Virus record (IMG/VR): IMGVR_UViG_3300029305_006397
DNA length: 64,000 nucleotides
Source of the DNA: a virus
Strand: one strand, 5' to 3'
This document shows positions 1 to 64,000 of the stretch, one piece after another (positions within the stretch are counted from its first letter, which is position 1; the number at the start of each line of letters is the position of its first letter). The position numbers and the translations under genes were made by a program. The notes beneath the pieces were generated by a model. That model was not told the origin of the DNA and searched no databases. It saw only the letters and a list, made by a program, of their open reading frames with translations.

Positions 1-433
1 TATCTTCTACGGGAAAACCTTGCTTTGCCAGTTCTAAGACAGCTTGCCATTTCCGCAATTCCATAATGTAAGCATCGAAATTCTCAGTAATAACATATTT
101 AGAACCGGCTTCCGCTTCTTCCCAAGCACCATATTCTTCATATTTTGTTTTCAACTTAGGATGTTTGTCCAAATAAAAATTCACCGTACCGGAATCAAGG
201 GTTTTCTTTCTTTCGCTGACAAGAACGCCATAAGCAATTGCAAAATACACACGGCAACAATCATCATCAAAACTATCTACAGATAGATTATTGTCCTCGA
301 AAATCAAATCCGGCTGTTTATAAATCGCAGCAATAATATTTGATTCTGCATTTCGCTTATATTCGAAAATTCTATTTATAATACGCTCTCGTTCAGCTTC
401 GAACGGAGTTTGTTTTTTGTTTTTTTCTGCCAT
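1..433 (-). CDS. DnaB-like replicative helicase, N-terminal part (gene runs off left edge)
   Basis: own translation from ATG at 433: MAEKNKKQTPFEAERERIINRIFEY...; spacing of conserved hydrophobics resembles the DnaB N-terminal domain; absent from ORF track because truncated. Confidence 0.4.
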   Translation of the reverse strand, partial: MAEKNKKQTPFEAERERIINRIFEYKRNAESNIIAAIYKQPDLIFEDNNLSVDSFDDDCCRVYFAIAYGVLVSERKKTLDSGTVNFYLDKHPKLKTKYEEYGAWEEAEAGSKYVITENFDAYIMELRKWQAVLELAKQGFPVED

Positions 434-450
434 GAGGAAAATCACCTCTA

Positions 451-1212
451 TTAGAATGCGTCTGCAAATACGCCAGTTTTTTCTTTAAGTTTTTTATCCG
501 AAGAATGAGCGTTTACATAACGCCCCATTTGTTCTTCATAGGTTTCAATGGGAACGGCAGATAATGCCCTATCTTGCATTGCACGTTCATGGGCTTTCAT
601 TGCTTCCAGTACCTGATTTAAGTGTTTTGCAACGATTGTGCATACATAAGAAAGTTTATGATAATCGCTGGAAAACTTCTTATTTTTTACTACCCAATCA
701 ATTTTATCTTTGCAGGCAATAAATGTATTTAAAACGACTCGATCAGAATAATTAGCCAGCGCTTCCTTTCTATAATCAGCAATTTTCTGCCCACGTTTTA
801 ATCCAACAAGCAAAAGCATCATATGCGAAGGAATATTTACTTCTTCGGGATAATGCAGAATCTCATACTTCACATGCCGATACAACAAATCCCAATCTGT
901 ATCGGACAGGTATTCTCGTCTTTTTCTTGTGCAGCCACAAGACAAGATTGTTTTTCGAGTCTTCTTTAATGTGTTATCTGCTACCTCAACTTCTTTGCCA
1001 CAATCACATCTGCAAAGCCAGGTTTTATTGGTTCCCTTGGGAGCTTCAGTGATGACATTTCCATTTTCATCTTTTCTTTTTTTGCCCCTGGTAGGTTTAT
1101 TGCCGACAAAAGCGATAACAGTGAGCATATCAAACTTTTTGCCAATCATATCGTTATCTTGAATGATTTCAACACACATATAAATCTCCTTTTGCCCCTT
1201 ATGGAAAACCAT
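451..1212 (-). CDS. hypothetical protein with zinc-ribbon-like CxC/CxC motif
   Basis: ORF track 253 aa; CRCDCG...SCGC. Confidence 0.6.
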   Translation of the reverse strand: MVFHKGQKEIYMCVEIIQDNDMIGKKFDMLTVIAFVGNKPTRGKKRKDENGNVITEAPKGTNKTWLCRCDCGKEVEVADNTLKKTRKTILSCGCTRKRREYLSDTDWDLLYRHVKYEILHYPEEVNIPSHMMLLLVGLKRGQKIADYRKEALANYSDRVVLNTFIACKDKIDWVVKNKKFSSDYHKLSYVCTIVAKHLNQVLEAMKAHERAMQDRALSAVPIETYEEQMGRYVNAHSSDKKLKEKTGVFADAF

Positions 1213-1229
1213 AAGGGGCGATAGACGAA

Positions 1230-2363
1230 TTAAGCTTCAGATTCAATCATTGCGAAAATGGTTTTTGCATCTTCAAGCTTGGTAATCTTGGAGGGATTTT
1301 CATATCCCAATTCCTTGCACTTCATGAGTACCGGACGGATAACTTCGATATTGGTTTTATTCTCAGTAAAGAACTGAATAATATTGGTAATCACAGCATT
1401 CAATTCATTCTTTACCGCAATGCCAGCCAAACGTGCCTCCTGCTGGGCAGACTGTTTGTTGCGAGCTTCATCAATGGATACGCCGGACTTGCTATGTTCG
1501 GCTGCAATGGCATCAGTAATTGCCTTAATAAGGGCATCAACATCCATAGGAATAGATTCAACGATATTGCTAAAGCGAGATTTGGAATCGATAACAAAAT
1601 TATCATCGCGGAAAGTAATCTTTCTGGTTTCTCCCTTTACAACGCCCTTTTCAATATCCTTGCCTGTAACGGCATTCTTCTTGCCAGTTTTCTGCTTTAC
1701 AATTTCACGATCTACCGCTGCAACGCCCAGGAAATGTACCTTAGTTTTAATGGCATTAAAATACTTCTGGGACATATTGGTGGTGAGCTGCATATAATCT
1801 TCGCCAGTGACGGGATCGGTGACATTGCGAGACTTTGTGTGACCGATTACGATAAAGGATACGCCCACCTTCTTCAACGCCCACAGGCGATCCAGAACGA
1901 TTTCAATTGCCTTTTCCTCACCTGCCTGGAAGCCGCCAAATGCACCCTTAATAGATTTGACGCGCTTGGTGGGGTTTTCATGGTTGTGCATAGCGATAAC
2001 TTCAGGTTCTGCAATAGCAAAGAGTTCATCATAGGTATCGACGACAACAACCTTCAGATCGGCCCAATCCGTAGTGCGATTATCTACAACGTCTTCCACG
2101 AAAGTATTGAAACCGATAGAGTTGGTTTCTTCATCGTATTCCTGATCCCATTCGGGGCAATTCAGGAAATTGATGCCATCAATTGCATCTGCACCATCTT
2201 CCTTACCAATTTCAAGGAACATGTATCCATCGGAGCCAGCAAGCTTTTCAACATACTGCTTGATAATAGTGGTTTTACCGATACCGGATTCGCCGATCAA
2301 CGCAAGATTATAAGCAAGCGGATCGATCTTGATTTCATTTTTCTTGCCATACTTCATTTTCAT
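1230..2363 (-). CDS. P-loop ATPase, Sak4/AAA_24-like recombination-replication ATPase
   Basis: Walker A GESGIGKT, Walker B VVVVDTYDE, IVIGHTK motif. Confidence 0.6.
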   Translation of the reverse strand: MKMKYGKKNEIKIDPLAYNLALIGESGIGKTTIIKQYVEKLAGSDGYMFLEIGKEDGADAIDGINFLNCPEWDQEYDEETNSIGFNTFVEDVVDNRTTDWADLKVVVVDTYDELFAIAEPEVIAMHNHENPTKRVKSIKGAFGGFQAGEEKAIEIVLDRLWALKKVGVSFIVIGHTKSRNVTDPVTGEDYMQLTTNMSQKYFNAIKTKVHFLGVAAVDREIVKQKTGKKNAVTGKDIEKGVVKGETRKITFRDDNFVIDSKSRFSNIVESIPMDVDALIKAITDAIAAEHSKSGVSIDEARNKQSAQQEARLAGIAVKNELNAVITNIIQFFTENKTNIEVIRPVLMKCKELGYENPSKITKLEDAKTIFAMIESEA

Positions 2364-2390
2364 ATCAACTATTGTCCTTTCACATTAATT

Positions 2391-2409
2391 TTTGCACTTA
2401 ATGTTTATT
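2391..2409 (-). promoter_or_regulatory. conserved phage motif copy
   Basis: AATAAACATTAAGTGCAAA on minus strand, 27 nt upstream of ATG 2363, overlapping the upstream stop codon. Confidence 0.45.
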
Positions 2410-3595
2410 GCAATTTATTAAGCCAATCAATAGAGAGCTCTGCATCTCCCATATCGATAGGATTATCATCATCCTCTTCGTCTTCTTCAACTTCTGCATT
2501 TTCAGAAGACATGCAAGGCAGAATTAAATCATCTTCGGTGTAGCGATTCTCGAACTTGAGCAGTACGGTGGTTTTATTATCTTCATCGCCTTCGTTACGA
2601 GTGAAAGGCTTGGTAAGCACCATTCGCTCAACGCGATTTCCATTTCCGGAACAACGTGCGATTGCTTCTTCCAGGCTGAAAATTTCAAGATCAACAAGAC
2701 CACGGATATCATCAGGAAGATCATCATAGGTAATAGAAGCAGAAGCCCTGCCAGACACAAATTCACCCTCAAAGGTGATCTGAGTATAGCCCTTACTTAC
2801 TTTGAAAAGCTTTTCCACAATCTTCTTGCACAGAGCTTCCTTTTCAAAGTTCATTCCAAATTCGTACTGGACATCAAAGGGGAACTGACTCTTTACTTCC
2901 TGGCCGTTGTATTCTTTCATATAATCGAGAACTTTAGCATCAACGAACATTACGCCCTTTTCCTTATCAACATTTTTAAGGGAAGCGGAAAGCTTATCGA
3001 GCAAAATAGACTGGGTAAAACGAGCATGATGATATTCTTCCGCAGCTTCAGAAAGAATAATGGTATCGATATTCTTGCGAATCTGGACACGATCCTGATA
3101 CATGGAGTAACGCAAGGAGCCGCGCACATTTACGGTAGTACCATCTTCCAGATGATCCTTAATGTAAGCAATTGCATCATAAGCAGACAAGAACTTCTTG
3201 CGGAAAAGCTTATTCTTTGTGGTCTTTTCAAGGCCAACAGTGATAAAGGAGCGATCGCCAATCTTTTCCAGAATAGATTCATCAAAGCGATCTTCCCAGG
3301 CGACCTCAATCTGATCATCATAATTATCGGAGCCATCGTCATTTTTGCCGTGGGCATAGATGACACCAGGCTTTTCGTCGCTATAGCCTCCCATAAGTTC
3401 AGCATAAACAATGCCGTTTTTATCGCCGCAATCTATACCCAGATACATGTTGTTATAAATCCAGGAAGACTTTTCGGCATGTTCATCAATTTTAAAAGTT
3501 TTTTCGGTAACTTTGGCCTTGCCCGTCAGGTTGAAGGAAGAAATCCAGTCGGTACGGTTAATGGTCTTTTTAGAGGTGTTTGTTTTTTTAGCCAT
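2405..3595 (-). CDS. putative single-stranded DNA-binding protein
   Basis: 396 aa with strongly acidic C-terminal tail EVEEDEEDDDNPIDMGD, next to recombination ATPase; inference. Confidence 0.4.
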   Translation of the reverse strand: MAKKTNTSKKTINRTDWISSFNLTGKAKVTEKTFKIDEHAEKSSWIYNNMYLGIDCGDKNGIVYAELMGGYSDEKPGVIYAHGKNDDGSDNYDDQIEVAWEDRFDESILEKIGDRSFITVGLEKTTKNKLFRKKFLSAYDAIAYIKDHLEDGTTVNVRGSLRYSMYQDRVQIRKNIDTIILSEAAEEYHHARFTQSILLDKLSASLKNVDKEKGVMFVDAKVLDYMKEYNGQEVKSQFPFDVQYEFGMNFEKEALCKKIVEKLFKVSKGYTQITFEGEFVSGRASASITYDDLPDDIRGLVDLEIFSLEEAIARCSGNGNRVERMVLTKPFTRNEGDEDNKTTVLLKFENRYTEDDLILPCMSSENAEVEEDEEDDDNPIDMGDAELSIDWLNKLQ

Positions 3596-3648
3596 AATAT
3601 TATTTCTCCTTTGAAATAAGATATATATACTAAAAGCAAATTAGCTTA

Positions 3649-4071
3649 TTAGTTAAGATAAAACTCTACCAGGTGTTCAACAGCACCTTTTAAGCCGGAG
3701 CACATACGAGTGCAGCATTCAAGAAGCCAAGGATGCAAAGATTTGGAATCTCCAAATCCAATCACCGGAATGCGATATTCCTTGGCGATTGCCAATTCCA
3801 TAGCAGTTCCAATGCTGGATGGATTGTTGAAATTTACTACAACAACATCGGACTTTCGAAGCATAGCCAGATCAAATTCCATGGCTTCGCGTTCGCAAGT
3901 ATGTGCATTGGTAAAAACAGAATAATAATCCGGAGGAGAAAAAACGGTAAAAGGCTTAGACGGAGCATATTGGAACTTCAATGCATCTTTTATACGATTT
4001 CTCCATTCCGTCTGATCCACAAGAGACATACCAGTCATTCCGCCAGAAAGATAGATGCGAACTTCATTCAT
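3649..4071 (-). CDS. nucleoside 2-deoxyribosyltransferase-like protein
   Basis: IYLSGGM...SDVVVVNF...GTAMELAIAKEYRIPVIGF pattern of the NDT/Rcl fold. Confidence 0.45.
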   Translation of the reverse strand: MNEVRIYLSGGMTGMSLVDQTEWRNRIKDALKFQYAPSKPFTVFSPPDYYSVFTNAHTCEREAMEFDLAMLRKSDVVVVNFNNPSSIGTAMELAIAKEYRIPVIGFGDSKSLHPWLLECCTRMCSGLKGAVEHLVEFYLN

Positions 4072-4510
4072 TGGTATCTACATCCTTTTCCGTAATTTCT
4101 TTTGCATGCCTCGGCAACAAATCTGCATTTTGCAGGACATTTCCAATGACTTCTATGTAAGGAGACATCGATTTTTCAATGGGATAAAAATGCATTTCGA
4201 TATCATCGAGCATGATATATCCGCAGAGTTCTTCTGCGAAAGAAATGACACCGACAACTTCTTTATCTTCCAGTGGCAATGCTAATTTGCAAATATCACC
4301 TTCGTGAATATCGACATACTTTTTATCACAGATTCCAATAGCATTGTGATACTTATAATCGGTAAAAGACAGACGCCGGATTTTGCCAAATGAAAGAAAC
4401 GCTCTTTTCCATTGGTAAAGATCACCATCCGGAGAAAGGAATGCATTATCTGAACTGGATAAGAATCGAGATTCGGGAATAGAATAAACTCTAAAGGACA
4501 TGGTTATCAC
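4064..4510 (-). CDS. YopX-like protein
   Basis: C-terminal IEVIGNVLQNADLL resembles the YopX EVIGNI..NPELL signature. Confidence 0.4.
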   Translation of the reverse strand: MITMSFRVYSIPESRFLSSSDNAFLSPDGDLYQWKRAFLSFGKIRRLSFTDYKYHNAIGICDKKYVDIHEGDICKLALPLEDKEVVGVISFAEELCGYIMLDDIEMHFYPIEKSMSPYIEVIGNVLQNADLLPRHAKEITEKDVDTNE

Positions 4511-5164
4511 CTACTTTATATAAGTTCTATTATCTTTTAATTCCCTTGATTTGAGAATGAAAGAACGATAAGTTTCGTAGTTAAGAATACAAGTGTCGAA
4601 TCCAGAATTAACGTCAATAAGACGCTCTCCGCAAGCCAATTCAAAACTATTAGCCGCAGCAACAATATAAATAGTAGAATCAGGATTTTCGCGAATCAAA
4701 AAATTAAAAAGATGCTCTTTAACTTCAAGAATATTATCGATAGATAACCCGGAATCAATCGCATCAAATAAGAACCACAGTTCAGGTTCGCCGCGATAAT
4801 TCCTGCAAAACCTGCCTATTTTCGCAGCCATTTGACCAAGGGCAAGAATAATATTTTCACCTTCGCTTGAACACATGGCTGTACCAACCAGATTCCAATC
4901 CTGTTGGAGTGCAGCCGCGCCTTTTACATATTCAGCGCCATCGGTAAGATTATTAAAGGCAATAACCGGAATATTAGAAGATTCAAGCTGATCTTTTAAT
5001 TGACGAAGCAAAGTGGTTTTTCCAGACCCATTACATCCACCCAATATGTTGACGCCAGGGGTGAAAACATAATTTCGATCCGCAAGTATCGCACATCCAG
5101 TATCCATATAATCCGGATGAAATTTAAAGGATTTAGAATAAACGTCTGTATTCATAATCATCAC
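4511..5164 (-). CDS. ATP-binding protein (ABC/AAA-type P-loop)
   Basis: GGCNGSGKTTLL Walker A; LWFLFDAIDSGL Walker B-like. Confidence 0.6.
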   Translation of the reverse strand: MMIMNTDVYSKSFKFHPDYMDTGCAILADRNYVFTPGVNILGGCNGSGKTTLLRQLKDQLESSNIPVIAFNNLTDGAEYVKGAAALQQDWNLVGTAMCSSEGENIILALGQMAAKIGRFCRNYRGEPELWFLFDAIDSGLSIDNILEVKEHLFNFLIRENPDSTIYIVAAANSFELACGERLIDVNSGFDTCILNYETYRSFILKSRELKDNRTYIK

Positions 5165-5171
5165 CTACAAG

Positions 5172-5489
5172 TTACATATCCATACTTTCGATTAACGGAT
5201 AACAGAACCAATGCCATACATAAGGATCAGACGTTGCAACAGTGGTATTCAAAAAAGAATCCAAGTGATTATAAAATGCTGGGGTACTTAGATTATGCCC
5301 AGTTCCGGCTCTGAACACGACCCATTCCTGTGGATCAGCCATTGTATCGACAACAGCCCACAAGCAAGCACAGCCATCTTTATAATCAACCTTTAGAGGC
5401 TTAATGATCGGCGCAGTTACATATTGGGTTTCAAAGAAGTCCAAAGAGAATTTACGAATTGTAATCACAGCAAGCACTCCCTTTTGCAT
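5172..5489 (-). CDS. hypothetical protein
   Basis: tiled minus-strand ORF, no motif. Confidence 0.55.
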   Translation of the reverse strand: MQKGVLAVITIRKFSLDFFETQYVTAPIIKPLKVDYKDGCACLWAVVDTMADPQEWVVFRAGTGHNLSTPAFYNHLDSFLNTTVATSDPYVWHWFCYPLIESMDM

Positions 5490-5932
5490 GTGTTGATTGC
5501 ATATAGGGAAATTCGAGCAAACTTAGAAACATCGCCGCATTTTCCTTCCGAAAGCGCAGAATAATGGGAAATAGCATTTTCCACATCATCCGAAGAATAG
5601 GATTCAAACGGAAGTTTTCTTTCGTTGGAAGTGGGCATATGCAACCAGATTCGCCAATCAATACCGTAGTCATATTCGCGAAGAAAATCATCCGGATTTG
5701 CGCCAAAGACACCGACCAGGTAATCATCATAAAAATCTACGACACCAGCGGATAAACCGGATGCAGCACGTTCTATAAAACAGGGAAAACCAATGCAATC
5801 CATTTTTTCATCGAAGTATTCATAAACATCGCGAACTTCTTTAAGGGTTAAAGGACGAGATTCATTCATTAATTGATCGAACTGTACTTGAGTCATGTAA
5901 AACCACCAGCTTTCTAAGTGCATCATTTTCAT
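5465..5932 (-). CDS. hypothetical protein (start uncertain, ATG 5896 possible)
   Basis: tiled minus-strand ORF, no motif. Confidence 0.55.
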   Translation of the reverse strand: MKMMHLESWWFYMTQVQFDQLMNESRPLTLKEVRDVYEYFDEKMDCIGFPCFIERAASGLSAGVVDFYDDYLVGVFGANPDDFLREYDYGIDWRIWLHMPTSNERKLPFESYSSDDVENAISHYSALSEGKCGDVSKFARISLYAINTCKRECLL

Positions 5933-6095
5933 TTTGTAGAGCTTTAATGGCGAGTTCGTCTACACCGGATTGATGACGAAGCTGCCATAGTTCTTTGCGA
6001 TCCTGTTGATTTGTAGTATGTCCATGTTTAAATCCAAGAGAATATGCCATAACGGATATAAGCAAGAGTATAAGCATTAAGAATGGGAAGTCCAT
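5862..6095 (-). CDS. small membrane protein
   Basis: N-terminal hydrophobic helix FPFLMLILLLISVMAY. Confidence 0.45.
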   Translation of the reverse strand: MDFPFLMLILLLISVMAYSLGFKHGHTTNQQDRKELWQLRHQSGVDELAIKALQNENDALRKLVVLHDSSTVRSINE

Positions 6096-6307
6096 AAAGA
6101 ATCACCACCGGAAGATGAATTATAGCGACGAACTGCCAACGCATGTGCAAAATTGCTTCTTACTTCTTCAGACATAGAATCGGCCTCTTCAAACCAGAAA
6201 ATATCAGGAGAAGTGGAATGACAGCACGGGCACTGATAATTCTTGTACATTTTATACATCACCACACCTGACGGACAATACGGACACAGAATTTCTTTTT
6301 TATTCAT
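6077..6307 (-). CDS. small zinc-ribbon protein
   Basis: CPYC...CPCC; start moved to internal ATG 6307 to avoid overlap. Confidence 0.5.
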   Translation of the reverse strand: MNKKEILCPYCPSGVVMYKMYKNYQCPCCHSTSPDIFWFEEADSMSEEVRSNFAHALAVRRYNSSSGGDSLWTSHS

Positions 6308-6494
6308 TTTGAACCAACTTCTTTCGTTTAGGATTACAATTAGGACAATATGTAGATTTGCCGATTGACCAACCTTTAGATCGCAAATGTTCTTTAGCTT
6401 CATTCATTGTAACTATTTGAGATGCCCACCATTCACCACATTGATCACAGGAGCAATGAATTTGAGATTCAAAAACAATAGGCATAGATTTCAC
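6300..6494 (-). CDS. small zinc-ribbon protein
   Basis: CSCDQC...CPNC. Confidence 0.55.
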   Translation of the reverse strand: MKSMPIVFESQIHCSCDQCGEWWASQIVTMNEAKEHLRSKGWSIGKSTYCPNCNPKRKKLVQNE

Positions 6495-6763
6495 CTCTCG
6501 TGGATAATTATCTCACCTTCAAAAAAGCCATAGGTGCTATCCACAAAATAACGATGGGTTTCCGCAGGATCATCTGCGGGACGCTCCTTGGTTAAAATCC
6601 AAAGATCGTCATCCTTCCAAGTAACAACTTCCAGTTCCTGACCAGCCTGAAGATCTACTTCATAGGTTCCGCCCCAATTTCGAGCAATACTTTGCTGAGT
6701 GCAGCCAGTTAATATCAAAACGAGAGCAAGAAACAAAACAAAGGTTACAATTTTCTTATTCAT
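6491..6763 (-). CDS. putative lipoprotein
   Basis: start moved to MNKKIVTFVLFLALVLILTGC (signal peptide plus lipobox), SD AAAGGAG upstream. Confidence 0.6.
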   Translation of the reverse strand: MNKKIVTFVLFLALVLILTGCTQQSIARNWGGTYEVDLQAGQELEVVTWKDDDLWILTKERPADDPAETHRYFVDSTYGFFEGEIIIHER

Positions 6764-6776
6764 AAAGTCACTCCTT

Positions 6777-7106
6777 TTAGCAATGCGTAATGACCGAATC
6801 CGCATCAGACTCTTCCTTATCCCAGTTATCAATGAGTTTTTGAATGTGTTCGACTTGCTTCTGAAGATAATCCAGATACATATCTTCACAAAACCACATG
6901 GCTTCTTCCAGGGAATCGGCTTCAAAATCGCCAAAGGATAGAATATCTGATGCGTACCACCAACGCCCCTGAACATCTTTATCAGCAGTAAGACTTAAAA
7001 TGTTGCTGCCGATCTGACCGACCCAATAATACATGGCATAAAAGCAACGATCATCTGAAAAGACTTCAAACCAATGCTTATTAATTTGCTTCATGTTTTC
7101 CGGCAT
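6777..7106 (-). CDS. hypothetical protein
   Basis: start at ATG 7106 with GGAGGAA SD. Confidence 0.55.
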   Translation of the reverse strand: MPENMKQINKHWFEVFSDDRCFYAMYYWVGQIGSNILSLTADKDVQGRWWYASDILSFGDFEADSLEEAMWFCEDMYLDYLQKQVEHIQKLIDNWDKEESDADSVITHC

Positions 7107-7506
7107 AATATGCTTCCTCCAAAAGATCAGGATTATCAAAAATATTGCCGATAACTTCACCACGAAGGATAAAATTTAAATCTGATAAGGCATAGACGGA
7201 ATCAATCAATCGTTCTTTGCGTCCTACAAAGAAAATTCCTTTGTGATAATAAACTTTCCCAACAGGCTCATTGATATCAAATTGACGAAGTAAAAATGGA
7301 TCAATACGGACAATATCATGTTCACAAACCTCGCAATTGTTTATATCTTTAATACCTATATAGCGTCCAACCGTATCAGGATCGACGGGATAGGCAACAC
7401 CGTTAAGGTCTGTAATAAAATGGCGTTCGTTATTAAGTTTGGTATAACCGCCAAATACCCATTCCCCTCCATTTAAGCGCTTACCGCGACATCTTAAATC
7501 GATCAT
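7081..7506 (-). CDS. YopX family protein
   Basis: GEWVFGGY..., C-terminal GEVIGNIFDNPDLLEE typical of YopX. Confidence 0.75.
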   Translation of the reverse strand: MIDLRCRGKRLNGGEWVFGGYTKLNNERHFITDLNGVAYPVDPDTVGRYIGIKDINNCEVCEHDIVRIDPFLLRQFDINEPVGKVYYHKGIFFVGRKERLIDSVYALSDLNFILRGEVIGNIFDNPDLLEEAYYAGKHEAN

Positions 7507-7511
7507 AGAAA

Positions 7512-7727
7512 TTACTCCTTATTCAAGTTGATATATTTACTCAGAAACATATTACAACAATCCGAAAATGAAGATTTATGGTATTGAGATTGATCGTATT
7601 TCAAGCAATGAAATTCAGAGCTGACATGCATTGCTTGAATCAACTTGTCTACCAAGCGTTTATATCTTGCTTCGTGCTGTTGTAAGACAAGAGATGCTTT
7701 GTAAATTTGGCGTTTACGATTGTTCAT
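7512..7727 (-). CDS. hypothetical protein
   Basis: start at ATG 7727 with GAGAGGTG SD. Confidence 0.5.
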   Translation of the reverse strand: MNNRKRQIYKASLVLQQHEARYKRLVDKLIQAMHVSSEFHCLKYDQSQYHKSSFSDCCNMFLSKYINLNKE

Positions 7728-7774
7728 ATTGACACCTCTCAACGACAACAAACTATGGACAATATCATGTAAGA

Positions 7775-8251
7775 TCACCTAATCATGGGACGCGGAAAAT
7801 CTGCAAAATGCGTGACGACTATACCATTTCTACCTTCATCTGCAAAATGAGGTTCCCATCGTTCTTCATCCTGACCAGTTTCTTCATTATGCACACAGCG
7901 AAACAATAACCAATCCATACAACAATAGTAAGCATAACGTTCTTCGTCAGGATCAAATGGAATATCATCATACCTAAACATGCAACGACAAAGATAGCGA
8001 CCGAAGTTTTTAAGGTTTTCTGCCTCTTCACGCTTATGCCAAACAAGTTGATTTTTCACATTTGCTTCAAGTTCTTTGATGCACAGCTCTGCATCATTCA
8101 TAAGATGAGAACCAGGTACTTCATCTCGCTTATCATAGCCTTCTTTACATTCGGAATCATAAGGACAGGTTTCGCATGTGGCATCGAAAGGATCGGCACG
8201 ACTACAACAATGCAGTCCAGCTTTAACTCGATCAATTGTCTGTTGATTCAT
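7775..8251 (-). CDS. hypothetical cysteine-rich protein
   Basis: tiled minus-strand ORF. Confidence 0.6.
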   Translation of the reverse strand: MNQQTIDRVKAGLHCCSRADPFDATCETCPYDSECKEGYDKRDEVPGSHLMNDAELCIKELEANVKNQLVWHKREEAENLKNFGRYLCRCMFRYDDIPFDPDEERYAYYCCMDWLLFRCVHNEETGQDEERWEPHFADEGRNGIVVTHFADFPRPMIR

Positions 8252-8609
8252 CTTCGACCACCCAAATTCTCAAAGTATTTTCGTCTGCTACAAATTGATC
8301 TATCGGATATTTGAGACAGGAATCCGATAAACGACGCAAAAGAGAATAGGCTTCGCCATATACAACATCGGCATCTTTGTCACCAAATCTCACTTCGACT
8401 TTCTGTGTATCAGGAAGATAATCGAGGAAATCACCAAGGTTCATTCGAGGATAATTCTTAAAATAATGATCTACACCTTGACGGACACGCAAAACATTAA
8501 CCAAATACGCTCCATTGGTATATACGCATTCTGCATCTTTAAATTTTTCATAATTTATAAATTCATCAAAAGTTCTAGGGAAATCCATCTGGGCACCCAT
8601 ATTATTCAC
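8232..8609 (-). CDS. hypothetical protein
   Basis: tiled minus-strand ORF, no motif. Confidence 0.6.
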   Translation of the reverse strand: MNNMGAQMDFPRTFDEFINYEKFKDAECVYTNGAYLVNVLRVRQGVDHYFKNYPRMNLGDFLDYLPDTQKVEVRFGDKDADVVYGEAYSLLRRLSDSCLKYPIDQFVADENTLRIWVVEDESTDN

Positions 8610-9012
8610 CTTCTTTATTTTTTTTAGGCAGAGGCATCAAGTTTAGATAATGACGCTTGCCTTTAATTTTCACATATCGACCTTTACGATTGAAATAACA
8701 TTCCTTCATTACGGTAAGATCAGGGTAATACCCATCAACATATCGAAGCGATACAAATCCACCAGCATCGGATACAACCTGAATATTCTCAGCCAAATCA
8801 AAGGGAGTTTTTCGAATATAAGGTCTTTGGCATTTGCCACAAAACATATTGCTTTCTAAATTGGTGTATACAATATCATGGACGCCAAGACTTTTACCGC
8901 AGCATTCGCAGAATAATTCTGCACATCTGTATGGCATTTTATCAGGAGATTCAGCCCATTTGCGACCGCTTTTAATTAGTTTATCTTCCTGTTTTTGCCA
9001 GAGCTTCCCCAT
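8602..9012 (-). CDS. hypothetical zinc-finger protein
   Basis: CECCGK...CGKC; start at ATG 9012 with AAGGAGGAA SD. Confidence 0.55.
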   Translation of the reverse strand: MGKLWQKQEDKLIKSGRKWAESPDKMPYRCAELFCECCGKSLGVHDIVYTNLESNMFCGKCQRPYIRKTPFDLAENIQVVSDAGGFVSLRYVDGYYPDLTVMKECYFNRKGRYVKIKGKRHYLNLMPLPKKNKEGE

Positions 9013-9181
9013 ATTCTTCCTCCTTTGCAGCTGCATCTTGAAGTATCCTTTGAGCATCAAGCATATCGCGCAGATAATCTAAATTATCCATGTCAGGATC
9101 GCTGCGAATATCATGAAGTAAATTTATTTCAATGAACAATGCAAGATTTCTGCATTGGCTTTTTGAGAGTTCAACCTTCAT
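8981..9181 (-). CDS. hypothetical protein
   Basis: tiled minus-strand ORF, start uncertain. Confidence 0.45.
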   Translation of the reverse strand: MKVELSKSQCRNLALFIEINLLHDIRSDPDMDNLDYLRDMLDAQRILQDAAAKEEEYGEALAKTGR

Positions 9182-9392
9182 TGTCAACCTCATTTCGAGC
9201 AATGCCAGCATTTGCCCACATCACACATTCTTCCAATTTGGTCATAGCCAAAGATTTCTCACGGCTGTCAGGTGTATGCATATCAATCATGTAAGCAAGT
9301 TCCTTAGCTTGTGCCCGAATCATAGCATACTTGGCAGGCTGTCCATCCTTGGATGGATGATATGTAAAGTTATTTTCAATTTGCTGGTTCAT
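9171..9392 (-). CDS. hypothetical protein
   Basis: tiled minus-strand ORF, no motif. Confidence 0.55.
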   Translation of the reverse strand: MNQQIENNFTYHPSKDGQPAKYAMIRAQAKELAYMIDMHTPDSREKSLAMTKLEECVMWANAGIARNEVDNEG

Positions 9393-9735
9393 GTATTATG
9401 TCCTCCATTTCATACGAAATAAGCTTTCGTGCAATGCGCTTCCAAAATGCTTCTTTTTTGGGAGTCATTTCTTCTTGAATGTCAATTCTTTTCTCAGCGT
9501 CTTCTTTCAAATAAACCACTTTAGATATGCTTGTGTACATAATTCCACAACGTTGACAAAAATTAGGAAGTGGAACTCCGGCATATGTGCATTTATAGCC
9601 GCAACAGCCACATGTATACAAATTGTTTCTTAAATGAGATTGACTCAAATATCCAAAATCAAGAGCGTTATCAGGTATCATACTTAGCCTCATAAATCTT
9701 AAAATTAAACCATGGATTATCATGCATATTGTCAA
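9376..9735 (-). CDS. hypothetical zinc-ribbon protein
   Basis: CGCCGYKC...CQRC. Confidence 0.5.
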   Translation of the reverse strand: MTICMIIHGLILRFMRLSMIPDNALDFGYLSQSHLRNNLYTCGCCGYKCTYAGVPLPNFCQRCGIMYTSISKVVYLKEDAEKRIDIQEEMTPKKEAFWKRIARKLISYEMEDIIHEPAN

Positions 9736-10193
9736 CGACTAAACTTTTCCTCATTTGTTTCAAACTCCATTTTAATCCCACATTCACTGCAATACTTCTT
9801 TTCAGGCTTTTCCCAACTGCCTTCGGTATGAATTACTTCGCCACACTGAGAACAGCACCATTCATCGCCCCCAAGATGCACCCAATAACCACAATGCACT
9901 TCATCGGCATAATAAACACGGCACTGATTTCCTTGTTTTACAATGATCCTGTTGGCATAAGAGCCAATAGTTTCGGTTGTTATAAACGTTGTATCTCCTT
10001 CATGACATACGGGTTCTACATTCGCTGCCTTTGCAAACCGCATAGTTTCACACATACCGAGGATCGTATTTTGCTTCCATTCAGGTTGATACTTTGCCAT
10101 CAATTTGAAGTCAGTTATCATTTGATCAATGTTGCAATACTTAGGCATACAATCACGCATCCTTTTCAGCTGAAAATACACAGGTGATATCAT
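9732..10193 (-). CDS. hypothetical zinc-ribbon protein
   Basis: CSQCG...CSECG; start uncertain. Confidence 0.55.
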   Translation of the reverse strand: MISPVYFQLKRMRDCMPKYCNIDQMITDFKLMAKYQPEWKQNTILGMCETMRFAKAANVEPVCHEGDTTFITTETIGSYANRIIVKQGNQCRVYYADEVHCGYWVHLGGDEWCCSQCGEVIHTEGSWEKPEKKYCSECGIKMEFETNEEKFSR

Positions 10194-10425
10194 TTACGGA
10201 AACATCTCCGTCTATCCACCATGCTTCACCATATTTATTGTGATGATCCGGGAGCTTATACTGAGGAAGATCGGAATCAATTTCGTAAATAACTGTACGA
10301 CCTGTTTTACAGCACCAGGCAAGTGCCGCATTTAACGTGGTAAACCCGCGAACAGGACGATGGATGCAGTTACTTTCACGATAATGCTTTGCTTTCTTAG
10401 GTGTTGTGCAATGATAGATCAGCAT
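10153..10425 (-). CDS. hypothetical protein
   Basis: tiled minus-strand ORF, no motif. Confidence 0.55.
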   Translation of the reverse strand: MLIYHCTTPKKAKHYRESNCIHRPVRGFTTLNAALAWCCKTGRTVIYEIDSDLPQYKLPDHHNKYGEAWWIDGDVSVNDITCVFSAEKDA

Positions 10426-10648
10426 GAATGTTTTCCTCCGGATTCAAATTACGTCCACACATGGGACAAAAATTAATGGCGATTGCATCCTGATGATCAT
10501 GCAGGTTATCATAATCATCAGGAAAATGGCGACATCGCAGAAGATGCGCAGCAATTAAACGCATTTCAATTCCGCTATATGCAACCGAATAAGAGTTAAG
10601 AGGTTTACAGGTTTCCGGATCACAATAAGGACAAAATTTCTTGTTCAT
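10397..10648 (-). CDS. hypothetical zinc-ribbon protein
   Basis: CPYC...CPMC. Confidence 0.55.
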   Translation of the reverse strand: MNKKFCPYCDPETCKPLNSYSVAYSGIEMRLIAAHLLRCRHFPDDYDNLHDHQDAIAINFCPMCGRNLNPEENIHADLSLHNT

Positions 10649-10839
10649 TCAGAGATCAACTCAATTCCATCGCATTCGATAGTTTCACCACATTCTGTAT
10701 AGACATGGCGTTGACATGCTTTGCGAAACAGATCTTCAGCTTTTTCAAGTGCTTCGGCCCTGGAAGACGCGGACACGACAAACTTACGCTTCATAAGTTT
10801 CGTTACGAATGAACCCAGGTGTACTCGATACTTGGACAT
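10645..10839 (-). CDS. hypothetical protein
   Basis: tiled minus-strand ORF, no motif. Confidence 0.55.
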   Translation of the reverse strand: MSKYRVHLGSFVTKLMKRKFVVSASSRAEALEKAEDLFRKACQRHVYTECGETIECDGIELISE

Positions 10840-10987
10840 TTGGATTCACCTCTGATCCCTTAGTAGTATTGCTATATGTAAATGTAGGAGTATAACCGCA
10901 GTAAGGACAATACCATTTCCCTTGCGCAGGATAAATGATCTCTATTTCCATAGGAGTGCGGCATTTAGGACAACGAAGAAGTTCCAT
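10784..10987 (-). CDS. hypothetical zinc-ribbon protein
   Basis: CPKC...CPYC. Confidence 0.5.
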   Translation of the reverse strand: MELLRCPKCRTPMEIEIIYPAQGKWYCPYCGYTPTFTYSNTTKGSEVNPNVQVSSTPGFIRNETYEA

Positions 10988-10998
10988 TAACGATCACC

Positions 10999-11466
10999 TC
11001 ACAAATAAGACCAATGATATCCTTTGGCCGTTCTTTCAGGATTATTACATGCCATCCTAATTGTTGTATGACCGCATCCAAAATGTCTCGCTGCGACTCG
11101 AACTCCATCGAAGATTTTGTTGAGTTCTATACACTTTATTTTGCGCCTGGTTTTTTGCGTCCTATTACCATAATTATTGTTATATTTTGCGGTACACCAT
11201 TCTAAATTACCTGCGCTATCATTATTTTTGCTTTCATCTTTATGATTCACATGAGGTAAGTTATTGGGATTTGGAATAAATGCAATTGCTACAAGGCGGC
11301 AAATCCTGCGGTTATACTGTTTTCCTTTATGACGAAGTGTTACTTGTCGATATCCATCGCGATCATGGCCTCCAATAAGTATGCATCCAGATTGGTTATT
11401 TCTAACTCTTCCTAAATTGGATACACTATAGATAGGAAACTCTTTTATAGTTTTCCAAATTTCCAT
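10999..11466 (-). CDS. HNH homing endonuclease (NUMOD4 plus HNH_3 type)
   Basis: YSVSNLGRVRN, DGYRQV, VNHKDESKNNDSAGNLEWCT motifs. Confidence 0.8.
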   Translation of the reverse strand: MEIWKTIKEFPIYSVSNLGRVRNNQSGCILIGGHDRDGYRQVTLRHKGKQYNRRICRLVAIAFIPNPNNLPHVNHKDESKNNDSAGNLEWCTAKYNNNYGNRTQKTRRKIKCIELNKIFDGVRVAARHFGCGHTTIRMACNNPERTAKGYHWSYL

Positions 11467-12119
11467 TAACGATCACTTTCTGCGTAAACATCGAAGTCAA
11501 ATAAAAGGAATTTCCGAGACGCCAGATAATCACAAAGATGGACAAAATGTTCAATACCATTATTAGGTTTCGGTAAGACAACGCCTTTTGCATAATTGGC
11601 AGTATTAAACTGTCCCATATGAGAAGCGATTGCACCATAGATAACAGGAACAGCATCCTTCAGGACATTTACACGGATTTCGGAAATACCGGAATTAGAG
11701 CGAATATAATTGGCCACCATTTCTTTAAACAGCTTCGCCGCTACGACAGGATGATCAAAGCGAGTGGAATGCTTGGGAGTATCATCGCACTTGCAGCAAT
11801 CATGAAGGATCAATGCAGCATAAGCACAATCTGCCATAAGAGATACCCTGGCCGCATCCGACTTGGCCGCGCAATCTCCAATCATATTGGCAAAGATTTC
11901 AGTTTCAATAAGGCTATGAGCCATACCGACAGCAGCCTTCACATGTCGCATAAGACCACCTTCTCCCAAGGAATAGGCAGGATGATATTTTCCGGAAGAG
12001 GATGCAGGGATGGATACAATTACATCCGGTGCGGCATCAAGAGTAGCAGCAGTGATTGCGCGAATATCAGAATTTTTGATATAGGATAATTCGCGAGTAA
12101 AATTTTCAGATACTTTCAT
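11466..12119 (-). CDS. HD-domain phosphohydrolase
   Basis: GKYHP...GGLMRH...LILHDCCK metal-binding pattern. Confidence 0.7.
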   Translation of the reverse strand: MKVSENFTRELSYIKNSDIRAITAATLDAAPDVIVSIPASSSGKYHPAYSLGEGGLMRHVKAAVGMAHSLIETEIFANMIGDCAAKSDAARVSLMADCAYAALILHDCCKCDDTPKHSTRFDHPVVAAKLFKEMVANYIRSNSGISEIRVNVLKDAVPVIYGAIASHMGQFNTANYAKGVVLPKPNNGIEHFVHLCDYLASRKFLLFDFDVYAESDR

Positions 12120-13310
12120 TTATATGTCTCCTTCGTAAGTAAGAATTTTTATTGCTTTATCGATCTGGTTTAAAACAAATTGTAAATCTTCATGGGTGAT
12201 GTTATCTGGTAATGTGAAACGAATGGTTCTTGCCGCATCCTGATCTGAAAGCCCAATGGCCTTAAGTACATGGGAAGGCTTAATGGATTGGGAATTGCAT
12301 GCCGATCCGGCAGAAGCATAAATACCAGCTGATTCCAATAAAAACAAAAGGGATTCGGAATAAACACCATCAGGAAAAGTGACGTTAATATTGTTTGGCA
12401 ACCTTGTATCATATGAAGCACCATTTAATCTGCAGCCGCGCTTTTCCAAAAGATTGATCATATCTTTTTGTTTTTCACCAAGCTTTGATCTTATTAAAGG
12501 GTTGATACATTCGACCGCTTCTGCAAAAGCCATAATGCCAGGAACATTTTCTGTTCCACCACGCATAGAATCCATTTGGGAACCAAACACCAAAGGTTGA
12601 ATCTGGACGCCATCACGAATATAGAGAAAACCTATTCCTTTTGGAGCACCAATTTTATGACCGGATGCCGACATCATATCGATTCCAAGCTTTTGAACAT
12701 CAATTTCGATATGGCCGAATGCCTGGACAGCATCGGTATGAAAAAGTGCATTCGCATTATAAGAATGAATCAATGTGGCAAGAAACCCGATATGTTGGAT
12801 AGTACCAATTTCATTATTAGCGAACTGAATAGATACCAGAGGATCACGGCATTTATACTTTTCCATGGCTTCACGAAGCGCATTTGTATCGACAAATCCA
12901 TATTGATCAACTGGAAGAATTTCAATGTCCGCAATATTATCCCATGCTTTTACACATTCCAGAATGGATTTATGCTCAATAGCCGTCGTAATAATTACAG
13001 GATAGGTATTTCTATGTGGATCAGACAGACATTTATGGATATAACCCTGGATTGCCCAACAATTAGATTCACTGCCACCGGATGTGAAATAGATTTCGTT
13101 AAGCGACCTAGAATTAATATAATCTGAAGTTACCTTTCTGGCCCTTTCCACTTCACCACGAATCCAATGCGCAGGTTTATAATGAGCAGAAGGATTATGC
13201 CATTTGATATTGATATAATGACTGATAATATCTGCAATCATATTCCGTTTTTCAGGATCAGACATTGAAGTGGCGGCTTCATCAAGATAGATTTCGTGCA
13301 TGAGATTCAC
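12120..13310 (-). CDS. cysteine desulfurase (NifS/IscS class, PLP-dependent)
   Basis: PLP-lysine motif SASGHKIGAPKGIGFLY and catalytic-Cys loop SAGSACNS. Confidence 0.85.
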   Translation of the reverse strand: MNLMHEIYLDEAATSMSDPEKRNMIADIISHYINIKWHNPSAHYKPAHWIRGEVERARKVTSDYINSRSLNEIYFTSGGSESNCWAIQGYIHKCLSDPHRNTYPVIITTAIEHKSILECVKAWDNIADIEILPVDQYGFVDTNALREAMEKYKCRDPLVSIQFANNEIGTIQHIGFLATLIHSYNANALFHTDAVQAFGHIEIDVQKLGIDMMSASGHKIGAPKGIGFLYIRDGVQIQPLVFGSQMDSMRGGTENVPGIMAFAEAVECINPLIRSKLGEKQKDMINLLEKRGCRLNGASYDTRLPNNINVTFPDGVYSESLLFLLESAGIYASAGSACNSQSIKPSHVLKAIGLSDQDAARTIRFTLPDNITHEDLQFVLNQIDKAIKILTYEGDI

Positions 13311-13503
13311 CTACTTCCTGTTTCATATGTTCAGCAGCTTTGGCAAAAATTTTAGAATAATCACCAGTATGGTCAACCAATTCCACATGATTAAAAGAAT
13401 CAAAAGGACGAAGCTTTAACCGAATCCCATTAAACGCAGTAGATGTAAGCGAATAAACGAATCGATATTTTTCACACAGTTTTCGAAAATGGTCAAAGCT
13501 CAC
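13282..13503 (-). CDS. hypothetical protein
   Basis: tiled minus-strand ORF, no motif. Confidence 0.5.
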   Translation of the reverse strand: MSFDHFRKLCEKYRFVYSLTSTAFNGIRLKLRPFDSFNHVELVDHTGDYSKIFAKAAEHMKQEVGESHARNLS

Positions 13504-14015
13504 TTGGCAGACACCTTCTTATTAGGTTTGCCGGACAGGCTAGAAATTGCATGACGAATGCTTTCATGTGCATCGCGAAGCATTTTCAGATTAGAATCGA
13601 GTTCTGTTTCCTTCTGAGTAAAAGCCTTATCGGTAGCACGAAGCTGTGCAAGGCTAATGCCCTTTTTCAAAGAAAATTCGTCATCTGCATGACAGGACGC
13701 CTCACCACGAATGTCATCCATGAATTTAAATTGTACCTTTTTATTGTTAGTACGATAAAATCCATATGTAGCGCCATCGGCTCCAATCGCAGGTTCCCAA
13801 GGCGTCCAGGTTCGATTTAATTGAATGATTTCCGGCTTCACAAAGTATTCATTAACTACATTCACATCAATTGCCGCCAATGCAACCTTAGAAACACGAT
13901 CACGAATAATAATGGAAGTTTCGGTGATATTGCCGATCTCATAAGTTTCGCCGACAATCAGTTTGCCCTGATAAGACTTAATAAGAACAACCTTATCATT
14001 TTTAAAAAGAGTCAT
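13500..14015 (-). CDS. hypothetical protein
   Basis: tiled minus-strand ORF, no motif. Confidence 0.6.
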   Translation of the reverse strand: MTLFKNDKVVLIKSYQGKLIVGETYEIGNITETSIIIRDRVSKVALAAIDVNVVNEYFVKPEIIQLNRTWTPWEPAIGADGATYGFYRTNNKKVQFKFMDDIRGEASCHADDEFSLKKGISLAQLRATDKAFTQKETELDSNLKMLRDAHESIRHAISSLSGKPNKKVSAK

Positions 14016-14021
14016 TGATTG

Positions 14022-14837
14022 TTACCTCCTAATGAAAAAATTGCGTGTGGTAGTAATGGTCATTCCAGCATGGGAACGATTTCTATTTTTTCGACGCCTT
14101 CGATATCTAGTATTTGAATCATCATCTTCGAGCCAGTTATTTTCGAGATAATAAAACCCCGTAACAATAGCTGTTATAAGAATAATCCATACGACCCAGA
14201 ACACGATTAATTCAGAGCCGGATTCCAAGTGGCTAATGGTTTGATCAATATCAAAACCATAATAGAACTCGGTATTTTGAATATCGGAATCTGCAAGATT
14301 GGCATAAAGAGTTCCAATGCATGATACAGGTGTACCATAATACACATAGCGGATACGAGATGATTCTTTTATGGTATCAATATGAGACATGGATGGAAGT
14401 TCAATAACACCATAATCAAACGGAACATTTAGAAAAGCGATCTGATCGGTATGCTTGGATTCGGACGATACATAATCCCAAGACCAATATGTGCGAGTGC
14501 GCACTTGAGGCTTGCCATTTACCATAACGGTATAGGTCTGTGTATGCCTGGTATATCGTTCTTTTACTTTTTTAAGCTGCGCATATTCGCCGCCAATTTC
14601 AGGGTAAGTAACGGGATTCAACGCTTTCAACTCGCCATAAACAAAAGCATTACCGATATTGGTACGCATACCATACTCAAATTCAGATTGATCATTTACA
14701 ATTTGCAGTGCAGTATTATAATCCTGATATTTAAGCATTAATGCATTATCAATAGACTGATGGATGATCAAGCCGATTAAAAGCATGATCAGAATGATTG
14801 AAATACTGAGTAAGACTTCCCTGCGTGTTATCTTCAT
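14022..14837 (-). CDS. membrane protein (N- and C-terminal TM helices, basic tail)
   Basis: LLSISIILIMLLIGLII and LIVFWVVWIILITAIVTGFYY helices; follows LemA. Confidence 0.6.
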   Translation of the reverse strand: MKITRREVLLSISIILIMLLIGLIIHQSIDNALMLKYQDYNTALQIVNDQSEFEYGMRTNIGNAFVYGELKALNPVTYPEIGGEYAQLKKVKERYTRHTQTYTVMVNGKPQVRTRTYWSWDYVSSESKHTDQIAFLNVPFDYGVIELPSMSHIDTIKESSRIRYVYYGTPVSCIGTLYANLADSDIQNTEFYYGFDIDQTISHLESGSELIVFWVVWIILITAIVTGFYYLENNWLEDDDSNTRYRRRRKNRNRSHAGMTITTTRNFFIRR

Positions 14838-14840
14838 ATA

Positions 14841-15377
14841 TTAATCCTCAAAGAGCTTGTAAGAGGGATCATATGTAATTTCAAATTCCAATTCAGGGTA
14901 AGACTGAACTTCATAACCGAGCAAGCCCAGAATCGGCGCATTGGGGAACTGGCGCACATAAATCTTGTACTTATTGGCCCAGGTATTGTAATTTCCGCGT
15001 ACTTTGGCAATGATATTTTCAGTTACGGAAAGTTCGTTCATAAGTTCTCTGTAATTCGTTGCAGACTTAAGTTCGGGATATTCTTCTGCGACTGCATTAA
15101 TCATGGTTTTGATTTGAGAAACAGATTCATCGTTTACGCCGCGCATTTCAATAATCGCATTGAGCGTATCATACTCAAACTTATCATATTCTTTAACGCA
15201 CTCAACGAGCTTGGGAATGAGGTCGTTGCGGCGCTTTTCCTGAACAGCGATTTCTGCTTCGGCGATGGATACCTGGCCTTCATAAGAAATGGCTTTATTC
15301 TGAATGCCGAAGATAGCGAAAGTAGATACGAGAATAAGAGACAGGACAATTGCGAAAATGATCAGAAACTTCTTCAT
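14841..15377 (-). CDS. LemA family protein
   Basis: N-terminal TM then EKRRNDLIPKLVECVKEYDKFE...RG pattern typical of LemA. Confidence 0.8.
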   Translation of the reverse strand: MKKFLIIFAIVLSLILVSTFAIFGIQNKAISYEGQVSIAEAEIAVQEKRRNDLIPKLVECVKEYDKFEYDTLNAIIEMRGVNDESVSQIKTMINAVAEEYPELKSATNYRELMNELSVTENIIAKVRGNYNTWANKYKIYVRQFPNAPILGLLGYEVQSYPELEFEITYDPSYKLFED

Positions 15378-15395
15378 GAGATTAAACCTCCATTT

Positions 15396-15605
15396 TTAAA
15401 GATTATTAGGATTACGCAGTGGCGGATAATCGTTTTGGCCGAGTGAATATTCCATTAAAGCAATGTTATATTCATGGGTTCGGATTGCGCCATCCGACAG
15501 ACAGCTGCGATTCTTTTCAAGATAGGCTTTGTTGGTTGCCAGACGGCGCTCTACATAGCGAATACAGCGGGCGGCAATCTCCATTGATTCAAGAAACTTA
15601 TCCAT
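15396..15605 (-). CDS. hypothetical protein
   Basis: tiled minus-strand ORF, no motif. Confidence 0.5.
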   Translation of the reverse strand: MDKFLESMEIAARCIRYVERRLATNKAYLEKNRSCLSDGAIRTHEYNIALMEYSLGQNDYPPLRNPNNL

Positions 15606-15615
15606 AAGAACTCCT

Positions 15616-15885
15616 TCAACTTATCGTAGAATTGCTTATTGTTGAATTGCTAATAGGTTCAATTTTTGTAGCGCCACAAATACTACAACGATAGTGATTG
15701 CCAAGTGTTGAAAAGCTCACCCATTCCCAAATACATGGTTCAAGACCTGTATGACCTGGGAATGTTTTGCCTGTTTCCATTTCAGAAGGAGGATAAAAGA
15801 CGGCTGTCGAAATGCGTTCACATTCGATATTACGCTTTTCACACCAACCGCAGGGCAGTTTATATTTGCATTCAGTTGTAATCAT
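15616..15885 (-). CDS. hypothetical cysteine-rich protein
   Basis: CGWC...CSIC. Confidence 0.5.
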   Translation of the reverse strand: MITTECKYKLPCGWCEKRNIECERISTAVFYPPSEMETGKTFPGHTGLEPCIWEWVSFSTLGNHYRCSICGATKIEPISNSTISNSTIS

Positions 15886-15894
15886 AGAGTTACC

Positions 15895-16116
15895 TCAACC
15901 ATATTGATAATCAACGTGATGGCAGTTATTACAAACAAACTGATATTTAGGAGGGTACGAGCAAAGAACCATGCTTTCATCTTTACACATCCCACCTTGC
16001 TTGCATTTAGGGCAAAGATACTTAGGAGCAGAATATCTGCTCATTGAGAATGAATTTGTATTAGGCATAACTCTTGCCTGATATACTTCTCTAGTTGGAA
16101 GATGATCATAATTCAT
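15895..16116 (-). CDS. hypothetical zinc-ribbon protein
   Basis: CPKC...CNNC. Confidence 0.5.
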   Translation of the reverse strand: MNYDHLPTREVYQARVMPNTNSFSMSRYSAPKYLCPKCKQGGMCKDESMVLCSYPPKYQFVCNNCHHVDYQYG

Positions 16117-16205
16117 TTACAATTCCCCCTACCACGATAAATAGGCAGAAAATTAAGTCCAAGCATAACTGCTAGTGGCTTACGAAGCGCATAGATAAAT
16201 CTCAT
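16113..16205 (-). CDS. possible 30-aa micro-protein
   Basis: own translation MRFIYALRKPLAVMLGLNFLPIYRGRGNCK; GGAG SD; stop overlaps next ATG. Confidence 0.3.
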   Translation of the reverse strand: MRFIYALRKPLAVMLGLNFLPIYRGRGNCK

Positions 16206-16214
16206 ATAAACTCC

Positions 16215-16517
16215 TTATTCAAACGTGCGCCAACACGCAGCTGCACGTTGTTCATCGATGGGTTTGACAAACCAAATTCGATAGGTTTGATTGTACATAG
16301 AGGGCGTATATCCAAAGAGTTCGCCTTCCACGATAGACATTACTTCGCGCCAACAAATCCATCCGGAATCACCTTTTTGATAACGCGATTCAAAATAAAG
16401 ATAAGGTGGCATATTAGTGGGCCAGGAATGATCTTGTCGAGCATTGTAAATCGACTTGATTTCCTGCCAAGATAATGGATTGGGATGGTAATTAACACAA
16501 TGAATCATCAGAAACAC
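16215..16517 (-). CDS. hypothetical protein
   Basis: tiled minus-strand ORF, no motif. Confidence 0.55.
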   Translation of the reverse strand: MFLMIHCVNYHPNPLSWQEIKSIYNARQDHSWPTNMPPYLYFESRYQKGDSGWICWREVMSIVEGELFGYTPSMYNQTYRIWFVKPIDEQRAAACWRTFE

Positions 16518-16773
16518 CTTCTTTTTGGATCATGCTATTCCACTCAACAACCGCATCGCGATACTTAGAATGCAGATTGGATGTACGGTGACATTTAGAA
16601 CATTCTATTTGATGTTCTCCGTATACAACCCAGCTGATAGCTTTTCCACCGCAATTACAAGGAATGGGTTCCAGGCGTTTACGCTTTTTAACAAGTGTAT
16701 ATCCGCGATTTTCAGCTTCTTCGCGCAAATCTTCAAGCGTAAACAAGGAAAGAGCTTTCTTATTTACTCGCAT
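16492..16773 (-). CDS. hypothetical zinc-ribbon protein
   Basis: CNCGG...CSKC. Confidence 0.55.
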   Translation of the reverse strand: MRVNKKALSLFTLEDLREEAENRGYTLVKKRKRLEPIPCNCGGKAISWVVYGEHQIECSKCHRTSNLHSKYRDAVVEWNSMIQKEGVSDDSLC

Positions 16774-17047
16774 AAGCTTTTAACACAGCAGACACATCAG
16801 TGCGCGACTTTTTTAATGCCTCAAAGAAAGCAAGCATATGACCTGTATCGCCAGGATCAGTGCAGAAAAGCTCATATTCATCACCGTGCTTTTCAAGCAA
16901 ACGGCCAATCGCAAGAAATTCAGAAATTCCAGATTTCAGATTGAACTGCTCGGATTTATCATTTTTTAAAAGGTATACATCCTTTTTGCATTGCTTAATA
17001 GCTTCGCGAAAGAGATGAACTTCGTGTTCGGTTAAAAGTTTTTCCAT
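16760..17047 (-). CDS. hypothetical protein
   Basis: tiled minus-strand ORF, no motif. Confidence 0.55.
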   Translation of the reverse strand: MEKLLTEHEVHLFREAIKQCKKDVYLLKNDKSEQFNLKSGISEFLAIGRLLEKHGDEYELFCTDPGDTGHMLAFFEALKKSRTDVSAVLKAYASK

Positions 17048-17049
17048 GA

Positions 17050-17361
17050 TTAAGACTCCTTTTTTAATTTAGATAAGATGTAAACGGCTACGTTTCGATT
17101 TGTAATATTGTCAAAACGCTTGCCGGATACGGCGATAATTTCTTTATTAACAAGCTCAGTTAGTCTAGGCTGAACAGCCTGACGATCCTGATGGATAACA
17201 ACGCCTTCATGATATAAAACATGTGCAATTTCTCTGGCAGTAAGACCATCAGGTGCATTGTTTAAGGCTTCGAGGATAAATGCATATAATCGATTTTTAT
17301 TTACTTTTTCCAAAGACTCTCTTCGGGTTTGTTGTGTGACAGAATATTCGCATATAGACAT
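17050..17361 (-). CDS. putative winged-helix DNA-binding protein
   Basis: LTAREIAHVLYHEG...QPRLTELV helix-turn-helix-like segment. Confidence 0.4.
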   Translation of the reverse strand: MSICEYSVTQQTRRESLEKVNKNRLYAFILEALNNAPDGLTAREIAHVLYHEGVVIHQDRQAVQPRLTELVNKEIIAVSGKRFDNITNRNVAVYILSKLKKES

Positions 17362-17376
17362 ATGGTAACACCTTCT

Positions 17377-17724
17377 TTAATCATCTTCTTCGGCCTGATA
17401 CGAGATAATTTCCGCACCTACAATCAAATCATCAAGCTCAGAAACGAAATCAGAAATCCACATAGGATTATCGTTTTCATCAAAGAGAGTCATGCTGAAA
17501 CAATCTTCGCCATCACCATCGATAAGTGCAAACTCGCAATCATTTTCTACGGCTTTAAATTCATAATCACAGTCTTCAAAGAAAGAAAGTGCAGATTCCA
17601 GGATGCTTCGGCCATGGCAATTTCCACCGATTTCAAACGCAACATGACCTATATACTCATGATATTGTAGGGTTAAACGAACACGATGGATTCCGCTACA
17701 ATTATCAACTTCATAAAATTCCAT
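17377..17724 (-). CDS. hypothetical acidic protein
   Basis: tiled minus-strand ORF. Confidence 0.55.
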   Translation of the reverse strand: MEFYEVDNCSGIHRVRLTLQYHEYIGHVAFEIGGNCHGRSILESALSFFEDCDYEFKAVENDCEFALIDGDGEDCFSMTLFDENDNPMWISDFVSELDDLIVGAEIISYQAEEDD

Positions 17725-17738
17725 TTGATTATTCTCCT

Positions 17739-18233
17739 TTATTTATGCCTACAAATAACAACGCTAAGATTCGAGCCTTTGAACACATTTTCAGATACAT
17801 TCTGAATAACAAGGGAGTTTAAATTTCCAGGCATGGAAATGGCAATGGAAGCATTATTTTCTTCGGCCATTTGAGCAACGAGATGTATACCTCCTGCAAA
17901 GGCAGTAGCATCAATCTGGCGATCTTCGCGACAGCAATAAACGGGAACGATGTACTGATAATGAGAATCATAATCAGGCACGGATGTATTCTTGATAGTA
18001 TCAACCATAGTCAGCGCCCAGACTTCTGCGGGAATAAATTGAATAGAGCCGCGAGGATCGATGTTCTTTTTAGAACAATGACGTAGATATTTCAGGCATT
18101 CACGATGAACGTGGGGAAAAGCCTGATTAATTTTTGAAAGAGAGTTGAAACTCATGTCGCCGGAAATCGGCATGGGAATTACGATGTAATTTTCATCTGC
18201 ATCAAGGATATGTTCATTGATAATCTTCGGCAT
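17739..18233 (-). CDS. hypothetical protein
   Basis: tiled minus-strand ORF, no motif. Confidence 0.6.
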   Translation of the reverse strand: MPKIINEHILDADENYIVIPMPISGDMSFNSLSKINQAFPHVHRECLKYLRHCSKKNIDPRGSIQFIPAEVWALTMVDTIKNTSVPDYDSHYQYIVPVYCCREDRQIDATAFAGGIHLVAQMAEENNASIAISMPGNLNSLVIQNVSENVFKGSNLSVVICRHK

Positions 18234-18673
18234 TAGGCAACCTCCTGTTTGATTTTCGATTCAGAGTTTTTATGGTCTGCTTCAATTTGGGCCTCTTCGA
18301 ATGATGAGAATAATTTGGATTCAGGAACCTCAAGTTTAGCGTCTCCGCAAGAAACTTCATAGCTTATATCAGTATCCGTCTCATCGTCTGAGTCGTTATA
18401 TGCAATAACGGCCTCAACTGTAAAAGGATATTTATCTGCATAATACATCCATTGAGTTTTTGCTAGTTTCCCTGCTTGGCAAAAATATCTGGCAGGGGCA
18501 TCCCCAAAGACATGAAAAACGGCAGCGCATTTGGCAATGCGGTCGCCTTCAAGTCTTACTTCTCCAGCGCCTTTACAGGCGGGGCAAAGCAAACCAGGAA
18601 TCACGAGAGGACGATTTGAACTTTCAACACGATATACCTTGTCACCCACGTTGTATTTGCACTTAATGTTCAT
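18233..18673 (-). CDS. hypothetical protein
   Basis: start moved to MNIKCKY (ATG 18673, GGAGG SD); longer track ORF runs through tRNA-Gln. Confidence 0.6.
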   Translation of the reverse strand: MNIKCKYNVGDKVYRVESSNRPLVIPGLLCPACKGAGEVRLEGDRIAKCAAVFHVFGDAPARYFCQAGKLAKTQWMYYADKYPFTVEAVIAYNDSDDETDTDISYEVSCGDAKLEVPESKLFSSFEEAQIEADHKNSESKIKQEVA

Positions 18674-18774
18674 AGAAACCTCCTGAGATAAAATGAACCT
18701 GCAAACCAATAAAGGATAATCCGACGAATGGCGAAATATTTTTCCGACGATTGGTTGCAGGTTGAATTGTGAAA

Positions 18775-18849
18775 TGGCTGGGGTAGTTGGATTCGAACCA
18801 ACGATGTGGGAGTCAAAGTCCCATGCCTTAGCCGCTTGGCTATACCCCA
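18775..18849 (-). tRNA. tRNA-Gln(TTG)
   Basis: cloverleaf; anticodon loop CUUUGAC; GGTTCGAATCC T-arm; CCA encoded. Confidence 0.85.
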
Positions 18850-19234
18850 ACAGCAGAGAAGTTTAAACCTTGTGTTTTTTTAATGCGGAGCTAACGGGAC
18901 ATTGTTTCAGCTCAGGCATTTCTTCGTAACACATTACTCCTACTTCCAAAGGATGCACTTTAAGACCGTATGTCTTGCTGCTGCGCAGAGGTAGCATTTC
19001 CTCCGCTTGAACACTTTCGCAGTTCCCGGCACTAGACACTTTCGTAGTCTCCAACGCCATCGTTTGTATGCTCAATTTACTTTTACCCAGTAGCGAACTG
19101 GAGAAGGCTGAACCACCTGGCTATAAATACAACAATGGTCTAAGCGTTAGGCAGACGGTCAAGAATCTGCCCCACGGAATCGTACCGTGCCACCTGCGGT
19201 AAATAAGACGCAGGATCGAACCTCGCTTTTAGGA

Positions 19235-19576
19235 TTAATTTTGTATGGGTTTTGCAATTCTAAGTGCAATTGCAATACAGTAAATGCATGCCCATACATA
19301 ATCAATTATGCCTTTCAAGCTCTCAAAAAATGTAGGCTTACGTTCCATCATACGACTAAGCTCGATCAAACGAACACGACGTTCACGGTCGCGAGTTTCC
19401 TCTACAATATGATGGATATCTGTAAGGTCTCGAAGCTGACGATTAAATTTCAAATTAAGCTCTTCAATTTCATTTTGGTGCTCAATTCTGGATTTCTCCA
19501 TTTCATGAGCATGGATTTCGTTGAGACGCCTGGTTTCATTAATTACCAAATTGATATCGCTGAGAGTGAGATTCAT
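19235..19576 (-). CDS. hypothetical coiled-coil protein with C-terminal TM helix
   Basis: AGGAGG SD; sits inside tRNA island. Confidence 0.55.
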   Translation of the reverse strand: MNLTLSDINLVINETRRLNEIHAHEMEKSRIEHQNEIEELNLKFNRQLRDLTDIHHIVEETRDRERRVRLIELSRMMERKPTFFESLKGIIDYVWACIYCIAIALRIAKPIQN

Positions 19577-19620
19577 AGAAGCCTCCTATTGTTGTTCGTC
19601 GATATCTTTGAAAATAAAGA

Positions 19621-19697
19621 TGGTACTCCGGGAGGGACTTGAACCCCCGACTACAGACTTAGAAGGACTGTGCTCTTTCCAACTGAGCTACCGGAGC
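19621..19697 (-). tRNA. tRNA-Arg(TCT)
   Basis: 77 nt cloverleaf; anticodon loop CUUCUAA; CCA encoded. Confidence 0.85.
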
Positions 19698-19701
19698 ATA
19701 T

Positions 19702-19777
19702 TGGCAGGGAAGAAGAGATTCGAACTCTTATCTACATCGGTTTTGGAGACCGGAGTTTTGCATTAAACTACTTCCCT
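19702..19777 (-). tRNA. tRNA-Trp(CCA)
   Basis: 76 nt cloverleaf; anticodon loop CUCCAAA; CCA encoded. Confidence 0.8.
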
Positions 19778-19948
19778 ATTTATTATTATTGAGCCATAGG
19801 ACTTTCACCTATGGGAGCAAGGGTTAGGTTTCGTGTTTGCAACCACTTTCTAACGGTCTATTTCTAATTACTAATCTTGCCGACCAAGCATCTACAATTT
19901 TACCTTGCTTTTTCATATTTCGTACTTTTAAGAGATTTTCTTTTTGCT

Positions 19949-20036
19949 CGGCATCAACAGGACTTGAACCTGAACCCTCCGGCCAGCACTATCCAGCCAG
20001 CATGCTCTCCACCTACACCAGACACCTAATCCCTGC
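19949..20036 (-). other. tRNA-like element with aberrant anticodon arm
   Basis: acceptor GGTGTCT/TGATGCC, D-arm GTGT..GCAT, T-arm CAGGTTCAAGTCCTG; central hairpin has a 6- or 8-nt loop, no assignable anticodon. Confidence 0.35.
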
Positions 20037-20127
20037 CACACAAACCATCGGCTGTACCTTCCGTTATAGGCTTGTTTGTACGTTGTGGCATACTCCATAT
20101 GGCTTTGTACTCACCACTCAAAAATAA

Positions 20128-20391
20128 TCACGTTTGCTTTTTGCGAAGCGCCTGAACCTTGCGATTAAAAGCATGAATCTCGCTTTTTGTAAGGTTGGGC
20201 TTGATTTCTACGATTGAAAGATTCCATGAATAAAGGATGTCTTTGCTAGTGCCAGATAACTTGTTTGCATTGACTACAAAACGAGCCAATTGATCAAGCG
20301 TTTCAAACCTACGAACAAAAGCTCCGCGACAATGACGATTAAAAGATTTAAACTTCAATCCTGACCTTGCAAATGCAACTTCATAACGCAT
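20128..20391 (-). CDS. small basic protein inside tRNA island
   Basis: 87 aa, K/R rich; AAAGAGGT SD 5 nt before ATG. Confidence 0.4.
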   Translation of the reverse strand: MRYEVAFARSGLKFKSFNRHCRGAFVRRFETLDQLARFVVNANKLSGTSKDILYSWNLSIVEIKPNLTKSEIHAFNRKVQALRKKQT

Positions 20392-20672
20392 AAAGTACCT
20401 CTTTCATAACCGGGTTACGATCTACACGGTAGACGGCCTGTCCCCTACCCCTTTAGCCTTGGACTGTTTGGCTTCCCTCGTTGGTTGATGGTCGCGTCCA
20501 ACTCTTTCAACCTCTTTCACTGCCCCTCGAACGTATTACCAGTGCCAACACCCACTTAGCGTTAAGCAGAATTACATCGACGTTGTTGGCTGCGCGAATG
20601 ACTGCGCGTACATAAGCTTCATTAAATGGCCGTCTGCTGCGGCATCAACTTAAGAAAAGAAAGAAAGGAGTT

Positions 20673-20743
20673 TGCTTCGAGACGGAATCGAACCGCCGAC
20701 AAGAGCCATTCCAGCTTTTACTCTTCCCCTGAGTTACCGAAGC
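20673..20743 (-). tRNA. atypical tRNA, Phe(GAA)-like with G33
   Basis: good acceptor, D and T arms; anticodon loop UGGAAUG (G at position 33), A-C mismatch in stem; no CCA. Confidence 0.45.
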
Positions 20744-20746
20744 ATG

Positions 20747-20822
20747 TGGAGCTGGCGAAGGGACTTGAACCCGCAACCTGCTGATTACAAATCAGCTGCT
20801 CTGCCAATTGAGCTACGCCAGC
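20747..20822 (-). tRNA. tRNA-Thr(TGT)
   Basis: 76 nt cloverleaf; anticodon loop UUUGUAA; CCA encoded. Confidence 0.85.
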
Positions 20823-20831
20823 CCGATATAT

Positions 20832-20954
20832 TTACTGGGTTTCCAGTAAACGAATACGACGTTTGAGTTTATTGATAATGTTAACATTGACAACGGGATC
20901 GCGCATCTGCAGGATGTGCATGCGAATGGAGAGAGATTCGATAGAGTTTTTCAT
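20832..20954 (-). CDS. possible 40-aa protein between tRNAs
   Basis: own translation MKNSIESLSIRMHILQMRDP...; GAAAGAGGTAC SD as for 20128..20391. Confidence 0.3.
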   Translation of the reverse strand: MKNSIESLSIRMHILQMRDPVVNVNIINKLKRRIRLLETQ

Positions 20955-20984
20955 GGATTTGTACCTCTTTCATTGAATTTTAGA

Positions 20985-21061
20985 TGGAGCACCAGACGGG
21001 ACTCGAACCCGCAAACCTCCGGCTTGGAAGGCCAGCATTCTAACCATTGAACTACTGGTGC
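20985..21061 (-). tRNA. tRNA-Gly(TCC)
   Basis: 77 nt cloverleaf; anticodon loop CUUCCAA; CCA encoded. Confidence 0.85.
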
Positions 21062-21316
21062 ATATACCCTAATCTGTTATCGTACAGATTGGTAGAAACG
21101 CCGGATTTGCACCGGGACTCGCGAGTGTCTTTGGGCGCAGCCAGGGATCGAACCCGGAAATCAAGACTTGGCTTCCTGCATTTTGCCTCTTAAATTACTG
21201 AGCCATAAAACTCCCGGTGGGTTCTCAGGCCCACATTGCCCGTTTACCGAAGCAGTGACGGCAGTCCTTCAGGTGATAAGCTTAAAGTCACCCTTGCGAA
21301 TTTGTACGACAGGAGT

Positions 21317-21402
21317 TGGTGAATACAATTGGATTCGAACCAATGCTCGACGACTGAGCCAAAGGCATGGGCCGTCCGTGCTAACCGCTACACCATATAT
21401 TC
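21317..21402 (-). tRNA. atypical 86-nt tRNA-like gene, expanded anticodon arm, isotype unassigned
   Basis: acceptor GAATATA/TGTATTC, D-arm GTGTAGCGGTTAGCAC, T-arm ATTGGTTCGAATCCAAT, ACCA end; about 13 extra nt in the anticodon arm. Confidence 0.45.
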
Positions 21403-21550
21403 ATGCATCCGACTAAGCAGTAGTCGGCACTGTGAAACACGCCGCGTGACACCTCGTCTGCGTCTGCGTCTGCGATTTCAATCAGTGATATCGCCACTGA
21501 TCCTCCCCTTGTCATCGGGAAAACTATCTTGACCAAGCGATATTTGGGAC

Positions 21551-21627
21551 TGGTGGGGGCCACAGGACTCGAACCTGTGACCGATCGGTTATGAGCCGAC
21601 TGCTCTGACCAACTGCGCTAGACCCCC
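21551..21627 (-). tRNA. tRNA-Met or Ile2 (CAT)
   Basis: 77 nt cloverleaf; anticodon loop CUCAUAA; CCA encoded. Confidence 0.85.
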
Positions 21628-21878
21628 ATATGTAATGCCCCTGGTTGTATTAAATACATATGCATATGGATAGCTACGTCCCGCGAAGGAGTATTCGCGT
21701 GTATGCCTGACTTAAATCACGGACTCCAATTGTATTACTATGTGACGCATACTTTCGTTTTTATCCGCTATCTGGACGGGGCAGGTTAAGCGATAACCTA
21801 TGCCTTTCGACAACCCAGCCTCTAATAAGAGGCTGACGCTCATGGCCTAATGTCCTGTTTCAACTCGCCATGACGAGC

Positions 21879-21942
21879 AATCACCTGCAAGAATCGAACC
21901 TGCCTGGAAGTCAAGCTTCCTTTACTGCCGCCCAGAAGTGAT
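21879..21942 (-). other. truncated tRNA-like element lacking a D-arm
   Basis: acceptor ATCACTT/AGGTGAT, T-arm GCAGGTTCGATTCTTGC, hairpin GGAAG-CUUGA-CUUCC. Confidence 0.3.
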
Positions 21943-22006
21943 TAAGATGGATTGTTTGACTTTAATTTGATAAGCGGAGGCCAAACAACCAAATTTCTCT
22001 CACGAT

Positions 22007-22092
<86 letters not shown>

Positions 22093-22170
22093 AGATTGGT
22101 GGGCCTTAACGTCGGCCCAAACGACAGATGGGTTTATGCGCTGCGTAACCTCTTTTGCTCTTAACCGCGA

Positions 22171-22253
22171 TGGTGGGGATGGTGGGACTTGAACCCACAC
22201 GGTCTAGCCGTCGCATTTTGAGTGCGATGCGTCTGCCATTCCGCCACAACCCC
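22171..22253 (-). tRNA. tRNA-Leu(CAA)
   Basis: 83 nt type II tRNA; anticodon loop CUCAAAA; CCA encoded. Confidence 0.8.
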
Positions 22254-22366
22254 GCCTAGTATGGCATGCCGTTCGGCTTACGACGGCCATAACGCCGGAT
22301 TTAGGAAATCACCCAAGAAAGGAGGTGTACATATGAAACCGTATCTCACCCGGAATCAGATGTAAG

Positions 22367-22442
22367 TGGTGAAAGTGGCGGGATTCGAACCCGCGACTCA
22401 CAGATTAAAAGTCTGTTACTCTACCGACTGAGTTACACTTCC
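22367..22442 (-). tRNA. tRNA-Lys(TTT)
   Basis: 76 nt cloverleaf; anticodon loop CUUUUAA; CCA encoded. Confidence 0.85.
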
Positions 22443-22450
22443 AAGTAATT

Positions 22451-22469
22451 TTTGCACATAATGTTTATT
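22451..22469 (-). promoter_or_regulatory. conserved phage motif copy (AATAAACATTATGTGCAAA on minus strand)
   Basis: 9 nt upstream of the tRNA-Lys 5' end; one of 10 copies. Confidence 0.5.
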
Positions 22470-22509
22470 GTTTATCAGATCAATCCGAATTATCGTTTTC
22501 ATCTTTATT

Positions 22510-22528
22510 TTTGCATATAATGTTTATA
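22510..22528 (-). promoter_or_regulatory. conserved phage motif copy
   Basis: TATAAACATTATATGCAAA on minus strand, upstream of tRNA island. Confidence 0.45.
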
Positions 22529-22619
22529 AGCAATAAAAGAATGATTTACTGCCTTTTCAAATGATCGCCATTTGAATGCCTTCGGATTGATTGATAATAG
22601 ACAGTGATTCATTTTATCG

Positions 22620-22638
22620 TTTGCACTTAATGTTTATT
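22620..22638 (-). promoter_or_regulatory. conserved phage motif copy
   Basis: AATAAACATTAAGTGCAAA on minus strand, upstream of tRNA island. Confidence 0.45.
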
Positions 22639-22729
22639 AAAACATCTTAAATCGCCAACGACTGTAATAATACTACCACAAGATTCATAGCTTGTCAACC
22701 CCTTTTTCAAACTTTTTTGAAAAAAATTT

Positions 22730-23905
22730 TCAAGCTTCTGCTTTAAAATTATAGATGGGTTTAAAACGATCTACGATATCTACGGTTGGGCCAATGCAAT
22801 TAATAATTTCCTGATAATCCTTGTAAACAAAAGGAGCTTCATCCAAGGTTGATTCATTAATGCATGTGGAATATATGCCATTCATAGTTTCGGCATATTC
22901 TTCTACGGTAAATATCTTCTTTGCCTGTGCGCGAGAATACAGGCGACCAGCTCCATGAGGAGCAGAACAATTCCATTCGGTATTGCCCTTTCCTCTGCAG
23001 ATCAAAAGACCATCACGCATATTAAGAGGAATTACAAGAAACTGACCTTGCTGCGCAGAGATTGCGCCTTTGCGCAAAATCATTTCTTTCACATTGATAT
23101 AATTATGTACACTATCAATGCAATAATCGATTTCACCACCCATAGCAGATACGATTGTATGCAACATTATCCATCTATTCTGTTCAGCAAATTCCTGTAG
23201 AATTGCAACGTCATGAAGATAATCATCCATGTCCTGTCCGGTAAGATAACAAAGATCGGGATCAATTGCGATATGATGTTCAGACAGCCATTGCTGGCGC
23301 ATAACAGGTTCAATAAACTGCAGTTGCTCCATGCGCAAATTATAGTTGTATTTCTTTATGCGATTTACGGCGAGGTTCTGGTAGTATTGAGCCACTTTCA
23401 GGCCGATATTGCGACTGCCTGAATGAACAGCGATATATCCATTTTCATACGCTTCGATGAAATGGTTCCCACCTCCAAGAGTTCCAAGGGTACACTTTGC
23501 CCTTTCCTGGGTCGCTTTATCCAATTTGTCCCAGCACCGCAATTCTTCGAAATCTCGTTCCCATACCTTCTCAGTCGAATGTACATCCATACCAAACGGA
23601 ATACTAGATCGGATAGCGGCGTCCAATTCATCAAGGCGAGAATCAAAATCAATATTGGTTTGTACAAGTGATACACCACAACCGATATCTACGCCAACCA
23701 AATTCGGGCATACCTTATCCGTGATATGCATAGTAGTACCGATTACACAGCCAGCTCCGGCATGGGCATCCGGCATGATTCGAATATGTGCGTCCTTACC
23801 CAAAGGAGAATCCGCCATCTTTTTAATTTGATCGATAGCTTGATCCTCAATTGTCTTAGCATAAATGACGACATCATCACCATGGGTAGACTTATATATT
23901 TTCAC
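22730..23905 (-). CDS. rtcB: RtcB RNA 3'-phosphate/2',3'-cyclic phosphate ligase
   Basis: PDAHAGAG, GGGNHFIE, HSGSRNIG, HNY and HGAGR motifs; GTG start with AAGGTGA SD. Confidence 0.9.
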   Translation of the reverse strand: MKIYKSTHGDDVVIYAKTIEDQAIDQIKKMADSPLGKDAHIRIMPDAHAGAGCVIGTTMHITDKVCPNLVGVDIGCGVSLVQTNIDFDSRLDELDAAIRSSIPFGMDVHSTEKVWERDFEELRCWDKLDKATQERAKCTLGTLGGGNHFIEAYENGYIAVHSGSRNIGLKVAQYYQNLAVNRIKKYNYNLRMEQLQFIEPVMRQQWLSEHHIAIDPDLCYLTGQDMDDYLHDVAILQEFAEQNRWIMLHTIVSAMGGEIDYCIDSVHNYINVKEMILRKGAISAQQGQFLVIPLNMRDGLLICRGKGNTEWNCSAPHGAGRLYSRAQAKKIFTVEEYAETMNGIYSTCINESTLDEAPFVYKDYQEIINCIGPTVDIVDRFKPIYNFKAEA

Positions 23906-23985
23906 TTTTTCTCACCTTCTCAGTAAATTCTTCAAGACTATAAAAGGTATTATAAAACCCCTATAATCCTATTTTATACTCATGA

Positions 23986-24624
23986 TTAAACCTCATTCAA
24001 TTCCTTGTACCTTTCCAACAGCGCAGCCATTTCAGGATTCTTATCTGCAATTGCCTGGTAAAGAATAAGTTCCTGATTATCCTTCACCATCTTGTCCATT
24101 TGCTTTTTCAGTGCTTCCTTGGCCTTACGCTGTTCCCGGCGTCTATGATAGGCTTCGAAATCGACCTTACAGACGACTTCTTTTACAGGCATAGTCCAGC
24201 CACTTTCACGGGCTTCATCCTGTGTAGCAAGACCTGAGACCCTACAAACCTGGAATCCACTAGCTGAATCAACAAGCACATAATCATTTACTTTTACCAG
24301 ATGTTCAGGATCGAAAAGTGCAAAATAATAATCCTTCACCGGGTTTGTACCATCAACAAAACGGCAAGCTGCCACCATATAATTTCCAGAAACTGCCATA
24401 TGATTCTTCTCCTTATTCTCTTTTGCTTCTTTTGCAATTTTATATTTGCGACCAACCCATATCAAACTATAGGGACTGTATTCATATGTTCCATAGCCAT
24501 TGTCAAGTTCTACTCTGATACGACTACCATCAAAACAATTTAAAGCTACGATCACGCCATATCTGCCATTGGTATAAGCTTTAGGCGATTGAATTTTCAC
24601 CCGGTCTCCAATAGAAAATTTCAC
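23986..24624 (-). CDS. hypothetical protein
   Basis: start placed at GTG 24624 just after upstream stop. Confidence 0.5.
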   Translation of the reverse strand: MKFSIGDRVKIQSPKAYTNGRYGVIVALNCFDGSRIRVELDNGYGTYEYSPYSLIWVGRKYKIAKEAKENKEKNHMAVSGNYMVAACRFVDGTNPVKDYYFALFDPEHLVKVNDYVLVDSASGFQVCRVSGLATQDEARESGWTMPVKEVVCKVDFEAYHRRREQRKAKEALKKQMDKMVKDNQELILYQAIADKNPEMAALLERYKELNEV

Positions 24625-24625
24625 A

Positions 24626-25117
24626 TTAATCACCAGCCTGATTCTTAGCCGATGCGCCTTTGAGCTTTTTAACAACGGGCTTATGTCGCAAAAGCTTTTC
24701 GTCATCCGAAGTAAACACCTTAGTTACGGTAACGACAGATGTATTGGAACCATCCTTGCATTTGGATTTGACCTGTACAATATCTCCAACTTCAATAGAC
24801 ATGCGCTTTGCAACGCGCCAGGTATATTCCTTATCATTTCCTTCAAATTTGCCGCAGATATATACCGAGACTACGTTATCAAGCTGTTTCTGCTGCTCAG
24901 ATACAGAAATATAGGGAATATGATCCATTCCGGCTTCGATAGCTACAAGATAACGAACATAGCCATCGACAAGGACATTATCGGATAGAACTACGGGGCG
25001 ATCCAATTTACCATTTTCTTTGAGGTATGTACGAACGACATCCATTTTGTGAGTACCAGGTTTAGTGTTGCGAAAAGACGACGGTACATAGATATCCTTA
25101 ATGTTGATCTTTTTCAT
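24626..25117 (-). CDS. ParB-like N-terminal domain protein (weak)
   Basis: PVVLSDNVLVDGYVRYLVAIEAGMDHIPY resembles the ParB/Srx fold motif. Confidence 0.35.
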   Translation of the reverse strand: MKKINIKDIYVPSSFRNTKPGTHKMDVVRTYLKENGKLDRPVVLSDNVLVDGYVRYLVAIEAGMDHIPYISVSEQQKQLDNVVSVYICGKFEGNDKEYTWRVAKRMSIEVGDIVQVKSKCKDGSNTSVVTVTKVFTSDDEKLLRHKPVVKKLKGASAKNQAGD

Positions 25118-25146
25118 TATTGTGCCTCCAATTCATATGTCGTGAG

Positions 25147-25587
25147 TTATTCAACAACCAGTTCAAGTTTTGTAAAAGTGGAAAGTTCATCGACAAGATA
25201 GATTTCAAAGCAATCGCAGCCATCCTGAGTGCCAACGTATTTAAAAGCAATATGTGCAATATCCAATGCTTCTTCTACCATATAATCGTAACCATCCTGA
25301 TCGAGAATCCAGAGGGCATCGGTACATTCAGAAAGGCGCAGATTGTAACCGTAGTCAAAACCCAGCAAGTCAAAGCTGCCTCTATTCTTTTCGTAATCAA
25401 GGACTCGAAGTGTTTTGATGGTACGAGATTCTTTAATTTCTGAGCGAATGCGGCGCAACACAAAAATGGGATCATCAAAAGATTGGGAAACCTCGTTAAT
25501 CCATGAATGATCCTGGGTAAATAAAGAACAAGGATTATCGATGATTTGAAGATGAAAAGGATTGGCGACGATGATTTCAGTATTCAT
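25147..25587 (-). CDS. hypothetical protein
   Basis: tiled minus-strand ORF; GGAGAG SD. Confidence 0.6.
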   Translation of the reverse strand: MNTEIIVANPFHLQIIDNPCSLFTQDHSWINEVSQSFDDPIFVLRRIRSEIKESRTIKTLRVLDYEKNRGSFDLLGFDYGYNLRLSECTDALWILDQDGYDYMVEEALDIAHIAFKYVGTQDGCDCFEIYLVDELSTFTKLELVVE

Positions 25588-25626
25588 AAAAATCTCTCCT
25601 TATAAAATAATCTTAAACTGGTATTC

Positions 25627-25655
25627 TTTACAAGGAGTAGAAAATGTGCTATGAT
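25627..25655 (+). promoter_or_regulatory. sigma70-type promoter (TTTACA-17 nt-TATGAT with TG extension)
   Basis: read directly; faces into a gene-free gap. Confidence 0.55.
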
Positions 25656-25660
25656 ATAGA

Positions 25661-25838
25661 CGCATAAAGACCTCCAAGTACGGCATCTTTTCGCATAAAG
25701 ACCTCCTGTACTGAAGCCTTTATGTCCAACAAAGCACACTTAACGAAGCCATCCGGTAAAGACGGCCAATTAAGCTGTTTTGTTGTTGGGGCCACCTTGA
25801 GTTGATCCGCCAAGATTCAGAACTCAAGGTGGTTTTTA
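25661..25838 (+). ncRNA. candidate small RNA, antisense to the leader of 25147..25587
   Basis: promoter at 25627 and intrinsic terminator at 25792-25838 bracket about 175 nt with no convincing ORF; contains two copies of CGCATAAAGACCTCC. Confidence 0.4.
25792..25838 (+). terminator. intrinsic terminator
   Basis: 12-bp stem CCACCTTGAGTT/AACTCAAGGTGG followed by TTTTT. Confidence 0.6.
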
Positions 25839-25948
25839 TGTTCCAGAACGCTTATCGAACAAGCGTTTGGTTGATATTTCTAATGATACCACATAATGTC
25901 ACGTTTTGCAATGGTACTAAATGGGATTTTCAGAACATTCGTTCGATT

Positions 25949-26905
25949 TTACGTTTTGTTCGGGCTAATTGGTACATCAAACATATCTACTCGTCCACGC
26001 ATAGTAACAAGAAAATTCGGAAGCTCAGACTTGTATTTACTTCGTTTCAATTCATTTTGAATAATTTCAAATCCTCGCTTATTTCGGGAGCGCTTTTCAA
26101 ATACCTCAGACATATCAAGTCCTTCCTTATGAAGATTGATCGCAATACGATGCATAATTCCACTTATATAAACATCATACGGGCGAATATCATAATCAAT
26201 ATAGCGTTTTGCAATATTTCTAAACGCAGTTTGATGTTTAACGTGGGCAAACCTCCCGTCAGACGAAGATCGAGCTGCCATCTTGAAACAACTATCTACA
26301 TGTTCGCCTTCCAATGGAGAACGAGAAACCGTTCCGAATCGGTTGGGATGTTCCCAAACACTTATTTTGCTAAGTTCTATGAGATCGTTAGCAAGTTTTG
26401 CAGATATTTCCAAATCGTAGATTTCGCCCTCGTCTGTGTGCAAAGTTACAAAGCCATCATGGATATCTTCACTCTTCAAGTGAACCAACACATCCAAATT
26501 ATCATTATAAATGCCTTCATAAATAGAACGCATCAGACAGGTATAGTACAGCACATTGTATTCTTCTTCAGTTTGAATCCTGGAGCAAAGAGCTTCAAAA
26601 TCTGCATTTGAGATGTATTTCTTTGAATTTTCCTTATACATTTCCCAAAACACGCCTTTATCAAATCTGCGAACAGCGCTAACGATATCTTTTCTGTTTA
26701 TAAAATAAGCATATTTTATAATAATGGTAAGATATTGAGATACAATGCGATCCGATACAGGTTTAGCCTCAATGAGAATATCAGCAATCGACTGCTGTGT
26801 AAAACTTTCAAAATCATATTCTTCCAAAGCGGTAAATGTTTTTGCAGTTCGTTTCAATCCAGAAGATTCGATTGAATCTAAAAACCGGGCATACGTTTCC
26901 TTCAT
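25949..26905 (-). CDS. hypothetical protein in integrase module
   Basis: 318 aa ORF, no firm motif. Confidence 0.55.
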   Translation of the reverse strand: MKETYARFLDSIESSGLKRTAKTFTALEEYDFESFTQQSIADILIEAKPVSDRIVSQYLTIIIKYAYFINRKDIVSAVRRFDKGVFWEMYKENSKKYISNADFEALCSRIQTEEEYNVLYYTCLMRSIYEGIYNDNLDVLVHLKSEDIHDGFVTLHTDEGEIYDLEISAKLANDLIELSKISVWEHPNRFGTVSRSPLEGEHVDSCFKMAARSSSDGRFAHVKHQTAFRNIAKRYIDYDIRPYDVYISGIMHRIAINLHKEGLDMSEVFEKRSRNKRGFEIIQNELKRSKYKSELPNFLVTMRGRVDMFDVPISPNKT

Positions 26906-26992
26906 TATTATTTCCTCTCTTTCTTTTCAATGGGGATTTGATAACTTTCTTTGGGATAATCAAAAATAAGCATTGTTGCTTGTTATACTCGC

Positions 26993-27439
26993 TCAATAAG
27001 GGCCTCGATAAATCTTGCCAGTGAAGTTGCCGTTTTTATCCTGCTCCCATATACAATCATACATACCGATTAAACGATTTCTGTATACCTGGCTGGGTTC
27101 GTTACCTTCGTAAATCTTGTCGTCCTTATATCTGATTTTATCGTATTCATATCGGTTCCAGTCGATGATTTTTGCCACAGGCAGAGGATGTTGTTTAATG
27201 ATTTTGCGATACTTACCATCGCTATACCATTCATTGATCTGGCGTTTCTCGAAATGCTCAATATCCCACTTCCAGCTTTCGATATCGACAACGCCCTGGG
27301 GGATGGGATCTTCAGGAAGATAATAGAGCGTTTTCCTGATCTCGGCGGCACGGGCATTGGTTTCTCTGGTTTTCTTATTCTGCGCAGCGGCAGCTGCGCC
27401 CCAAAGGAAAAGACCTGCGAGAAGTTTAATCATCAACAT
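26993..27439 (-). CDS. secreted or membrane-anchored protein
   Basis: start at MLMIKLLAGLFLWGAAAAAQ (signal-like), AAAGGAG SD. Confidence 0.5.
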   Translation of the reverse strand: MLMIKLLAGLFLWGAAAAAQNKKTRETNARAAEIRKTLYYLPEDPIPQGVVDIESWKWDIEHFEKRQINEWYSDGKYRKIIKQHPLPVAKIIDWNRYEYDKIRYKDDKIYEGNEPSQVYRNRLIGMYDCIWEQDKNGNFTGKIYRGPY

Positions 27440-27449
27440 TCGACTCCTT

Positions 27450-28253
27450 TCAAATATATTCAAGACCAAGTTCCACGCTATTGAAAATGCTTTCTACTTC
27501 GGTATCCATGATGCCAATATACTTTAGTGTAACTTGCGGACTGGAATGACCAAACGCCTGTTGAAGTATAACCAGTGCTTTAGACTTATCTTCTGCGTTG
27601 TGCCATCTCCAATAGCCCCACGTTTTTCTCAGTGAATGCGACCCGATATTTTGTTTGATTCCAGCTTCCGCCGCTGTATCTTTTATAACTCTCCAGAGAT
27701 ATTTAGATTCAATCGGATCGTTTCCCTTTTGAGAAGGAAAAAGGTAATCGTCTAAATTATCTATTGGGTATTCTGAAATGAAATTCATAATTGCAGCCTG
27801 TACAGTTTGATTGAAAAACAGCTTTACAAATTTCTTTTGCTTCTTTTGCTTTTGCGGTTGCAAGGCATAGAATTGTTTAAAAGCAAGGTTTCCGGCATTA
27901 TTTCGTTCGAGAAAGAACGACCAGCGCAAAGTGCGAAGATCGGATGCCCGAACACCAACATTGATTCCGATCAAAAACAGTAGCTTGTTTCGCGAAGCAG
28001 TTTTTTTGCGACATACGCCAGAAGCTGACGTAATATGTTTATCAAATATGGCGATCATCGCCTGAATTTCTTCCTGGGTGCGAAATGCGTACACTTCTGA
28101 AGATTCGCCTGCAATTTTATTATTGCGGCTTTTATTGATCGAACCATCCAGATTGTACTTGACTTTCTTTTTCTGTTTACCGCCCTGCAAAACGCTAAGA
28201 GGAACGATGTTTGAAGTGTCCCGTTCAATCGGGAAAGCGACCACATTATTCAT
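27450..28253 (-). CDS. tyrosine recombinase / integrase
   Basis: R (GVRASDL), HSLRKT, GHSS..TLKYI catalytic-Tyr region; start placed at ATG 28253 overlapping upstream stop. Confidence 0.85.
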   Translation of the reverse strand: MNNVVAFPIERDTSNIVPLSVLQGGKQKKKVKYNLDGSINKSRNNKIAGESSEVYAFRTQEEIQAMIAIFDKHITSASGVCRKKTASRNKLLFLIGINVGVRASDLRTLRWSFFLERNNAGNLAFKQFYALQPQKQKKQKKFVKLFFNQTVQAAIMNFISEYPIDNLDDYLFPSQKGNDPIESKYLWRVIKDTAAEAGIKQNIGSHSLRKTWGYWRWHNAEDKSKALVILQQAFGHSSPQVTLKYIGIMDTEVESIFNSVELGLEYI

Positions 28254-28971
28254 GTACGATTTCAATCCTTTCTTTAATTTTTGATGTGTCAATGACCAAT
28301 TCATCTTCATCTCGGCCATTGAAATAAGCGAGGATTTCAGATTTATCGACGGTTGCCCTTTGAATATAACCTTTTTCATCGGCTATATCAAAGCGGTGGG
28401 CAAACCACTTTGCAGTTTCAAGACTCCAAGTCCACGAAAGACCATTGGGGTTACGACCCACAGAGACGCCACGATATACCGTAAGATGCTGAGGCAACCT
28501 TTCGTAATAAGCAAGTTCATCAGCATCCATGAGATACTTTTTATTTGCCTGACGGAACCACGATGCAGCTGTACGCAAGGAAACATTTGCATCTTGATTT
28601 GGATTTTCTACGTTTACCCATACAGTTGCCAACATCCGATCCCGTTCTTCCTTTGAAAGATAGGTGCGGATATGTTTTAGAAAAGTAAGCTGATAAGCTT
28701 TTCGGATCATCATGACGACGCCAAATGCATTAGTTTGCTTATCAATTACCGGAAGCATTGCTTCACGAGCAAGATTAAGCTCATTTGAATCTAACAGATT
28801 CAGCATTTTCCATTCGCCATTAATCATCGCTGGATGCGTTGCAGTTTCAAAAACAGGGTGATAGAGAATAAAAGGCAAATCGCTTTGATGGATATTCATA
28901 TATAAGAATATCCTTGCCATTCTCTTGACTTCATTCAAATCAGTTTGCCTTTTCATGCTCAATTCTCCCAT
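28246..28971 (-). CDS. possible ADP-ribosyltransferase-like protein (R-S-E pattern)
   Basis: C-terminal TVYRGV...GLSWTWS...EDELVID fits the R / S-x-T / E-x-E arrangement; weak. Confidence 0.3.
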   Translation of the reverse strand: MGELSMKRQTDLNEVKRMARIFLYMNIHQSDLPFILYHPVFETATHPAMINGEWKMLNLLDSNELNLAREAMLPVIDKQTNAFGVVMMIRKAYQLTFLKHIRTYLSKEERDRMLATVWVNVENPNQDANVSLRTAASWFRQANKKYLMDADELAYYERLPQHLTVYRGVSVGRNPNGLSWTWSLETAKWFAHRFDIADEKGYIQRATVDKSEILAYFNGRDEDELVIDTSKIKERIEIVHE

Positions 28972-28976
28972 TTATT

Positions 28977-28995
28977 TTTGCACATTATGTTTGTA
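28977..28995 (-). promoter_or_regulatory. conserved phage motif copy
   Basis: TACAAACATAATGTGCAAA on minus strand, 6 nt upstream of the ATG at 28971 and just after a hairpin. Confidence 0.45.
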
Positions 28996-29070
28996 TAAAA
29001 TGCATAATCAGGTTTGCAAGCCCCTGATCTGATATTATTTTACCATATTTTGTACAGAAAATCAATCCCT

Positions 29071-29092
29071 TAAACATGATATGCAAAAATTA
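29071..29092 (+). promoter_or_regulatory. conserved phage motif copy, plus orientation
   Basis: TAAACATGATATGCAAAAATTA, divergent from the copy at 28977. Confidence 0.35.
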
Positions 29093-29106
29093 ATTTTCAT
29101 ATGCCA

Positions 29107-29463
29107 TTACATGATTGTTACTTCAATAGAGGTTCCTTCATAATTCCCCGACATGATTTCATAGCAAGAATCGGAAACAGAGGTAATGTTGATAAACTGA
29201 ATCGCTTTATCAAACATATTGTAGATAATCGGGAGTAAATAGCGGTGATTTGAGCACACATGAATATCACAAAGGATTCTTTCAAGAAATGTTCTTGCCT
29301 CAATTTTACAACTGGAAGCTAAAGCTTTTTCAAATTTTCCATGAATATTATACCATTCGTATCCTTCGGTATAAAAATCGGCCATTTTGCGAATAGATGG
29401 ATCGAGATCGAGCAATTCGAAATCGCCATCTGTTTTAAGTGTTATGTCGATTTCAATAAGCAC
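29107..29463 (-). CDS. hypothetical protein
   Basis: tiled minus-strand ORF, no motif. Confidence 0.55.
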   Translation of the reverse strand: MLIEIDITLKTDGDFELLDLDPSIRKMADFYTEGYEWYNIHGKFEKALASSCKIEARTFLERILCDIHVCSNHRYLLPIIYNMFDKAIQFINITSVSDSCYEIMSGNYEGTSIEVTIM

Positions 29464-29466
29464 ACT

Positions 29467-29844
29467 CTACCCCACCTTTTCTTCGGTATTCTCATATCGG
29501 ATGCGATCCATTATACGCTGAAAAATCCAATGAACGCGCAGAAAGCGATCCCATGACCAACGATCAGAACAATAGAAGGTTTCCCAACGCAGCATATCAA
29601 ACCAATCGTATACTGATTTTGATTTCTCTGCTTCTGTTTCCCATAAATGTTCCCAGTTACCCTGACACAAATTTTCCAGTAGGAAATTGGTTCTCCCAAT
29701 CATTCCAAATTTCCAGAATAAAAGATTCCTGGCAAAACGAAAATAATCTCGCTGAAAGTTGATAGAGGAGACATACCACGGACATGCATTTTGTTTTGCT
29801 GTAACTTTATTTATAAATTTCCTCGTAATTAAATAATGAAACAT
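29467..29844 (-). CDS. hypothetical protein
   Basis: tiled minus-strand ORF, no motif. Confidence 0.55.
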   Translation of the reverse strand: MFHYLITRKFINKVTAKQNACPWYVSSINFQRDYFRFARNLLFWKFGMIGRTNFLLENLCQGNWEHLWETEAEKSKSVYDWFDMLRWETFYCSDRWSWDRFLRVHWIFQRIMDRIRYENTEEKVG

Positions 29845-30123
29845 TTATTCCACCTCCGTATCAAACCCCAAGTCCATAAGCAGCTCACGAACTTCAGAAA
29901 TTCCATCACGAAAAGACTGTTGTACAAGAGATTCGGTACGCAATAGCTTTTCATGGTCGATCAACATTTCGTATCTAGACGCACTGATATTCCTTTTATT
30001 AGTATGCTCTGCGTCAAGGAGTTCCTTGACGACCAGCCTTCTTTCTTCTTCCATTTCAGCAAGCTTTTTACACTCTTGGCGGTATAATTCGGATACTTTA
30101 TCGATGACCTCTGACATTTTCAT
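29845..30123 (-). CDS. hypothetical protein
   Basis: start at ATG 30123 with GGAG SD. Confidence 0.55.
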   Translation of the reverse strand: MKMSEVIDKVSELYRQECKKLAEMEEERRLVVKELLDAEHTNKRNISASRYEMLIDHEKLLRTESLVQQSFRDGISEVRELLMDLGFDTEVE

Positions 30124-30371
30124 TTGTTTTTCTCCTTTACCATATCGGCCTGTTTTCTGCAATTCAAGGCATATTCCAGGCTGAAATTATCCAGATGCCC
30201 ATAGATACTTAAATCTCTGGCATTCTGCATACAGGCATAGAGCAGCAAAAATCTTTCATTTCGATCTTCATCGCCAACCTCATCCAAAGCATTACAGATA
30301 CAGTTAAGCTCCTCGGCTGACAAACAGACGACTGCTTTTCTTTCCACCTTGGAAACACTATTAATAATCAT
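30120..30371 (-). CDS. hypothetical protein
   Basis: tiled minus-strand ORF, no motif. Confidence 0.55.
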   Translation of the reverse strand: MIINSVSKVERKAVVCLSAEELNCICNALDEVGDEDRNERFLLLYACMQNARDLSIYGHLDNFSLEYALNCRKQADMVKEKNK

Positions 30372-30581
30372 TTATTCTGCCTCCGTCCATATATCTTTTT
30401 CCTGAATAGATGGAATTTCAATTTTTGTTTCGCGCCCATATTTATCTTTGACGTAGAAAATATATTCTATATCTCTATCACCGGAAACGATATAGCCTAT
30501 AGATGCTACAGATCCTACACCGTGCAACATTTCATACGCTTGCAAAAACGCAATAATTTGACTTGTACTTGCAGTTTTCAT
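30372..30581 (-). CDS. hypothetical protein
   Basis: tiled minus-strand ORF, no motif. Confidence 0.55.
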   Translation of the reverse strand: MKTASTSQIIAFLQAYEMLHGVGSVASIGYIVSGDRDIEYIFYVKDKYGRETKIEIPSIQEKDIWTEAE

Positions 30582-30582
30582 T

Positions 30583-30918
30583 TTACTTTACCTCCGTCCA
30601 GCCATTGCGCTGGATAATTCTGCGCATATTTTCAGCGCCTACAGGGTTCATGCTATGGATTCTGATGGGGTAATTGCGGCCAGTTTCTTCAAGCCAATCA
30701 AGTAACTTAATATAGTCGCCGCCATACTGGGCATAGTCGCCTGCGTCATGATCAAGGTCAATGAGTTCAATAGGTTCAATGCTTTCAATATCACCAAATT
30801 CTTTGATTTCATTTTCTCTAATCTGAATCTCTTTAATTGCTCTCCATACGCTATGGCACCAAACATAACCCTCCGGCGCAGGACGAACGTCATCCACCCA
30901 AAGCTTCATTTCATCCAC
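30583..30918 (-). CDS. cyclic-phosphate-processing receiver (cREC)-like domain protein
   Basis: LWVDDVRPAPEGYVW...DLDHDAGD...IRIHSMNPVGAENM matches my recollection of this phage receiver-like family. Confidence 0.5.
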   Translation of the reverse strand: MDEMKLWVDDVRPAPEGYVWCHSVWRAIKEIQIRENEIKEFGDIESIEPIELIDLDHDAGDYAQYGGDYIKLLDWLEETGRNYPIRIHSMNPVGAENMRRIIQRNGWTEVK

Positions 30919-31241
30919 TCTCCAAATCCATTTACATAGTGATTTCCATCGCTGCGAACCCTGACAAGCGTAAATGCCCTGGCAATGCGTTCACCCAAAG
31001 AGATATGCTCTTTATCAAACACATCATCAAATAGGCGCATGAACGTGCTGGGTTTATCGCAGGTATCGATGTAATCATACATGGCTGTACGCATGATTTC
31101 CGCCATTTTATATTCGCTGTAATGGTGGATAGGACAGGCACATTCTTCCGACATATAAGCCTTGACGCCATCGATTACATCGGCAGTATTTTCAGATCGA
31201 CGTTTGCAAGCCATAATGATATTAAACGTTCTTTCAGTCAT
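30906..31241 (-). CDS. hypothetical protein
   Basis: tiled minus-strand ORF, no motif. Confidence 0.55.
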   Translation of the reverse strand: MTERTFNIIMACKRRSENTADVIDGVKAYMSEECACPIHHYSEYKMAEIMRTAMYDYIDTCDKPSTFMRLFDDVFDKEHISLGERIARAFTLVRVRSDGNHYVNGFGEWMK

Positions 31242-31256
31242 ATTTCTTCGTCCTCC

Positions 31257-31469
31257 TTACGAATATTGAAAACCGCGAAGATCAGCAAAACCTTGTCCAA
31301 ATGCTTCTTCAAACAAACCTTGTGCTTCCGCTGCAGATCTGCAGGCAACGGTAATAAAATGCCCAGGTTCTTCAGTAAGCTTTAAAATCAAATATTCTCC
31401 GTCAATAAGCATCGAGCAGCATTCATACAAACATTCTGCACACTTAGGTGCGCTCAAACGAACTCTCAT
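31257..31469 (-). CDS. hypothetical protein
   Basis: tiled minus-strand ORF, no motif. Confidence 0.55.
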   Translation of the reverse strand: MRVRLSAPKCAECLYECCSMLIDGEYLILKLTEEPGHFITVACRSAAEAQGLFEEAFGQGFADLRGFQYS

Positions 31470-31473
31470 TTCA

Positions 31474-31680
31474 TTATTCCTTTCTATTCCATTCTTCTTT
31501 GGTCATTCCAAGCTCCTTCATGAGCAAGCGATTGACCAAGCCATTAAGCGAGATATTGAATATTTCACAATACTCTTTTATCGCGCTTTCGCGACCTTTG
31601 GGAAGATAAATTCTTGAAGTATAATAAGTTCTTTTATTATATTCCGCCTGATATTGACCCTTGGCATTACCGTTCGACAT
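31474..31680 (-). CDS. Arc/ribbon-helix-helix-type DNA-binding protein
   Basis: YLPKGRESAIKEYCEIFNISLNGLVNRLL; paralog of 52123..52341; start at ATG 31680 with GGAGGG SD. Confidence 0.5.
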   Translation of the reverse strand: MSNGNAKGQYQAEYNKRTYYTSRIYLPKGRESAIKEYCEIFNISLNGLVNRLLMKELGMTKEEWNRKE

Positions 31681-32008
31681 GAAATTCCCTCCAATTGAGA
31701 ATAAATCCGTTGTTAATGAAGCGTTCGATGAATGCAGCACGACCAGGATCATCGCCAGAAATCATGATGTTAATAGAGTTACTGGGTATAAGACAATTTT
31801 CCGTTTCAGGAATATCATTATAAAAAGAAAATTCTACATTCATCAGATCAAGGAGATGTCTTAACCTATCAAAAGTTTCATCTCTTAAAAGAGATAAGTT
31901 TTTGATGTAGGTATTTCCATAGGCAACCTTCACGATAGGCGTGATTGCCTGTAAATACTCTTTCATTTTCTCCTGATATCTGCGTTCAATTTCTTCATTT
32001 GAAAACAT
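31667..32008 (-). CDS. hypothetical protein
   Basis: tiled minus-strand ORF, no motif. Confidence 0.55.
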   Translation of the reverse strand: MFSNEEIERRYQEKMKEYLQAITPIVKVAYGNTYIKNLSLLRDETFDRLRHLLDLMNVEFSFYNDIPETENCLIPSNSINIMISGDDPGRAAFIERFINNGFILNWREFHVER

Positions 32009-32014
32009 GGCAAC

Positions 32015-32173
32015 TTACCTCCAGGGATTAGAATAAGAGTTCCACAATTCCCTTCCACAATGAGGGCAAAACTTCCACTCATTTTCGATAGCTTCTTGGT
32101 GATCGATTGGCTTCTGGCAAAAGCTGCAGCAATAAACCGGGATATTATCAATTATACACTGAATTTGAAGCAT
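32015..32173 (-). CDS. small zinc-ribbon protein
   Basis: CCSFC...CPHC; start at ATG 32173 with AAAGGAGGAA SD. Confidence 0.5.
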   Translation of the reverse strand: MLQIQCIIDNIPVYCCSFCQKPIDHQEAIENEWKFCPHCGRELWNSYSNPWR

Positions 32174-32186
32174 GGCGATTCCTCCT

Positions 32187-32444
32187 TTATTCTTTATCAC
32201 AAAGTTCTATACAAATAACTGCTTGTTCATAATATTCTCCACGAGATTCGTCGTAGAAAAGCTGATCTTCCGGATAGATATAGGCAATTTCGCGACCAAC
32301 ATAATTGATCATATCTTTTGGATAACAATACTCGGCATCGCCCTCGTAATAAATATCACGTTTGCTTTGCTGAACATTGAAATGGCTGATTTGTATTTTT
32401 CCTTCTACGACATGTTCTGCAAACAAAAGATCATGAAGTGTCAT
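32187..32444 (-). CDS. hypothetical protein
   Basis: GAGGAGGAA SD. Confidence 0.55.
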   Translation of the reverse strand: MTLHDLLFAEHVVEGKIQISHFNVQQSKRDIYYEGDAEYCYPKDMINYVGREIAYIYPEDQLFYDESRGEYYEQAVICIELCDKE

Positions 32445-32575
32445 AAAATTCCTCCTCTACATGCAAATCAATATTCACTCATATACCACGGAGCAATTCA
32501 AATTTTCCATCTGAGTTGCATCGTAGAACATGTAACATCAAAATTTCCATCTAACATTTAACTTGTTACATATGA

Positions 32576-32610
32576 GGGTAAATAAGAGGAGAGGTTTCGC
32601 TCTCTCCTCT
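32576..32610 (-). terminator. intrinsic terminator
   Basis: AGAGGAGAG-AGCGAAAC-CUCUCCUCU followed by UAUUUA on minus strand. Confidence 0.5.
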
Positions 32611-32617
32611 ATCTCGG

Positions 32618-32857
32618 TTATTCAACTGCTTTCCAATTCCCATATGTAAAAGGATATCCAGCGGCATTTTTTAGGCTCCGCAGAGCCTTTGTGAGAGCTT
32701 CTTCCTGAGCCTCACAAATAGGCCAAGGGTCATCACAGCAGCCTTCTGAGATCAATGTATGGACGCCACGCACACAGCGAATCATATCTTCCATTGACCG
32801 CATCATAGATTCCATTTTGTTCAAAGAATTATTCAGTCTGTTCTGACTTACATTCAT
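32618..32857 (-). CDS. hypothetical protein
   Basis: start moved to MNVSQNRL (ATG 32857). Confidence 0.5.
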   Translation of the reverse strand: MNVSQNRLNNSLNKMESMMRSMEDMIRCVRGVHTLISEGCCDDPWPICEAQEEALTKALRSLKNAAGYPFTYGNWKAVE

Positions 32858-33401
32858 TGTTACAACACTCCTCTCTGATACGAGCAGCGAGATCGTGAAA
32901 CACCTTTGCCCAAACATCTGCCTGTTCCGGCTTATCGATTTGAATAAACAGAATGGGAAGTATGATCTGGTTGTCCCAATTTTCTCTGAGATTATTACCA
33001 CCTACTTCAACGGCTTTATTCGACGCAGATACCATGACTCCATAAGCTCCATCATCATTCCTTCTCAGAGAAAATCTTGCTTGCCCAATCGGAATATGGA
33101 GCAAATCATATTTGACCTTTTCAAGCTTCTCTCTCAAATAAGAGTCATAATAATCATATTCAGTTTTGAGTTCGCTTTCCTGGCTAAATTCCTGAATTGC
33201 AGAATAGATATCCTCAATGATATCATTCTGAGGAATATCCTGTCGGAATTTTTCCACTGAATCATATTCCTCGGCAGTGCTGCCGCCGAAATAGAACCAA
33301 TTATCTCCGATCCGACATACAATACCATCATTATTAGGACTCTGTTCCAGTTTGATAATGCCATATCGAAGTCCATCTCGAATCATTTCCTTAAAAATCA
33401 T
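32829..33401 (-). CDS. hypothetical protein
   Basis: tiled minus-strand ORF, no motif. Confidence 0.6.
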   Translation of the reverse strand: MIFKEMIRDGLRYGIIKLEQSPNNDGIVCRIGDNWFYFGGSTAEEYDSVEKFRQDIPQNDIIEDIYSAIQEFSQESELKTEYDYYDSYLREKLEKVKYDLLHIPIGQARFSLRRNDDGAYGVMVSASNKAVEVGGNNLRENWDNQIILPILFIQIDKPEQADVWAKVFHDLAARIREECCNNECKSEQTE

Positions 33402-33403
33402 GT

Positions 33404-33595
33404 TTATTCCTCCACTTCTTCCGTGTAAATCGTAAATTCATCAGGGTCGCAATCAAACTTCTCACAGAATTTTTCGTTCTCTTTTTCGTGCCACCATTTA
33501 GCCCCCAATGCAGCATTATAATTGGAATACACTCCGCAGATTTTAATGAACTCCCCCGTTGCTTCGTCTGTTTTTACAATGATATGAACTTTCAT
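33404..33595 (-). CDS. hypothetical protein, paralog of 33605..33811
   Basis: MKVHIIVKTDEATGEFIKICGVY versus MNVYIIVATDSITGQFIRICEVY. Confidence 0.55.
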   Translation of the reverse strand: MKVHIIVKTDEATGEFIKICGVYSNYNAALGAKWWHEKENEKFCEKFDCDPDEFTIYTEEVEE

Positions 33596-33604
33596 TGTTT
33601 CCTC

Positions 33605-33811
33605 CTACATCTTAATATAAGCTGTACTTTCATGGATTGTAAAACAATAACGATCCATGTTCAGTTCGTTACTGAGTTCTTCATCCTCTTTTTCGAATCG
33701 TTCAACAGCTTTTAACGCTTCAACATGATCGTTGTACACTTCGCAGATACGAATAAACTGTCCAGTTATCGAATCAGTTGCGACAATGATATAAACATTC
33801 ATAATAGTCAT
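33605..33811 (-). CDS. hypothetical protein, paralog of 33404..33595
   Basis: tandem duplicate. Confidence 0.55.
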   Translation of the reverse strand: MTIMNVYIIVATDSITGQFIRICEVYNDHVEALKAVERFEKEDEELSNELNMDRYCFTIHESTAYIKM

Positions 33812-34344
33812 TCCTTTCTTTCATCAATATTTTCCAAACCAGCTTTCAGGTTGAACACGACTTTTTCAAGACACTCTCTGCAAAAGTGATGTTCATGGCT
33901 GCAAATCTTCACCGCATAAACGTGGTCTACAATTTTGGTATCGGATTCTTTCATCCAGCTTTCTCTATTTACAGCGAAGCAAATATCACAATTTGCGAAT
34001 GTACGGCAAGGTTTTACTTTGATTTCCGGCAACAATTTTTCTTTCTCAGATTCATAATTCGATTCCACTTTTCGCAGAAGAACCTCCGCAATAAACCTGA
34101 GATAAAAATTACGCTGACCATCGTCATCAAAACCACCTTTATACGCATCATCGAAATTATGATAATATACGCATACGCCATTTGCATCAGGGAAGCTGCA
34201 TGTAAGTTCACCCCAACGCAATCGCACATAGCCAATCAGCTTTCGTTCCGATTGTGTTTCATAATATACATCGTATTGTTCCGGACATCTCCAAGACGTT
34301 TCCACAAATACGATGCTTTTCATATCGTTGAATTGAAAAGTCAT
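33808..34344 (-). CDS. hypothetical cysteine-rich protein
   Basis: tiled minus-strand ORF. Confidence 0.6.
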   Translation of the reverse strand: MTFQFNDMKSIVFVETSWRCPEQYDVYYETQSERKLIGYVRLRWGELTCSFPDANGVCVYYHNFDDAYKGGFDDDGQRNFYLRFIAEVLLRKVESNYESEKEKLLPEIKVKPCRTFANCDICFAVNRESWMKESDTKIVDHVYAVKICSHEHHFCRECLEKVVFNLKAGLENIDERKE

Positions 34345-34380
34345 CCTTTCGCACCTCTTTTTTATTTGAAAAGTTGTTCG

Positions 34381-34707
34381 TTATTCGAGCCATTGTATAG
34401 CTTTATATTCTTTATCATTTGGCTTACGCAAAAACAGCAGCCATGTTTTACCATGCTCTGCCATTATCTCTTGGTCATCCAGATATAAACAAAACTCTTT
34501 GAACTCGATCCATCTGCTTGGGATGACGCCAGGTGGAAATAGTTCGCCGGGTTTTACTTCACGACTATAACGTTCTTCTATCCAGACCATCGGTGCAAAT
34601 GAGGTTCGGCAATCCAGAACATCATAAGCCATTTCAATACTAAGAGGAAGATTCTTTTCAAATACTTGGCCCCATGTAAGTTCCATTGCTTTGTCTAATC
34701 TTCCCAT
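34381..34707 (-). CDS. hypothetical protein
   Basis: start at ATG 34707 with GGAGGAA SD. Confidence 0.55.
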   Translation of the reverse strand: MGRLDKAMELTWGQVFEKNLPLSIEMAYDVLDCRTSFAPMVWIEERYSREVKPGELFPPGVIPSRWIEFKEFCLYLDDQEIMAEHGKTWLLFLRKPNDKEYKAIQWLE

Positions 34708-34964
34708 ACAGGTTTCCTCCAATCCAGTTTTTGTCCGCACTGCTTACAATAATGAGCTGATCTATAAACCACATCATTGCAAACAGGACAACGATCACCA
34801 TTGAACTTCGGCGATTTGACAACGTACTTCGGGATTTGCTTTTCAAGGGCAAAGCCTATAACATCAAGTTCTTTTGTGGCGGGAATTTTTCCGTCATAAA
34901 CCTGACAACCTATTTTAAAATAGACTTTTCTATATTCATCTGATCCGATTTTCATTATTCTCAC
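34695..34964 (-). CDS. hypothetical zinc-ribbon protein
   Basis: CPVC...CKQC. Confidence 0.5.
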   Translation of the reverse strand: MRIMKIGSDEYRKVYFKIGCQVYDGKIPATKELDVIGFALEKQIPKYVVKSPKFNGDRCPVCNDVVYRSAHYCKQCGQKLDWRKPVWED

Positions 34965-35110
34965 GCATCCTTACGCATTTCCTTTGCAAGTATATCGCAT
35001 GTCTTACGAACAGGACAGAGTGAACAAATAATTGGCTTATCAGAAAAATAGCAGTCGATGCAAACTGCATCTACCGCTTCAAGGTATTTCTTATACTGTT
35101 CTTTCGTCAT
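34961..35110 (-). CDS. 49-aa cysteine-rich micro-protein
   Basis: own translation MTKEQYKKYLEAVDAVCIDCYF...; GAGGTG SD. Confidence 0.4.
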   Translation of the reverse strand: MTKEQYKKYLEAVDAVCIDCYFSDKPIICSLCPVRKTCDILAKEMRKDA

Positions 35111-35120
35111 AAACTACACC

Positions 35121-35705
35121 TCACTTAGAGTTCCATTTGTTTTCCCACTTGGTTCCTTTGAAATTGAATCCGTCAATCATGTAGTGGGAAATTTCATCCA
35201 ATATTTCATCAGGCGTCTCATGAATAAACCTTTTCATATTCACTGTCGTTCTATCGTGATTATATTCATCAATGAAATCCATGATTTCTTTTACCGTGAT
35301 ATCGTTCCTTTGGATTTTATAAAAATCAGGATACCAACGATCAGAGAAAATTCCATTAAAGTAATCAGTGGCATACATGCCAGACATCATCGGAACCTTA
35401 TAACCATGGCTATAAACAATTTCGCTGATCCCCTTATTCTGTTCTCCGGTCTCAAAATCTGCTGCCGTAATGCTTGCATCTTCATAGTCTGAGAAAGTTC
35501 CTGAATACATCATGTAGCATTTCTTTCCAGGAATATCTTCATACCAATCCTCAGTAATATCTGCGCCAATCAAAGTTGCATGTCCGCAACCTGCGCAAAT
35601 CAAAAGAAGGTTTTTATCATTTTCAATCGCTTTATCAAGTTTGGCGGATTCAGTCATGTGGATTCTTCCACATTTGCAAATCCTCATATCATATTTATTG
35701 CCCAT
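35121..35705 (-). CDS. hypothetical zinc-ribbon protein
   Basis: CKCG...CAGCG; start at ATG 35705 with GGAGGA SD. Confidence 0.55.
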   Translation of the reverse strand: MGNKYDMRICKCGRIHMTESAKLDKAIENDKNLLLICAGCGHATLIGADITEDWYEDIPGKKCYMMYSGTFSDYEDASITAADFETGEQNKGISEIVYSHGYKVPMMSGMYATDYFNGIFSDRWYPDFYKIQRNDITVKEIMDFIDEYNHDRTTVNMKRFIHETPDEILDEISHYMIDGFNFKGTKWENKWNSK

Positions 35706-35736
35706 ATTAAATCCTCCGCATATTTTACTCATGCTG

Positions 35737-35952
35737 TTAGTAAAGAATCGTCACCTTTTCATCGTCTCCAAGAAGCATCCAATTGTGAATCAGAACTTTT
35801 CCCTCGTCAATGTTTTCGTTCTTACATAACTTAGCTAGAGCTTCGTTTTTAATACTATCGGTAAAAATATAATCGCCATCCACACATACAATAGCGATTT
35901 TAGCCGAATTGAAATTGGGATGATCGTACATGATATAAATCCAATTCTTCAT
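35737..35952 (-). CDS. hypothetical protein
   Basis: tiled minus-strand ORF, no motif. Confidence 0.55.
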   Translation of the reverse strand: MKNWIYIMYDHPNFNSAKIAIVCVDGDYIFTDSIKNEALAKLCKNENIDEGKVLIHNWMLLGDDEKVTILY

Positions 35953-35964
35953 AACTTGTTTTAC

Positions 35965-36129
35965 TTAACCCCCCACCTCATGCCAATAATCCAGATTGAC
36001 AAGCAACCATCTCGGATTCATTCTTTTATCAACAGTTTCGATGATAGCAGTATTATCTTCGTACAAACGAACGATCTTTCCGAAAAGTACGGGCAATACA
36101 GAACTTTGTATGGCAGTTCCTACGTCCAT
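35965..36129 (-). CDS. hypothetical protein
   Basis: start at ATG 36129 with AGGAGGAA SD. Confidence 0.5.
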   Translation of the reverse strand: MDVGTAIQSSVLPVLFGKIVRLYEDNTAIIETVDKRMNPRWLLVNLDYWHEVGG

Positions 36130-36425
36130 TAAGATTCCTCCTGCCAAAATTTGACCAGATGATAATCAAAGACAAGCTCTGCGTCCATACGCTTAAAGGC
36201 CGTCTTGAAATTTTCCATGTGAAGAAGCTCCCACATTTCTGCCGGAAGCTCAAACCAAACCTCGGCCACACGATCATTTGTAGGCAAATCGAATTTGCCT
36301 CGGCTGCCCCAGGCATCAAAGCAATGGAGAAAATCATTCACGGCTCCATTGACGCCATTGTAATTGACCACGGATACCATACCGTGAACATTCTGAAAAG
36401 CATATACGCACTTGCAATTCTTCAT
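36129..36425 (-). CDS. hypothetical protein
   Basis: tiled minus-strand ORF, no motif. Confidence 0.55.
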   Translation of the reverse strand: MKNCKCVYAFQNVHGMVSVVNYNGVNGAVNDFLHCFDAWGSRGKFDLPTNDRVAEVWFELPAEMWELLHMENFKTAFKRMDAELVFDYHLVKFWQEES

Positions 36426-36563
36426 TTACTCCTCCTCCATTGCTTCAATGTCTGATCCCAAACTTGGATTCCAAATCGATTCAGCCTTCAAAGTATTCCC
36501 GCAGGAGCATTTTTCACTGAACCAAACCCAATAACCACAGCAGTGGCAATGCCATTTATACAT
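36426..36563 (-). CDS. 45-aa zinc-ribbon micro-protein
   Basis: own translation MYKWHCHCCGYWVWFSEKCSCG...; GGAGAA SD. Confidence 0.4.
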   Translation of the reverse strand: MYKWHCHCCGYWVWFSEKCSCGNTLKAESIWNPSLGSDIEAMEEE

Positions 36564-36575
36564 TGAACATTCTCC

Positions 36576-36812
36576 TTAATCCAAGATCAATTCACCAGTG
36601 CTTTTGATTTTCGGCACATACTGGATGTAGTCGGGATGCAGAACCCATTCAATAAAGGGCGAAAGCACCTCACCGCATATGCTCATTTCAGCATCATCCA
36701 TTCTATCCACATTCAGCTTAATGCCAAGTTTCTTAAAAATGTTCTCTAACTGCTCGTCAAAAGAATAATCGATTTTTCTATTCAATTCCAACCACCCTCT
36801 CCATTTCTTCAA
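36576..36812 (-). CDS. hypothetical protein
   Basis: tiled minus-strand ORF (TTG start in track). Confidence 0.5.
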   Translation of the reverse strand: MKKWRGWLELNRKIDYSFDEQLENIFKKLGIKLNVDRMDDAEMSICGEVLSPFIEWVLHPDYIQYVPKIKSTGELILD

Positions 36813-36873
36813 CCAGTTCCAGAAGTTCCAGCAGCGTCAGTGTGATAGGACTGCCACATCTCTTATCAGTCAT
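36778..36873 (-). CDS. possible 31-aa micro-protein
   Basis: internal ATG 36873 of track ORF, GGAGGAGGA SD, overlaps upstream stop. Confidence 0.3.
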   Translation of the reverse strand: MTDKRCGSPITLTLLELLELVEEMERVVGIE

Positions 36874-37112
36874 GAATAATTGTCCTCCTCCACAATCAGA
36901 CCAATCTGATTTATAATCAATTCCAGATATTTGTTGACCCATTCCAAAGTTACATAAAACTGTTCGTGTCCAGACTGCCACCATTCTATAACAGCTTTTT
37001 CGGCATCATCTGCAAACTGAGGGTATTCGCCATGCAGTTTCCTGTATTGAATTGCAGCAGTTCCGGCGATAGCCTGACACAAAGCCAATTCTCCATAGCT
37101 GATATTTTCCAT
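36870..37112 (-). CDS. hypothetical protein
   Basis: tiled minus-strand ORF, no motif. Confidence 0.55.
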   Translation of the reverse strand: MENISYGELALCQAIAGTAAIQYRKLHGEYPQFADDAEKAVIEWWQSGHEQFYVTLEWVNKYLELIINQIGLIVEEDNYS

Positions 37113-37124
37113 CTTATTTTTCTC

Positions 37125-37499
37125 CTACATTTCCACGTTGAAAGAACCTTCACACTCCGGGCATACCGCATGTAGTCCAAGATCGTCCATGTAGATTCTG
37201 TTTGCATCATAAAATTCATTACCGCAGTTAGGGCAGGTGTGCAACGAAACCTGAGCCATACAATACTCTCTGTGCGCGTCAGCTTTGATCCTGTTAATCA
37301 GGGTCTGAGGGATCACAATCAATGTGCTGTCGTAGTTGAACATGGGACTATCTGCATCACAATCAAGCTGCTCTGCAAGGTATTTTTCTATCTCGCTTTC
37401 CTTTTCTCCGGCAGGATCAAGGGCTTCAAAACAATGTTCGATTCCATATTTCGTTTCTTCCCAACCATGATAAAGGTTAATGTAATACATCTTACTCAT
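37125..37499 (-). CDS. hypothetical zinc-ribbon protein
   Basis: CPNCG...CPECE; start moved to MSKMYY (ATG 37499). Confidence 0.5.
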   Translation of the reverse strand: MSKMYYINLYHGWEETKYGIEHCFEALDPAGEKESEIEKYLAEQLDCDADSPMFNYDSTLIVIPQTLINRIKADAHREYCMAQVSLHTCPNCGNEFYDANRIYMDDLGLHAVCPECEGSFNVEM

Positions 37500-37663
37500 A
37501 TCAAATTCCACTCCTTTTGATAATAATCGATAGCAAGCTGGCAATCTTTCTTCCGGGGATATCTGCCGAAGCATGTGTATGTACTCCACATTTTACGTCC
37601 CAAATCATAAACACACCACCAGATTTTTCCATTCAGGGCGATTCGCTTCCTGGGTTCGAACAT
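37496..37663 (-). CDS. 55-aa micro-protein
   Basis: own translation MFEPRKRIALNGKIWWCVYDLG...; GGAGGC SD. Confidence 0.4.
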   Translation of the reverse strand: MFEPRKRIALNGKIWWCVYDLGRKMWSTYTCFGRYPRKKDCQLAIDYYQKEWNLI

Positions 37664-37683
37664 AGGTTATGCCTCCGATTTCT

Positions 37684-37890
37684 TTATTCTTTTATTCCCT
37701 GCGACATTTGAAAGACAATCCAAGCAGCATCATTCAAACGTCTGATTGTGCTGGTAGCATCGGGATCGCTATATTCCATATCATCAGCAACGGCAGCAAT
37801 CATATCATGCACGGCATACAGAACATCTTCTGCTTCCTCATATATCCAATGTTCCTTCAGGATTTTATCAAAGCGTTCTTTCCAGTTCAT
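37684..37890 (-). CDS. hypothetical protein
   Basis: tiled minus-strand ORF, no motif. Confidence 0.55.
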   Translation of the reverse strand: MNWKERFDKILKEHWIYEEAEDVLYAVHDMIAAVADDMEYSDPDATSTIRRLNDAAWIVFQMSQGIKE

Positions 37891-37904
37891 GACTCATTCC
37901 TCAT

Positions 37905-38111
37905 TTAATCTGTATTTGATTTCAGGTGATAGTAATTTATTTTATAACCACAGCTGGGACAAGTGACCGCATGTACGCCAAGTTCATTTACCTTTGGAAA
38001 ATACAAGGTGTATCCACAGGGGCAGAAAACGGCATCAAAGCCCTCTTTTACCTTGATTGAATGTTCCATTATAATGGTGTTCACATCCACTTCCATTCTT
38101 TTCACTCCCAC
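37905..38111 (-). CDS. hypothetical zinc-ribbon protein
   Basis: CPCG...CPSCG. Confidence 0.5.
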   Translation of the reverse strand: MGVKRMEVDVNTIIMEHSIKVKEGFDAVFCPCGYTLYFPKVNELGVHAVTCPSCGYKINYYHLKSNTD

Positions 38112-38118
38112 ATTTTAA

Positions 38119-38433
38119 TCAGTTTCTAGGAATATATTTCTCAATCATCTGCATTACAGGATCATAAATTGTTACCACCGCAACTTGATTGCAATGATGT
38201 GTGACCTTGGGCATATCCAACACATGAAAAATTTCCATACCAGCAACTCTATTTGCCCACTTCATCAATCGTTCTACTTCATGTTTGAGGGTAGAAATAT
38301 GTGAATAGGCACTGCGCTTGCGAATCTTAATGGTGTAGCCAGCAGCATAATGTTCGTGATTCTTGCAAAAATCAAAATCATATCTGCTGCGTTCCATAAG
38401 GTTTTGAATATATTTGGGGACAGGCTTATCCAT
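38119..38433 (-). CDS. hypothetical protein
   Basis: tiled minus-strand ORF, no motif. Confidence 0.55.
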   Translation of the reverse strand: MDKPVPKYIQNLMERSRYDFDFCKNHEHYAAGYTIKIRKRSAYSHISTLKHEVERLMKWANRVAGMEIFHVLDMPKVTHHCNQVAVVTIYDPVMQMIEKYIPRN

Positions 38434-38446
38434 GTCGCACCTCCAC

Positions 38447-38779
38447 TCATACCTTGCAGAATTGATATTCGTTTTCCGTAATCAAACCTTCCAACAGCAT
38501 TTCATACAGCGTTCTATATTCTGCGTTCCTTCTCGAAGAACAGAAACAGAAGCCATCCCAATGTCCAATACAACTATCGTAGTTTTCATTCGACTGGGCT
38601 TGCAGTTTATTGGCAAGATCGTACTTCCCAAAGAAATTTGCCTTATACATGGCAGCTTTAAGAGTCAGTTCATCAATAATCATCTCCTGCTGTTCGACAG
38701 TTTTATGAAGATTGACAAGCTCTACTCCAAACTCCTTTGTTATGCTTTGTCTGCGATAACTTTCCATTTGAACCCCCAT
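38447..38779 (-). CDS. hypothetical protein
   Basis: tiled minus-strand ORF, start uncertain. Confidence 0.55.
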   Translation of the reverse strand: MGVQMESYRRQSITKEFGVELVNLHKTVEQQEMIIDELTLKAAMYKANFFGKYDLANKLQAQSNENYDSCIGHWDGFCFCSSRRNAEYRTLYEMLLEGLITENEYQFCKV

Positions 38780-39186
38780 CCAGAAATGTTTTCATCCCAC
38801 CATTTGTTGTACGCATCGCGCATTACCATGGGATCAAGGTCGAAAATATAAGCAGCGCCTTCCATTACACCACGGGATTTTCCGAGATACCACTCATAAT
38901 CATGAGAATTTGAAGGAGCTTCTTTGGACTGCATTTCATACTTAGCTGCCTTCTGAAACACAATTTCGGGAATTTTCTTCCCTTCAACAATCACGAATAC
39001 ACGATTTTCCATCTCAAAAATCCTCCATGGGAATACCAACGATTCCCCAAGTCCATTCGTATTCGCCGTCACAGCTAGATACATAATTACTCTTTTATTA
39101 CCATCCCATCGGATTAAAGAGGCATATAAATATTTGTATTCATTACTTCCACCTTCTTCAATCACGATATTCTTCGTCGGTATCAA
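38740..39186 (-). CDS. hypothetical protein
   Basis: tiled minus-strand ORF, no motif. Confidence 0.55.
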   Translation of the reverse strand: MIPTKNIVIEEGGSNEYKYLYASLIRWDGNKRVIMYLAVTANTNGLGESLVFPWRIFEMENRVFVIVEGKKIPEIVFQKAAKYEMQSKEAPSNSHDYEWYLGKSRGVMEGAAYIFDLDPMVMRDAYNKWWDENISGWGFKWKVIADKA

Positions 39187-39319
39187 TTTCCATTCGATTC
39201 AACACATCCAAAAGCGCATCGTGAAAACCATCTTTGTATCCACGATCATAAGACATATCTTCATCCCATTCATTGCAACAGTCAAGCAGTTCGTCAATCA
39301 CGGTTTTCAGTTTTTCCAT
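39158..39319 (-). CDS. 53-aa acidic micro-protein
   Basis: own translation MEKLKTVIDELLDCCNEWDEDMSY...; AGGAGGA SD. Confidence 0.4.
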   Translation of the reverse strand: MEKLKTVIDELLDCCNEWDEDMSYDRGYKDGFHDALLDVLNRMEIDTDEEYRD

Positions 39320-39320
39320 C

Positions 39321-39539
39321 TCAAAATCCTCCTGCTAGACATACATAGCCCAAGCTATGATCCATTTGATATTTCAGGTATTCTTCATAGGCTTTTCTTC
39401 CAAGGTTATAAACGATACTCTTACTTACTCTGTCATGCCGCAGTACGGCATTATAGAGAGCAGGATATTTCGCTTTTACTTTGGGATTATGAGTGATATC
39501 GTAGTTGTTGTTTATGATATATACAGTGTTGTCGTACAT
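39321..39539 (-). CDS. hypothetical protein
   Basis: tiled minus-strand ORF, no motif. Confidence 0.55.
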   Translation of the reverse strand: MYDNTVYIINNNYDITHNPKVKAKYPALYNAVLRHDRVSKSIVYNLGRKAYEEYLKYQMDHSLGYVCLAGGF

Positions 39540-39554
39540 TTAATGCTTCCTTTC

Positions 39555-39842
39555 TTACGCAGGATAGAGCGACGCACAGAACCTTGCCAATCTATGCCAG
39601 AGGGTATAAGTGGCGATATTCATGCGTACATTCTCCGGGATTCCACGGCTTACAAACCAGATATGCGACTGCTTGAACAGCTTTTCTGCAAGCTCACGTT
39701 CATACACATTAAACTCTGCTTCCCAGCGGCGTCTGCGACGGTAGGTGTCCCACATGCAGCCATATCGAGTAGAGCATACAATCTGATAGGGTACGTTTTC
39801 TATCACTTCATCTCTGCTCATTACGATTTCAAGTGTTGCCAT
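39555..39842 (-). CDS. hypothetical protein
   Basis: tiled minus-strand ORF, no motif. Confidence 0.55.
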   Translation of the reverse strand: MATLEIVMSRDEVIENVPYQIVCSTRYGCMWDTYRRRRRWEAEFNVYERELAEKLFKQSHIWFVSRGIPENVRMNIATYTLWHRLARFCASLYPA

Positions 39843-39845
39843 AGC

Positions 39846-40160
39846 TTATTCCTCCAGACTTTCAAACTGTTCATAGATGGGCAGTTCCGGCAGCGGTTCA
39901 AAGTCTCCATCAAAACGAATCCATGCGCAATCATGTTCAAGGGCGAAGTCCAAGCATGCTTTCAGATCATCAGGAATAGGTTCATTACAAAATTCATCGT
40001 AATCTTCAGCAAGTACAAAGCATCCATACAAACAATCATAGGCTTCTACGTTATAAACGATAACATCGTATTCATGATCTACCATTTCCCTGAAGGTTTT
40101 AGGCTTGAGATGTTCCGTAGAAAGATAAAGGATTTTATAGATTTCCATAGTTTCCTCCAT
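39846..40160 (-). CDS. hypothetical acidic protein
   Basis: tiled minus-strand ORF. Confidence 0.55.
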   Translation of the reverse strand: MEETMEIYKILYLSTEHLKPKTFREMVDHEYDVIVYNVEAYDCLYGCFVLAEDYDEFCNEPIPDDLKACLDFALEHDCAWIRFDGDFEPLPELPIYEQFESLEE

Positions 40161-40532
40161 TTATCCGATCCAAAATTCCGATCCGTCAAATACAGGATAA
40201 TCTTTGCCATCAATGGTGATGTATTGATTAACAGGTGCGCTGCCATCAGCCTGATATGTATGTTTAACCTCAGAAACTTCACCAGTTTTCATGTCAACTT
40301 TGCAATCAGTAGTGGCCTTAAATCCGTCATTCCATACAGATGTGAAGGTCGCATTCTTAATATCATCGTCCTCGGTCGTAAATCGTTCAGCATCAGCATC
40401 CACATGGACGGCAAAATAAGTTCCTCCATTCTCAATACAATCATCAATCTGGAGGGAGAGTTCTTTCAGAAAATCTTCCTTACTGGCATACTTCATGCCG
40501 GAACCATTATCCGACTCAATATAAAATTTCAT
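40161..40532 (-). CDS. hypothetical protein
   Basis: start at MKFYIESD (ATG 40532). Confidence 0.55.
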   Translation of the reverse strand: MKFYIESDNGSGMKYASKEDFLKELSLQIDDCIENGGTYFAVHVDADAERFTTEDDDIKNATFTSVWNDGFKATTDCKVDMKTGEVSEVKHTYQADGSAPVNQYITIDGKDYPVFDGSEFWIG

Positions 40533-40536
40533 ATTC

Positions 40537-40794
40537 TTACTCCATTTCACGTTTAATAATGACAACAGGGGCATCATCTGAGGGCTGATAGACACAGGTC
40601 TGAATGCACTTCCGGCAGCTATCGTATTCGACCACGGCTACCATGTCCTTATCCTCACAGCAATCACGTTTGCCGTTGGGAATGAAATCGATGTATACGC
40701 CAGGGAAATCATTGGGTTCATCTACTTCATGCTTTGCCCATACCTTGATTTTTCCAAGCGGAGTATCTATATAAAACTCTCGTTTATTTTCCAT
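40537..40794 (-). CDS. hypothetical protein
   Basis: tiled minus-strand ORF, no motif. Confidence 0.55.
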   Translation of the reverse strand: MENKREFYIDTPLGKIKVWAKHEVDEPNDFPGVYIDFIPNGKRDCCEDKDMVAVVEYDSCRKCIQTCVYQPSDDAPVVIIKREME

Positions 40795-40799
40795 CTGAT

Positions 40800-41015
40800 T
40801 TACTCCTTTGCTTCAACTTCGATAATAAGGTTCTGATCCATTGGATAGATGTAAATGACTTCCATATCAAGGGCAACGTTATCAACGCCCAGCAATTCAT
40901 CTTCTACCCTGTACAGCTCGGTATAATCGTTTTCATCGTCATGCCATTCTTTGACGATAATCTCTCGACCCTGAAGCTGGATTCCTGCATCCAACATATC
41001 TCTGATAGTAATCAT
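40800..41015 (-). CDS. hypothetical protein
   Basis: start at ATG 41015 with GGAGG SD. Confidence 0.5.
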   Translation of the reverse strand: MITIRDMLDAGIQLQGREIIVKEWHDDENDYTELYRVEDELLGVDNVALDMEVIYIYPMDQNLIIEVEAKE

Positions 41016-41026
41016 TTGAACCTCCA

Positions 41027-41173
41027 CTACCAATCGTATTTTCCGTTCAACTCTTTGCGCATTTCATCATAGTCGCCATCGAATCCATCCGGGCCACAGA
41101 AGTGGAGAATAGAAAGAGTGGATTCTTTGCCAAATGCGTTGTAATATTCCAGAATGTCCTGACGATTCAACAT
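41027..41173 (-). CDS. 48-aa micro-protein
   Basis: own translation MLNRQDILEYYNAFGKESTLSILHF... Confidence 0.35.
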   Translation of the reverse strand: MLNRQDILEYYNAFGKESTLSILHFCGPDGFDGDYDEMRKELNGKYDW

Positions 41174-41661
41174 ACTTTTGCTTTTCCTCCCCACAATTCA
41201 TCGAATTTTGCAGTGCGCTCAGTAGGAGCTTTGCGAATTTCTTCTTTCATTTCATGGACAGCCTTTTGGATACCTGCAAGTGATTCTTTGTATGAAAGAT
41301 ATTTGGTACACCAGCCAGGATAAACCTGACACATGCCATATTCCACGCATTCCCGAAGGAAATTTCCAACTTGAGTTGCTTCCTTGAGGACTTCCTTCTT
41401 TTCCTGCCAAGAATCATACCAAAGGTAGTCGAGGAAAATATCAATAGAGAAACCCTCATAGTAACCCGGTTCAATCTTCACATCGAAAAAGCGGAAGTTG
41501 TACTTATTCAGAATAAACTGGATTTCTTCTCGGTCAGCTTCAATGGTATCGGCAATTACATCGTAAACATCCTCTCCATCTTCCACTTCAAAGTCATCAG
41601 GATTATACACGTTCAAGCCGATGGTGATATAGTCCGAGGATTTATAGTTGATGGTTCCCAT
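41167..41661 (-). CDS. hypothetical protein
   Basis: AAGGAGA SD. Confidence 0.6.
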   Translation of the reverse strand: MGTINYKSSDYITIGLNVYNPDDFEVEDGEDVYDVIADTIEADREEIQFILNKYNFRFFDVKIEPGYYEGFSIDIFLDYLWYDSWQEKKEVLKEATQVGNFLRECVEYGMCQVYPGWCTKYLSYKESLAGIQKAVHEMKEEIRKAPTERTAKFDELWGGKAKVC

Positions 41662-41678
41662 ATTGATAATCTCCTTTA

Positions 41679-41846
41679 TTATTTTGTGAATGTTTTAGAA
41701 TTGCCATTCTTGTCGGTAATAGTTACGCTTGTACCAGTAGAGTACCAGTATTTAATACTGTTCCAAACCATATCTAATGTTTCACAGTCGTTACCACATT
41801 CGACATAGCTTCTTCCAGTGTGATTATTTTTGATCGTAAATTCCAT
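41679..41846 (-). CDS. 55-aa micro-protein
   Basis: own translation MEFTIKNNHTGRSYVECGNDCETL...; AAGGAGAA SD. Confidence 0.4.
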   Translation of the reverse strand: MEFTIKNNHTGRSYVECGNDCETLDMVWNSIKYWYSTGTSVTITDKNGNSKTFTK

Positions 41847-41871
41847 TCAAGATTCTCCTTTACGATAACAC

Positions 41872-42102
41872 CTACGTTTCATTGAAAAAGTCGTTAGTAT
41901 CCAGACGGCGCAACATGGATTTGACTACCGCATTGATTTCCTGCAGAGTTCCAAACCAGAGTTCGCCGCCATTTAGGGATAATGAACAAAGGTTAGTTCC
42001 TTCAATGGGGTTCACCTCCAAAACACTCTGCATCAGCATCTTAGAGTTGTTCATTTCCATCCAAAGGGCGCAATCGCCGCGAATCATCTCCAAATATTCC
42101 AA
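41872..42102 (-). CDS. hypothetical protein
   Basis: tiled minus-strand ORF, no motif. Confidence 0.55.
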   Translation of the reverse strand: MEYLEMIRGDCALWMEMNNSKMLMQSVLEVNPIEGTNLCSLSLNGGELWFGTLQEINAVVKSMLRRLDTNDFFNET

Positions 42103-42594
42103 TTACCATTCCCCTTCCTCAAATTCAAAGCCCATAAGGTTTTCAATGCGCAGCACATGATCTTCCATCCAACGGAAATAAAAGTCATAGTGCTTGAGGG
42201 CAACATGGGTATCCATGTAGTTGAGATAGTAGGTCAAATCTTCTTCGGGATTGATTTCACCAGCATCCAGCAGATCACGATATTCGATCAGTTTGATGTA
42301 TCCATCTTCTTCATCGAAGTTTTCCACACCATCTTCCTTTGCATCTGCTGCATATCTTTCTATTTCATCTTTGATTGCTTCGCGAATATCGTCTTTATCA
42401 TTTTCAAAGGCATCGTTCAGATCGAATCTCGCCTGTTCAAATACACCTCGGAAGATAGAGTTAATATTCATATCTTTATTGGCAATCATATCCTTGAGAA
42501 TATCCCAAAGATCATACTTGACATCTTCCAGCATAGTCAGATCGCATACCCCACAATCCAGCAGAGTACAGAGAATGCTATCTTTGTAATCCAT
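42103..42594 (-). CDS. hypothetical acidic protein
   Basis: tiled minus-strand ORF. Confidence 0.6.
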   Translation of the reverse strand: MDYKDSILCTLLDCGVCDLTMLEDVKYDLWDILKDMIANKDMNINSIFRGVFEQARFDLNDAFENDKDDIREAIKDEIERYAADAKEDGVENFDEEDGYIKLIEYRDLLDAGEINPEEDLTYYLNYMDTHVALKHYDFYFRWMEDHVLRIENLMGFEFEEGEW

Positions 42595-42603
42595 TTGAAC
42601 CTC

Positions 42604-42750
42604 CTATCCAATTCGATCAATGTGTTCTACAGGCACTTTATAATCAGTTTTTCCATCTGAGAAATATGCCTTGCCATCTGCAAAGCTGATACCATTTTCA
42701 TCGACGGCGCGGACGATCAATCCGACTTCATCAAAATAGGCAATAATCAT
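42604..42750 (-). CDS. 48-aa micro-protein
   Basis: own translation MIIAYFDEVGLIVRAVDENG...; AAGGAGG SD. Confidence 0.4.
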   Translation of the reverse strand: MIIAYFDEVGLIVRAVDENGISFADGKAYFSDGKTDYKVPVEHIDRIG

Positions 42751-42763
42751 TATGTTTGCCTCC

Positions 42764-43072
42764 TTATACCTCGATGTACTTCGTCAGTATGGGATAATAA
42801 CCCCATGTGCCGCCAAACTTATCGGCGATAGAATCAAAGATTGCTTCCATCTGTTCCTCTCGACTGGAATACTCCTCGCCATCTTCGTCGTAATCCATAT
42901 CTTCCATACACTCGATTGCATCATCAAGGTCATTGCAAAGGACAGCTCCCAAAGAAAAGGCATTACCGAAGGGCGTAGTAGGGATAGAGAACCGCACAAT
43001 ATCCGGCACATCATCGTCTCTCTCCATATATCGAACAGCTACATAGTAGTCGTGCATTACGGTATTTCCCAT
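42764..43072 (-). CDS. hypothetical acidic protein
   Basis: start at ATG 43072 with AAGGAGGA SD. Confidence 0.55.
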   Translation of the reverse strand: MGNTVMHDYYVAVRYMERDDDVPDIVRFSIPTTPFGNAFSLGAVLCNDLDDAIECMEDMDYDEDGEEYSSREEQMEAIFDSIADKFGGTWGYYPILTKYIEV

Positions 43073-43082
43073 ATTGTCCTCC

Positions 43083-43676
43083 TTAGTATTCAAATCGTAC
43101 TTCGTCTTTGTGGAAGTCTACATAGAAGTCAGCTTCATTGCCGCAGCCTTTAACACCACAAATCTGCTGGATAGCGCAGCAATCATCGAATTTTCCGATC
43201 ATAAGTGCGCCGTACTTCTTCTTACAGTCAACGCACATTGCAGACCAACATCCACTTTCATCATTATTGAAATCATCAAAAACAACTTCTGTCTTATCTT
43301 CGCTAGTGAAGATCATGTGTCTTGCAATCGGATCGGGTTCATCCTCGGTCTGCTCACGGCGTTCATGAGCCTCTACGATATGATACAGGCCAGCATCCTT
43401 AACGGCCTTATGTACAGCTTCATTCCAGCCGAAGCTATCATCTTCCATGAGGTCGCGCTTGATCTTAGCGATGATATTGAGCTGATCGTCATTGAACATG
43501 CCCTCATAGACAAGCTCCACATCTTCAATATCAACCTGCCGCTGATAACGCAGGTATGCTTCTCTCATTTCATCAAAGGTCAGGGTCAAAGATACTTTAT
43601 TTCCACTGAAGTCACGGTTGATCGTCAAATTTTCCATCCAGATCACCTTGTCCTTTCCCGTCCAGATATACTCCAT
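43083..43676 (-). CDS. hypothetical protein
   Basis: start uncertain (ATG 43676 or 43733). Confidence 0.5.
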   Translation of the reverse strand: MEYIWTGKDKVIWMENLTINRDFSGNKVSLTLTFDEMREAYLRYQRQVDIEDVELVYEGMFNDDQLNIIAKIKRDLMEDDSFGWNEAVHKAVKDAGLYHIVEAHERREQTEDEPDPIARHMIFTSEDKTEVVFDDFNNDESGCWSAMCVDCKKKYGALMIGKFDDCCAIQQICGVKGCGNEADFYVDFHKDEVRFEY

Positions 43677-44067
43677 TCTTAGCTTCCTGCTCACGCTCCC
43701 ACTTTCGCTGTTCTTCCCGGACTTCCCATACATGGTCAGACAGCTCTTTAATTACGATCTCCACAGCGCCCTCTGCACCATTGCTTCTGAACCATGCGCG
43801 AACATTATCTTTCGTAGTGCTGATATTCGGAAACTCATACCATTCAAGGTAGAATTTAATGGTATTCAGCAAGGTATCCCATGCAATAACCTCCGGCTTC
43901 ATGCGAAGATTCAGCATACGCTTGTAGGTTTTCTGATCGTTATCCATCATCAGGATAATCTCGTCGATAAAATCGGAGGTGTTGATTCCTCCGCCCTGTA
44001 ATCCCCAACGCTCATTGAGGACTTCGTTGATCTTTTGTTGCTTGTTCGCAAGATGTTTAGCTATCAT
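43612..44067 (-). CDS. hypothetical protein
   Basis: tiled minus-strand ORF, no motif. Confidence 0.55.
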   Translation of the reverse strand: MIAKHLANKQQKINEVLNERWGLQGGGINTSDFIDEIILMMDNDQKTYKRMLNLRMKPEVIAWDTLLNTIKFYLEWYEFPNISTTKDNVRAWFRSNGAEGAVEIVIKELSDHVWEVREEQRKWEREQEAKNGVYLDGKGQGDLDGKFDDQP

Positions 44068-44432
44068 TCGTAATCCTCCATTTTTCGATCTCTGTTGGGC
44101 TTGCCAACGTATTTTCCTTTCAAACGCAGAATAAAACCATGGAGTCCGGTTACAGCGTTGCTATGAGAAAACATGTTGGTATTGGGATAGTAGAACAGAT
44201 TACTTTCTTCTACGTCGAACATATACATGTTTGCAAAAATTGCACGTTCGATTTCCATTTGAGTAAATGGCGTAGCAAAAATGTACCGAGAACCAATGCT
44301 GCTTGCCAGATCGAATCCGGCTACCAGACGATTGCTTAAACGATCATGGGAAATGTAGATGGGTTTTCCGTCTGCGTGATATTCACAAAAGTCAGAAAAT
44401 CCGCTGATATAAGGGATGTATTCATGCTCCAT
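44064..44432 (-). CDS. hypothetical protein
   Basis: tiled minus-strand ORF, no motif. Confidence 0.55.
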   Translation of the reverse strand: MEHEYIPYISGFSDFCEYHADGKPIYISHDRLSNRLVAGFDLASSIGSRYIFATPFTQMEIERAIFANMYMFDVEESNLFYYPNTNMFSHSNAVTGLHGFILRLKGKYVGKPNRDRKMEDYE

Positions 44433-44441
44433 ATTGATCTC

Positions 44442-44831
44442 CTATTCCAGTTCATTCACAAGCTCAACGAGTGCGCCGTAGGTATTTTCACACACCATGC
44501 CGCACATGTAGTTATGGATTTCAGTAATCCACTGGTATACAAATTCGTCATCATCATCTTCATACTGGCAATCTTCAAACCAATGCTTCTTAGTAAAGGT
44601 TCTGAATTTTTCCATGTTCCGGGTAATGAGGTCAGCCCACTTACATACAGCAGTGACATCAGAAGCATCGAATTTTTCCACTTCGACCTTCTTGATGATC
44701 TCCATGCAGAACCTATCGTAGTTCTCCTTGAAGGGTTCGGGGATGTAGCAGACGGTTACTTCGGCATCGTACACGGTATCGTAGGTATCAAAATCGTCCT
44801 GGGAAATTGCCACGAGTTCATACAAAGTCAT
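44442..44831 (-). CDS. hypothetical protein
   Basis: start moved to MTLYELV (ATG 44831) preceded by the conserved leader AAAGATAGGAGGAA. Confidence 0.55.
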   Translation of the reverse strand: MTLYELVAISQDDFDTYDTVYDAEVTVCYIPEPFKENYDRFCMEIIKKVEVEKFDASDVTAVCKWADLITRNMEKFRTFTKKHWFEDCQYEDDDDEFVYQWITEIHNYMCGMVCENTYGALVELVNELE

Positions 44832-45076
44832 AAGATTCTTCCTCCTATCTTTTGATAACGGATTCATGGGAGCGTTAGCGATACACCTTTATAACCGGAT
44901 GGGCAAGGCCGCTATTCTGTGATTCTTAATCTACTCTTCAGGTTAAACCCTTATGTTACCATCGGTTCCCAATCATTTAAGGCCATCCCAGGTCTTGATT
45001 CGCCTCCGTCTATCTTTCAGCGCACCCACTACTTTAGATATGTGGTGTGTAGCTTTAACCAGCCGAAGCTGGCCTA

Positions 45077-45361
45077 TCAGCGTTTGCGCTCATAAGGTTC
45101 GTACCCTTCCATGTCCCATTTTCCATCGAACAACTCTCCGTTAAGCCATCCTTCGGAGTCGAAGTAGTTGACGCGCAGCCAACCATTTTCCTGATAGGTT
45201 TTGACAATAATTTCGTCCGGGCGGACACTCATTGTAACCAACTCTCCGTTTTCATTGTGGCCGATAAAATCAGAGTCAGAGTCACCATACTCTGCCATAA
45301 TCTGTTTGCGAACCTCGACTTCGCCAAATCGTGCGGACAGTTCATTGGGAATGCTTTTCAT
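45077..45361 (-). CDS. hypothetical protein
   Basis: start at MKSIPNE (ATG 45361) with GGAGG SD. Confidence 0.55.
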   Translation of the reverse strand: MKSIPNELSARFGEVEVRKQIMAEYGDSDSDFIGHNENGELVTMSVRPDEIIVKTYQENGWLRVNYFDSEGWLNGELFDGKWDMEGYEPYERKR

Positions 45362-45647
45362 AAGAACCTCCTTGTTTTTCCATCTCGGCAATCATTGCAG
45401 CTTTCATCATGCTTTTAGCCGTTTCGTTAATAACGCTTAAGACACGATCTCCATACAAGTAATAGTAGTCAAACCGATCAAAGCTCTTATGGTATTCGCC
45501 CATCGGTTCGACAAGCTCTCCATCCTTGTTTTTTATTGTGCCGAAGCTGCATAGGAACCGATTGTCATTTATCCAATAGCCGACCAAACTTCCATCAAAC
45601 GCCCTCCCATCTGCGCTGGTTACGAGTGCGCCAGCGTACAAATTCAC
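45342..45647 (-). CDS. hypothetical protein (GTG start in track, uncertain)
   Basis: tiled minus-strand ORF. Confidence 0.45.
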   Translation of the reverse strand: MNLYAGALVTSADGRAFDGSLVGYWINDNRFLCSFGTIKNKDGELVEPMGEYHKSFDRFDYYYLYGDRVLSVINETAKSMMKAAMIAEMEKQGGSYEKHSQ

Positions 45648-45759
45648 GGTGACGCTTGATTCTGTTATAGTGTTTAACGACCTTTTTCCATCCGTACATT
45701 ACCGCCTCGGAAATTCCAACGGCAATGCTCAGGCTTCCCATGAGGACGATAATGCTCAT
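45595..45759 (-). CDS. possible 54-aa membrane micro-protein
   Basis: own translation MSIIVLMGSLSIAVGISEAVMYGW...; AGGAGG SD; overlaps next ORF. Confidence 0.3.
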   Translation of the reverse strand: MSIIVLMGSLSIAVGISEAVMYGWKKVVKHYNRIKRHREFVRWRTRNQRRWEGV

Positions 45760-45774
45760 TTGATTTACCTCCTG

Positions 45775-46014
45775 TTATTCTTCTTCGTACCTCTCTGCCA
45801 ATTCATCGGCAGCGCAAGCATATACATCATCGGCATCTCTTGCCCAAAGTTCATGATTGATAGCATACAAGAGTTCCTTGCACAGATCGACAAGCTCAGA
45901 CTTGCTCAGTTCATGCCCATAATTTGCAAGTGCATCAAACAGGCAATCCGGGCAATCTCTCAGACCTTCAATAATGCTCTGCATCGTCAGGGTCTTAGAA
46001 TTTTCCATCTGCAT
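45775..46014 (-). CDS. hypothetical protein
   Basis: start at ATG 46014 with GGAAGG SD. Confidence 0.5.
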   Translation of the reverse strand: MQMENSKTLTMQSIIEGLRDCPDCLFDALANYGHELSKSELVDLCKELLYAINHELWARDADDVYACAADELAERYEEE

Positions 46015-46063
46015 ACCTTCCTTCTTTTCTTTTAGCATATCGGATACTTTGGATTTTCCGATG

Positions 46064-46098
46064 TAGCATTAAAGAATCAGGAGAGGCTTTCGCCTCTC
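46064..46098 (-). terminator. possible intrinsic terminator
   Basis: GGAGAGGC-GAAA-GCCUCUCC hairpin then UGAUUCUUUAAU on minus strand. Confidence 0.4.
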
Positions 46099-46124
46099 CC
46101 TATCTCCCATCTGCGTTTATGCTG

Positions 46125-46460
46125 TTAGTCACCGCCGACTGCGCCAACCACCAAACAATCGTATTCTTCCGGCAGGTCATAGTCCCAATCAAGCTGGGCT
46201 TCAACGTACAAAACCTTTTCAACGTACAGGATTTCGCCAAACTGACAGAGGAAATCTTTGGCCTGTTCTTCATACCGGGCATCACAGGTTACAAATACGC
46301 TGTTCGTTCCGGCAAGATTTTCCAGCTTAAAAAGCTCCTCATTGTCGCGCACGTTATTGAAGATCGCAAGGAAATCTCTTGCATACTTGTTCAGGTCTGC
46401 GCTCAGTTCGACCTTAATCTGCACGGCATCCTTCTTCTCCGTATAAAACTTCATCTTCAT
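46125..46460 (-). CDS. hypothetical protein
   Basis: start at ATG 46460 by analogy with the conserved leader. Confidence 0.55.
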   Translation of the reverse strand: MKMKFYTEKKDAVQIKVELSADLNKYARDFLAIFNNVRDNEELFKLENLAGTNSVFVTCDARYEEQAKDFLCQFGEILYVEKVLYVEAQLDWDYDLPEEYDCLVVGAVGGD

Positions 46461-46498
46461 GTGATTTTCCATCCTTTCTTTTCTTGCAGGTGTGGCTT

Positions 46499-46588
46499 CC
46501 TACGACACAAGCGGAAGGAAAGATAGGAAGGAAGAAAACCTTCCGCTTGTCATTTCGGCTGGTTGCCGTCCAGCTCTCGTCAGGTAGG
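46499..46588 (-). ncRNA. hammerhead ribozyme, type I (HH-5)
   Basis: minus strand CCUAC-CUGACGA-G..stem II..C-GAAA-12-bp stem III-GUC/GUAGG; predicted cleavage between 46504 and 46503; UGA stop of 46580..46786 lies inside the CUGACGA core. Confidence 0.8.
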
Positions 46589-46786
46589 TGTGGTTAATTT
46601 GAATGATTTGGTAGTCAATGCTGCCAGCTTTTGTTCGCAAGCGGTGTAGCTACCTCTATAAATGGTTTTCCAGTTATAACGGCATCTGCCGCCAACAGTG
46701 TAGAATCGTCTTTCTTTGAGTTCCCATACAGGCTTCAGGTCAAAGCCAATCGTTTCAGAAATTACATATCTTGCTTTGTTAGCCAT
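46580..46786 (-). CDS. hypothetical protein
   Basis: GGAGGCAAC SD; last codons and stop overlap HH-5. Confidence 0.55.
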   Translation of the reverse strand: MANKARYVISETIGFDLKPVWELKERRFYTVGGRCRYNWKTIYRGSYTACEQKLAALTTKSFKLTTPT

Positions 46787-46794
46787 GTTGCCTC

Positions 46795-46986
46795 CTACTT
46801 AATCGCAATGCGTTTAGAATTGTTCTCCAAGACAGCTTCAATTTTCCGTTTGACATGCAGCATGTTTTCTTTTACATGATTTGCAAGGGCTTCCATACCC
46901 TCTGTAGGATTTTCCATGCTATCTGCTTCATGCTGCAATGCGTTCATAATCCATCTAAGCTCGTTATGAGTTAAGGTCTGCATCAT
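46795..46986 (-). CDS. hypothetical protein (63 aa)
   Basis: start moved to MMQTLTHNEL (ATG 46986); longer track ORF reads through HH-4. Confidence 0.5.
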   Translation of the reverse strand: MMQTLTHNELRWIMNALQHEADSMENPTEGMEALANHVKENMLHVKRKIEAVLENNSKRIAIK

Positions 46987-47022
46987 TTGTAGACACCCTC
47001 TTTCTTTTCTATATGGTGATTT

Positions 47023-47089
47023 TCCACGACACAGCCGGAATTTTCCGACTATGTTTCGACCGGGCATCACCCGGTTCTCGTCAGGTGGA
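47023..47089 (-). ncRNA. hammerhead ribozyme, type I (HH-4)
   Basis: UCCAC-CUGACGA-G(A)ACCGGG-UGAUG-CCCGGUC-GAAA-CAUAGUCGG-AAAAUU-CCGGCUGUGUC/GUGGA; predicted cleavage between 47028 and 47027. Confidence 0.85.
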
Positions 47090-47092
47090 TTG

Positions 47093-47254
47093 TTACTTGA
47101 GTTCCCATTTTTCCATCCACGGCTCTCCTTGCCGATCATACTTATCTGCGTACATTCGATCAAGGGCTTCCTGCGCTTTCTTTTCCGATGAATAGATTTC
47201 TCTGATTCCTTCGTCACCATAGCAGCCGGACATGATAACGTAAACGTACTTCAT
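47093..47254 (-). CDS. 53-aa protein
   Basis: own translation MKYVYVIMSGCYGDEGIREIYSSEKKAQ...; GGAGGT SD; stop directly abuts HH-4. Confidence 0.45.
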   Translation of the reverse strand: MKYVYVIMSGCYGDEGIREIYSSEKKAQEALDRMYADKYDRQGEPWMEKWELK

Positions 47255-47263
47255 ACATACCTC

Positions 47264-47479
47264 CTAACCATCATTCCATGCGTAATCGTACCAGAGGGAA
47301 ATCACATCGTTTTCCGGCTCAAAAGGCGTATCATCAAACGACAGGGCATTCAGACCTTCATCCTTAAGCCGCTGCATTGCCATCGTTTCCAGCTCCTCGT
47401 TGGATTTTCCGACTGCATCTTCGTCGTCAATGTATACCTTATAGAAACGCTTTACCTCAGCCATGATAGCTACTGCCAT
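47264..47479 (-). CDS. hypothetical acidic protein
   Basis: conserved leader GGAAAGATAGGAGGAAAC upstream. Confidence 0.55.
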   Translation of the reverse strand: MAVAIMAEVKRFYKVYIDDEDAVGKSNEELETMAMQRLKDEGLNALSFDDTPFEPENDVISLWYDYAWNDG

Positions 47480-47575
47480 AAGTGTTTCCTCCTATCTTTC
47501 CTTATGCGTTTGGCTTTAGGGGCTTGTGACCTTATGCCTTGCCGCATTAACAGGGCTTATGCCCTGCCACTCTGC

Positions 47576-47761
47576 TTAATCTCGATTGGAAAGCTCCGTG
47601 TGATAGATATGCACACTCTGAAGGCGTCTGCTTCCAAATTTCCGTCGAAATTCCTCTTTCGCATCTTTCATGTTTGCCTTGCTACCGTTTCGATGATCGC
47701 TTACATACTCAAATTCTCCGTAATCGTGACCATCATCATAAAGCGCAATGTAGTTTTTCAT
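47576..47761 (-). CDS. hypothetical protein
   Basis: tiled minus-strand ORF, no motif. Confidence 0.55.
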   Translation of the reverse strand: MKNYIALYDDGHDYGEFEYVSDHRNGSKANMKDAKEEFRRKFGSRRLQSVHIYHTELSNRD

Positions 47762-47772
47762 GCCGCCTCCTG

Positions 47773-47970
47773 TTAATCCATAGTGTAGTCATTGATTCTA
47801 CAAAATTCCGACCAGTCTCCGCCAAGTCGCCGGATAAGCTCCCTTTCGATCTTGACGCGCTCTTGCGGATAACGCTTGTTCTTCGGGTAGAGGATTTCCT
47901 GCGCAACAATGATTCCATAGGTGCTTACCAAATCTTCATGCGAATAATCCATGTACTTGTTTTTCCGCAT
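47773..47970 (-). CDS. hypothetical protein
   Basis: tiled minus-strand ORF, no motif. Confidence 0.55.
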   Translation of the reverse strand: MRKNKYMDYSHEDLVSTYGIIVAQEILYPKNKRYPQERVKIERELIRRLGGDWSEFCRINDYTMD

Positions 47971-47973
47971 GGT

Positions 47974-48219
47974 TTAACCCTCCATCATGCAGCCCATTTC
48001 AAGCTGTACACGGTGATTGAAATCTTCCATCGCAGCCTTAAGGTCATTCAGGAAGTAATGACCGTGACAATAGGATTTTCCGTTCATACAAAACCATGTA
48101 ATCCACATGATTCCCTGACTTGTTTCAGTTTTTGCCAGAACAACTTCGCCCTCAATGACAGGCTCCGCATGGATAATCTCACAATTTTCCGAGTAGTTTT
48201 TGTTGTAGCGCCTTTCCAT
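47974..48219 (-). CDS. hypothetical protein
   Basis: conserved leader GGAAAAGATAGGAGGAAAC upstream. Confidence 0.55.
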   Translation of the reverse strand: MERRYNKNYSENCEIIHAEPVIEGEVVLAKTETSQGIMWITWFCMNGKSYCHGHYFLNDLKAAMEDFNHRVQLEMGCMMEG

Positions 48220-48274
48220 GTATGTTTCCTCCTATCTTTTCCTTATGGTTTCCATGGATATTTCCATGGGGTTT

Positions 48275-48342
48275 CCCACGACGCTCTCAGGATTTTCCAT
48301 CAAGCGTTTCGGTTGCTAACCGGGCAGCCATCATCAGGTGGG
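48275..48342 (-). ncRNA. hammerhead ribozyme, type I (HH-3)
   Basis: CCCAC-CUGAUGA-U-stem II-GAAA-CGCU..AGCGUC/GUGGG; predicted cleavage between 48280 and 48279; stem II pairing less regular. Confidence 0.7.
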
Positions 48343-48343
48343 G

Positions 48344-48547
48344 TTAAAAAACGAATCCGGCATAAACCATCTTGTTTCCGTCCAGCATCCTCCATGCGTT
48401 AGCATCGTCCCATGCCGTACAACAGTAACGTTTTTCCGACCTGTCATATTCGCCGCGGATATAGACCCGATTTGCAGACTCTTTCAACTTGAAAAATTCT
48501 CCATGCTTCAGGTCTTTCAGCTTGTACATTCCTGCATCTCTTTCCAT
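48344..48547 (-). CDS. hypothetical protein
   Basis: stop TAA abuts HH-3 stem I. Confidence 0.55.
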   Translation of the reverse strand: MERDAGMYKLKDLKHGEFFKLKESANRVYIRGEYDRSEKRYCCTAWDDANAWRMLDGNKMVYAGFVF

Positions 48548-48548
48548 G

Positions 48549-48743
48549 TTAGGCTCCCTTCTTAATCCGCTTTACTTCGATATGATCGTAGCCTTTATCC
48601 GGGTGAAGAAAATTCCGAATACCATAGCTTCGTGCTTCCTGCTCATTAGTTGCTTCGATCTTGTGATATTCCAAGGCCATGCCAGATTTTCCGACACCAA
48701 TTCGATAGAGATATTTCCTTGCCATTGTGCTTCCTCCGTTCAT
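48549..48743 (-). CDS. hypothetical protein
   Basis: ATGA overlap with upstream micro-ORF. Confidence 0.55.
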   Translation of the reverse strand: MNGGSTMARKYLYRIGVGKSGMALEYHKIEATNEQEARSYGIRNFLHPDKGYDHIEVKRIKKGA

Positions 48744-48913
48744 TTACCGATTGCCTCGGCGTAGTATTCGTCGAAATTTCCGAAAACTTCCAGATACACC
48801 ATGCCACCATTGCCCCGATAAGGCCGGATATTTTTCATGATGAATCGATATTCCGTGAACATCAATGCAAGCACACAAAGGGCAATACATGCTCCAATCG
48901 CCAGCTTTTTCAT
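48740..48913 (-). CDS. 57-aa membrane micro-protein
   Basis: own translation MKKLAIGACIALCVLALMFTEYRF...; conserved leader upstream. Confidence 0.45.
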   Translation of the reverse strand: MKKLAIGACIALCVLALMFTEYRFIMKNIRPYRGNGGMVYLEVFGNFDEYYAEAIGK

Positions 48914-48949
48914 GATTTTCCTCCTATCTTTTCCATGTGGTTTTGACTT

Positions 48950-49015
48950 CCCACGACAGGCCAGCTCAAGGCCAGCCTGTTTCGGCTCGTTGTCAACTCG
49001 CCATCGTCAGGTGGG
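48950..49015 (-). ncRNA. hammerhead ribozyme, type I (HH-2)
   Basis: CCCAC-CUGACGA-U-GGC(GA)GUU-GAC-AAC(GA)GCC-GAAA-CAGGCUGGCC..GGCCUGUC/GUGGG; predicted cleavage between 48955 and 48954. Confidence 0.75.
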
Positions 49016-49020
49016 TATGC

Positions 49021-49482
49021 TTACCATTCCTCCAATTCTTCCTCCAGATCGGCGATTTCTTCCTCCAGATCATCGGCATCCGACTGGTAATTGCTTCTCC
49101 AGATTGCCATTCTCAGGCTTTCGATTTCTTCCTCGTCCAGCTCATTCATTCCGGCAAGCTCACGATTGGAATTGATTTCGTCGATTTGTTCCTCGACTTC
49201 TTCTTCGTAACTTTCCTTGAGTTCTTCCAGCTCGTACTGTTTTTCTTCCAGTTCGGCGCGGATAACTTTCTCGGAACGGATTCCAACCCATTCATACACG
49301 GATTCCGGCTCAAACCAAAGCAGATCATTTAGACCAGTTTCGGTCATTCCATCCGGGTACAAATCCTCCAGAACAGCCTCCAGCTGCGCACATTTTCCGG
49401 CGTTGCGTACACGATCAAGGGTATCGACAGCTCCAGACCATGCCTCGAAAGTTTCCAAATCAAGCTCGTATGTGATTTTCAT
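49021..49482 (-). CDS. hypothetical highly acidic protein
   Basis: C-terminal half very E/D rich; stop 5 nt before HH-2 stem I. Confidence 0.6.
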   Translation of the reverse strand: MKITYELDLETFEAWSGAVDTLDRVRNAGKCAQLEAVLEDLYPDGMTETGLNDLLWFEPESVYEWVGIRSEKVIRAELEEKQYELEELKESYEEEVEEQIDEINSNRELAGMNELDEEEIESLRMAIWRSNYQSDADDLEEEIADLEEELEEW

Positions 49483-49589
49483 TGTAAAATTCCCCTTCCT
49501 ATCTTTCCAAATGATTGACAGGAAGGGGCAAACTATGATATATTTCTGTATAGGAAGGGCGGAAGGAAATTCCCTCCACCCCCATGCGG

Positions 49590-49673
49590 TTAGATTTCGT
49601 CCGGGTTATCCGTGGCGCGAATAATCCCATCAGACCACATCCAGCCGTATTTAGTCCGATACAGGGCTTTCAT
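49590..49673 (-). CDS. possible 27-aa micro-protein
   Basis: own translation MKALYRTKYGWMWSDGIIRATDNPDEI; leader AAAGATAGGAAGGAGG upstream. Confidence 0.3.
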   Translation of the reverse strand: MKALYRTKYGWMWSDGIIRATDNPDEI

Positions 49674-49699
49674 GGCGGTTGTCCTCCTTCCTATCTTTT

Positions 49700-49734
49700 T
49701 ATAAAAAGCGGTCTTGTGTTGGTAGCACAAGGCC
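49700..49734 (-). terminator. possible intrinsic terminator or attenuator
   Basis: GGCCUUGUG-CUACCAA-CACAAGACC then GCUUUUUAU on minus strand. Confidence 0.4.
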
Positions 49735-49958
49735 GTTTTTATCTTTTAAAGCCGTTTTTTCTACGATACGGCAAAACGCTTGACCCATGCTATATGGGAA
49801 TGAATCGGGGTTCAAGGGATTGCCCCGGTCGCCTCCAGCCGTGTTCTTACATGCCGCTGGACACAGGTAGCCTGCATAATCATCTCATTCTCCGGCTACA
49901 GAGTTTTGCGCGGTTTCGATAGACGCACATTTATTGGCGGTTGCTATCGGGAATGGTT

Positions 49959-50020
49959 AACCCAGACCAGCCCATGTGGGCGTGGTTTCGTCGCAATTTT
50001 CAGCGACTCGTCAGTGGGTT
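49959..50020 (-). ncRNA. hammerhead ribozyme, type I (HH-1)
   Basis: AACCCA-CUGACGA-GUCGC-UGAAAAUU-GCGAC-GAAA-CCA(C)GCCC-ACAU-GGGCUGGUC/UGGGUU; predicted cleavage between 49965 and 49964; overlaps stop of 50011..50208. Confidence 0.85.
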
Positions 50021-50208
50021 TCAGGGTATTCCATTGCTATGGCTCTGACGGCTTCAATATCCGTCAACATTCCTCTTTCATATACGCGCAAAATATTTTC
50101 TATGCGTGTTTTTCTTAATTCTTTGATAGACGTTAACATTAACGTATTTTCTGCATCTGTCTGAAGCATATCTTGCGCAAACTCATGCACATAGCGTTTT
50201 CTTCTCAT
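50011..50208 (-). CDS. hypothetical protein
   Basis: last codons and UGA lie in HH-1 stem I and core. Confidence 0.55.
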   Translation of the reverse strand: MRRKRYVHEFAQDMLQTDAENTLMLTSIKELRKTRIENILRVYERGMLTDIEAVRAIAMEYPETH

Positions 50209-50230
50209 GTTTATACCTTCCCTTCTCTTT

Positions 50231-50298
50231 CCATACCCACGCCCCGGCAGGGCGTGACGCTCACGGCTTAAATGGCTTTTTATAGTCGCCGTGACGAC
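50231..50298 (-). ncRNA. pistol ribozyme (P-2)
   Basis: GUCG-UCACGGC-GAC-UAUAAAAAG-CCAU-UUAA-GCCGUGA-GCG-UCACGCCC-UGCCG-GGGCGUGG-GU-AUGG; loop/GCCGUGA pseudoknot and CCAU/AUGG helix; predicted G/U cleavage between 50236 and 50235. Confidence 0.75.
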
Positions 50299-50610
50299 TC
50301 AGACAATTATGCAGCGTTTGAACGGATTTTCGCAGGGGTCGCAACCGAAACCGAAATTTTCTCCGTATATATCGATATACTGAAGTCCAGCGAATTTGCC
50401 GTTCTGAATGGTTTTTAACTCCATTGTAGCGCGGCGCATAGCCTGTTTTGCCTGTTTAATGGTTACGTCGTCGATATTGTAGAATCTGTTTAGCTTGTTT
50501 TGAATTTTATTCAAGAAATTCATTGCAAGGTCATTTGTAACATTCTTTTTATCGGACTCCATGAAACAGTCAAACCCGTATGCACGAAGATAAAAACCCT
50601 GTTTTTTCAT
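50299..50610 (-). CDS. hypothetical protein
   Basis: stop abuts pistol P-2. Confidence 0.55.
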   Translation of the reverse strand: MKKQGFYLRAYGFDCFMESDKKNVTNDLAMNFLNKIQNKLNRFYNIDDVTIKQAKQAMRRATMELKTIQNGKFAGLQYIDIYGENFGFGCDPCENPFKRCIIV

Positions 50611-50633
50611 TGTATAACCCTCCCTATCTATTT

Positions 50634-50698
50634 TTGAACCCGCCCCAAACGGGGCGACGCTTTGGGCCTAATCAACTATTTAAAGTCGCCCAAACGAC
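50634..50698 (-). ncRNA. pistol ribozyme (P-1)
   Basis: GUCG-UUUGGGC-GAC-UUUAAAUAG-UUGA-UUAG-GCCCAAA-GCG-UCGCCCC-GUUU-GGGGCGG-GU-UCAA, near-identical in layout to the published pistol consensus; predicted G/U cleavage between 50639 and 50638. Confidence 0.85.
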
Positions 50699-50955
50699 TA
50701 AACGCGCATTACATTGTCAAGATAAATGCGCATTGCACCCTTACGAATATATGCCCGACCTGCCGTCGAATAGTGGACTTTATGACGATGAAAACCCACA
50801 TATCCTTCAGGGTTAACCCATGCCGCAATATAATCGCATTCGAATTTATCGCCGTCGTCGGGTTCCCAAAGTGCAACGCCGAAACAGTTGGAAAAATGGC
50901 AAACGCCAACCGGGGCAATATTAGAATAACGCTTGTAAAGTGCTACATTTTTCAT
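50698..50955 (-). CDS. hypothetical protein
   Basis: stop codon G is the first nt of pistol P-1. Confidence 0.55.
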   Translation of the reverse strand: MKNVALYKRYSNIAPVGVCHFSNCFGVALWEPDDGDKFECDYIAAWVNPEGYVGFHRHKVHYSTAGRAYIRKGAMRIYLDNVMRV

Positions 50956-50989
50956 TGTGTTTTACCTTCCCTCTTTTTTTTAGGTTATT

Positions 50990-51044
50990 CACCCGACGCC
51001 CGGCAGGGCGTTTCGTCTTAATTTTCAAAGACTCTTCAGGGGCG
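50990..51044 (-). ncRNA. hammerhead ribozyme, type I (HH-6)
   Basis: CGCCC-CUGAAGA-GUCUU-UGAAAAUU-AAGAC-GAAA-CGCCC-UGCC-GGGCGUC/GGGUG; predicted cleavage between 50995 and 50994. Confidence 0.9.
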
Positions 51045-51047
51045 TTA

Positions 51048-51368
51048 TTATCTCAAGTTGTCGTTATATGCAATATCCCTGTTTTTGATTGCAATTTCGA
51101 TTCGCTTTTTGCTAACGTCGCCGCCGAAAATGTGACGGGCGTATTCGCGCAAAAACTCATAGAGATATTTTGCGGTTGTATTGGAGTAACACCAATTCCG
51201 ACCCAAAGTCAACGCCGCCGCGCCCTGCGCGTCATAATCAACGATTGCAATAACGCTGTCATAAGACTGGAAAATAACAGCATTATTGGAGTGAATGATA
51301 AACTGGTTTGCAACGGGGCGACCACTTCGGGGGGATACCATGTTCCTAACACTTGCATATTTCATCAT
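51048..51368 (-). CDS. hypothetical protein (first gene of the ribozyme-punctuated operon)
   Basis: GGAAGGTG SD; conserved motif copy 27 nt upstream. Confidence 0.6.
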   Translation of the reverse strand: MMKYASVRNMVSPRSGRPVANQFIIHSNNAVIFQSYDSVIAIVDYDAQGAAALTLGRNWCYSNTTAKYLYEFLREYARHIFGGDVSKKRIEIAIKNRDIAYNDNLR

Positions 51369-51395
51369 GTTTTACACCTTCCTATTCTTTTCTTG

Positions 51396-51414
51396 TTTGC
51401 AAGTAATGTTTATT
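51396..51414 (-). promoter_or_regulatory. conserved phage motif copy
   Basis: AATAAACATTACTTGCAAA on minus strand, just upstream of 51048..51368. Confidence 0.45.
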
Positions 51415-51856
51415 ACTATGCATAAACCCGACTTTCGACGGGCTTTAGTCGCCTGTTATAATCTCGTTTGAATGTCAAGCCCTAAGCAGCTTGCAGGGAC
51501 TTTCGGCGTATGCGGTACTTGTTTGCATTCTGCCGGATTTGTGATTCTTTCTCGATTCTAACAAGCGTCTAAAGCCTATTGAGTAGACTTTAGTTAGAAA
51601 AGATAGAAAAGATAAAGGTTTGAGGGCTTTTAATGAGGCTGTAAAAACAGCGTCAAGACTTAGGATTATACGCGCCCTTATTAGGGGATTTTTCGACGGC
51701 CTGCACCTTTGCGGTATAGGTTTTTAATTAACCATTGCAGCCCCGGACTTGCGACCATTCGCCCTGCGACCTTTGCCGCTTTTTTCGCCTTTTTGAGACG
51801 GGGTTCAATCGTGCGCGTAGTATCCTTTGCGCCCTTGAATTTATTCAATTTTCAAG

Positions 51857-51885
51857 TTGCCTTTTGCGTACAAACGTGGTATAAT
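51857..51885 (+). promoter_or_regulatory. sigma70-type promoter (TTGCCT-17 nt-TATAAT, TG extension)
   Basis: read directly; followed by a GC-rich untranslated segment of about 225 nt before 52123. Confidence 0.55.
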
Positions 51886-52037
51886 AACCACGTTCGGCAC
51901 GGCCTCGGCTTCCCTCTCAACCTTGCAGGGCTTGCGTCCTCTCGGGGTTCGTGGTTCGGCCTCGGGCTTGTGTCGTTCGGGTTCCGGTTCCGGGGTTCCG
52001 GTTCCGTTGCCGTCCTGACGTGTATTATGTTACACCA

Positions 52038-52049
52038 TATTGCGCAATA
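52038..52049. promoter_or_regulatory. perfect 12-bp palindrome TATTGCGCAATA (operator candidate)
   Basis: upstream of the RHH gene; related copy at 52096. Confidence 0.4.
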
Positions 52050-52095
52050 CGTCAACCCGTATTTTTAACCAAAAATATCAATTCGTATTTGTGTA

Positions 52096-52107
52096 TATTG
52101 CACAATA
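52096..52107. promoter_or_regulatory. near-palindrome TATTGCACAATA (operator candidate)
   Basis: 16 nt upstream of ATG 52123. Confidence 0.4.
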
Positions 52108-52122
52108 CATTATAGGATTATT

Positions 52123-52341
52123 ATGTACGATAAAGATAAAGCGATAAAAAGACAAAACGATTTTAATAAATCGAATTATGATAGATTAAACACGACTATA
52201 CCGAAGGGACGCAAGGCCGATATAGTTGCATATTGCGATAGTATTGGAACCACGCCAAACGGCTTAATTAATGAATTGTTGCGGTTTGAATTGGGGTTTA
52301 CACCTGAACAATGGAAGGAACGGGCGACGGCTGAAGAATAG
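52123..52341 (+). CDS. Arc/ribbon-helix-helix-type DNA-binding protein
   Basis: NYDRLNTTIPKGRKADIVAYCDSIGTTPNGLINELL; paralog of 31474..31680. Confidence 0.55.
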   Translation: MYDKDKAIKRQNDFNKSNYDRLNTTIPKGRKADIVAYCDSIGTTPNGLINELLRFELGFTPEQWKERATAEE

Positions 52342-52446
52342 TAATACTGTATTTTTTGTTTAATGTTGCTATACTTTATAGCTAACCGTTTACGGTTAAT
52401 TATATGCGGTTAATTAACCGTGTTTGAAAATTGGGGCGAATTTTAG

Positions 52447-52470
52447 CGACGGCGCAAACCGTCGTTTTTT
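52447..52470 (+). terminator. intrinsic terminator
   Basis: CGACGG-CGCAAA-CCGTCG followed by TTTTTT. Confidence 0.6.
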
Positions 52471-52825
52471 GTTGTGCGCTGTTGGGCGTTTGGGGCTGTT
52501 TGCAAGGCCAGGGCGACTGTTACCGGGGGCGGCGGTTGCCGTGGGTTTGCTTGATTTTTGCGGCGGCGATAGCCCCCGGATTTATTCGACCAAAAAAGCG
52601 AAAAAATTAGCTAATATCGCATTTTAGGCGACAGCCCCGGCCCCTAGGGGTATTTTACACTTTTTTAACATTTTCGCGCGATCCGCCGTCTGGTGTCTGG
52701 TATATCTATGACATATTGATTTTTGAACCGCATTCCGATCCTAAAAATGCTGCAAGATCGCAATTCAAAATCCACTTTGATTTAATCGACGGTATACTTC
52801 AACGGTAGCAGCTTTTACTATTTTC

Positions 52826-52847
52826 AAAAAGCTATTGAAACTCAGTG
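52826..52847 (+). repeat. iteron-like repeat copy A (AAAAAGCTATTGAAACTCAGTG)
   Basis: three related copies in the gene-free hub. Confidence 0.45.
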
Positions 52848-52970
52848 TCTTTTTAGGTCAATTTAAATCACCCTCAAGCCTGGACTTTCATGATTTCTAC
52901 CTATAATACCTCTCCTCTTTTACCTGTCGCAAAATAAATAAGACGAATCAAAGTCAATCTGATTCATTGT

Positions 52971-52992
52971 AAAAACTATTGAGTTTCAGCAC
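52971..52992 (+). repeat. iteron-like repeat copy B (AAAAACTATTGAGTTTCAGCAC)
   Basis: direct with copy A. Confidence 0.45.
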
Positions 52993-53083
52993 TTATTTCA
53001 ATAAATACAACCAGTCTTTTCGAATACAAATACTAAAATTTTCGACGGTAAACCGTTGTTCACTTTTCGTGTTATTTTGAAAA

Positions 53084-53104
53084 GCTCTGAAATCTAATAG
53101 TTTT
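53084..53104 (-). repeat. iteron-like repeat copy C (inverted, AAAACTATTAGATTTCAGAGC)
   Basis: inverted relative to A and B. Confidence 0.4.
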
Positions 53105-53125
53105 AAAGAATATTGTCATTTGATC

Positions 53126-53154
53126 TTGACAACTAACCTTATCTGTGTTAAAAT
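53126..53154 (+). promoter_or_regulatory. sigma70-type promoter (TTGACA-17 nt-TAAAAT, TG extension)
   Basis: read directly; points into the plus-strand block. Confidence 0.6.
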
Positions 53155-53180
53155 CATTATAGTTATGTTGTCCATTGTTT

Positions 53181-53198
53181 TTTGCACTTAATTTTTAT
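53181..53198 (-). promoter_or_regulatory. conserved phage motif copy (left-facing half of inverted pair)
   Basis: ATAAAAATTAAGTGCAAA on minus strand. Confidence 0.45.
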
Positions 53199-53200
53199 CA

Positions 53201-53218
53201 ATAAACATTATGTGCAAA
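53201..53218 (+). promoter_or_regulatory. conserved phage motif copy (right-facing half of inverted pair)
   Basis: ATAAACATTATGTGCAAA on plus strand. Confidence 0.45.
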
Positions 53219-53242
53219 TTATATTGCGTTGCTTATGTTTAT

Positions 53243-53376
53243 GCGCAGCAACTAACATCTCCATGGAGCGCGGAAGCGCGACCGTAACCCCGGAGGGCGT
53301 AAGCCCGTAGGTCGTAGCCCCCCTTCCCCAGAGGGAAGGTATGAAGCGCAGCGTAAGCAAGCGACCCCTGCTGCGC
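53243..53376 (+). ncRNA. candidate structured RNA (GC-rich multi-hairpin element)
   Basis: 8-bp closing helix GCGCAGCA/TGCTGCGC enclosing hairpins CGCG-GAAG-CGCG, GGGC-GUAA-GCCC, CCUUCCC-CAGA-GGGAAGG; local GC far above genome average. Confidence 0.35.
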
Positions 53377-53537
53377 CCCACGCGCGGCAGTATACTATAA
53401 TCTTTCTAAGTTAATCTATATAAGTATTGAAGTGAAAATTTCCACGCAAATCTGTGGAAAAAAACGCACCCTCTATAAATATTTCCACAAAATCGCGTGG
53501 ATTTTTTATCAGAGGCTGAAAGGAGGGAAACATGTGA

Positions 53538-54389
53538 TTGGATTTTCAAGATAAAGACAAAACTGAATATCCTGAAACACGAAATAAAGAGCTAAGTTAT
53601 TATCAACAACGTTTTTTGAAACTGCCAAGAATGATAATCGAAAATTTCAACATCGGAGATCAGCGTCTAGCTGTATATACTTATTTGGCAATACGATGTG
53701 GACTTGATTATAAAGTTGACACAGATTTAAAAACGATCATTCTTTCTTTCGGTAAAAAACCCGATAGACATCCAGGTCAAATAAATGATAAAACTGAAAA
53801 CTCCTTATCAAAACTGATCGAGCTTGGGTATATAAAAAAGTTAAGCCAGGATTGCGATTTAAATGTCAATCAAACCTTCTTTTTCGATCAGGAATGGATA
53901 GATAACAATTGCCCTCAATTCACGATTGCTTATATAGACGAAATCGAACGAATACTGAGCAGTGACATTTCAAATAAAGACATCACCCTTTTAGTGTTCG
54001 CTTATTTAAGATTAAAGATACACAGGCGTCCAAATTCTATGCCAAAGAAATATTGGGGAAATCAGGAAGGCTATAAGGCCGATAATCCAGAGGTTTATAA
54101 CTGTTATTATCGAGACATTGCTAAAGAGCTTGGACTAACAGTTCATGTAGTTCAAAAGGCGGTTGATGCTTTAATTGAGATTGGCTTAATATATGCAGAA
54201 GAACTCCCCAGACATTTGGTGAAAAGCAGCAATGGACAAGAAAGATGGATGACTGGACAAACACTTTTTTGCAATACATACAAACGCGATGCAAAATATG
54301 AGTTTGTCAAAGGTAAACAGTATTATGAGAAAGAGATCAAAAATAAAAAGAAAATAATAGAACAAGCGAAAGGAGGTAACTCCATATGA
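53538..54389 (+). CDS. putative DNA-binding protein (winged-helix), possible replication or transcription initiator
   Basis: TTG start 10 nt after AGGAGGG; YRDIAKELGLTVHVVQKAVDALIEIGLIY HTH-like; iterons upstream. Confidence 0.35.
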   Translation: MDFQDKDKTEYPETRNKELSYYQQRFLKLPRMIIENFNIGDQRLAVYTYLAIRCGLDYKVDTDLKTIILSFGKKPDRHPGQINDKTENSLSKLIELGYIKKLSQDCDLNVNQTFFFDQEWIDNNCPQFTIAYIDEIERILSSDISNKDITLLVFAYLRLKIHRRPNSMPKKYWGNQEGYKADNPEVYNCYYRDIAKELGLTVHVVQKAVDALIEIGLIYAEELPRHLVKSSNGQERWMTGQTLFCNTYKRDAKYEFVKGKQYYEKEIKNKKKIIEQAKGGNSI

Positions 54390-54589
54390 ATACGCAAAAT
54401 CATACAGGTATTTATCCTGTAAGTGCTTTTACGACCAAAGATGATCCAGATTTAAAAGCGGAAGATTTTAACAGCGGTGCAGATTGGCGAGAAATACATT
54501 CTTTAATCAGGGACATATCAGACGATGATTGCTTTGCAGAATACGCTCATGATTTTTTTGAAGAATATGAATCGGTTATTGCTGATTAA
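54386..54589 (+). CDS. small acidic protein
   Basis: ATGA overlap with upstream gene. Confidence 0.5.
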   Translation: MNTQNHTGIYPVSAFTTKDDPDLKAEDFNSGADWREIHSLIRDISDDDCFAEYAHDFFEEYESVIAD

Positions 54590-54648
54590 TCTAAAATTCT
54601 CAGACTAAGTAAGGATGAATGAAATGGGTAAATAAAGAAGGTGTTTGT

Positions 54649-57534
54649 ATGCCTCTGGATAAGCAAATTCAAATTATCTCGACTGATACTGCGGGATTCT
54701 ACAGCAACCATGAGGCAAGGTTGCATTTGAAAAATCATAAACTTCGAAGCGAAAGAAAAATACTTAAAAAAGGCGGAGTCGTTAAAAGAGCAAATGGAGA
54801 CAAACGGATCGTTATTGGTTTAGATGAAATTGAAAATAAGCTTGCCGTATTTGGTATTTACTCTACTGACATAGAAGACATCATAAACGAACGCTTTAAT
54901 TTTGACGACTATACCTTAGAGGATATAGGCGAAATTAAGCATTTGATTTCCGATTACAACTTGAAAAAGAAGCTAATTGAAATCAAGAACGCTGCAATCA
55001 GCGAAAGCAAAGAGCAGCTTTTGAAGCTCTTGGCGAATAAAGTCCAGGAGAACGTAAGCTCAAATGGAAGGCATCATACGAGGTACTTGAGAGAGAATAG
55101 CGTTGTAAACAGTAATATCATTTCGGTATTTGATTCGTCCTTTACGAGAATGATCGGAGCAAAGGAAAATGAATTATGCGAAGATTTTATGGTGATTCAG
55201 GTATTTTACTTTGATGTATTGAAAGATATTCTGTATCATGGGTATACATACAAGGGCGAGAAATATATTTATTTTACTTCATCTGCCGGACAGATCAGGA
55301 CAAAAAAAGCGGTTTTTGTAAAAGAAAAAATCTGGAACGAGCATGAGCGTACAATTATGTGTGGATTAACGCTTGACGAGATAAATCGCAAGGGAGGTAA
55401 CAATCCCAATAAGCATCTGGCTTATATGGCTTTGAGCAATTCAGCCACTGATTTGTGGCCTGAGTTCGATATTGATAAAGCCATTGTAATCGATGATTTT
55501 GAAACCAATGTATTTGGAACCTACGATCTCGTGGATGATGCGGACTATACTATTACCAGGGTTTCAGATTTTGTTCCTATATCTCATACAGATGGCGCTG
55601 GTATGATACTCCCCTGTGCCTTTGGAAAGACCCAGAAAAATAAAATGGTTCGATTACCGTGGATTAAAGGATTGCTTGGCGTTTTTGATTTTAGGAAGTT
55701 TATAATTGATCAAGGAGCTTCGCCAGTAATTCGAGATATTTACGGAAAAGAACACAATTTGATTTCCGAAGATATCCAGGTAGTTTTCACCAAATCTCAG
55801 CATAAAATGTGGAAATACTATAACTCCTGGAACGAATATAAAGCGGCTTATAAGAAATATGGTTGTACTGCCGGATATACCAATGAAGAAGAGTTGAATA
55901 TTCCTAATGCGTCCATCAACTATCAAATGCTTCAAACACTGACGGATATTACTCCGGAAGAGATTTTAAAAATTGCAAATAAATCTATTGGCTGTTTGGA
56001 AAATATGACGAGCAGTATAGATAACATTCGAGCAGCATTTGGTGGAGCAAATTATAATCAGGATAAGAGTAGTTTGAACAAAGCATTAGATTTATACCCT
56101 GATCTATTAAACGATGATTGGATTAAGAGAACCCTCCGGGCAATTCGCGATAGCTTGATCAAGGATTATAAAGCTGGAAAATTGAGAGTGCGAGGCAAAT
56201 ACACATTCTTACTCCCTGATTTTTATGCTGCATGCCAATATTGGTTCCTTGGGATCGAGGAACCGGAAGGGCTTTTGCAAGATGGAGAGGTATTTTGTTG
56301 GTTATTTCCTGAAAGCGAAAAATTAGATTGCTTGCGAAGTCCTCATTTATATCGCGAACATCCTATTCGCAGGAATGTCGCATGGATAGGTTATAAAGAA
56401 AGACAAGCCAAGATCAGAGAATGGTTTGGTACAAACGCAGTTTATACGAGCTGCCATGATTTGATCAGCAAGATTTTGCAGTTTGATGTTGACGGAGATA
56501 AGAGTCTGGTGGTGGCAGATAAAACTATTATTGACGTTGCAGAGCGTAATATGCAAGGAATTGTTCCTTTGTATTATAACATGCGTAAAGCTTCTCCAGT
56601 GCAATTGAATAACGAAACGATCTATAACGGGTTGAACGCAGCATTTGTTGGCGGTAATATTGGAATATACAGCAATAATATTTCAAAGATTTGGAATAGT
56701 GAAGTTTTCATAAGCGGCAGCAATGAAGAACGTCGGGAAGCATTGGATATTATTAAGTTGCTTTGTATGGAAAATAATTTCGTTATCGATTATGCCAAAA
56801 CTCTGTATAAACCAGAACGCCCTAAGCACATTCACGAAAGAATCCTGGCCTTTACAAGAAATAAGCTTCCTCATTTTTTCGTTTATGCTAAAGACAAGCT
56901 GGACGATCAAGTGGAAAAACGCAATGGCAGTTTCGTAAATCAGTTGGATGATATAATACCTGTCCCCAGGTTCCATTTCAAAAAACTTGGTTTAGAAAAA
57001 GTTGAACATAGGTTTTTAATGCATGATTCAAATTGCACTGCAAGAGTAGCTTTTACAGATTCGGGTAAAATCATTTCAGAAGAGACAGACCCTTTAATTT
57101 TGGCGTACCATGCATTAAATAAAAAATATTTTTTGGACTTGGGAGAAGTATTACAGGTGAACTATTGCAATACTGAGTTGATATCAATATACGCTAAAAA
57201 TGGTGCTCTTGCCAAGAAGCAGCAAATGATCGAAGAAACGAAAAGCATTCTATCTGAATTTGGATATAATCAAAATCAAATTGTAGATATTTTAGTCGAT
57301 TATGTGTATGGGAAAAATAGGTCGAATGCAAAAGCACTGCTATGGCTTTGCTATGGCGATTCGATTTATAAGAATATGCTACAATATTTAATTCCGGATT
57401 TTAAGACGATACAGTGCGTAGATTGCGATGCATTATTTTCTGTTTCTGCTAAAAATCAATATGCATGCCGTTGTCCAGAATGTGCTAAAAAGCAGAAAAA
57501 GGCCGAAAGGCAATTAAAAAAGATGCTGTCTTAA
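54649..57534 (+). CDS. YonO-like single-subunit RNA polymerase (two-barrel, RdRP-related family)
   Basis: FTSSAGQIRTKKAVF, LRSPHLYREHP and metal-binding QFDVDGDKSLVV motifs in the order seen in YonO and cellular RdRP-type polymerases; start placed at ATG 54649 (track start 54619). Confidence 0.65.
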   Translation: MPLDKQIQIISTDTAGFYSNHEARLHLKNHKLRSERKILKKGGVVKRANGDKRIVIGLDEIENKLAVFGIYSTDIEDIINERFNFDDYTLEDIGEIKHLISDYNLKKKLIEIKNAAISESKEQLLKLLANKVQENVSSNGRHHTRYLRENSVVNSNIISVFDSSFTRMIGAKENELCEDFMVIQVFYFDVLKDILYHGYTYKGEKYIYFTSSAGQIRTKKAVFVKEKIWNEHERTIMCGLTLDEINRKGGNNPNKHLAYMALSNSATDLWPEFDIDKAIVIDDFETNVFGTYDLVDDADYTITRVSDFVPISHTDGAGMILPCAFGKTQKNKMVRLPWIKGLLGVFDFRKFIIDQGASPVIRDIYGKEHNLISEDIQVVFTKSQHKMWKYYNSWNEYKAAYKKYGCTAGYTNEEELNIPNASINYQMLQTLTDITPEEILKIANKSIGCLENMTSSIDNIRAAFGGANYNQDKSSLNKALDLYPDLLNDDWIKRTLRAIRDSLIKDYKAGKLRVRGKYTFLLPDFYAACQYWFLGIEEPEGLLQDGEVFCWLFPESEKLDCLRSPHLYREHPIRRNVAWIGYKERQAKIREWFGTNAVYTSCHDLISKILQFDVDGDKSLVVADKTIIDVAERNMQGIVPLYYNMRKASPVQLNNETIYNGLNAAFVGGNIGIYSNNISKIWNSEVFISGSNEERREALDIIKLLCMENNFVIDYAKTLYKPERPKHIHERILAFTRNKLPHFFVYAKDKLDDQVEKRNGSFVNQLDDIIPVPRFHFKKLGLEKVEHRFLMHDSNCTARVAFTDSGKIISEETDPLILAYHALNKKYFLDLGEVLQVNYCNTELISIYAKNGALAKKQQMIEETKSILSEFGYNQNQIVDILVDYVYGKNRSNAKALLWLCYGDSIYKNMLQYLIPDFKTIQCVDCDALFSVSAKNQYACRCPECAKKQKKAERQLKKMLS

Positions 57535-57696
57535 ATAGCACAAAATGAGCGCTAAAACCATTGAAATTCAATGGTTTTAGCATTTACTATAATTTGAAAT
57601 ATGCCGAATTTCAGTGTTTTTTGTTTTATCAAAATTGACAGAATCGGATAGGAGATGTTCATTTGGGAGAAATTTCCTGTACGCGGAGGAATAAAT

Positions 57697-58056
57697 ATGA
57701 ATAAACAAAATATATCTAAAAGCTATACTAAAGCGATGTTGATTCGTGATACGGCAGATAAGTGTTTTTTGTCTGAAACTCCCGTTGAAAGAATGGGAGT
57801 TAAACGAGCGTTAGCAATTACAACCGCCGTATACAACACTTTAGAGGCAAAAGTAAAAGAGCTACTTTCCTGTGCTGCTCCTGGAGTAGATATAGCTATA
57901 AAGCTATTCGAAGGGATCACATTAAAGGGAAGGCATGTTCCTGAAATTATCAAGCAGAACAATCTAACGGGTGAAATGATGGTGTATAAGGCACACATTA
58001 AACCGGAAGCGCAATTTTCAAAAAGACTTAGAGATTCGCTGATTGTTCAAAATTAA
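57697..58056 (+). CDS. HU/IHF-like DNA-binding protein
   Basis: MNKQNISK..., IKLFEGITLKGRHVPE...GEMMVYKAHIKPEAQFSKRLRD follows the HU arm layout; start at ATG 57697 with GGAGGAA SD. Confidence 0.45.
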   Translation: MNKQNISKSYTKAMLIRDTADKCFLSETPVERMGVKRALAITTAVYNTLEAKVKELLSCAAPGVDIAIKLFEGITLKGRHVPEIIKQNNLTGEMMVYKAHIKPEAQFSKRLRDSLIVQN

Positions 58057-58222
58057 TCCTATATATCCAGCGGAAACGCTGTTTATATATAAACGGGTCG
58101 GGACTTTGAGATAGGTTCCGGCCTGACTTCTTTCATTCATATTTACACCTTTCTCTAGCTGCGCCACGGTTGTTAAAAGCAGCCGTGGTGTTATTTTGAA
58201 GGTAACTGTGATGAAAAGTTTG

Positions 58223-58300
58223 ATGGAAGTAGTTTAAGGCAAAACAGCTGAAGGTACAAAACAAAAACGGAAGTTGAGGGTGCAAATCCCTCCTTCCATC
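58223..58300 (+). other. tRNA-like element without anticodon arm (T-loop UGCAAAU)
   Basis: acceptor ATGGAAG/CTTCCAT, D-like hairpin GTTT-AAGGC-AAAC, A-rich linker, T-arm GAGGG-TGCAAAT-CCCTC. Confidence 0.35.
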
Positions 58301-58305
58301 CGTAT

Positions 58306-58383
58306 TGCGGAGTGGAGAAGCGGACTATCTCGCCAGCCTCATAAGCTGGAGATCGCTGGTTCGAATCCAGCCTCTCGCAACCA
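58306..58383 (+). tRNA. tRNA-Met(CAT), irregular acceptor stem
   Basis: D, anticodon (CUCAUAA) and T arms align with bacterial tRNA-fMet layout; ACCA end; one extra nt or mismatch in acceptor. Confidence 0.7.
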
Positions 58384-58386
58384 CAT

Positions 58387-58461
58387 GTGGAGTTCGTATA
58401 ATGGTTAGTACCTGAGATTTTCAATCTCAAAACAGGGGTTCAACTCCCCTACTCCTCACCA
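58387..58461 (+). tRNA. tRNA-Glu(TTC)
   Basis: 75 nt cloverleaf; anticodon loop UUUUCAA; CCA encoded. Confidence 0.8.
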
Positions 58462-58630
58462 GTTAGTTTTTTGCTGTAATGATCTTCGGACTTATGGCTT
58501 AAATCGCATGCTTCGGATTCCTTCGGGGCCGAGGCTTTATTTTGAAAAATTGTTCGCTAGTCAGTATGCGACTAATAAAATACTGATCAGAAACTACCAT
58601 CTGATTTCTTTTAAATCAGGTGGTTTATAT

Positions 58631-58707
58631 CAGGGTGTATATCAGTTTGGTAGATGGCCGCATTTGGGATGCGGAGGCCGCTGGTTCGAATCCAGTCACC
58701 TTGACCA
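58631..58707 (+). tRNA. tRNA-Pro(TGG)
   Basis: 77 nt cloverleaf; C1-G72; anticodon loop UUUGGGA; CCA encoded. Confidence 0.85.
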
Positions 58708-58748
58708 TGATCGTACTCAAGAATGCTACGGCGCTTGGGTCTATTTAT

Positions 58749-58776
58749 AGGGTGGCGATGCCACCCTTTTATTTTT
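58749..58776 (+). terminator. intrinsic terminator inside tRNA island
   Basis: AGGGTGGC-GAT-GCCACCCT followed by TTTTATTTTT. Confidence 0.65.
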
Positions 58777-58780
58777 ACAT

Positions 58781-58870
58781 GCTGATATGGCCGAGTCTGG
58801 CTTAAGGCGGTGGTCTTGAAAACCATTGGAGGTAACACTCACGGAGGTTCGAATCCTTCTATCAGCGCCA
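58781..58870 (+). tRNA. tRNA-Ser(TGA)
   Basis: 90 nt type II; anticodon loop CUUGAAA; CCA encoded. Confidence 0.85.
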
Positions 58871-59023
58871 GTATTAGCTCTCCTGCATAAAAATGTGCTA
58901 TTGATGACAGAAACAGGAGATAAGAGTCCCGCAAGTAGACACGCGGTTCAGTGCTCGTACAGGTGTTTTGTTGAGCAAGCAGTCTATTAAGAATAAACAC
59001 TGACAGCAGGAAAGACTGCATAT

Positions 59024-59115
59024 GGAGAGGTGGCTGAGTGGCTGAAAGCGGCACCCTGCTAAGATGTTTGCCCTGGTGACAGGGCACGAGAGTTCGAATC
59101 TCTCCCTCTTCGCCA
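59024..59115 (+). tRNA. tRNA-Ser(GCT)
   Basis: 92 nt type II; anticodon loop CUGCUAA; long variable arm; CCA encoded. Confidence 0.8.
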
Positions 59116-59286
59116 AACAAATGTGGTTCCGGTAGAGCCTGACGCATCAGTACCGACCTTGATGGAAAGGGTATCCCGTAGCTAAGACGAGTCCATAGGC
59201 GGGGATTTCTGCCACGTTGATTTAGCTCATCTGCCAAGTGCAGAAGGAGTTCCTGGATGTGTTACACAACTAGCGCATCCTGATTT

Positions 59287-59361
59287 GGTTCTATAGTTTA
59301 GGGGCTAGAATGCCAGCCTGTCACGCTGGAGACACGGGTTCGATTCCCGTTAGAGCCGCCA
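59287..59361 (+). tRNA. tRNA-Asp(GTC)
   Basis: 75 nt cloverleaf; anticodon loop CUGUCAC; CCA encoded. Confidence 0.85.
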
Positions 59362-59420
59362 ATTTGCCTCACACGCCTCTTTGTCGTATGACAAATGCGG
59401 ACTAAGTGAGGTTTTTTCAT

Positions 59421-59496
59421 GGGGTTATAGCTCAGTTGGAAGAGCGCGTGCTTTGCAAGCATGAGGTCAAGGGTTCGAGACCCTTTAGCTCCACCA
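59421..59496 (+). tRNA. tRNA-Ala(TGC)
   Basis: 76 nt cloverleaf; G3-U70; anticodon loop UUUGCAA; CCA encoded. Confidence 0.85.
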
Positions 59497-59498
59497 AT

Positions 59499-59570
59499 CG
59501 CCGGGTGGTGTAAATGTTAGCACCGCAGACTATGATTCTGCGAATAAAGGTTTAAATCCTTTTCCGGCGA
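59499..59570 (+). tRNA. atypical tRNA with anticodon ATG (formally His), no CCA
   Basis: acceptor CGCCGGG/TCCGGCG, D-arm GTGT..GCAC, anticodon arm GCAGA-CUAUGAU-UCUGC, T-arm AAAGG-TTTAAAT-CCTTT. Confidence 0.5.
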
Positions 59571-59903
59571 TTATGTTATCTATTTCCCAACATACTGTCA
59601 TGCGTGGGTGGAATAAGAAGAGACGGGCGTTTTCGGTCGGCATAAACCGAAGTTTGGCATTTGAGGTCAAATGAGTTTGATGAATGCAATCCCGTGCTGC
59701 TATGCGGTATTTGCAGGAGAACAACAGGGGTTTGCGTATAACCACAAGGCAGCTAGGTACAATCCGAAAGAAAAACGGTTATAAAGGGCGTCCCGCCACC
59801 TATATCCCAAGTGTGGAACGATAAAGCAGGTGTTTCGCTGCCTATAAATGCGAAATTTAATCAGCTCCGTGTTGGATATTTTGACATGCGGAGCATTTTA
59901 TAT

Positions 59904-59979
59904 GGCATCATAGCTCAGTCGGTAGAGCAGCTGGCTGTTAACCAGCAGGTCAAGAGTTCGAGCCTCTTCGGTGCCTCCA
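59904..59979 (+). tRNA. tRNA-Asn(GTT)
   Basis: 76 nt cloverleaf; anticodon loop CUGUUAA; CCA encoded. Confidence 0.85.
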
Positions 59980-60100
59980 CGGGTAGATAAGATAACAAAA
60001 CGCGCCACTACCCCAAGGCAGATACATACGCATTCGAGAAGCGCAATGGCTGCGATCAAATTGGCAGATGTGTAGGCGGCAGACTTAACTGTCTTTATTT

Positions 60101-60177
60101 GCTGTCATAGCTACAATTGGCAGAGCGACGGATTTGTAATCCGTAGGTTCAGAGTTCGAGTCTCTGTGGCAGCTCCA
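60101..60177 (+). tRNA. tRNA-Thr(TGT), second copy
   Basis: 77 nt cloverleaf; anticodon loop UUUGUAA; CCA encoded. Confidence 0.85.
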
Positions 60178-60211
60178 AACTGTAGCAGCTACGAAAGGTT
60201 AGGAATTTAGA

Positions 60212-61549
60212 ATGGATTTTATGAATGAAATATCGAAAATTGGACTTACGAAAGATCAATATGATGAATGCCTTCAATTGATTATTGACAAGAAGAATAA
60301 TGTAATCGATATTGATTGGCAGGAAATCTGTGATCGATTCAGCTTGCCGATCACAACTGATTATTTGAGGAAAGCAAATGCAGGCGTATTCGGCGGAGCT
60401 TTTATAGCTGAGTATTTAAAGACAAAAGAAACATGCCAGGTAGAAACAAAGTATAGTGGCAGCAGTGAAATTTCAATTAATAAAGACGGTAATTATACGA
60501 GCACGAAACTTATTGAAATGAATGAAGAGCAATCTAAAGATCCCTCTTATATATTGAAAGCACATGGATTTGATCCCATATGTTGGCAGCTGATTAGTGC
60601 AAGAAATAATATTCGACAGGTTATTTCAAAAGCAGATGGCGTAGTTACTTTATATGCCAGCTTCATTACAGTGAGGCCTATATCAGAAGTTGAATTGCCC
60701 CTTGAAAAAATTGAAGAGTTTTTTGATAAACTTGATCGGAATTATTCTCTTCCAAGATTACAGGAGAATCGAATTTATCTGAGTGGAGACAAAATGCTTC
60801 TGATCGATATCGCTGACTTGCACATGAACTTACAGGCTTCGATGTTTACTACCGGAAACGAATATAATTGCGAGATTGCAGAAAAATTATTTTTTCATGT
60901 TATCGAAGATGTTTTAAACCGCACAAAGAATTATAAATTTGAAGAAATCAATTTTATTATTGGCGGAGATATGCTTAATGGAGACAATCTGGCTGGGACA
61001 ACTACAAAAGGTACAGCTCAGGTGAGTGATTTGCATTATTATGACGCATATGAAAAATTATGTGCAATGACAATTAAAGCAATTGATTTGTTGAAGAGAA
61101 AGTGCAGAGTAAACGTGATTTATGTAATGGGGAATCATGATGAGTTAACCGGGTTTAAACTGGCAAAATATATTGATGCTTGGTTTAGAGATGATGACGG
61201 AGTGACTGTTGATTATCAGCCGTTTGCACGAAAGTATCGTTTGTATGGTAAAACGCTTTTATGTTTTGCTCATGATGGTAAGATTCAAAAATTACCAGCT
61301 ATTATAGCGGATGAAGCAAGAGATTTGTGGGGAAAAGCTACAATGACAGAAGTGTTTTTGCAGCACTTGCATACTGAACAGGTATTAATCGAAGATAATA
61401 ACATTAGGATTCAGCGCTTGCCTACTATTAGCGGTAGAAGCAAATGGAGTGCTGATCAGGGATATAATTCCCGGCGTCAATGTAAATCCTTTATTTTTGA
61501 TGCCGAGGAAGGATTGAAAGATATTTTATATACGACGATCCCGGCATAA
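60212..61549 (+). CDS. metallophosphoesterase (calcineurin-like) domain protein
   Basis: IDIADLH, IIGGDMLNGDN, VMGNHDE, FAHDGK, LQHLH motifs. Confidence 0.6.
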   Translation: MDFMNEISKIGLTKDQYDECLQLIIDKKNNVIDIDWQEICDRFSLPITTDYLRKANAGVFGGAFIAEYLKTKETCQVETKYSGSSEISINKDGNYTSTKLIEMNEEQSKDPSYILKAHGFDPICWQLISARNNIRQVISKADGVVTLYASFITVRPISEVELPLEKIEEFFDKLDRNYSLPRLQENRIYLSGDKMLLIDIADLHMNLQASMFTTGNEYNCEIAEKLFFHVIEDVLNRTKNYKFEEINFIIGGDMLNGDNLAGTTTKGTAQVSDLHYYDAYEKLCAMTIKAIDLLKRKCRVNVIYVMGNHDELTGFKLAKYIDAWFRDDDGVTVDYQPFARKYRLYGKTLLCFAHDGKIQKLPAIIADEARDLWGKATMTEVFLQHLHTEQVLIEDNNIRIQRLPTISGRSKWSADQGYNSRRQCKSFIFDAEEGLKDILYTTIPA

Positions 61550-61566
61550 GAGGAAGGTGAAGAGCA

Positions 61567-62595
61567 ATGGCAAGTTCCGGCAATAAGCCATTGAGAAAAA
61601 AAGAGGCCATTGCTACGCCAGAAACAATGAATTGTTTGCGATGCAATAAGCCTTTTGATAGAGATATTTTTTATGATTCAGATAGTGAACAATTTCAGTC
61701 CGTTGGCAAAATCCCTTATTGTAAGGAATGTCTGGATGAAATGCGCCGACAGAATGTAAAGAAGTATAAGAACTTAGGTTATCGTAATTATGAGCGTAAA
61801 GCAGTTGAGCGAGTTTGCATGATGCTTGATTTGTATTATGCCGATAAGATTTTTGATGCCGCAATTGGAGAAAAAGAGAAGTGTCCAGACACACCGTTTA
61901 TGTCTTGCTACATGAAACATGTAAAGCTATACCAATATCGAAAAAAGGATTACAACTCTACAATTGCAGACAGATACAAAGAGGCAAAAGATAGCATACC
62001 AATTATGTCGATGAACATGCTTGAAGATGAAAAGGTAGAAGAAGAACTTCGAAAAGCGGAACAGTTTTTTGGAAGTGGGTTTGAACCTGAAGATTATAAG
62101 TTTCTTTATGATCAATATACGGACTGGACAACCAGGCATGAATGCGAAACAAAGTCTCAGGAAGAGATGTTTAAATCGATCTGCTTTACCCAGTTGGATT
62201 TGCTGAAAGCAAATCGAATGGGATTAGACACAAAGGATTTGAATTTTACTTTTTTGAAGCAGCTTGAAGCTGCAAAGCTGCAGCCCAAGCAAAATGCAAG
62301 CGAAACTGTGGCGGACACTCAAACATTTGGTACTTTAATTGATAAATGGGAAAACACCCGGCCCATACCAGAAATCGATGAAGAATTGCGGGATGTTGAC
62401 AAAATCGGCCTTTATATAGATGTATTTTTCAGGGGACATTTGGCAAAAATGATGGGCTTGAAAAATGGCCTATCTAATTTGTATACGAAGTTTATTGAAA
62501 AGTATACTGTAAAGAAGCCTGAATATAAAGATAATGAGGACGGAGAAGCCTTGTTTGATATGATTTTTGGAAGATCGGATTTGGGCGATAATTAA
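61567..62595 (+). CDS. hypothetical protein, position suggests small terminase or packaging partner
   Basis: N-terminal CLRC...CKEC zinc ribbon; stop overlaps terminase ATG. Confidence 0.3.
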   Translation: MASSGNKPLRKKEAIATPETMNCLRCNKPFDRDIFYDSDSEQFQSVGKIPYCKECLDEMRRQNVKKYKNLGYRNYERKAVERVCMMLDLYYADKIFDAAIGEKEKCPDTPFMSCYMKHVKLYQYRKKDYNSTIADRYKEAKDSIPIMSMNMLEDEKVEEELRKAEQFFGSGFEPEDYKFLYDQYTDWTTRHECETKSQEEMFKSICFTQLDLLKANRMGLDTKDLNFTFLKQLEAAKLQPKQNASETVADTQTFGTLIDKWENTRPIPEIDEELRDVDKIGLYIDVFFRGHLAKMMGLKNGLSNLYTKFIEKYTVKKPEYKDNEDGEALFDMIFGRSDLGDN

Positions 62596-64000
62596 TGGCT
62601 GATGATTTAAGAAAAACAAAATCAGAAAGACAGATCGCAAATGAAAAATCGAGAAGGATATTAGAGGGTGTAGCATATTGGTGTTCATTTTACAGGCATA
62701 ATCCGCATCGTTTCGCAAAGGATTATTTGAACATCACTTTGAAATTATTTCAGAAAATATTACTATATGCGATGATGTGCAATACGCACTTTATGTTTTG
62801 GGCAAGCCGTGGCTTGGGTAAAACCTGGCTAACGGCTTTGTTTTGTGTGGTTCGTTGCATTTTATTTCCCAAGACAAAAATATGCGTAGCATCTTCTACT
62901 CGAACGCAAGCAAACGAAGTTCTATCAAAGATCGTTGACGATTTCATGAAGAACTATGATTGGGGATCGGAGAATTTACGGCGAGAAGCATCATATTTCA
63001 ATGTTGGTGCAAATAAGGCCGAGATACATTTTTATAATGGTTCATGGATCAAGGTTGTAACTGCTGGCGATACAGGACGCGGTAATCGCGCCAATATCTT
63101 GATCGTAGACGAATTTAGAATGGTTGATAAAGACACTATTGATACTGTTCTTAAAAAATTTCTTACATCATCAAGGCAACCTGCTTATTTGAACTTACCA
63201 TCTTATAAAGATAAAGATGAATACATGGAGAGTAATATTGAGATTTACATGAGTTCATGCTGGTATAAGAGCCATTGGAGTTATAGCAAATCTCAGGCGT
63301 ATACAGTGAATTTACTTGGAGCCAGAGATAGATACTTTGTTTGCGCCCTCCCCTATCAGATTGCAATTAAAGAAATGCTTCTGAAACGATCCGATGTAGA
63401 AGATGAAATGAGCGAAACCGATTTTGATGAAACGAAGTTTAATATGGAAATGGGATGTTTGCCATTTGGAGATACAGATGGCGCATTTTTTACCTATGAC
63501 GATGTTTCGCAAAGACGTAGATTAAAAACGGCTGTATATCCCACGACTTTGGTTGGCAATAGCAGAAATTTGAAGATTCCTGAAGTTGCGACCAATGAAC
63601 GCAGAATACTGTCTGTTGACGTTGCACTGATGGCGTCAAAGAAAACGAAAAATGACGCCAGCAGCATTATTATAAATAGCGCAATTCCGACAAATAATAA
63701 TAGTTACACATCAAATATTGTTTATTTGGAAAATCACGAAGGATTAAATACGGATGAACTTGCTTTGATCGTGAGACGATTATTTGAAATGTACAAATGT
63801 ACAGATTTGGTTATAGATACTAATGGTTCCGGCCTTGGAGTTTACGACAAATTGATTCAAGACATGGTTGATCCGGCAACTGGAGAACTTTATCGAGCTC
63901 TGAGTTGTTGTAATGATAAAGTAATGGCCGAAAGATGCAAAGTGCCAAATGCAAAGAAAGTAATTTGGAGCATAAAGGCTACAGCTTCATTTAATAATGA
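62595..64000 (+). CDS. terL: terminase large subunit (partial, runs off right edge)
   Basis: own translation MADDLRKTKSERQ...; Walker A ASRGLGKTW, Walker B ILIVDEF, downstream nuclease-like region; absent from track because no stop in window. Confidence 0.8.
   Translation, partial: MADDLRKTKSERQIANEKSRRILEGVAYWCSFYRHNPHRFAKDYLNITLKLFQKILLYAMMCNTHFMFWASRGLGKTWLTALFCVVRCILFPKTKICVASSTRTQANEVLSKIVDDFMKNYDWGSENLRREASYFNVGANKAEIHFYNGSWIKVVTAGDTGRGNRANILIVDEFRMVDKDTIDTVLKKFLTSSRQPAYLNLPSYKDKDEYMESNIEIYMSSCWYKSHWSYSKSQAYTVNLLGARDRYFVCALPYQIAIKEMLLKRSDVEDEMSETDFDETKFNMEMGCLPFGDTDGAFFTYDDVSQRRRLKTAVYPTTLVGNSRNLKIPEVATNERRILSVDVALMASKKTKNDASSIIINSAIPTNNNSYTSNIVYLENHEGLNTDELALIVRRLFEMYKCTDLVIDTNGSGLGVYDKLIQDMVDPATGELYRALSCCNDKVMAERCKVPNAKKVIWSIKATASFNN

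Follow-up and report, generated by a model that had tools for sequence, protein, structure and literature searches.

A predicted type-P5 twister ribozyme between two small genes of an SPbeta-like phage operon that also carries hammerheads and pistols

What occupies the 96-nt gap at 47480..47575 of the window (the whole stretch of 64,000 nt analysed here), between the minus-strand ORFs 47576..47761 and 47264..47479, is the question raised by this locus. The first-pass annotation described a structured RNA in a ribozyme-equivalent position that could not be fitted to a known layout, and proposed either a different or new self-cleaving class or a protein-binding site. The position of the gap and its start at the stop codon agree with the sequence and the ORF list, and the minus-strand sequence quoted by the annotation is correct. 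Both flanking ORFs are called genes on 11 independent metagenome contigs, and a protein identical to that of the upstream ORF (P0001) occurs on contigs of up to 146 kb. The gap passes from stop codon to ribozyme, Shine-Dalgarno and start codon, with the following features, all on the minus strand.

47576..47761: upstream ORF, 186 nt, 61 aa, no Pfam family
47576..47578: UAA stop codon of the upstream ORF
47512..47576: predicted complete type-P5 twister, 65 nt, 5′-AGCAGAGUGGCAGGGCAUAAGCCCUGUUAAUGCGGCAAGGCAUAAGGUCACAAGCCCCUAAAGCC-3′ (RF02684 and model R1)
47480..47511: 5′ leader of the downstream gene
47488..47499: conserved AAAGAUAGGAGG in the leader
47488..47492: Shine-Dalgarno GGAGG, followed by an 8-nt spacer and AUG 47477..47479
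47264..47479: downstream ORF, 216 nt, 71 aa, no Pfam family

The leader had been called conserved, and the counts support this: the window has 7 copies of AAAGAUAGGAGG at up to one mismatch where 0.31 would be expected; 6 copies are on the minus strand, and 5 of these lie just upstream of start codons after long gaps. An ordinary terminator or attenuator had been named by the annotation as the outcome that would speak against its reading; no terminator-like site (GC-rich hairpin plus U-run) was found in 47480..47575, where the hairpin P1 (below) is followed by UAAUGCGG with no U-run on its 3′ side. Between 43 and 53 kb, promoter-like matches are no commoner than chance predicts. Given this and the lack of a terminator in the gap, the two flanking ORFs are most likely co-transcribed and share one transcript.

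The annotation had also recommended a covariance-model search over the ribozyme classes, and this search returned Twister-P5. In a default Rfam scan of the whole window, RF02684 (Twister-P5, clan CL00120) matches 47517..47576 on the minus strand with 50.9 bits (E 1.2e-7; curated cut-off 37.6 bits), and does so over its full length (model positions 1-58 of 58). Type-P5 twisters were in addition gathered by pattern from IMG/VR and JGI metagenomes, and a covariance model (R1) was built from 46 phage and metagenome twisters (alignment A3), without any window sequence. With filters off, the best match of R1 in all 64 kb is 47512..47576 (58.2 bits, E 1.4e-13). Among the matches listed for 47400..47700 at E up to 10, a list that omits one weaker match from the same clan, Twister-P5 is the only ribozyme; hammerhead, pistol, twister-sister, hatchet and HDV-like models have no listed match in this interval. 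These results agree with the annotation in that the gap holds no hammerhead or pistol core by Rfam and does not fit twister-sister, hatchet or HDV-like layouts. They contradict its statement that the element does not fit twister, and are consistent with its broader expectation of a structured, probably self-cleaving RNA. The stretch 47512..47576 is assigned by model match to the type-P5 twister ribozymes, and the gap element is one further instance of an RNA class already known, described in 2014 (Roth et al. 2014, cited through the review PMC5408937). Routine annotation with Rfam would find it, and the instance itself matters little. Twister permutations are named after the stem that is left open (PMC5408937), and this circular permutation is probably why the earlier reading missed the twister: it places the 5′ end of the RNA in the 3′ strand of P2 and closes P1 into a hairpin.

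By the published definition, a twister has three essential stems and the pseudoknots T1 (L1-L4, three Watson-Crick pairs) and T2 (GC/GC), with ~10 nucleotides in L1 and L4 that are >97% conserved and a U-A scissile dinucleotide beside P1 (PMC5408937). In the alignment the window element follows the order P2 3′ strand, T1, P1 hairpin, cleavage site, P2 5′ strand, T2 and P4, and ends at P5. Its parts, again all on the minus strand, are as follows.

47573..47575: P2 3′ strand GCA, pairing with UGC 47544..47546 (cmscan alignment)
47571..47572: L1, G47572 and A47571
47568..47570: T1 pseudoknot 5′ strand GUG, pairing with CAC 47526..47528 in L4 (read from sequence)
47550..47567: P1 hairpin, GCAGGGC 47561..47567 with GCCCUGU 47550..47556, loop AUAA, 7 bp
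47548..47549: predicted scissile bond U47549^A47548, then A47547, a U^AA context between P1 and P2
47544..47546: P2 5′ strand UGC (cmscan alignment)
47541..47542: T2 pseudoknot, L2 strand GC, pairing with GC 47522..47523 in L4
47518..47532: inner P4 and L4, AGG 47530..47532 with CCU 47518..47520 (cmscan alignment)
47521..47529: L4, UCACAAGC plus one extra C
47512..47538: extended two-part P4, outer GGC 47536..47538 with GCC 47512..47514 around an AUA/AAA internal loop (RNAfold MFE)

The hairpin CAGGGC-AUAA-GCCCUG reported by the annotation exists and is the twister P1, which is backed by the cmscan alignment, by RNAfold and by covarying P1 pairs in an alignment of 77 phage type-P5 twisters, window included (A1). 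Its second hairpin, AUGC-GGCAAG-GCAU, can be drawn and is not part of the functional fold, in which AUGC is the P2 5′ strand and GCAU belongs to the extended P4. The stems comprise 7 bp in P1, 3 bp plus one mismatch in P2, and 3 bp plus a 3-bp outer helix in P4. The twister begins with A47576, which is also the final base of the upstream stop codon, and the fourth consensus P2 pair is a mismatch of A47576 with G43, as it is in 10 of the 77 sequences of A1. The cut position was set by alignment to the Rfam consensus ...ggUAAUGCgGCA together with the family definition of a U-A site beside P1 (PMC5408937). T2 was assigned from the sequence by comparison with the published fold (PMC5408937) and is invariant in A1; G47543-C47521 is a possible third pair. 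In L4 the bases UC-CAAGC are present, and G47523 of AAGC is the conserved catalytic-site G. All upper-case positions of the RF02684 consensus are matched except one inner P4 pair, where A-U replaces C-G, a compensated change. The P5 helix is optional in the family (PMC5408937), and no complementarity of the flanks was seen by eye for 47512..47576; its lack is explained by the stop codon, which abuts P2. A CUAUC/GAUAG pairing in the MFE was considered as P5 and rejected as weak and without support elsewhere. The nested part of the active fold amounts to -19.8 kcal/mol compared with -23.0 for the pseudoknot-free MFE and is thus the less stable of the two, and RNAfold also shows P2 and T2 in competition with an AUGCG/CGCAU pairing that involves the leader.

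As covariance models leave pseudoknots unscored, the pseudoknots provide an independent check on the assignment. Among 100 unique phage type-P5 twisters, chosen by match to the type-P5 core pattern, the middle pair of T1 is U-A in 89, G-C in 7, A-U in 2, C-G in 1 and U-G in 1, so that it is complementary in all 100, with four Watson-Crick types and one wobble. The GUG/CAC of the window, compared with GgG/CcC in the Rfam consensus, is the commonest phage form. In A1, the full structure, pseudoknots included, pairs 93.6% of cells versus 27-41% when the partners are slid by 1-3 columns, and the covariation score is 0.331 versus 0.072 in shuffles; T1 is paired in 100% of cells and the P1, P2 and P4 columns in 82-97%, although the core columns were fixed by the search pattern, which leaves P1, P4 and the middle pair of T1 as the informative part.

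With RF02684 members the window element shares P1, P2 and P4, the T1/T2 double pseudoknot, the U^AA context, the conserved L1 and L4 bases, the termini at the P5 position, and a phage-borne, intergenic setting beside hammerhead and pistol ribozymes. It differs in having no P5 helix, an A at position 1, a U-A middle pair in T1, an extra C after AAGC, and a P4 extended by the AUA/AAA loop and 3-bp outer helix; all of these differences are minor and all are found in other members. The extra C in L4 (also in L040, L041, L046 and others), the A at position 1 and the two-part P4 can each be found in further phage twisters, such as L041, L046 and L071. The two-part P4 takes the form GCGG-AUA-CGG...CCG-AUA-CCGC in L041 and GGGC-AUA-CGG...CCG-AAA-GCCC in L071, L072, L092 and L094. 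These five IMG/VR twisters share with the window the core GCAGAGUG...UAAUGCGGCA, the AUA internal loop, the outer helix and an 8-nt segment between GCA and GGUC, whereas the sequences of P1 and of the outer helix differ and the contigs come from unrelated phages. The type-P5 twister begins 1-2 nt after a stop triplet in 41 of 92 unique phage cases, and other phage type-P5 twisters have a Shine-Dalgarno and ATG within 10-40 nt downstream; the arrangement of stop codon, ribozyme, Shine-Dalgarno and start codon seen here is the usual one for the group.

Collecting homologous gaps, as the annotation had also advised, was partly successful, in that 11 contigs were found which are near-identical to one another in the gap. 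The gap sequence is identical in nine, and the other two (L011 and L012) come from a diverged lineage, with 62 mismatches over 883 aligned nt in L011 (92.5% identity to the window) and 57 over 806 in L012 (92.3%). In these two contigs 15 substitutions fall in the 186-nt upstream ORF, whose protein is 90% identical, and 18 in the 216-nt downstream ORF, compared with 0 in the 96-nt gap, whose one change is the loss of a single A at 47503, in the leader. At ~8% divergence a stretch free of substitutions has a probability of ~3e-4 over 96 nt and ~4e-3 over the 65 nt of the ribozyme, a simple arithmetic estimate from one diverged lineage. This points to purifying selection on the gap, whose flanks have diverged by 7-8%. 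As the gap is identical in the 11 contigs bar one deletion, covariation was taken from the wider family. A megablast of 5 kb against cultured phages gave no match, nor did an exact-sequence scan of IMG/VR and of GTDB genomes. A search with the flanking proteins gave one distant locus (L001), in which Rfam has no match at E up to 1.

The annotation had placed the gap in the same context as ribozyme-bearing gaps nearby, which holds, as Rfam pistols and complete hammerhead cores are found in neighbouring gaps. The hammerheads were predicted by a core-motif scan and folding.

50634..50699: pistol (Rfam)
50231..50299: pistol (Rfam)
About 51045..50985, minus strand: predicted hammerhead (core ~51039)
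About 50020..49960, minus strand: predicted hammerhead (core ~50014)
About 49015..48950, minus strand: predicted hammerhead (core ~49010)
About 48342..48275, minus strand: predicted hammerhead (core ~48337)
About 47089..47023, minus strand: predicted hammerhead (core ~47084)
About 46588..46490, minus strand: predicted hammerhead (core ~46583)

Each of the six hammerheads is intergenic and is composed of CUGANGA, stem II, GAAA, stem III, GUC^ and stem I, with its ends in stem I. The Rfam hammerhead models stay below threshold, with ~18-26 bits at ~51039 and ~50014 and nothing at the other four, which may be due to long stem III inserts. Together with the divergent twisters described below, at least 11 predicted self-cleaving ribozymes of three classes lie in a stretch of small genes of ~6.5 kb (45.0-51.1 kb), and nearly all long intergenic gaps there hold one. 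The twister shares with its hammerhead and pistol neighbours the position between stop codon and Shine-Dalgarno leader, the strand and the expected chemistry, whereas the folds are unrelated. Hammerheads and pistols would cut near their 3′ end and leave nearly the whole ribozyme on the upstream fragment, whereas a type-P5 twister would be cut in its middle, with the P4/L4 half left on the downstream mRNA. The locus is therefore a compact natural example of twister, hammerhead and pistol in equivalent positions of one SPbeta-like phage operon, and this operon could serve as a direct test of the purpose of phage ribozymes. In other phage contigs (L018, L033, L042, L260 and others) 2-3 type-P5 twisters occur within 1-5 kb, and multi-twister contigs often also carry pistols (L257-L259), so that ribozyme arrays between small genes appear to be a recurrent phage feature and not one specific to the window. 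Within the array, the hammerhead at ~50014 is followed on the minus strand by a 528-nt gap (49483..50010) with a predicted structure of -185 kcal/mol, a strong two-way terminator-like hairpin at 49704..49740 and a possible mini-ORF of 27-46 aa at 49590..49730; this gap may be the boundary between two transcription units.

These observations lead us to regard 47512..47576 as very probably a self-cleaving twister of type P5 carried within a polycistronic phage transcript, as judged from its sequence and relatives. The transcript would fold into P1, P2 and the two-part P4 and be locked by T1 (GUG/CAC) and T2 (GC/GC). Self-cleavage would occur co-transcriptionally between U47549 and A47548 by internal transesterification. 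The 5′ product would contain the upstream cistron(s) and end 27 nt after the stop codon with the P1 hairpin and a 2′,3′-cyclic phosphate; the 3′ product would start with a 5′-hydroxyl at A47548, have the P4 hairpin close to this end, and contain the Shine-Dalgarno leader and the downstream gene. End-dependent RNases would be expected to act poorly on both new ends, one with a hairpin and a cyclic phosphate and the other with a 5′-hydroxyl and a hairpin. Family membership and sequence conservation are read directly from the data, and from them we infer that the element is catalytic. The ribozyme would most likely cut the multi-gene phage mRNA between the two small genes, presumably so that the resulting pieces of the operon mRNA can each have a separate stability or translation. 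For bacterial hammerhead and twister ribozymes, a part in processing polycistronic transcripts has been put forward but not proven (PMC6765202), and ribozymes of these two classes lie in clusters close to phage genes and to one another (PMC6765202, PMC4604425, PMC5408937). Cleavage as a switch for exposure of the Shine-Dalgarno was considered and rejected: its unpaired probability in silico is 0.53-0.58 in the precursor (0.06 at one of five precursor lengths) and 0.60 after cleavage. As the predicted accessibility is essentially unchanged, there is no sign of a translational switch.

The element has weak points, as P2 has three pairs only, with A opposite G at position 1, and the inner P4 likewise three. 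With the extra C in L4, the alternative pairings that compete with the active fold and the fact that many computationally predicted ribozymes fail in assays (PMC8782182), these could point to a degenerate or inactive relic, in which the fold is kept as a stabilising or protein-binding structure and cleavage is lost. We consider such a relic quite improbable, since the conserved core bases, both pseudoknots and the U^AA site are all intact, the unusual features recur in other phage twisters, and the gap has remained free of substitutions despite the divergence of its flanks. A protein that recognises three GCAUAAG repeats, or an ordinary terminator or attenuator, is highly improbable. The local clustering noted by the annotation is real, as three such words lie within 62 nt (47556-62, 47531-37 and 47501-07), and P1 is a GC-rich hairpin, as a terminator would require. 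However, the window as a whole shows no enrichment of GCAUAAG, with 9 copies where 8.6 would be expected. The three words belong to unrelated parts (P1 loop, P4 internal loop and ribosome-binding leader), and the third is not conserved, reading GCAUAGG in L011 and L012; a terminator is further contradicted by the missing U-run after P1 and by the lack of any terminator-like site in the gap. These points speak against the protein-binding site suggested earlier. To a different or new self-cleaving class we give next to no credence, as nothing speaks for it beyond the failed fit to known layouts, and the full-length Twister-P5 match above threshold, the 58.2 bits of R1 and the fitting pseudoknots rule it out.

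A further alternative concerns the use of the ends and not the cut itself: the twister would cleave, and its ends would serve a phage RtcB ligase in religation, circularisation or exchange of RNA segments. The window encodes such an enzyme beside an array of 12 tRNA genes, and a pistol lies between genes of this array.

22730..23905, minus strand: RtcB-type RNA ligase (phrog_1075, E 3e-127)
21809..21878: pistol between tRNA genes of the 12-tRNA array

Every ribozyme in the window would make RtcB-substrate ends, and at least 11 ribozymes lie within 6.5 kb. RtcB joins 2′,3′-cyclic phosphate and 5′-hydroxyl ends, exactly those made by ribozymes (PMC4787814). Against a role at this locus, the gene is 24 kb away, beside the tRNA array, a setting for which tRNA repair is the established explanation, and no complementary guide or splint for ligation was seen. 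We judge this use of the twister ends to be improbable, a shade more so than the inactive relic. A broader proposal, that ribozyme cleavage and phage-encoded ligation together form a deliberate cut-and-rejoin or end-protection system for RNA and not passive trimming of mRNA, is unlikely but deserves a somewhat better chance. The preferred reading is thus a twister that processes the operon mRNA.

Downstream of the twister, R1 gives its second and third matches in two other long gaps, at 46038..46115 (15.9 bits, E ~0.015) and 45041..45082 (12.4 bits, E ~0.13), and Rfam has no ribozyme on the coding strand at 46034..46123 or 45019..45090. We assign these two regions to a divergent type-P5 twister subfamily that is supported by covariation and missed by Rfam.

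46034..46123, minus strand: divergent type-P5 twister, predicted cut U46071^A46070
45019..45090, minus strand: second divergent type-P5 twister, predicted cut U45057^A45056

The layout of the former is AGCAUAaac-GCA-GA-UGG-(long interrupted P1)-U^AA-UGC-U-AC-AUCGGA-AA-A|UCCAAAGU|A-UCCGAU-AUGCU; the latter overlaps the last 14 nt of the ORF 45077..45391, with the UGA stop inside GCUGA. By eye both have a closed P5 (AGCAUA/UAUGCU in 46034..46123 and AGCGCA/UGCGCU in 45019..45090), P2 is GCA/UGC and GCU/AGC, respectively, and T1 is UGG/CCA and UAG/CUA; P5, P2 and T1 of the 45019..45090 copy are all compensatory relative to the copy at 46.1 kb. In both, T2 is AC/GU compared with GC/GC in canonical twisters, and the G-C pair on either side of L4, which has been described as all but invariant, gives way to A..A. 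A pattern scan of IMG/VR gave 24 further unique members (26 with the two window copies), and more occur in Lachnospiraceae, Ruminococcus and Clostridia MAGs (gut Firmicutes). In an alignment of 23 sequences (A4), 99.4% of cells are paired versus 21-46% with the partners slid, and in 10 of 16 pairs both bases have changed, with P1 and P4 as the only independent evidence, as the set was filtered on variable T1 and P2 pairs. Rfam gives members of the subfamily ≤23.5 bits, whereas a milder variant (UGG/CCA and AC/GU with a normal G-C flank) is recognised at 40-55 bits. The rest of the gap at 45 kb (44832..45018, ~185 nt) lies beside the second divergent twister and has no element assigned.

The host of this array is an SPbeta-like phage of gut Firmicutes, judging by its protein matches. 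A 971-aa protein (54619..57534, plus strand) is 40-46% identical to proteins of Clostridium phage D-1873, Psychrobacillus phage Perkons and Bacillus SPbeta/phi3T, and its 39 matching records, which include Enterocloster and Thomasclavelia phages, place the window in this group. The protein, annotated as an RNA-dependent RNA polymerase in one record, is one that we take to be a YonO-type single-subunit RNA polymerase. The window also encodes an integrase, an exonuclease and a Sak4-like protein. In addition, two orphan structured RNAs, RAGATH-36 (73.2 bits, 19031..19192, minus strand) and drum (62.1 bits, 59675..59782, plus strand), adjoin the two tRNA arrays of 12 and 10 genes, and ARAGORN reports a 'tRNA-??? 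(ca)' with an odd two-base anticodon loop at 21317..21402 on the minus strand.

Follow-up and report, generated by a model that had tools for sequence, protein, structure and literature searches.

The locus described here raises the question of whether two short sequences, each lying between small genes of a phage, are self-cleaving pistol ribozymes, and of what a cut at these positions might do for the virus. The window, i.e., the whole 64,000-nt stretch of DNA that was analysed, belongs to an SPbeta-like phage of gut Clostridia that carries a YonO-type RNA polymerase, an RtcB RNA ligase and tRNA arrays. A first-pass annotation had proposed two pistol ribozymes at 50231-50698 of this window.

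Two pistol ribozymes in the gaps between small genes

In an Rfam cmscan of the whole window, the Pistol model (RF02679) matched both sequences, with scores of 68.4 bits (E 2.5e-10) for pistol 1 and 67.9 bits (E 3.2e-10) for pistol 2, approximately twice the model's gathering score of 34.5 bits. These E-values already take into account the 64-kb length, the two strands and the 4227 families, and both copies span model positions 1-68 of 68. Using our own model, R1, the scores were 77.8 and 81.3 bits, respectively. A covariance-model comparison was the check that the first-pass annotation had named, and its outcome bore out the presence of two pistols in this interval; the location was likewise right, except that the model places the 5' end of pistol 1 at 50699, one base further. 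Both motifs lie on the minus strand, the strand having been left unstated at first.

In both pistols, P1 is a 5-bp helix (AGUCG/CGACU), and the loop of P1 forms the pseudoknot with the segment that links the 5' strands of P2 and P3. Pistol 1 has the pseudoknot UUUGGG/CCCAAA, the P2 helix UUGA/UCAA and a 7-bp P3 with the loop GUUU; the corresponding elements of pistol 2 are UCACGG/CCGUGA, CCAU/AUGG and a P3 of 8-9 bp. The linker is AAAUAG in pistol 1 and AAAAAG in pistol 2, the GCG junction is present in both, and the two-base P3-P2 junction holds the cleavage step (GG^UUCAA and GG^UAUGG, respectively, where ^ marks the predicted cut). Thus, every P2 helix, linker, GCG junction, P3 hairpin and G-U step that had been listed was found in the sequence. 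The pseudoknot had been described as 7 bp long. The pairing is present, but the canonical length is 6 bp, because C12 pairs with G5 to close P1 and G33 is a conserved junction base, which excludes C12-G33. At position 32 the copies differ, with G in pistol 1 and A in pistol 2, each of them a frequent base there among viral pistols. P3 was rejected as a terminator, as neither pistol P3 hairpin is among those listed in the promoter/terminator scan.

The two copies differ from each other at three of six pseudoknot pairs and at all four P2 pairs, with pairing retained in every case, so that the compensatory change claimed for them is real. MAFFT alone shifted the differences in P3-loop length to the 3' end, and the P3 loops were therefore N-padded by hand to hold the register. 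Across eight related pistols, orthologues included, and bearing in mind that pair counts from hand-padded alignments lean toward the imposed structure, standard pairs occupy 184 of 184 pair cells and two-sided changes occur at 17 of 23 pairs, a value equalled by none of 500 shuffles; in slid controls, pairing was only 33-44%, as opposed to 100% in the true register. Two-sided changes in the eight sequences affect all six pseudoknot pairs, all four P2 pairs and six of the eight P3 pairs, and covariation backs P1, the pseudoknot, P2 and P3. In the relative L141, a P2 pair of pistol 1 has changed from U-A to C-G, and the pistol 2 orthologues in L131 and L141 have the pseudoknot UUGCGG/CCGCAA, with two pairs compensated. 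Every stem substitution that separates close relatives is either compensatory or a wobble, which shows that the fold is under ongoing purifying selection.

Both copies also match all 26 columns in which 46 independent IMG/VR pistols reach a conservation of at least 90%, 15 of these columns being forced by the search pattern and 11 being independent of it. The independent positions are U29, U30, A31, G33, C34, A39, G40, C41, G42 and the G^U step, and the capital letters of the Rfam consensus are matched by both pistols as well. That the two sequences are chance resemblances or inactive relics is extremely unlikely, given an E-value of approximately 1e-10 after correction for window and families, the absence of any altered conserved position and the complete retention of pairing; a true relic looks different, with only P1 remaining in the relative L132. 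Taken together, model fit, conserved columns and covariation support the original reading of the two motifs: both are genuine textbook pistol ribozymes of the minus strand by class assignment, with cleavage predicted from the sequence.

Each pistol exactly occupies the gap between two small genes and has the same orientation as its neighbouring ORFs, with a distance from the stop codon of -2 nt for pistol 1 and -1 nt for pistol 2 (Table 1). Members of the pistol class cut at a junction of exactly two nucleotides, as a rule GU, that connects the 3' strands of P3 and P2 (Harris 2015, PMC4604425), and cleavage at GU junctions proceeds at approximately 10 per minute (PMC4604425). The predicted RNA downstream of pistol 1 begins 5'-OH-UUCAAAAAUAGAUAGGGAGGGUUAUACA-AUG, with a leader of 28 nt, and after both cuts the predicted mRNA of the 103-aa ORF would measure 403 nt (50638..50236). 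Homologues of this ORF show 53-100% identity.

Pfam and PADLOC yielded nothing useful for the small ORFs, and a PHROGs search of them returned only families of unknown function and one weak SbcC-like match (E 0.001). The 106-aa ORF bears the precomputed Pfam label DUF8033, yet a fresh Pfam scan gave no match. The weak matches of a 153-aa ORF to LmuB and PDC-S15 (E 1e-4 and 6e-3) were taken as spurious. The plus-strand ORFs that overlie the pistols (50272-50418, 50580-50816 and 50662-51021) were also treated as spurious, being antisense to genes with homologues. A sigma-70 promoter scan gave 22 matches, as compared with 15.7 +/- 4.2 in shuffles, i.e., no enrichment, and did not define the transcript start; nor was the CATGGAAA motif seen in some leaders convincingly enriched (12 versus 5 +/- 2 expected), several of its copies being start codons. 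A first transcription unit may end at 49704-49740, where there is a terminator-like hairpin.

Using a pattern derived from these copies, we gathered 63 distinct viral pistols. In this sample, which by the way it was gathered represents one pistol subfamily, a same-strand ORF ends at most 60 nt upstream of 40 of the 63 pistols, a stop codon ends between -2 and +3 nt of pistol base 1 in 26 of these 40 (22 of 54 pistols with this phage and its relatives left out), and a Shine-Dalgarno sequence with a start codon lies downstream of 33, at a median of 35 nt. The opposite-strand control, under the same limits, gave 12/63 for ORF ends, 5/63 for starts and 0/63 for stop codons at -2 to +3 nt. The very frequent fusion of the pistol 5' end to the upstream stop codon provides a rule for annotating genes and ribozymes, and hints at an interplay with translation. 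As a counterpoint, compaction alone would put any intergenic element tightly between a stop codon and a ribosome-binding site.

Nine ribozymes at consecutive gene junctions

The two pistols belong to a run of nine ribozymes within 46.5-51.05 kb (nine in 4.9 kb), comprising six hammerhead candidates, HH-A to HH-F, the two pistols and one twister-P5. The first-pass annotation had covered neither the placement between stop codon and ribosome site nor the third pistol, nor the seven other ribozymes of the transcription unit. All nine are on the minus strand and all are at gene junctions, the distance between stop codon and ribozyme ranging from -10 to +5 nt, and the blocks between them contain one to three ORFs (271-1010 nt). 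Co-oriented ribozymes between consecutive same-strand genes are the arrangement criterion of Perreault 2011, and this is the arrangement found here. The twister begins on the TAA stop codon of a 61-aa ORF, with an overlap of 1 nt, and the TGA stop codon of a 68-aa ORF falls in the CUGA core of HH-F. RAGATH-36 and drum RNA are also present in the window, beside pistol, twister and hammerhead.

Table 1. Features of the ribozyme run and of the tRNA-array region, in minus-strand order
Feature	Position	Strand	Basis or remark
106-aa ORF, first recognisable gene of the run	51048..51368	-	phrog_21575
HH-A, candidate type-I hammerhead	50990..51044	-	own descriptor; predicted cut 50995^50994
85-aa ORF	50698..50955	-	phrog_17101, function not known; pistol 1 begins on the last two TAG bases
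Pistol ribozyme 1	50634..50699	-	66 nt; RF02679
Predicted cleavage step, pistol 1	50638..50639	-	G(50639)^U(50638); junction position in model alignment
103-aa ORF between the two pistols	50299..50610	-	last TGA base is base 1 of pistol 2
Pistol ribozyme 2	50231..50299	-	69 nt; RF02679
Predicted cleavage step, pistol 2	50235..50236	-	G(50236)^U(50235); 27-nt leader to AUG at 50208
65-aa ORF downstream of pistol 2	50011..50208	-	TGA inside CUGA core of HH-B
HH-B, candidate type-I hammerhead	49959..50020	-	descriptor; fold z-score -3.8; predicted cut 49965^49964
HH-C, candidate type-I hammerhead	48950..49015	-	extra U after A9; predicted cut 48955^48954
HH-D, candidate type-I hammerhead	48275..48342	-	extra U after A9; predicted cut 48280^48279
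Twister ribozyme, type P5	47517..47576	-	RF02684, 50.9 bits (gathering score 37.6); predicted cut U47549^A47548, which we take to be the place of cutting in the twister class
HH-E, candidate type-I hammerhead	47023..47089	-	fold z-score -4.3; predicted cut 47028^47027
HH-F, candidate type-I hammerhead, long stem III	46499..46588	-	predicted cut 46504^46503
RtcB RNA ligase gene	22730..23905	-	Pfam PF01139, E 3.8e-63
Third pistol	21809..21878	-	Rfam 61.6 bits; R1 81.4 bits

The hammerheads were judged by the features of Perreault 2011, i.e., the core C3 U4 G5 A6 N7 G8 A9...G12 A13 A14 A15.1...U16.1 H17, core-adjacent pairs and three stems. All six candidates possess the core together with stems I, II and III closing in pairs at it, with the extra U of HH-C and HH-D lying between A9 and 10.1; HH-A, for instance, reads CGCCC-CUGAAGA-G UCUU..AAGAC-GAA-ACGCCC..GGGCGU-C^GGGUG. 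The minimum-energy fold is a three-way junction for HH-A, HH-B and HH-E and comes near to one for HH-D and HH-F; the unconstrained minimum-energy fold of HH-C is without the hammerhead shape. Our own descriptor yields approximately 0.6 hits per shuffled window, as compared with the six clustered here. No candidate reaches the threshold of the Rfam hammerhead models: HH-A scored 25.8 bits against RAGATH-1-hammerhead, below its gathering score of 56.3, and HH-B to HH-F gave nothing at E <= 1. We therefore report the six as candidates, on the strength of the descriptor, folding, clustering and orthologues. That six canonical candidates were missed by these models indicates that routine scans undercount phage ribozymes.

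With regard to orthologues, HH-A is conserved in L131 and L141, HH-B has counterparts in both relatives in which stem II is compensated, and a copy of HH-C is found in L141. The conserved stretch of approximately 210 nt that follows HH-B has no match in Rfam. In a blastn search of GenBank phages with 48000-52000, the sole match was 82 nt long, covered HH-A and came from two Agathobaculum phages.

Relatives were obtained from a protein database and contig look-ups; IMG/VR single-protein scans with the 103-aa and 85-aa ORFs found none. Pistol, twister-P5 and hammerhead motifs also occur in relatives with a YonO-type polymerase of 57-59% identity, where they lie in the operon that runs divergently from the polymerase gene; more distant relatives are without such motifs there. 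The ribozyme class changes at corresponding junctions. At the end of the 85-aa gene, this phage and L141 have a pistol and L138 has a hammerhead. Ahead of the 103-aa gene, the pistol of this phage corresponds to a hammerhead in L131 and to a twister-like motif in L135. After the 103-aa gene, the pistol found here, in L131 and in L141 is represented by a decayed, P1-only pistol in L132, a hammerhead variant in L135 and an intrinsic terminator in L133. Such exchanges, in which one junction has a pistol in some phages and a hammerhead, a twister or a terminator in others, speak for a cut or an RNA end at that junction as the thing that selection keeps.

This turnover also bears on the idea of gene-plus-ribozyme cassettes that are selfish or neutrally shuffled, in which the ribozymes would be kept because they travel with small accessory genes, and not for any benefit of the cut to the phage. 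Such cassettes would account for the unit of 85-aa ORF and pistol 1 being present in L141 and here and absent from L131, for the wide variation in operon gene content between relatives, and for L132 having kept the neighbouring gene while its pistol decayed. They fit poorly with the refilling of a junction by another ribozyme or a terminator once a class is lost, and with the exclusively compensatory or wobble character of the stem substitutions described above, and we consider this explanation improbable.

Probable processing of the transcript and competing explanations

The two sequences are, in our view, probably active-type pistols that serve to process a polycistronic mRNA, encoding small phage genes, while it is being transcribed. 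Each pistol would fold as it is synthesized, the P1 hairpin first, then the 6-bp pseudoknot, and then P3 and P2. By the chemistry of the class, the 2'-OH of the junction G would attack the G^U phosphate, cutting at the predicted steps of Table 1. The upstream product would be a compact ribozyme body ending in a 2',3'-cyclic phosphate, and the downstream product would start with a 5'-OH, followed by five ribozyme bases and a 27-28-nt leader with a strong Shine-Dalgarno site. Together, the two pistols, six hammerheads and the twister may split a transcript of approximately 4.9 kb into mRNAs of one to three genes. Defined ends on each piece could uncouple the stability and translation of neighbouring genes, and the object of selection would then be the cut at the junction, whichever ribozyme class makes it.

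As a counterpoint, a cut may destabilise the downstream message instead of protecting it. RNase J1 of Firmicutes can act on an RNA with a 5'-OH end, as is known from work on the glmS ribozyme. The cuts might therefore serve shut-down, the 5'-OH exposing the downstream cistron to RNase J1-type decay and making the expression of distal early genes graded or short-lived. Nine successive destabilising cuts would, however, nearly silence the distal genes, and yet these are conserved; every downstream leader, moreover, has a very strong Shine-Dalgarno sequence 12-20 nt from the new 5' end. In Bacillus, a Shine-Dalgarno sequence near the 5' end is known to shield it. We thus hold decay to be rather unlikely as the purpose of the cuts, even though the chemistry and placement would be the same as under processing, the hosts are Clostridia and Lachnospiraceae, i.e., Firmicutes, and glmS, the sole bacterial ribozyme of proven role, acts through decay of its 5'-OH product (see review PMC6765202).

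Returning to processing, the fate of the ends has to be considered together with the phage's RtcB gene, which adjoins a 12-tRNA array. RtcB ligates 2',3'-cyclic phosphate to 5'-OH ends, and these are the ends that all of the ribozymes described here would produce. A link between RtcB and the ribozymes is something that we infer from this match of ends. If the ligase joined consecutive ribozyme ends, circular, exonuclease-resistant mRNAs or re-ligated transcripts would result, for which engineered ribozyme-plus-RtcB circular-RNA systems and animal retrozymes are precedents. The ligase is phage-encoded, and ribozymes bounding every gene block would make exactly its substrates. The substrate strands of neighbouring ribozymes run GGGUG, UUCAA, UAUGG, UGGGUU, GUGGG, GUGGG, GUGGA and GUAGG. 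Stem I of HH-C and HH-D is identical (CCCAC/GUGGG), so that the 5' end of the 675-nt fragment between them could dock into HH-D; apart from this pair, the strands differ, also between the two pistols, and the UUCAA at the 5' end of the 103-aa mRNA cannot pair with the P2 strand CCAU of pistol 2. Similarly, the four hammerheads of L138 have four different stem I sequences. In addition, the position beside 12 tRNAs makes tRNA repair the ordinary explanation for the ligase. Circular or spliced products were raised as a possibility by Perreault et al., who sought them and found none (PMC3088659). Cutting and rejoining is accordingly very unlikely as the function of the run.

A related proposal starts from the overlap of stop codons with ribozymes. 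A ribosome terminating on the upstream gene might melt P1, the pseudoknot or the core, so that cleavage would depend on how tightly translation trails transcription, with RtcB then rejoining or circularising the ends. We give this proposal a low probability; if true, the array would be a regulated cut-and-rejoin system for early mRNAs, beyond simple processing.

The third pistol lies within a minus-strand tRNA array, with tRNA-Leu(UAA) on one side and tRNA-Met on the other, and has no adjoining ORF.

Relation to known systems

In comparison with the pistol class (RF02679; Weinberg et al. 2015; Harris et al. 2015, PMC4604425), the copies described here have the same P1-P3, 6-bp pseudoknot, AAA linker, UUA-R-G, GCG and G^U junction, with no structural difference. 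They also share the phage context of the class, and the present copies are metagenomic. Similarly, the association of twister, hammerhead, pistol, hatchet and RAGATH RNAs with phage genes (Weinberg et al. 2015; review PMC6765202) is the same co-occurrence that led to the discovery of pistol, and the window is an especially dense example of it. For most self-cleaving ribozymes of bacteria and phages, a biological role is still to be settled (see review PMC6765202).

The third pistol resembles the HDV-like theta ribozymes of gut phage tRNA arrays (PMC10879173) in being a small ribozyme embedded in such an array. It differs from these in class and in lying approximately 130 nt from the nearest tRNA instead of abutting it, and neither a suppressor tRNA nor recoding was seen in the window. 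A more distant parallel is provided by eukaryotic RNA viruses, in which a type-I hammerhead fills a short intergenic UTR and cuts a few nt before the start codon, yielding a subgenomic mRNA (bioRxiv 10.1101/2024.05.16.594327). Those viruses have RNA genomes and cap-independent translation, whereas the present case is a DNA phage with Shine-Dalgarno-led translation.

The closest precedent is that of Perreault et al. 2011, who described clustered prophage hammerheads flanking single genes or short blocks (PMC3088659); these cleave in vitro within transcripts of approximately 2 kb, with one case of cleavage in E. coli (PMC3088659). The arrangement has thus been on record for prophages since 2011, and no new ribozyme class is involved here. 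Both systems show clustering, co-orientation with small, varied phage genes and one to three genes bounded by ribozymes, and the proposed role, the conversion of long phage RNAs into gene-length mRNAs (PMC3088659), is alike. In contrast to the 2011 hammerheads, three classes are mixed here, nine ribozymes are found in 4.9 kb, the classes interchange at orthologous junctions, and stop codons overlap the ribozyme 5' end or core. With three classes at consecutive junctions, class swaps in relatives and RtcB in the same genome, the locus is an unusually clean natural test bed.

Pistol class membership and covariation

Both minus-strand copies, for which the first-pass annotation had proposed a pistol fold within 50231-50698, fit the Rfam pistol covariance model (RF02679) over its full length, with scores (see table) that compare with a gathering score of 34.5 bits. 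Chance is excluded, since the E-values are corrected for a search of 64 kb on both strands with 4227 families. The pseudoknots (UUUGGG/CCCAAA in pistol 1, UCACGG/CCGUGA in pistol 2), P2 helices (UUGA/UCAA and CCAU/AUGG, respectively), linkers (AAAUAG and AAAAAG), GCG junction and GC-rich P3 were all recovered, as was the G|U within the two-base junction. The pseudoknot had been described as 7 bp long; six of these pairs are canonical, whereas the seventh, C12-G33, was discarded because it competes with the P1 closing pair and takes a conserved junction G. Both copies also matched every column with a conservation of 90% or more among 46 independent viral pistols, including 11 that were not imposed by the search pattern.

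To assess covariation, the two copies were aligned with a third pistol of the window and with orthologous and neighbouring pistols of related contigs, the P3 loops being padded with Ns to hold the register. Across eight pistol sequences, standard pairs were found in 184 of 184 pair cells and both-sided changes in 17 of 23 pairs (6/6 in the pseudoknot, 4/4 in P2, 6/8 in P3), counts that lean to the model since structure and padding were set by hand, which does not apply to the independent Rfam score. None of 500 shuffles matched these pair counts, and slid partners paired at 33-44%. Close orthologues provide the most telling evidence. In contig L141, whose protein next to the pistol shares 95% identity with that of the window, pistol 1 has a P2 pair changed from U-A to C-G and a pseudoknot pair from G-C to G-U, while pistol 2 of L131 and L141 carries two doubly compensated pseudoknot pairs (UUGCGG/CCGCAA). 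The compensatory changes noticed between the two copies, with pseudoknot and P2 doubly changed and pairing kept, extend to close orthologues. We show, at the level of sequence and covariation, that both elements belong to the pistol class; the original observation and its interpretation hold, and the pistols extend a known class by new members, their type of context being likewise known.

Features of the window (positions in nt)
Feature	Position	Strand	Description
Pistol 1	50634-50699	(-)	Rfam RF02679, 68.4 bits, E 2.5e-10
Pistol 2	50231-50299	(-)	Rfam RF02679, 67.9 bits, E 3.2e-10
Third pistol	21809-21878	(-)	Rfam, 61.6 bits; within minus-strand tRNA array
Twister-P5	47517-47576	(-)	Rfam, 50.9 bits
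HH-A	50990-51044	(-)	candidate type-I hammerhead
HH-B	49959-50020	(-)	candidate type-I hammerhead
HH-C	48950-49015	(-)	candidate type-I hammerhead; extra U after A9
HH-D	48275-48342	(-)	candidate type-I hammerhead; extra U after A9
HH-E	47023-47089	(-)	candidate type-I hammerhead
HH-F	46499-46588	(-)	candidate type-I hammerhead
Stretch downstream of HH-B	49700-49958	(-)	about 260 nt, no convincing ORF
Terminator-like hairpin	49704-49740		end of that stretch
RtcB RNA ligase gene	22730-23905	(-)	Pfam, E 3.8e-63; directly upstream of 12-tRNA array
YonO-type single-subunit RNA polymerase gene	54619-57534	(+)	Pfam RdRP family
RAGATH-36 RNA	19031-19192	(-)	73.2 bits; within tRNA array
Drum RNA	59675-59782	(+)	62.1 bits; within tRNA array
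tRNA	21317-21402	(-)	ARAGORN; unassignable two-base anticodon 'ca'
tRNA-His	59498-59571	(+)	ARAGORN; anticodon ATG, usual GTG
GGAACC-like repeats	51930-52010	(-)	non-coding, between divergent operons; ggaaccggaaccccggaaccggaacccgaac

Ribozymes at gene junctions

Both pistols share the strand of a run of small minus-strand ORFs, to which Pfam, PHROGs and PADLOC assigned no function. An 85-aa ORF ends in a TAG stop codon whose final two bases are also the start of pistol 1; a 103-aa ORF, located between the two ribozymes, ends in TGA, the final base of which is also the start of pistol 2. The predicted cuts (50639|50638 and 50236|50235) fall 28 and 27 nt ahead of the next AUG, with strong Shine-Dalgarno sites just downstream.

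The same operon contains a twister-P5, which shares one base with the upstream stop codon, and six candidate type-I hammerheads (HH-A to HH-F), each with a complete core and three stems. Twister-P5 is also found in the equivalent operon of L142 and L145. Rfam called none of the six hammerheads, HH-A alone appearing, at 25.8 bits against RAGATH-1-hammerhead. Our own descriptor placed all six on the minus strand within 4.6 kb, compared with approximately 0.6 matches per Markov-shuffled window; one further weak match elsewhere in the window is probably due to chance. For most of the six, the minimum-energy structure is the hammerhead junction, and copies occupy the same junctions in related contigs. 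The stem II loop of HH-A and HH-B is the same, UGAAAAUU(A), and is found again in hammerheads of L131, L135, L138, L140 and L141.

Each of the nine ribozymes is placed at -10 to +5 nt from a stop codon and ahead of the ribosome-binding site that comes next, and two hammerheads hold the TGA stop codon within their CUGA core. The blocks so bounded comprise one to three ORFs and 271-1010 nt. The stretch downstream of HH-B, which had no Rfam match, could be a small RNA freed by the hammerhead; L141, and in part also L140, conserves approximately 210 nt of it, with several compensatory stem changes and a near-invariant block (GGUCAAGCGUUU.GCCGUA.CGU).

Similar positions were found among 63 distinct viral pistols, a sample gathered by pattern from the window copies and thus representing one subfamily. 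A same-strand ORF ended within 60 nt upstream in 40 of the 63, with the stop codon ending at -2 to +3 nt of pistol base 1 in 26 of those 40, and a Shine-Dalgarno-led start followed downstream in 33 (median 35 nt). Under the same limits, the opposite strand of these 63 gave an ORF end in 12, a start in five and no stop codon ending at -2 to +3 nt. When this phage and its relatives were set aside, stop-codon fusion occurred in 22 of 54 pistols. In IMG/VR loci L011-L090, the pistol very often begins with the third base of the preceding stop codon (TAA then GUCG), and L050, L056, L084, L047 and L060 hold two to three pistols in a few kb.

Ribozyme class at orthologous junctions

Orthologues of both pistol-adjacent genes were traced in related contigs and their flanks scanned. 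The 3' side of the 85-aa gene carries a pistol in the window and L141, and a hammerhead in L138. The 5' side of the 103-aa gene is occupied by a pistol in the window, by a twister-like motif in L135 and by a hammerhead in L131, a contig lacking both the 85-aa ORF and pistol 1. The 3' side of that gene holds a pistol in the window, L131 and L141, a hammerhead variant in L135 and an intrinsic terminator in L133. In L132 (5315-5370), where the 103-aa orthologue is 73% identical, it holds the pistol P1 hairpin only (AGUCGUUGCAGCGGCU), with a ribosome-binding site directly after; this element is a decayed pistol. As different classes, or a terminator, occupy the same junctions, class is interchangeable, the recurring feature being an RNA end at that place. 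That the 85-aa ORF and pistol 1 are present or absent as a unit would also suit gene-plus-ribozyme cassettes that hitch-hike neutrally, an explanation that is highly improbable given its misfit with strictly compensatory substitutions.

At L135 1-3500 (and in L136), four pistol matches lie within 3.5 kb, two of them barely over the gathering score. Of the L135 pistols, one has AAGGAGG within a 24-nt P3 loop and another a longer P1. Besides the twister-like motif, this contig has two motifs resembling hammerheads, of which one has the core CUGAACGAG (one-base insertion).

Phage context and proposed role

The window is from a large phage infecting Clostridia of gut or rumen. The assemblies most closely related to it at the genome level are gut and rumen Clostridia and Lachnospiraceae, and contigs with identical small proteins reach 146 kb. 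The YonO-type polymerase, with 44% identity to those of SPbeta and phi3T and 46% to that of Clostridium phage D-1873, is encoded divergently from the ribozyme-rich operon. In relatives with a 57-59% identical polymerase, the divergent operon likewise contains motifs of the pistol, twister-P5 and hammerhead classes; in more distant SPbeta-like relatives, it is without ribozyme motifs.

The window also has two tRNA arrays, in which the tRNA with the 'ca' anticodon and the tRNA-His with ATG are unusual members. The third pistol lies approximately 130 nt past tRNA-Leu(UAA) and 180 nt ahead of tRNA-Met, and as it has no adjacent ORF, it may process a tRNA precursor rather than an mRNA. RAGATH motifs, one of which is present here, were first found close to self-cleaving ribozymes.

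Pistols cut themselves at a GU junction; the reaction is an internal phosphoester transfer, runs at approximately 10 per minute and leaves 2',3'-cyclic phosphate and 5'-OH ends (PMC4604425). We propose that the ribozymes would cut the polycistronic transcript during its synthesis. The mRNA upstream of each cut would retain a compact pseudoknotted 3' end, that downstream would have a strong ribosome-binding site some 12-20 nt after its 5' end, and the fates of adjacent genes would be separated. A rival possibility is that cleavage exposes the 5'-OH ends to exonucleases and so lowers the stability of the downstream cistrons, for which the glmS ribozyme provides a precedent; strong ribosome sites near the new ends make this unlikely. 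RtcB acts on 2',3'-cyclic phosphate and 5'-OH, exactly the ends expected from all ribozymes of the window, and the phage enzyme might thus rejoin or circularise the cut ends. We consider this extremely improbable, given that substrate strands differ between neighbours (the P2 strands of the two pistols are non-interchangeable and only HH-C and HH-D match), that RtcB adjoins a tRNA array, tRNA repair being the ordinary reading, and that circular products were sought earlier in a similar system and none found (PMC3088659).

We favour cleavage that separates the fates of adjacent genes. The density and class mix of ribozymes in one array, the six candidate hammerheads missed by curated models, the class swaps at orthologous junctions and the stop-codon fusion go beyond a routine Rfam match, and with them the locus is well suited to finding out which purpose phage ribozymes serve. 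A transcript-processing role is still listed as unproven in a review (PMC6765202). Clustered prophage hammerheads cleave within approximately 2-kb transcripts in vitro and, in one case, in E. coli, and the role proposed for them is the same as that which we propose for the window array (PMC3088659).

Follow-up and report, generated by a model that had tools for sequence, protein, structure and literature searches.

The window analysed here, i.e., the whole stretch of 64,000 nucleotides of viral DNA (IMG/VR record IMGVR_UViG_3300029305_006397), changes its coding strand near 53 kb, and at this hub it carries two back-to-back copies of a recurring motif, AATAAACATTAWGTGCAAA, which is contiguous, asymmetric and 19–22 bp in size. 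With the flanks included (~8.5 kb on the left side, 3.7 kb on the right side), the sequence read covers about 76 kb of a contig of ~146 kb. The features of the hub and of the operon on its right side are as follows:

53126–53154, plus strand: sigmaA-type promoter, the best in the window (TTGACA-17-TAAAAT, TG extension)
53181–53199, minus strand: motif copy, left arm of the hub pair (2 mismatches)
53200–53218, plus strand: motif copy, right arm of the hub pair (0 mismatches; position-weight score 31.2)
53240–53395, plus strand: structured, GC-rich leader that separates p283 from the hub pair (tandem GNRA-type hairpins; fold z-score −4.0)
53538–54389, plus strand: p283, first gene after the hub pair in the operon that holds the RNA polymerase (two-winged-helix model)
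54386–54589, plus strand: p67, small acidic protein in the interval between p283 and the polymerase, co-inherited with p283
54619–57534, plus strand: YonO-like single-chain RNA polymerase (true start perhaps the ATG at 54649)

The 53126 promoter reads by way of the hub pair into p283, p67 and the polymerase gene; it is kept in the related lineage L319 and has equivalents in the lineages L312 and L317. The hub pair spans 26–64 nt past its −10 box, the 53181 copy beginning at 26 nt and the 53200 copy, which faces p283, p67 and the polymerase, at 45 nt. As described in an earlier sequence-only reading, the two copies form an inverted pair (53181–53199 on the minus strand, 53200–53218 on the plus strand; inverted repeat I4), with 18-bp arms that are 89% complementary, and the distances to the next genes are 320 nt and 1.8 kb. 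The structured leader that follows is kept in four lineages, as judged from the alignment and the base pairs, and has no match in Rfam. Another hairpin pair, TTTCCAC..GTGGAAA (53435–53507), lies nearer to p283 and recurs in distant relatives. A turn of the GC skew at 52–54 kb is confounded by the gene-strand switch at the same place. An RHH protein is encoded at 52123–52341; its β-strand differs between the window and L312, and its helices are conserved.

The 971-residue open reading frame is, on sequence comparison, a true YonO homologue, as had been proposed: it shares 43.6% identity with SPbeta YonO and matches the Pfam RdRP family. Searches of GenBank phages, GTDB genomes and JGI metagenomes returned no close relatives of this polymerase (≤65% identity); the cassette p283-p67-RNAP-p119 is conserved in about 70–100 related loci of gut and rumen phages. 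The gene order of SPbeta is similar to that of the window, with the polymerase followed by yonJ/yonG/yonF-like late genes, and a p283 homologue was not found in SPbeta, where YonO is present.

The predicted fold of p283 resembles RepE and phage O-type replication initiators. Its AF2 model (pLDDT 92, pTM 0.91) has RepE54 or Rep-DUE complexes as the top 19 Foldseek matches in the PDB (E=4.5e-5, at TM-scores of only 0.33–0.47), and the matches in BFVD include phage proteins named 'Replication protein O' and 'Replication initiator protein' (E=1e-9, TM-score up to 0.62). Weaker matches are to TFE-alpha, TFIIE and Pol III C82/RPC62 (E 0.02–0.05). The likeness to Rep_3 initiators is structural only: Pfam gives weak wHTH matches and no Rep family match, and p283 has no match in the PDB by sequence. 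A weak p283 homologue adjoins parM in a C. botulinum plasmid.

With up to three mismatches, AATAAACATTAWGTGCAAA has nine matches in the window, compared with a mean of 0.10 in shuffled sequences, none of which (0/100) reached nine. A position-weight scan of the window yields exactly ten sites of at least 16 bits (0.075 expected from Markov simulations), the tenth being a weak inverted copy. An 11th, near-perfect copy lies outside the window in contig L302 of the same phage (7292–7310), 3 kb past the left end, where it shares bases with the stop codon of a methyltransferase gene, the following ATG being 23 nt from its end. The recurrence reported before is hence real; the copy at 18656 had been missed, and the one placed at 29071 is the weak inverted copy at 29069–29087. 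The copies from 2391 to 51396 had been assigned to the plus strand, but they read on the minus strand, the one that carries the genes in that part. The sites away from the hub, with their promoters, are:

51396–51414, minus strand: motif copy in the leader of gene 51048–51368, the first of the leftward early genes
29069–29087, plus strand: weak inverted motif copy, CTTAAACATGATATGCAAA (position-weight score 16.5; 0.075 such matches expected per window)
29037–29065, minus strand: sigmaA-type promoter between the 29069 and 28977 copies (TTGATT-17-TAAAAT, TG extension)
28977–28995, minus strand: motif copy 41 nt past a sigmaA-type promoter and 20 nt ahead of the ATG of a 236-residue gene
22670–22698, minus strand: sigmaA-type promoter ahead of the triple copies (TTGACA-17-TAGTAT, TG extension)
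22620–22638, minus strand: first of three tandem motif copies ahead of an island of 12 tRNAs, 31 nt past a sigmaA-type promoter
22510–22528, minus strand: second tandem copy, its start 110 nt from that of the first
22451–22469, minus strand: third tandem copy, 59 nt from the second
18656–18674, minus strand: motif copy at the start of the reading frame 18233–18672, overlapping its ATG and first six codons (MNIKCK)
2391–2409, minus strand: motif copy in the 41-nt gap between a 396-residue gene and an AAA_24 gene, 27 nt ahead of the ATG

The copies are tied to the starts of transcription units. Ten of the 11, including all strong ones, are co-oriented with local transcription, in agreement with the earlier claim of a single exception; this is the weak 29069 copy, which adjoins the −35 box of the 29037 promoter and faces against the local genes. 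Copies lie 20–27 nt ahead of start codons in tight intergenic gaps of 30–41 nt, and 8–17 nt upstream of ribosome-binding sites or on the start codon itself; in the gene-proximal cases the ribosome-binding site is downstream (4/4). The 51396 copy has a conserved leader hairpin on one side and the ribosome-binding site on the other, and lies 27 nt ahead of the ATG. The 18656 copy, with its 15 3'-terminal bases perfect, is downstream of the GGAGG ribosome-binding site of its reading frame. The gap between the 22451 copy and the 5' end of tRNA-Lys (22442) is 8 nt, not 9 nt as first given. The gene after the 2391 copy encodes an AAA_24 (YorG/Sak4-like) protein of the replication module, and a tyrosine-recombinase-family gene (27450–28379) lies downstream of the 28977 copy.

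Three of the seven loci lie 26–45 nt downstream of strong sigmaA-type promoters with a TG extension; of such TG-extended promoters there are just 19 in 128 kb (both strands). Upstream of the 2391, L302, 51396 and 18656 copies, no recognisable sigmaA-type promoter was found. The motif itself is not such a promoter: in both orientations, most copies offer no register with acceptable −35/−10 or extended −10 hexamers, as had been noted, and a −10 box downstream is rejected because the ribosome-binding site is too close. No phage sigma factor was detected among ~60 open reading frames.

To the right of the hub, the position-weight scan finds no copy from 53219 to ~67.7 kb, a stretch of 14.5 kb that holds the polymerase, a second tRNA island, and the exonuclease, YonG, terminase, portal and YonD genes; 57535–60211, the place syntenic with P_YonO, falls in this stretch and has no copy either. 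The motif is thus polar, leader-proximal and associated with sigmaA-type promoters, and it marks the starts of early transcription units in this gut-type SPbeta-like phage.

Beyond this phage, scanning IMG/VR for the exact motif gave single chance matches only, and in 2.9 Mb of sequence from related loci no position-weight score exceeded 20 bits. Look-alikes in a clade with ~48% polymerase identity proved to be conserved coding sequence. An in-register likeness of 12–13/19 to the TATAACTATTAAGGTTATA element of relatives is suggestive only, and the elements differ in position at the first-left leader.

Informative relatives were found only through homologues of p283 and of the RHH protein, and the comparison is based on four lineages with three motif types. 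L319 is close to the window (p283 93%, p67 90%, polymerase N-terminus 95% identical) and keeps the motif at all three homologous positions, i.e., at 51396, 53181 and 53200, the last as AATATACATTATGTGCAAA; its RHH gene has been swapped for one of the L312 type (69%). L312 shares 85–96% nucleotide identity with the window in the early-left arm, and its p283 and polymerase are 51% and 74% identical. It has no copy of the window motif and instead carries TATAGYAACTAAAYGWATAGAT at two of the same positions in the same orientations; at the 51396 equivalent, conserved flanks surround a replaced segment with AGCAACTAAACGAATAGAT, and one L312 copy begins 9 nt past a sigmaA-type −10 box. In L317 the first 271 residues of the polymerase, the only part known, are 94% identical to the window and p283 is 48% identical. 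The L317 hub lacks the window motif and has AGTWACTAAATR twice instead, once inside the spacer of a TTGACA-17-TATCAT promoter and once just past its −10 box. The 53200 copy is absent in both L312 and L317.

Three types of p283 (48–52% pairwise identity) thus correspond to three types of motif, and the motif co-varies with the p283 type rather than with the polymerase or the RHH gene, since L319 keeps it and L312 and L317 carry others. Repeats just upstream of p283, direct or inverted, are in fact a lineage-specific feature, each p283 lineage having its own set. Co-variation at the level of single domains, i.e., of WH1 and WH2 with the motif halves, was not seen. The RHH protein is ruled out as the binder by L319, which combines an L312-type RHH with the window motif. 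The hub sites are physically linked to p283, and consequently only the site in the first-left leader is an independent test; this site lies ~2 kb away, across the swapped RHH patch, and it co-varies with the hub/p283 block.

These comparisons bear directly on the earlier proposal of a promoter for the YonO-like polymerase, read by this enzyme alone as in the T7-type model. The motif has the appearance of such a promoter, as the sites of T7, T3, SP6 and K11 and the P23-45 gp96/gp64 promoters are also contiguous blocks of ~20 bp with strict orientation, short gaps and a short leader. The retention of the motif in L319 and its change in L312 parallel the divergence of the polymerase N-terminus and polymerase (95% and 74% identity), and the window's best host-type promoter precedes the very operon that encodes the phage enzyme. 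However, the motif does not follow the polymerase: L317 combines a window-type N-terminus with a different hub element, and polymerases that are 95–98% identical (L120, L127, L128 and L142) are accompanied by wholly different families of early-arm repeats. The element that the family does keep beside the polymerase gene is TTAAGGTTATA, across 61–98% polymerase identity; in the window the palindrome 57551–57581 takes the corresponding position, where SPbeta has P_YonO. The proposal is further disfavoured because the L312 and L317 equivalents overlap a sigmaA-type start site or spacer, which is the geometry of an operator, because the 14.5 kb that follow the hub on its right side have no copy ahead of the late genes, and because the 18656 copy lies behind the ribosome-binding site, inside the start of a reading frame. 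SPbeta YonO is required for late genes only, with one start site downstream of yonO (PMC5467207). P_YonO of SPbeta, with its start upstream of yonK, has the polymerase family and the gene neighbourhood in common with the window, but between the published primer-extension primers no window-type motif is present at ≤3 mismatches. Recognition of the motif by the polymerase alone is in our view extremely improbable.

Taken together, the comparisons suggest that the motif is most likely a binding site of p283, and not a promoter of the phage polymerase. In the reading that we favour, at a probability of roughly 0.45, the copies are iteron- or operator-like sites for p283, and the inverted pair is its autoregulatory operator. 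The hub geometry agrees with this, as the pair lies past the −10 box of the 53126 promoter, and a second promoter (29037) lies between two copies. The back-to-back pair between the strong sigmaA-type promoter and p283 would act as the autoregulatory operator, and the single, asymmetric 19–22-bp copies would be iteron-like, each occupied by one p283 molecule with both winged helices. Bound to single copies, which are placed just past host-type promoters or just before ribosome-binding sites or tRNA genes, p283 would gate transcription by the host RNA polymerase through a roadblock or through repression; the gated units would be the early-left arm, the tRNA island, the recombinase operon, the replication operon and its own p283/polymerase operon. 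The sites may also tie transcription control to replication initiation at the hub. We infer here the binding of p283 to the motif, a repressive effect and any replication role. The fallback of the sequence-only reading, a repressor operator, comes close to this favoured site for a phage DNA-binding protein, with repression itself resting on inference.

The closest precedent for a protein of this kind beside its sites is given by the Rep_3 plasmid initiators (RepE, RepA and pi) and by lambda O with its ori iterons, in which a two-winged-helix protein is encoded next to asymmetric sites of 19–22 bp, and the site sequence shifts with the protein type. The iterons of RepE, pi and RepA have the same size as the motif. 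RepE dimers bind an inverted repeat at the repE promoter for autoregulation, and the hub similarly has an inverted pair at the promoter of the putative initiator gene. Classical iterons, however, form regular tandem arrays adjoining an AT-rich unwinding element, whereas the copies here are polar with respect to transcription and lie in operon leaders spread along more than 55 kb. No tandem direct-repeat array was found at the hub; the only direct cluster, at 22.45–22.64 kb and 31 kb from p283, is an irregular triple (spacings of 59 and 110 nt). Against the operator part of the favoured reading stand the co-orientation of 10/11 copies, their constant distance to the ATG and the tight gaps, all of which are promoter-like and none of which a simple operator needs. 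Alternatively, the TTTCCAC..GTGGAAA hairpins at 53435–53507 could be the real p283 site, instead of the motif.

The promoter-like features, and the co-variation with p283, would both be accommodated if p283 were a tandem-winged-helix specificity factor, comparable in its role to TFE/TFIIE or RPC62 of other two-barrel RNA polymerases, and the motif a promoter for the YonO-like polymerase together with p283. The host RNA polymerase would make both proteins from the 53126 promoter, and their complex would then fire at every copy. A motif that follows the p283 type is what this predicts, and the conserved cassette, the polar and contiguous sites without sigmaA boxes, their short distances to ATGs (20–27 nt) and to a tRNA (8 nt), and the constant downstream position of the ribosome-binding site are in agreement with it, as are the weaker fold matches of p283 to TFE-alpha, TFIIE and C82/RPC62. 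Leftward sigmaA-type promoters are moreover few between 29.4 and 53 kb, the promoters of the P23-45 two-barrel single-chain polymerases are strongly conserved motifs (doi 10.1101/2022.12.01.518664), and Forrest et al. did not settle whether YonO needs a factor. On the other hand, the closest folds are replication initiators rather than transcription factors, the L317 and L312 equivalents lie inside or on sigmaA-type promoters, the late genes in the sequence read have no preceding copy, and YonO in SPbeta exists without a p283 homologue. Two single sites fit badly as well, as the weak 29069 copy faces the antisense of a gene and the 18656 copy sits behind the ribosome-binding site. A promoter role working through p283 is therefore unlikely, yet it is the form in which a promoter function of the motif has the best prospects.

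The arrangement proposed for p283 is like that of SPBRE/MrpR in SPbeta. The SPBRE copies are the operators of MrpR (YopR), and like the window motif they are AT-rich, asymmetric sites of ~20 bp in about 10–12 copies, all co-oriented and located between promoter and ribosome-binding site. They occupy promoters and leaders of early operons, including a copy before the yonP-yonO (polymerase) operon, a pair that flanks a promoter (yonX) and one copy inside the start of a reading frame (yorM), and the YonO-dependent late operon is free of them. The two elements differ in sequence: the 15–21-bp SPBRE consensus, derived from SPbeta as CAAATACAAAWAATATGTATA, is unrelated to AATAAACATTAWGTGCAAA, and the window motif is absent from SPbeta. 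Furthermore, several of the SPBREs double as TAGACA-17-TATAAT promoters; the window motif, in contrast, has no sigmaA boxes. The SPbeta binder is a catalytically dead protein of the tyrosine-recombinase fold, for which no homologue was found among the window reading frames, tblastn against yopR and yopP showing no similarity.

This parallel raises the question whether the motif serves as operator for a different regulator of the phage, e.g., a master lysogeny repressor of the MrpR type encoded in the ~70 kb of the genome outside the sequence read, with p283 as a linked bystander. Copy number, orientation, position and the copy before the polymerase operon all match SPBRE closely, a tyrosine-recombinase-family gene follows the 28977 copy, relatives are found integrated in bacterial contigs, and the ~76 kb read leaves room for such a gene in ~146 kb. 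Within the sequence read, the candidates are few: the 309-residue recombinase has intact catalytic residues and no BLASTP similarity to YopR or YopP, L319 rules out the RHH protein nearby, and a scan of ~60 reading frames detected no further DNA-binding protein. Co-variation of the first-left site with the hub/p283 block across a recombination patch also argues against a bystander role of p283, and we regard another regulator as quite unlikely.

The sense orientation of 10/11 copies would also be expected of a signal at the RNA level, i.e., a site for processing, for translational control or for nut-like antitermination, carried by the leaders of the long polycistronic early RNAs, which the phage also cleaves with ribozymes. 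Proximity to ribosome-binding sites (8–17 nt) or start codons, and the nut-like position of three copies shortly past sigmaA-type start sites, would suit this, and the same arm contains three pistol ribozymes and one twister ribozyme. A conserved secondary structure is, however, absent from the motif, distances of 320 nt and 1.8 kb separate the hub copies from the next genes, and three tandem copies ahead of a tRNA misfit translational control. The anti-oriented 29069 copy and the promoter-spacer equivalents in L317 are features of the DNA. An RNA signal is accordingly judged very unlikely, and binding of p283 to the DNA remains the preferred reading.

How YonO-type polymerases find their promoters is a question open since 2017 (PMC5467207). 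The motif looked like the answer to it; the comparisons instead favour a site of the neighbouring Rep/O-like protein. The search is thereby redirected, on the one hand, to p283 in the role of a regulator (or possibly of a specificity factor), its genetic coupling to the polymerase extending to about 100 phages, and, on the other hand, to TTAAGGTTATA, which flanks the polymerase gene throughout the family and has the palindrome 57551–57581 as its window counterpart. If p283 binds these sites, an initiator-type protein would serve as a genome-wide gate of early transcription, an unusual use of the iteron principle. If p283 is instead a specificity factor, the motif would be the first defined promoter class for YonO-type polymerases, and the p283-p67-RNAP-p119 cassette would be a portable two-component transcription module, in which a swap of the winged-helix factor reprogrammes promoter choice, as in L317, with p283 maybe also acting as an initiator.

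The motif, a polar 19-mer, recurs as the sequence-only reading had claimed: nine matches occur in the window at ≤3 mismatches (0.10 expected), and a whole-window weight-matrix scan gives ten sites at ≥16 bits against 0.075 expected. One more copy, the 11th and near-perfect, is found 3 kb past the left window end in a contig of the same phage (L302). All ten strong copies are co-directional with the local genes, and the one exception to the rule, already proposed, that copies point to downstream genes is the weak inverted copy at 29069. Motif positions 2–19 are conserved contiguously, with position 12 accepting A, T or C; the conserved block has no internal dyad. Genes left of ~52 kb run leftward to position 1 and those from 53.5 kb onward run rightward, the two sets diverging at the hub. 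The main features are as follows.

27450-28379(−), tyrosine-recombinase-family gene
51048-51368, first leftward early gene, whose leader (the first-left leader) holds copy 51396
52123-52341(+), RHH, a 72-aa ORF with a ribbon-helix-helix sequence pattern, between the early-left arm and the hub
53181-53199(−)/53200-53218(+), hub motif pair
53538-54389(+), p283 (283 aa, winged-helix)
54386-54589(+), p67 (67 aa, acidic)
54619-57534(+), RNAP (971 aa)
then p119 (119 aa), a 10-tRNA island, and exonuclease, YonG homologue and terminase genes

Many small ORFan genes populate the left arm, together with four self-cleaving ribozymes, a 12-tRNA island, RtcB and the recombinase gene, and an SPβ-like replication module (AAA_24/YorG, YorH, Pol III alpha and others) occupies its far end. 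The ribozymes, three pistol and one type-P5 twister (21809-21878(−), 50231-50299(−), 50634-50699(−) and 47517-47576(−)), lie between small early genes and within the tRNA island; in the homologous arm of the close variant L312 (1740-4467), a hammerhead-like core (CTGACGAG...GAAAC) recurs in four repeats. These sequences suggest that ribozymes cut long early transcripts. Rfam and ARAGORN gave oddities at 19031-19192(−), 59675-59782(+), 58223-58300(+) and 21317-21402(−), the Rfam matches among them comprising RAGATH-36, drum RNA and an extra tRNA-like one missing from the ARAGORN list, and one ARAGORN tRNA has an odd 2-nt anticodon call.

Several metagenome assemblies (JGI, ENA, Logan) contain the same phage at 99.9–100% identity, and its RHH protein is also found on one 146-kb contig. 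Relatives by RNAP are ≤65% identical and come from gut/rumen metagenomes and Clostridia or Lachnospiraceae assemblies, some integrated within large bacterial contigs. Such integration, together with the recombinase (PHROG integrase; best PDB match XerH; catalytic residues all apparently intact), encoded downstream of copy 28977, hints at a temperate or plasmid-prophage lifestyle.

Four copies lie 20–27 nt upstream of start codons, the ribosome-binding site falling between motif and start codon in each case; two of these four occupy 30–41-nt gaps within the replication operon and have no host-type promoter close by. The tRNA island is preceded, as had been noted, by three direct copies in tandem, of which the last ends 8 rather than 9 nt before tRNA-Lys. 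Copy 18656 overlaps the start (ATG and first six codons) of an ORF whose ribosome-binding site lies upstream of the copy. Three loci lie 26–45 nt after strong TG-extended σA-type promoters (53126(+), 22698(−) and 29065(−)); since both window strands together have only 19 promoters of such quality, this association is not chance. Two divergent copies flank the 29065 promoter, and at the hub two abutting divergent copies lie between the window's best promoter and p283. The motif is, as stated earlier, unlike sigma70 boxes, with no usable −35/−10 boxes in any register, and ribosome-binding sites lie too close to leave room for a −10 box downstream.

The phage RNAP is indeed YonO-like (43.6% identity with SPβ YonO, RdRP match in Pfam); however, the proposal that the motif is its promoter fails both a late-gene and a co-variation test. 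SPβ YonO is required only for 37 late genes and has a single start site downstream of yonO (PMC5467207); no motif copy lies at the syntenic place in the window (57535-60211), nor rightward to ~67.7 kb. Early-arm repeats of the wider family do not track the polymerase: the RNAPs of L120, L127, L128 and L142 are 95–98% identical to each other, yet the repeats differ, namely ATCGTTAACAA (19–38 copies), AGTTTTCAACA together with CAACACGCAAGTGTTG, or none of the three. Within L142/L128 1-6200, ATCGTTAACAAC occurs in L142 38 times in 6 kb, partly as 30-bp tandem arrays; L127 3800-7400 holds arrays of AGTTTTCAACAG and palindromes of TCAACACGCAAGTGTTGCGTGA; and in L136 (200-8700) ACTACTTGACAA, a σA-type −35 box with a conserved extension, precedes nearly all small operons and also the RNAP operon. 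SPβ itself (NC_001884 ~60440 and ~60600; L001 20440 and 20600, − strand) carries AAT(A/G)(G/T)TCATTTATGA(A/G)GGT twice in the yonN-yonK gap, at a spacing of 160 nt, with one copy between the published P_YonO primer-extension primers; in the window this element is at chance level (5 found vs 4.0 expected).

What the family retains next to the RNAP gene is not the window motif but TTAAGGTTATA, an imperfect palindrome (ATAACC..GGTTAT) located 30–110 nt after the gene in at least 17 non-redundant relatives, and often also 20–60 nt before it and where the early-left arm begins (for example L137 12932; L162 9982 and 12880; L119 5330). It persists over RNAPs 61–98% identical to each other, including ones only 61–74% alike. 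At the corresponding position (57551-57581) the window has a unique palindrome, perfect over 31 bp (15+1+15), whose arms contain AACC/GGTT, and this place 3′ of the RNAP gene is that of P_YonO in SPβ. The palindrome is a candidate polymerase-linked signal; in some phages the RNAP stop codon may fall within it.

The most stringent test comes from three close variants, natural members of the window's own lineage that were found via p283 and RHH homologues.

Identity of close variants to the window, and their motifs
L319: p283 93%, p67 90%, RNAP 95% (N-terminus), RHH 69% with L312-type β-strand; window motif kept at both the hub pair and the first-left leader, differing by single substitutions at variable positions
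L312: p283 51%, p67 or equivalent 38%, RNAP 74%, RHH 66%; TATAGYAACTAAAYGWATAGAT at the same two positions
L317: p283 48%, p67 or equivalent 39%, RNAP 94% (N-terminal 271 aa), RHH of a third type, partial; AGTWACTAAATR, two copies in the hub

L312, whose early-left arm has 85–96% nucleotide identity to that of the window, has no copy of the window motif even at 9 bits. Its TATAGYAACTAAAYGWATAGAT copies keep the orientations of the window motif; the hub copy begins 9 nt after the hub promoter −10 box, and the copy at the first-left gene is bounded by the leader hairpin on one side and the ribosome-binding site on the other, both of them conserved. Of the two AGTWACTAAATR copies in L317, one is embedded in a promoter spacer (TTGACA..TATCAT, 17 bp) and its partner immediately follows the −10 box. 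Judged from these combinations, the motif type follows the p283 type, not RNAP and not RHH, across four lineages, with the L317 RNAP compared over a third of its length; because the hub sites are physically linked to p283, an unlinked test is provided by the first-left leader only. In two of three p283 types the element is placed on a host-type promoter, by position an operator geometry. Recognition as a promoter by the RNAP on its own, an operator of an unseen repressor and an RNA-level signal are readings that we regard as less likely than a p283 site or the main rival below.

RNAP and RHH were each considered as what the motif tracks and rejected: the L317 RNAP segment is nearly that of the window, yet the hub carries AGTWACTAAATR, and L319 has the L312-type RHH strand yet the window motif. 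RHH has its own σA-type promoter (51857-51885) and terminator (52445-52466(+)); its DNA-reading β-strand varies by lineage (RLNTTIP, RIAINVP, RIEASIP) while the helices are conserved, and it has been exchanged independently of the motif.

By sequence, p283 gives winged-helix matches, weak ones only. With a confident model from a 31-sequence alignment (pLDDT 92, pTM 0.91), the best 19 PDB matches are all RepE54 or Rep-DUE complex (E 4.5e-5 to 3e-3), at low TM-scores of 0.33–0.47, and the top viral matches comprise HTH proteins, 'Replication protein O' and 'Replication initiator protein' (E ~1e-9, TM ≤0.62). A weak homologue adjoins parM on a Clostridium botulinum plasmid, and p283 homologues accompany the RNAP at ~100 loci, as does p119 downstream. 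Immediately 5′ of the gene, each p283 lineage carries repeats of its own, direct or inverted. RepE-type initiators (RepE, RepA, π) bind asymmetric 19–22-bp iterons as monomers via two winged helices, and their dimers, bound to an inverted repeat, repress the promoter of the initiator gene itself. Because site size, asymmetry, the inverted pair at its own promoter and co-variation with protein type fit such a binder, we tentatively read the motif as the site of p283 (probability about 0.45). The protein would bind the copies as these initiators bind iterons, the hub pair would act as the dimer repression site, where the sign of regulation would be negative, and dispersed leader copies would let p283 gate host-RNAP transcription, as SPBRE and MrpR do in SPβ. 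The GC skew turns at the hub, which would be consistent with an origin but is confounded by gene orientation.

Our estimate is no higher because the co-variation spans four lineages, with hub linkage and a partial L317 RNAP, and because the copies are unclustered and promoter-like in placement, being dispersed, strictly polar and ribosome-binding-site-proximal in tight gaps without host promoters; a different hairpin pair also lies nearer to p283. The same placement favors the main rival, in which the motif is a promoter of the two-barrel RNAP with specificity from p283 as a tandem-winged-helix initiation factor. Weaker fold matches to TFE, TFIIE and RPC62, and the precedent of P23-45 for motif promoters of two-barrel RNAPs (doi 10.1101/2022.12.01.518664), also speak for this reading, which we consider unlikely.

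The nearer hairpins (53435-53460 and 53482-53507, TTTCCAC-N8-GTGGAAA) directly precede the p283 start and could be attenuators or another protein site; L120-type loci have similar TTTCCACAAAAAACGTGGACAA pairs just upstream of a p283 homologue (~34% identical). Between the hub promoter and p283, a GC-rich element (53240-53395(+)) forms tandem GNRA-type hairpins with CGTARCCCC-hairpin-GGTCG units (fold z-score −4.0). Equivalents occur in L319 (2956-3125), L312 (8815-8985) and L317 (1075-1250), the core being conserved across the four lineages and the flanks differing. An Rfam search of the element gave no match; its role could be that of a leader RNA or, at the DNA level, of an origin feature.

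In its proposed mode of working the window element most resembles SPBRE/MrpR and Rep operators/iterons. SPBRE has 11–12 copies in SPβ, all co-oriented; their places are between promoter and ribosome-binding site, ahead of the yonP-yonO operon and within the yorM start, and the late operon has none (PMC10516654). At NC_001884 64140, 99581, 110901, 116150 and 129205, SPBRE is the spacer of TAGACA-17-TATAAT (or TATCAT) promoters, and the MrpR operator is therefore built into early SPβ promoters. The window element differs from SPBRE in sequence, from classical iterons in lacking their clustered arrays, and from an RNAP promoter in co-variation and late-gene placement; it is best filed among protein-binding regulatory repeats. 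Two features would make it unusual: its binder is, on the structural model, apparently an initiator-like protein, and this putative binder is genetically coupled to a YonO-type polymerase.
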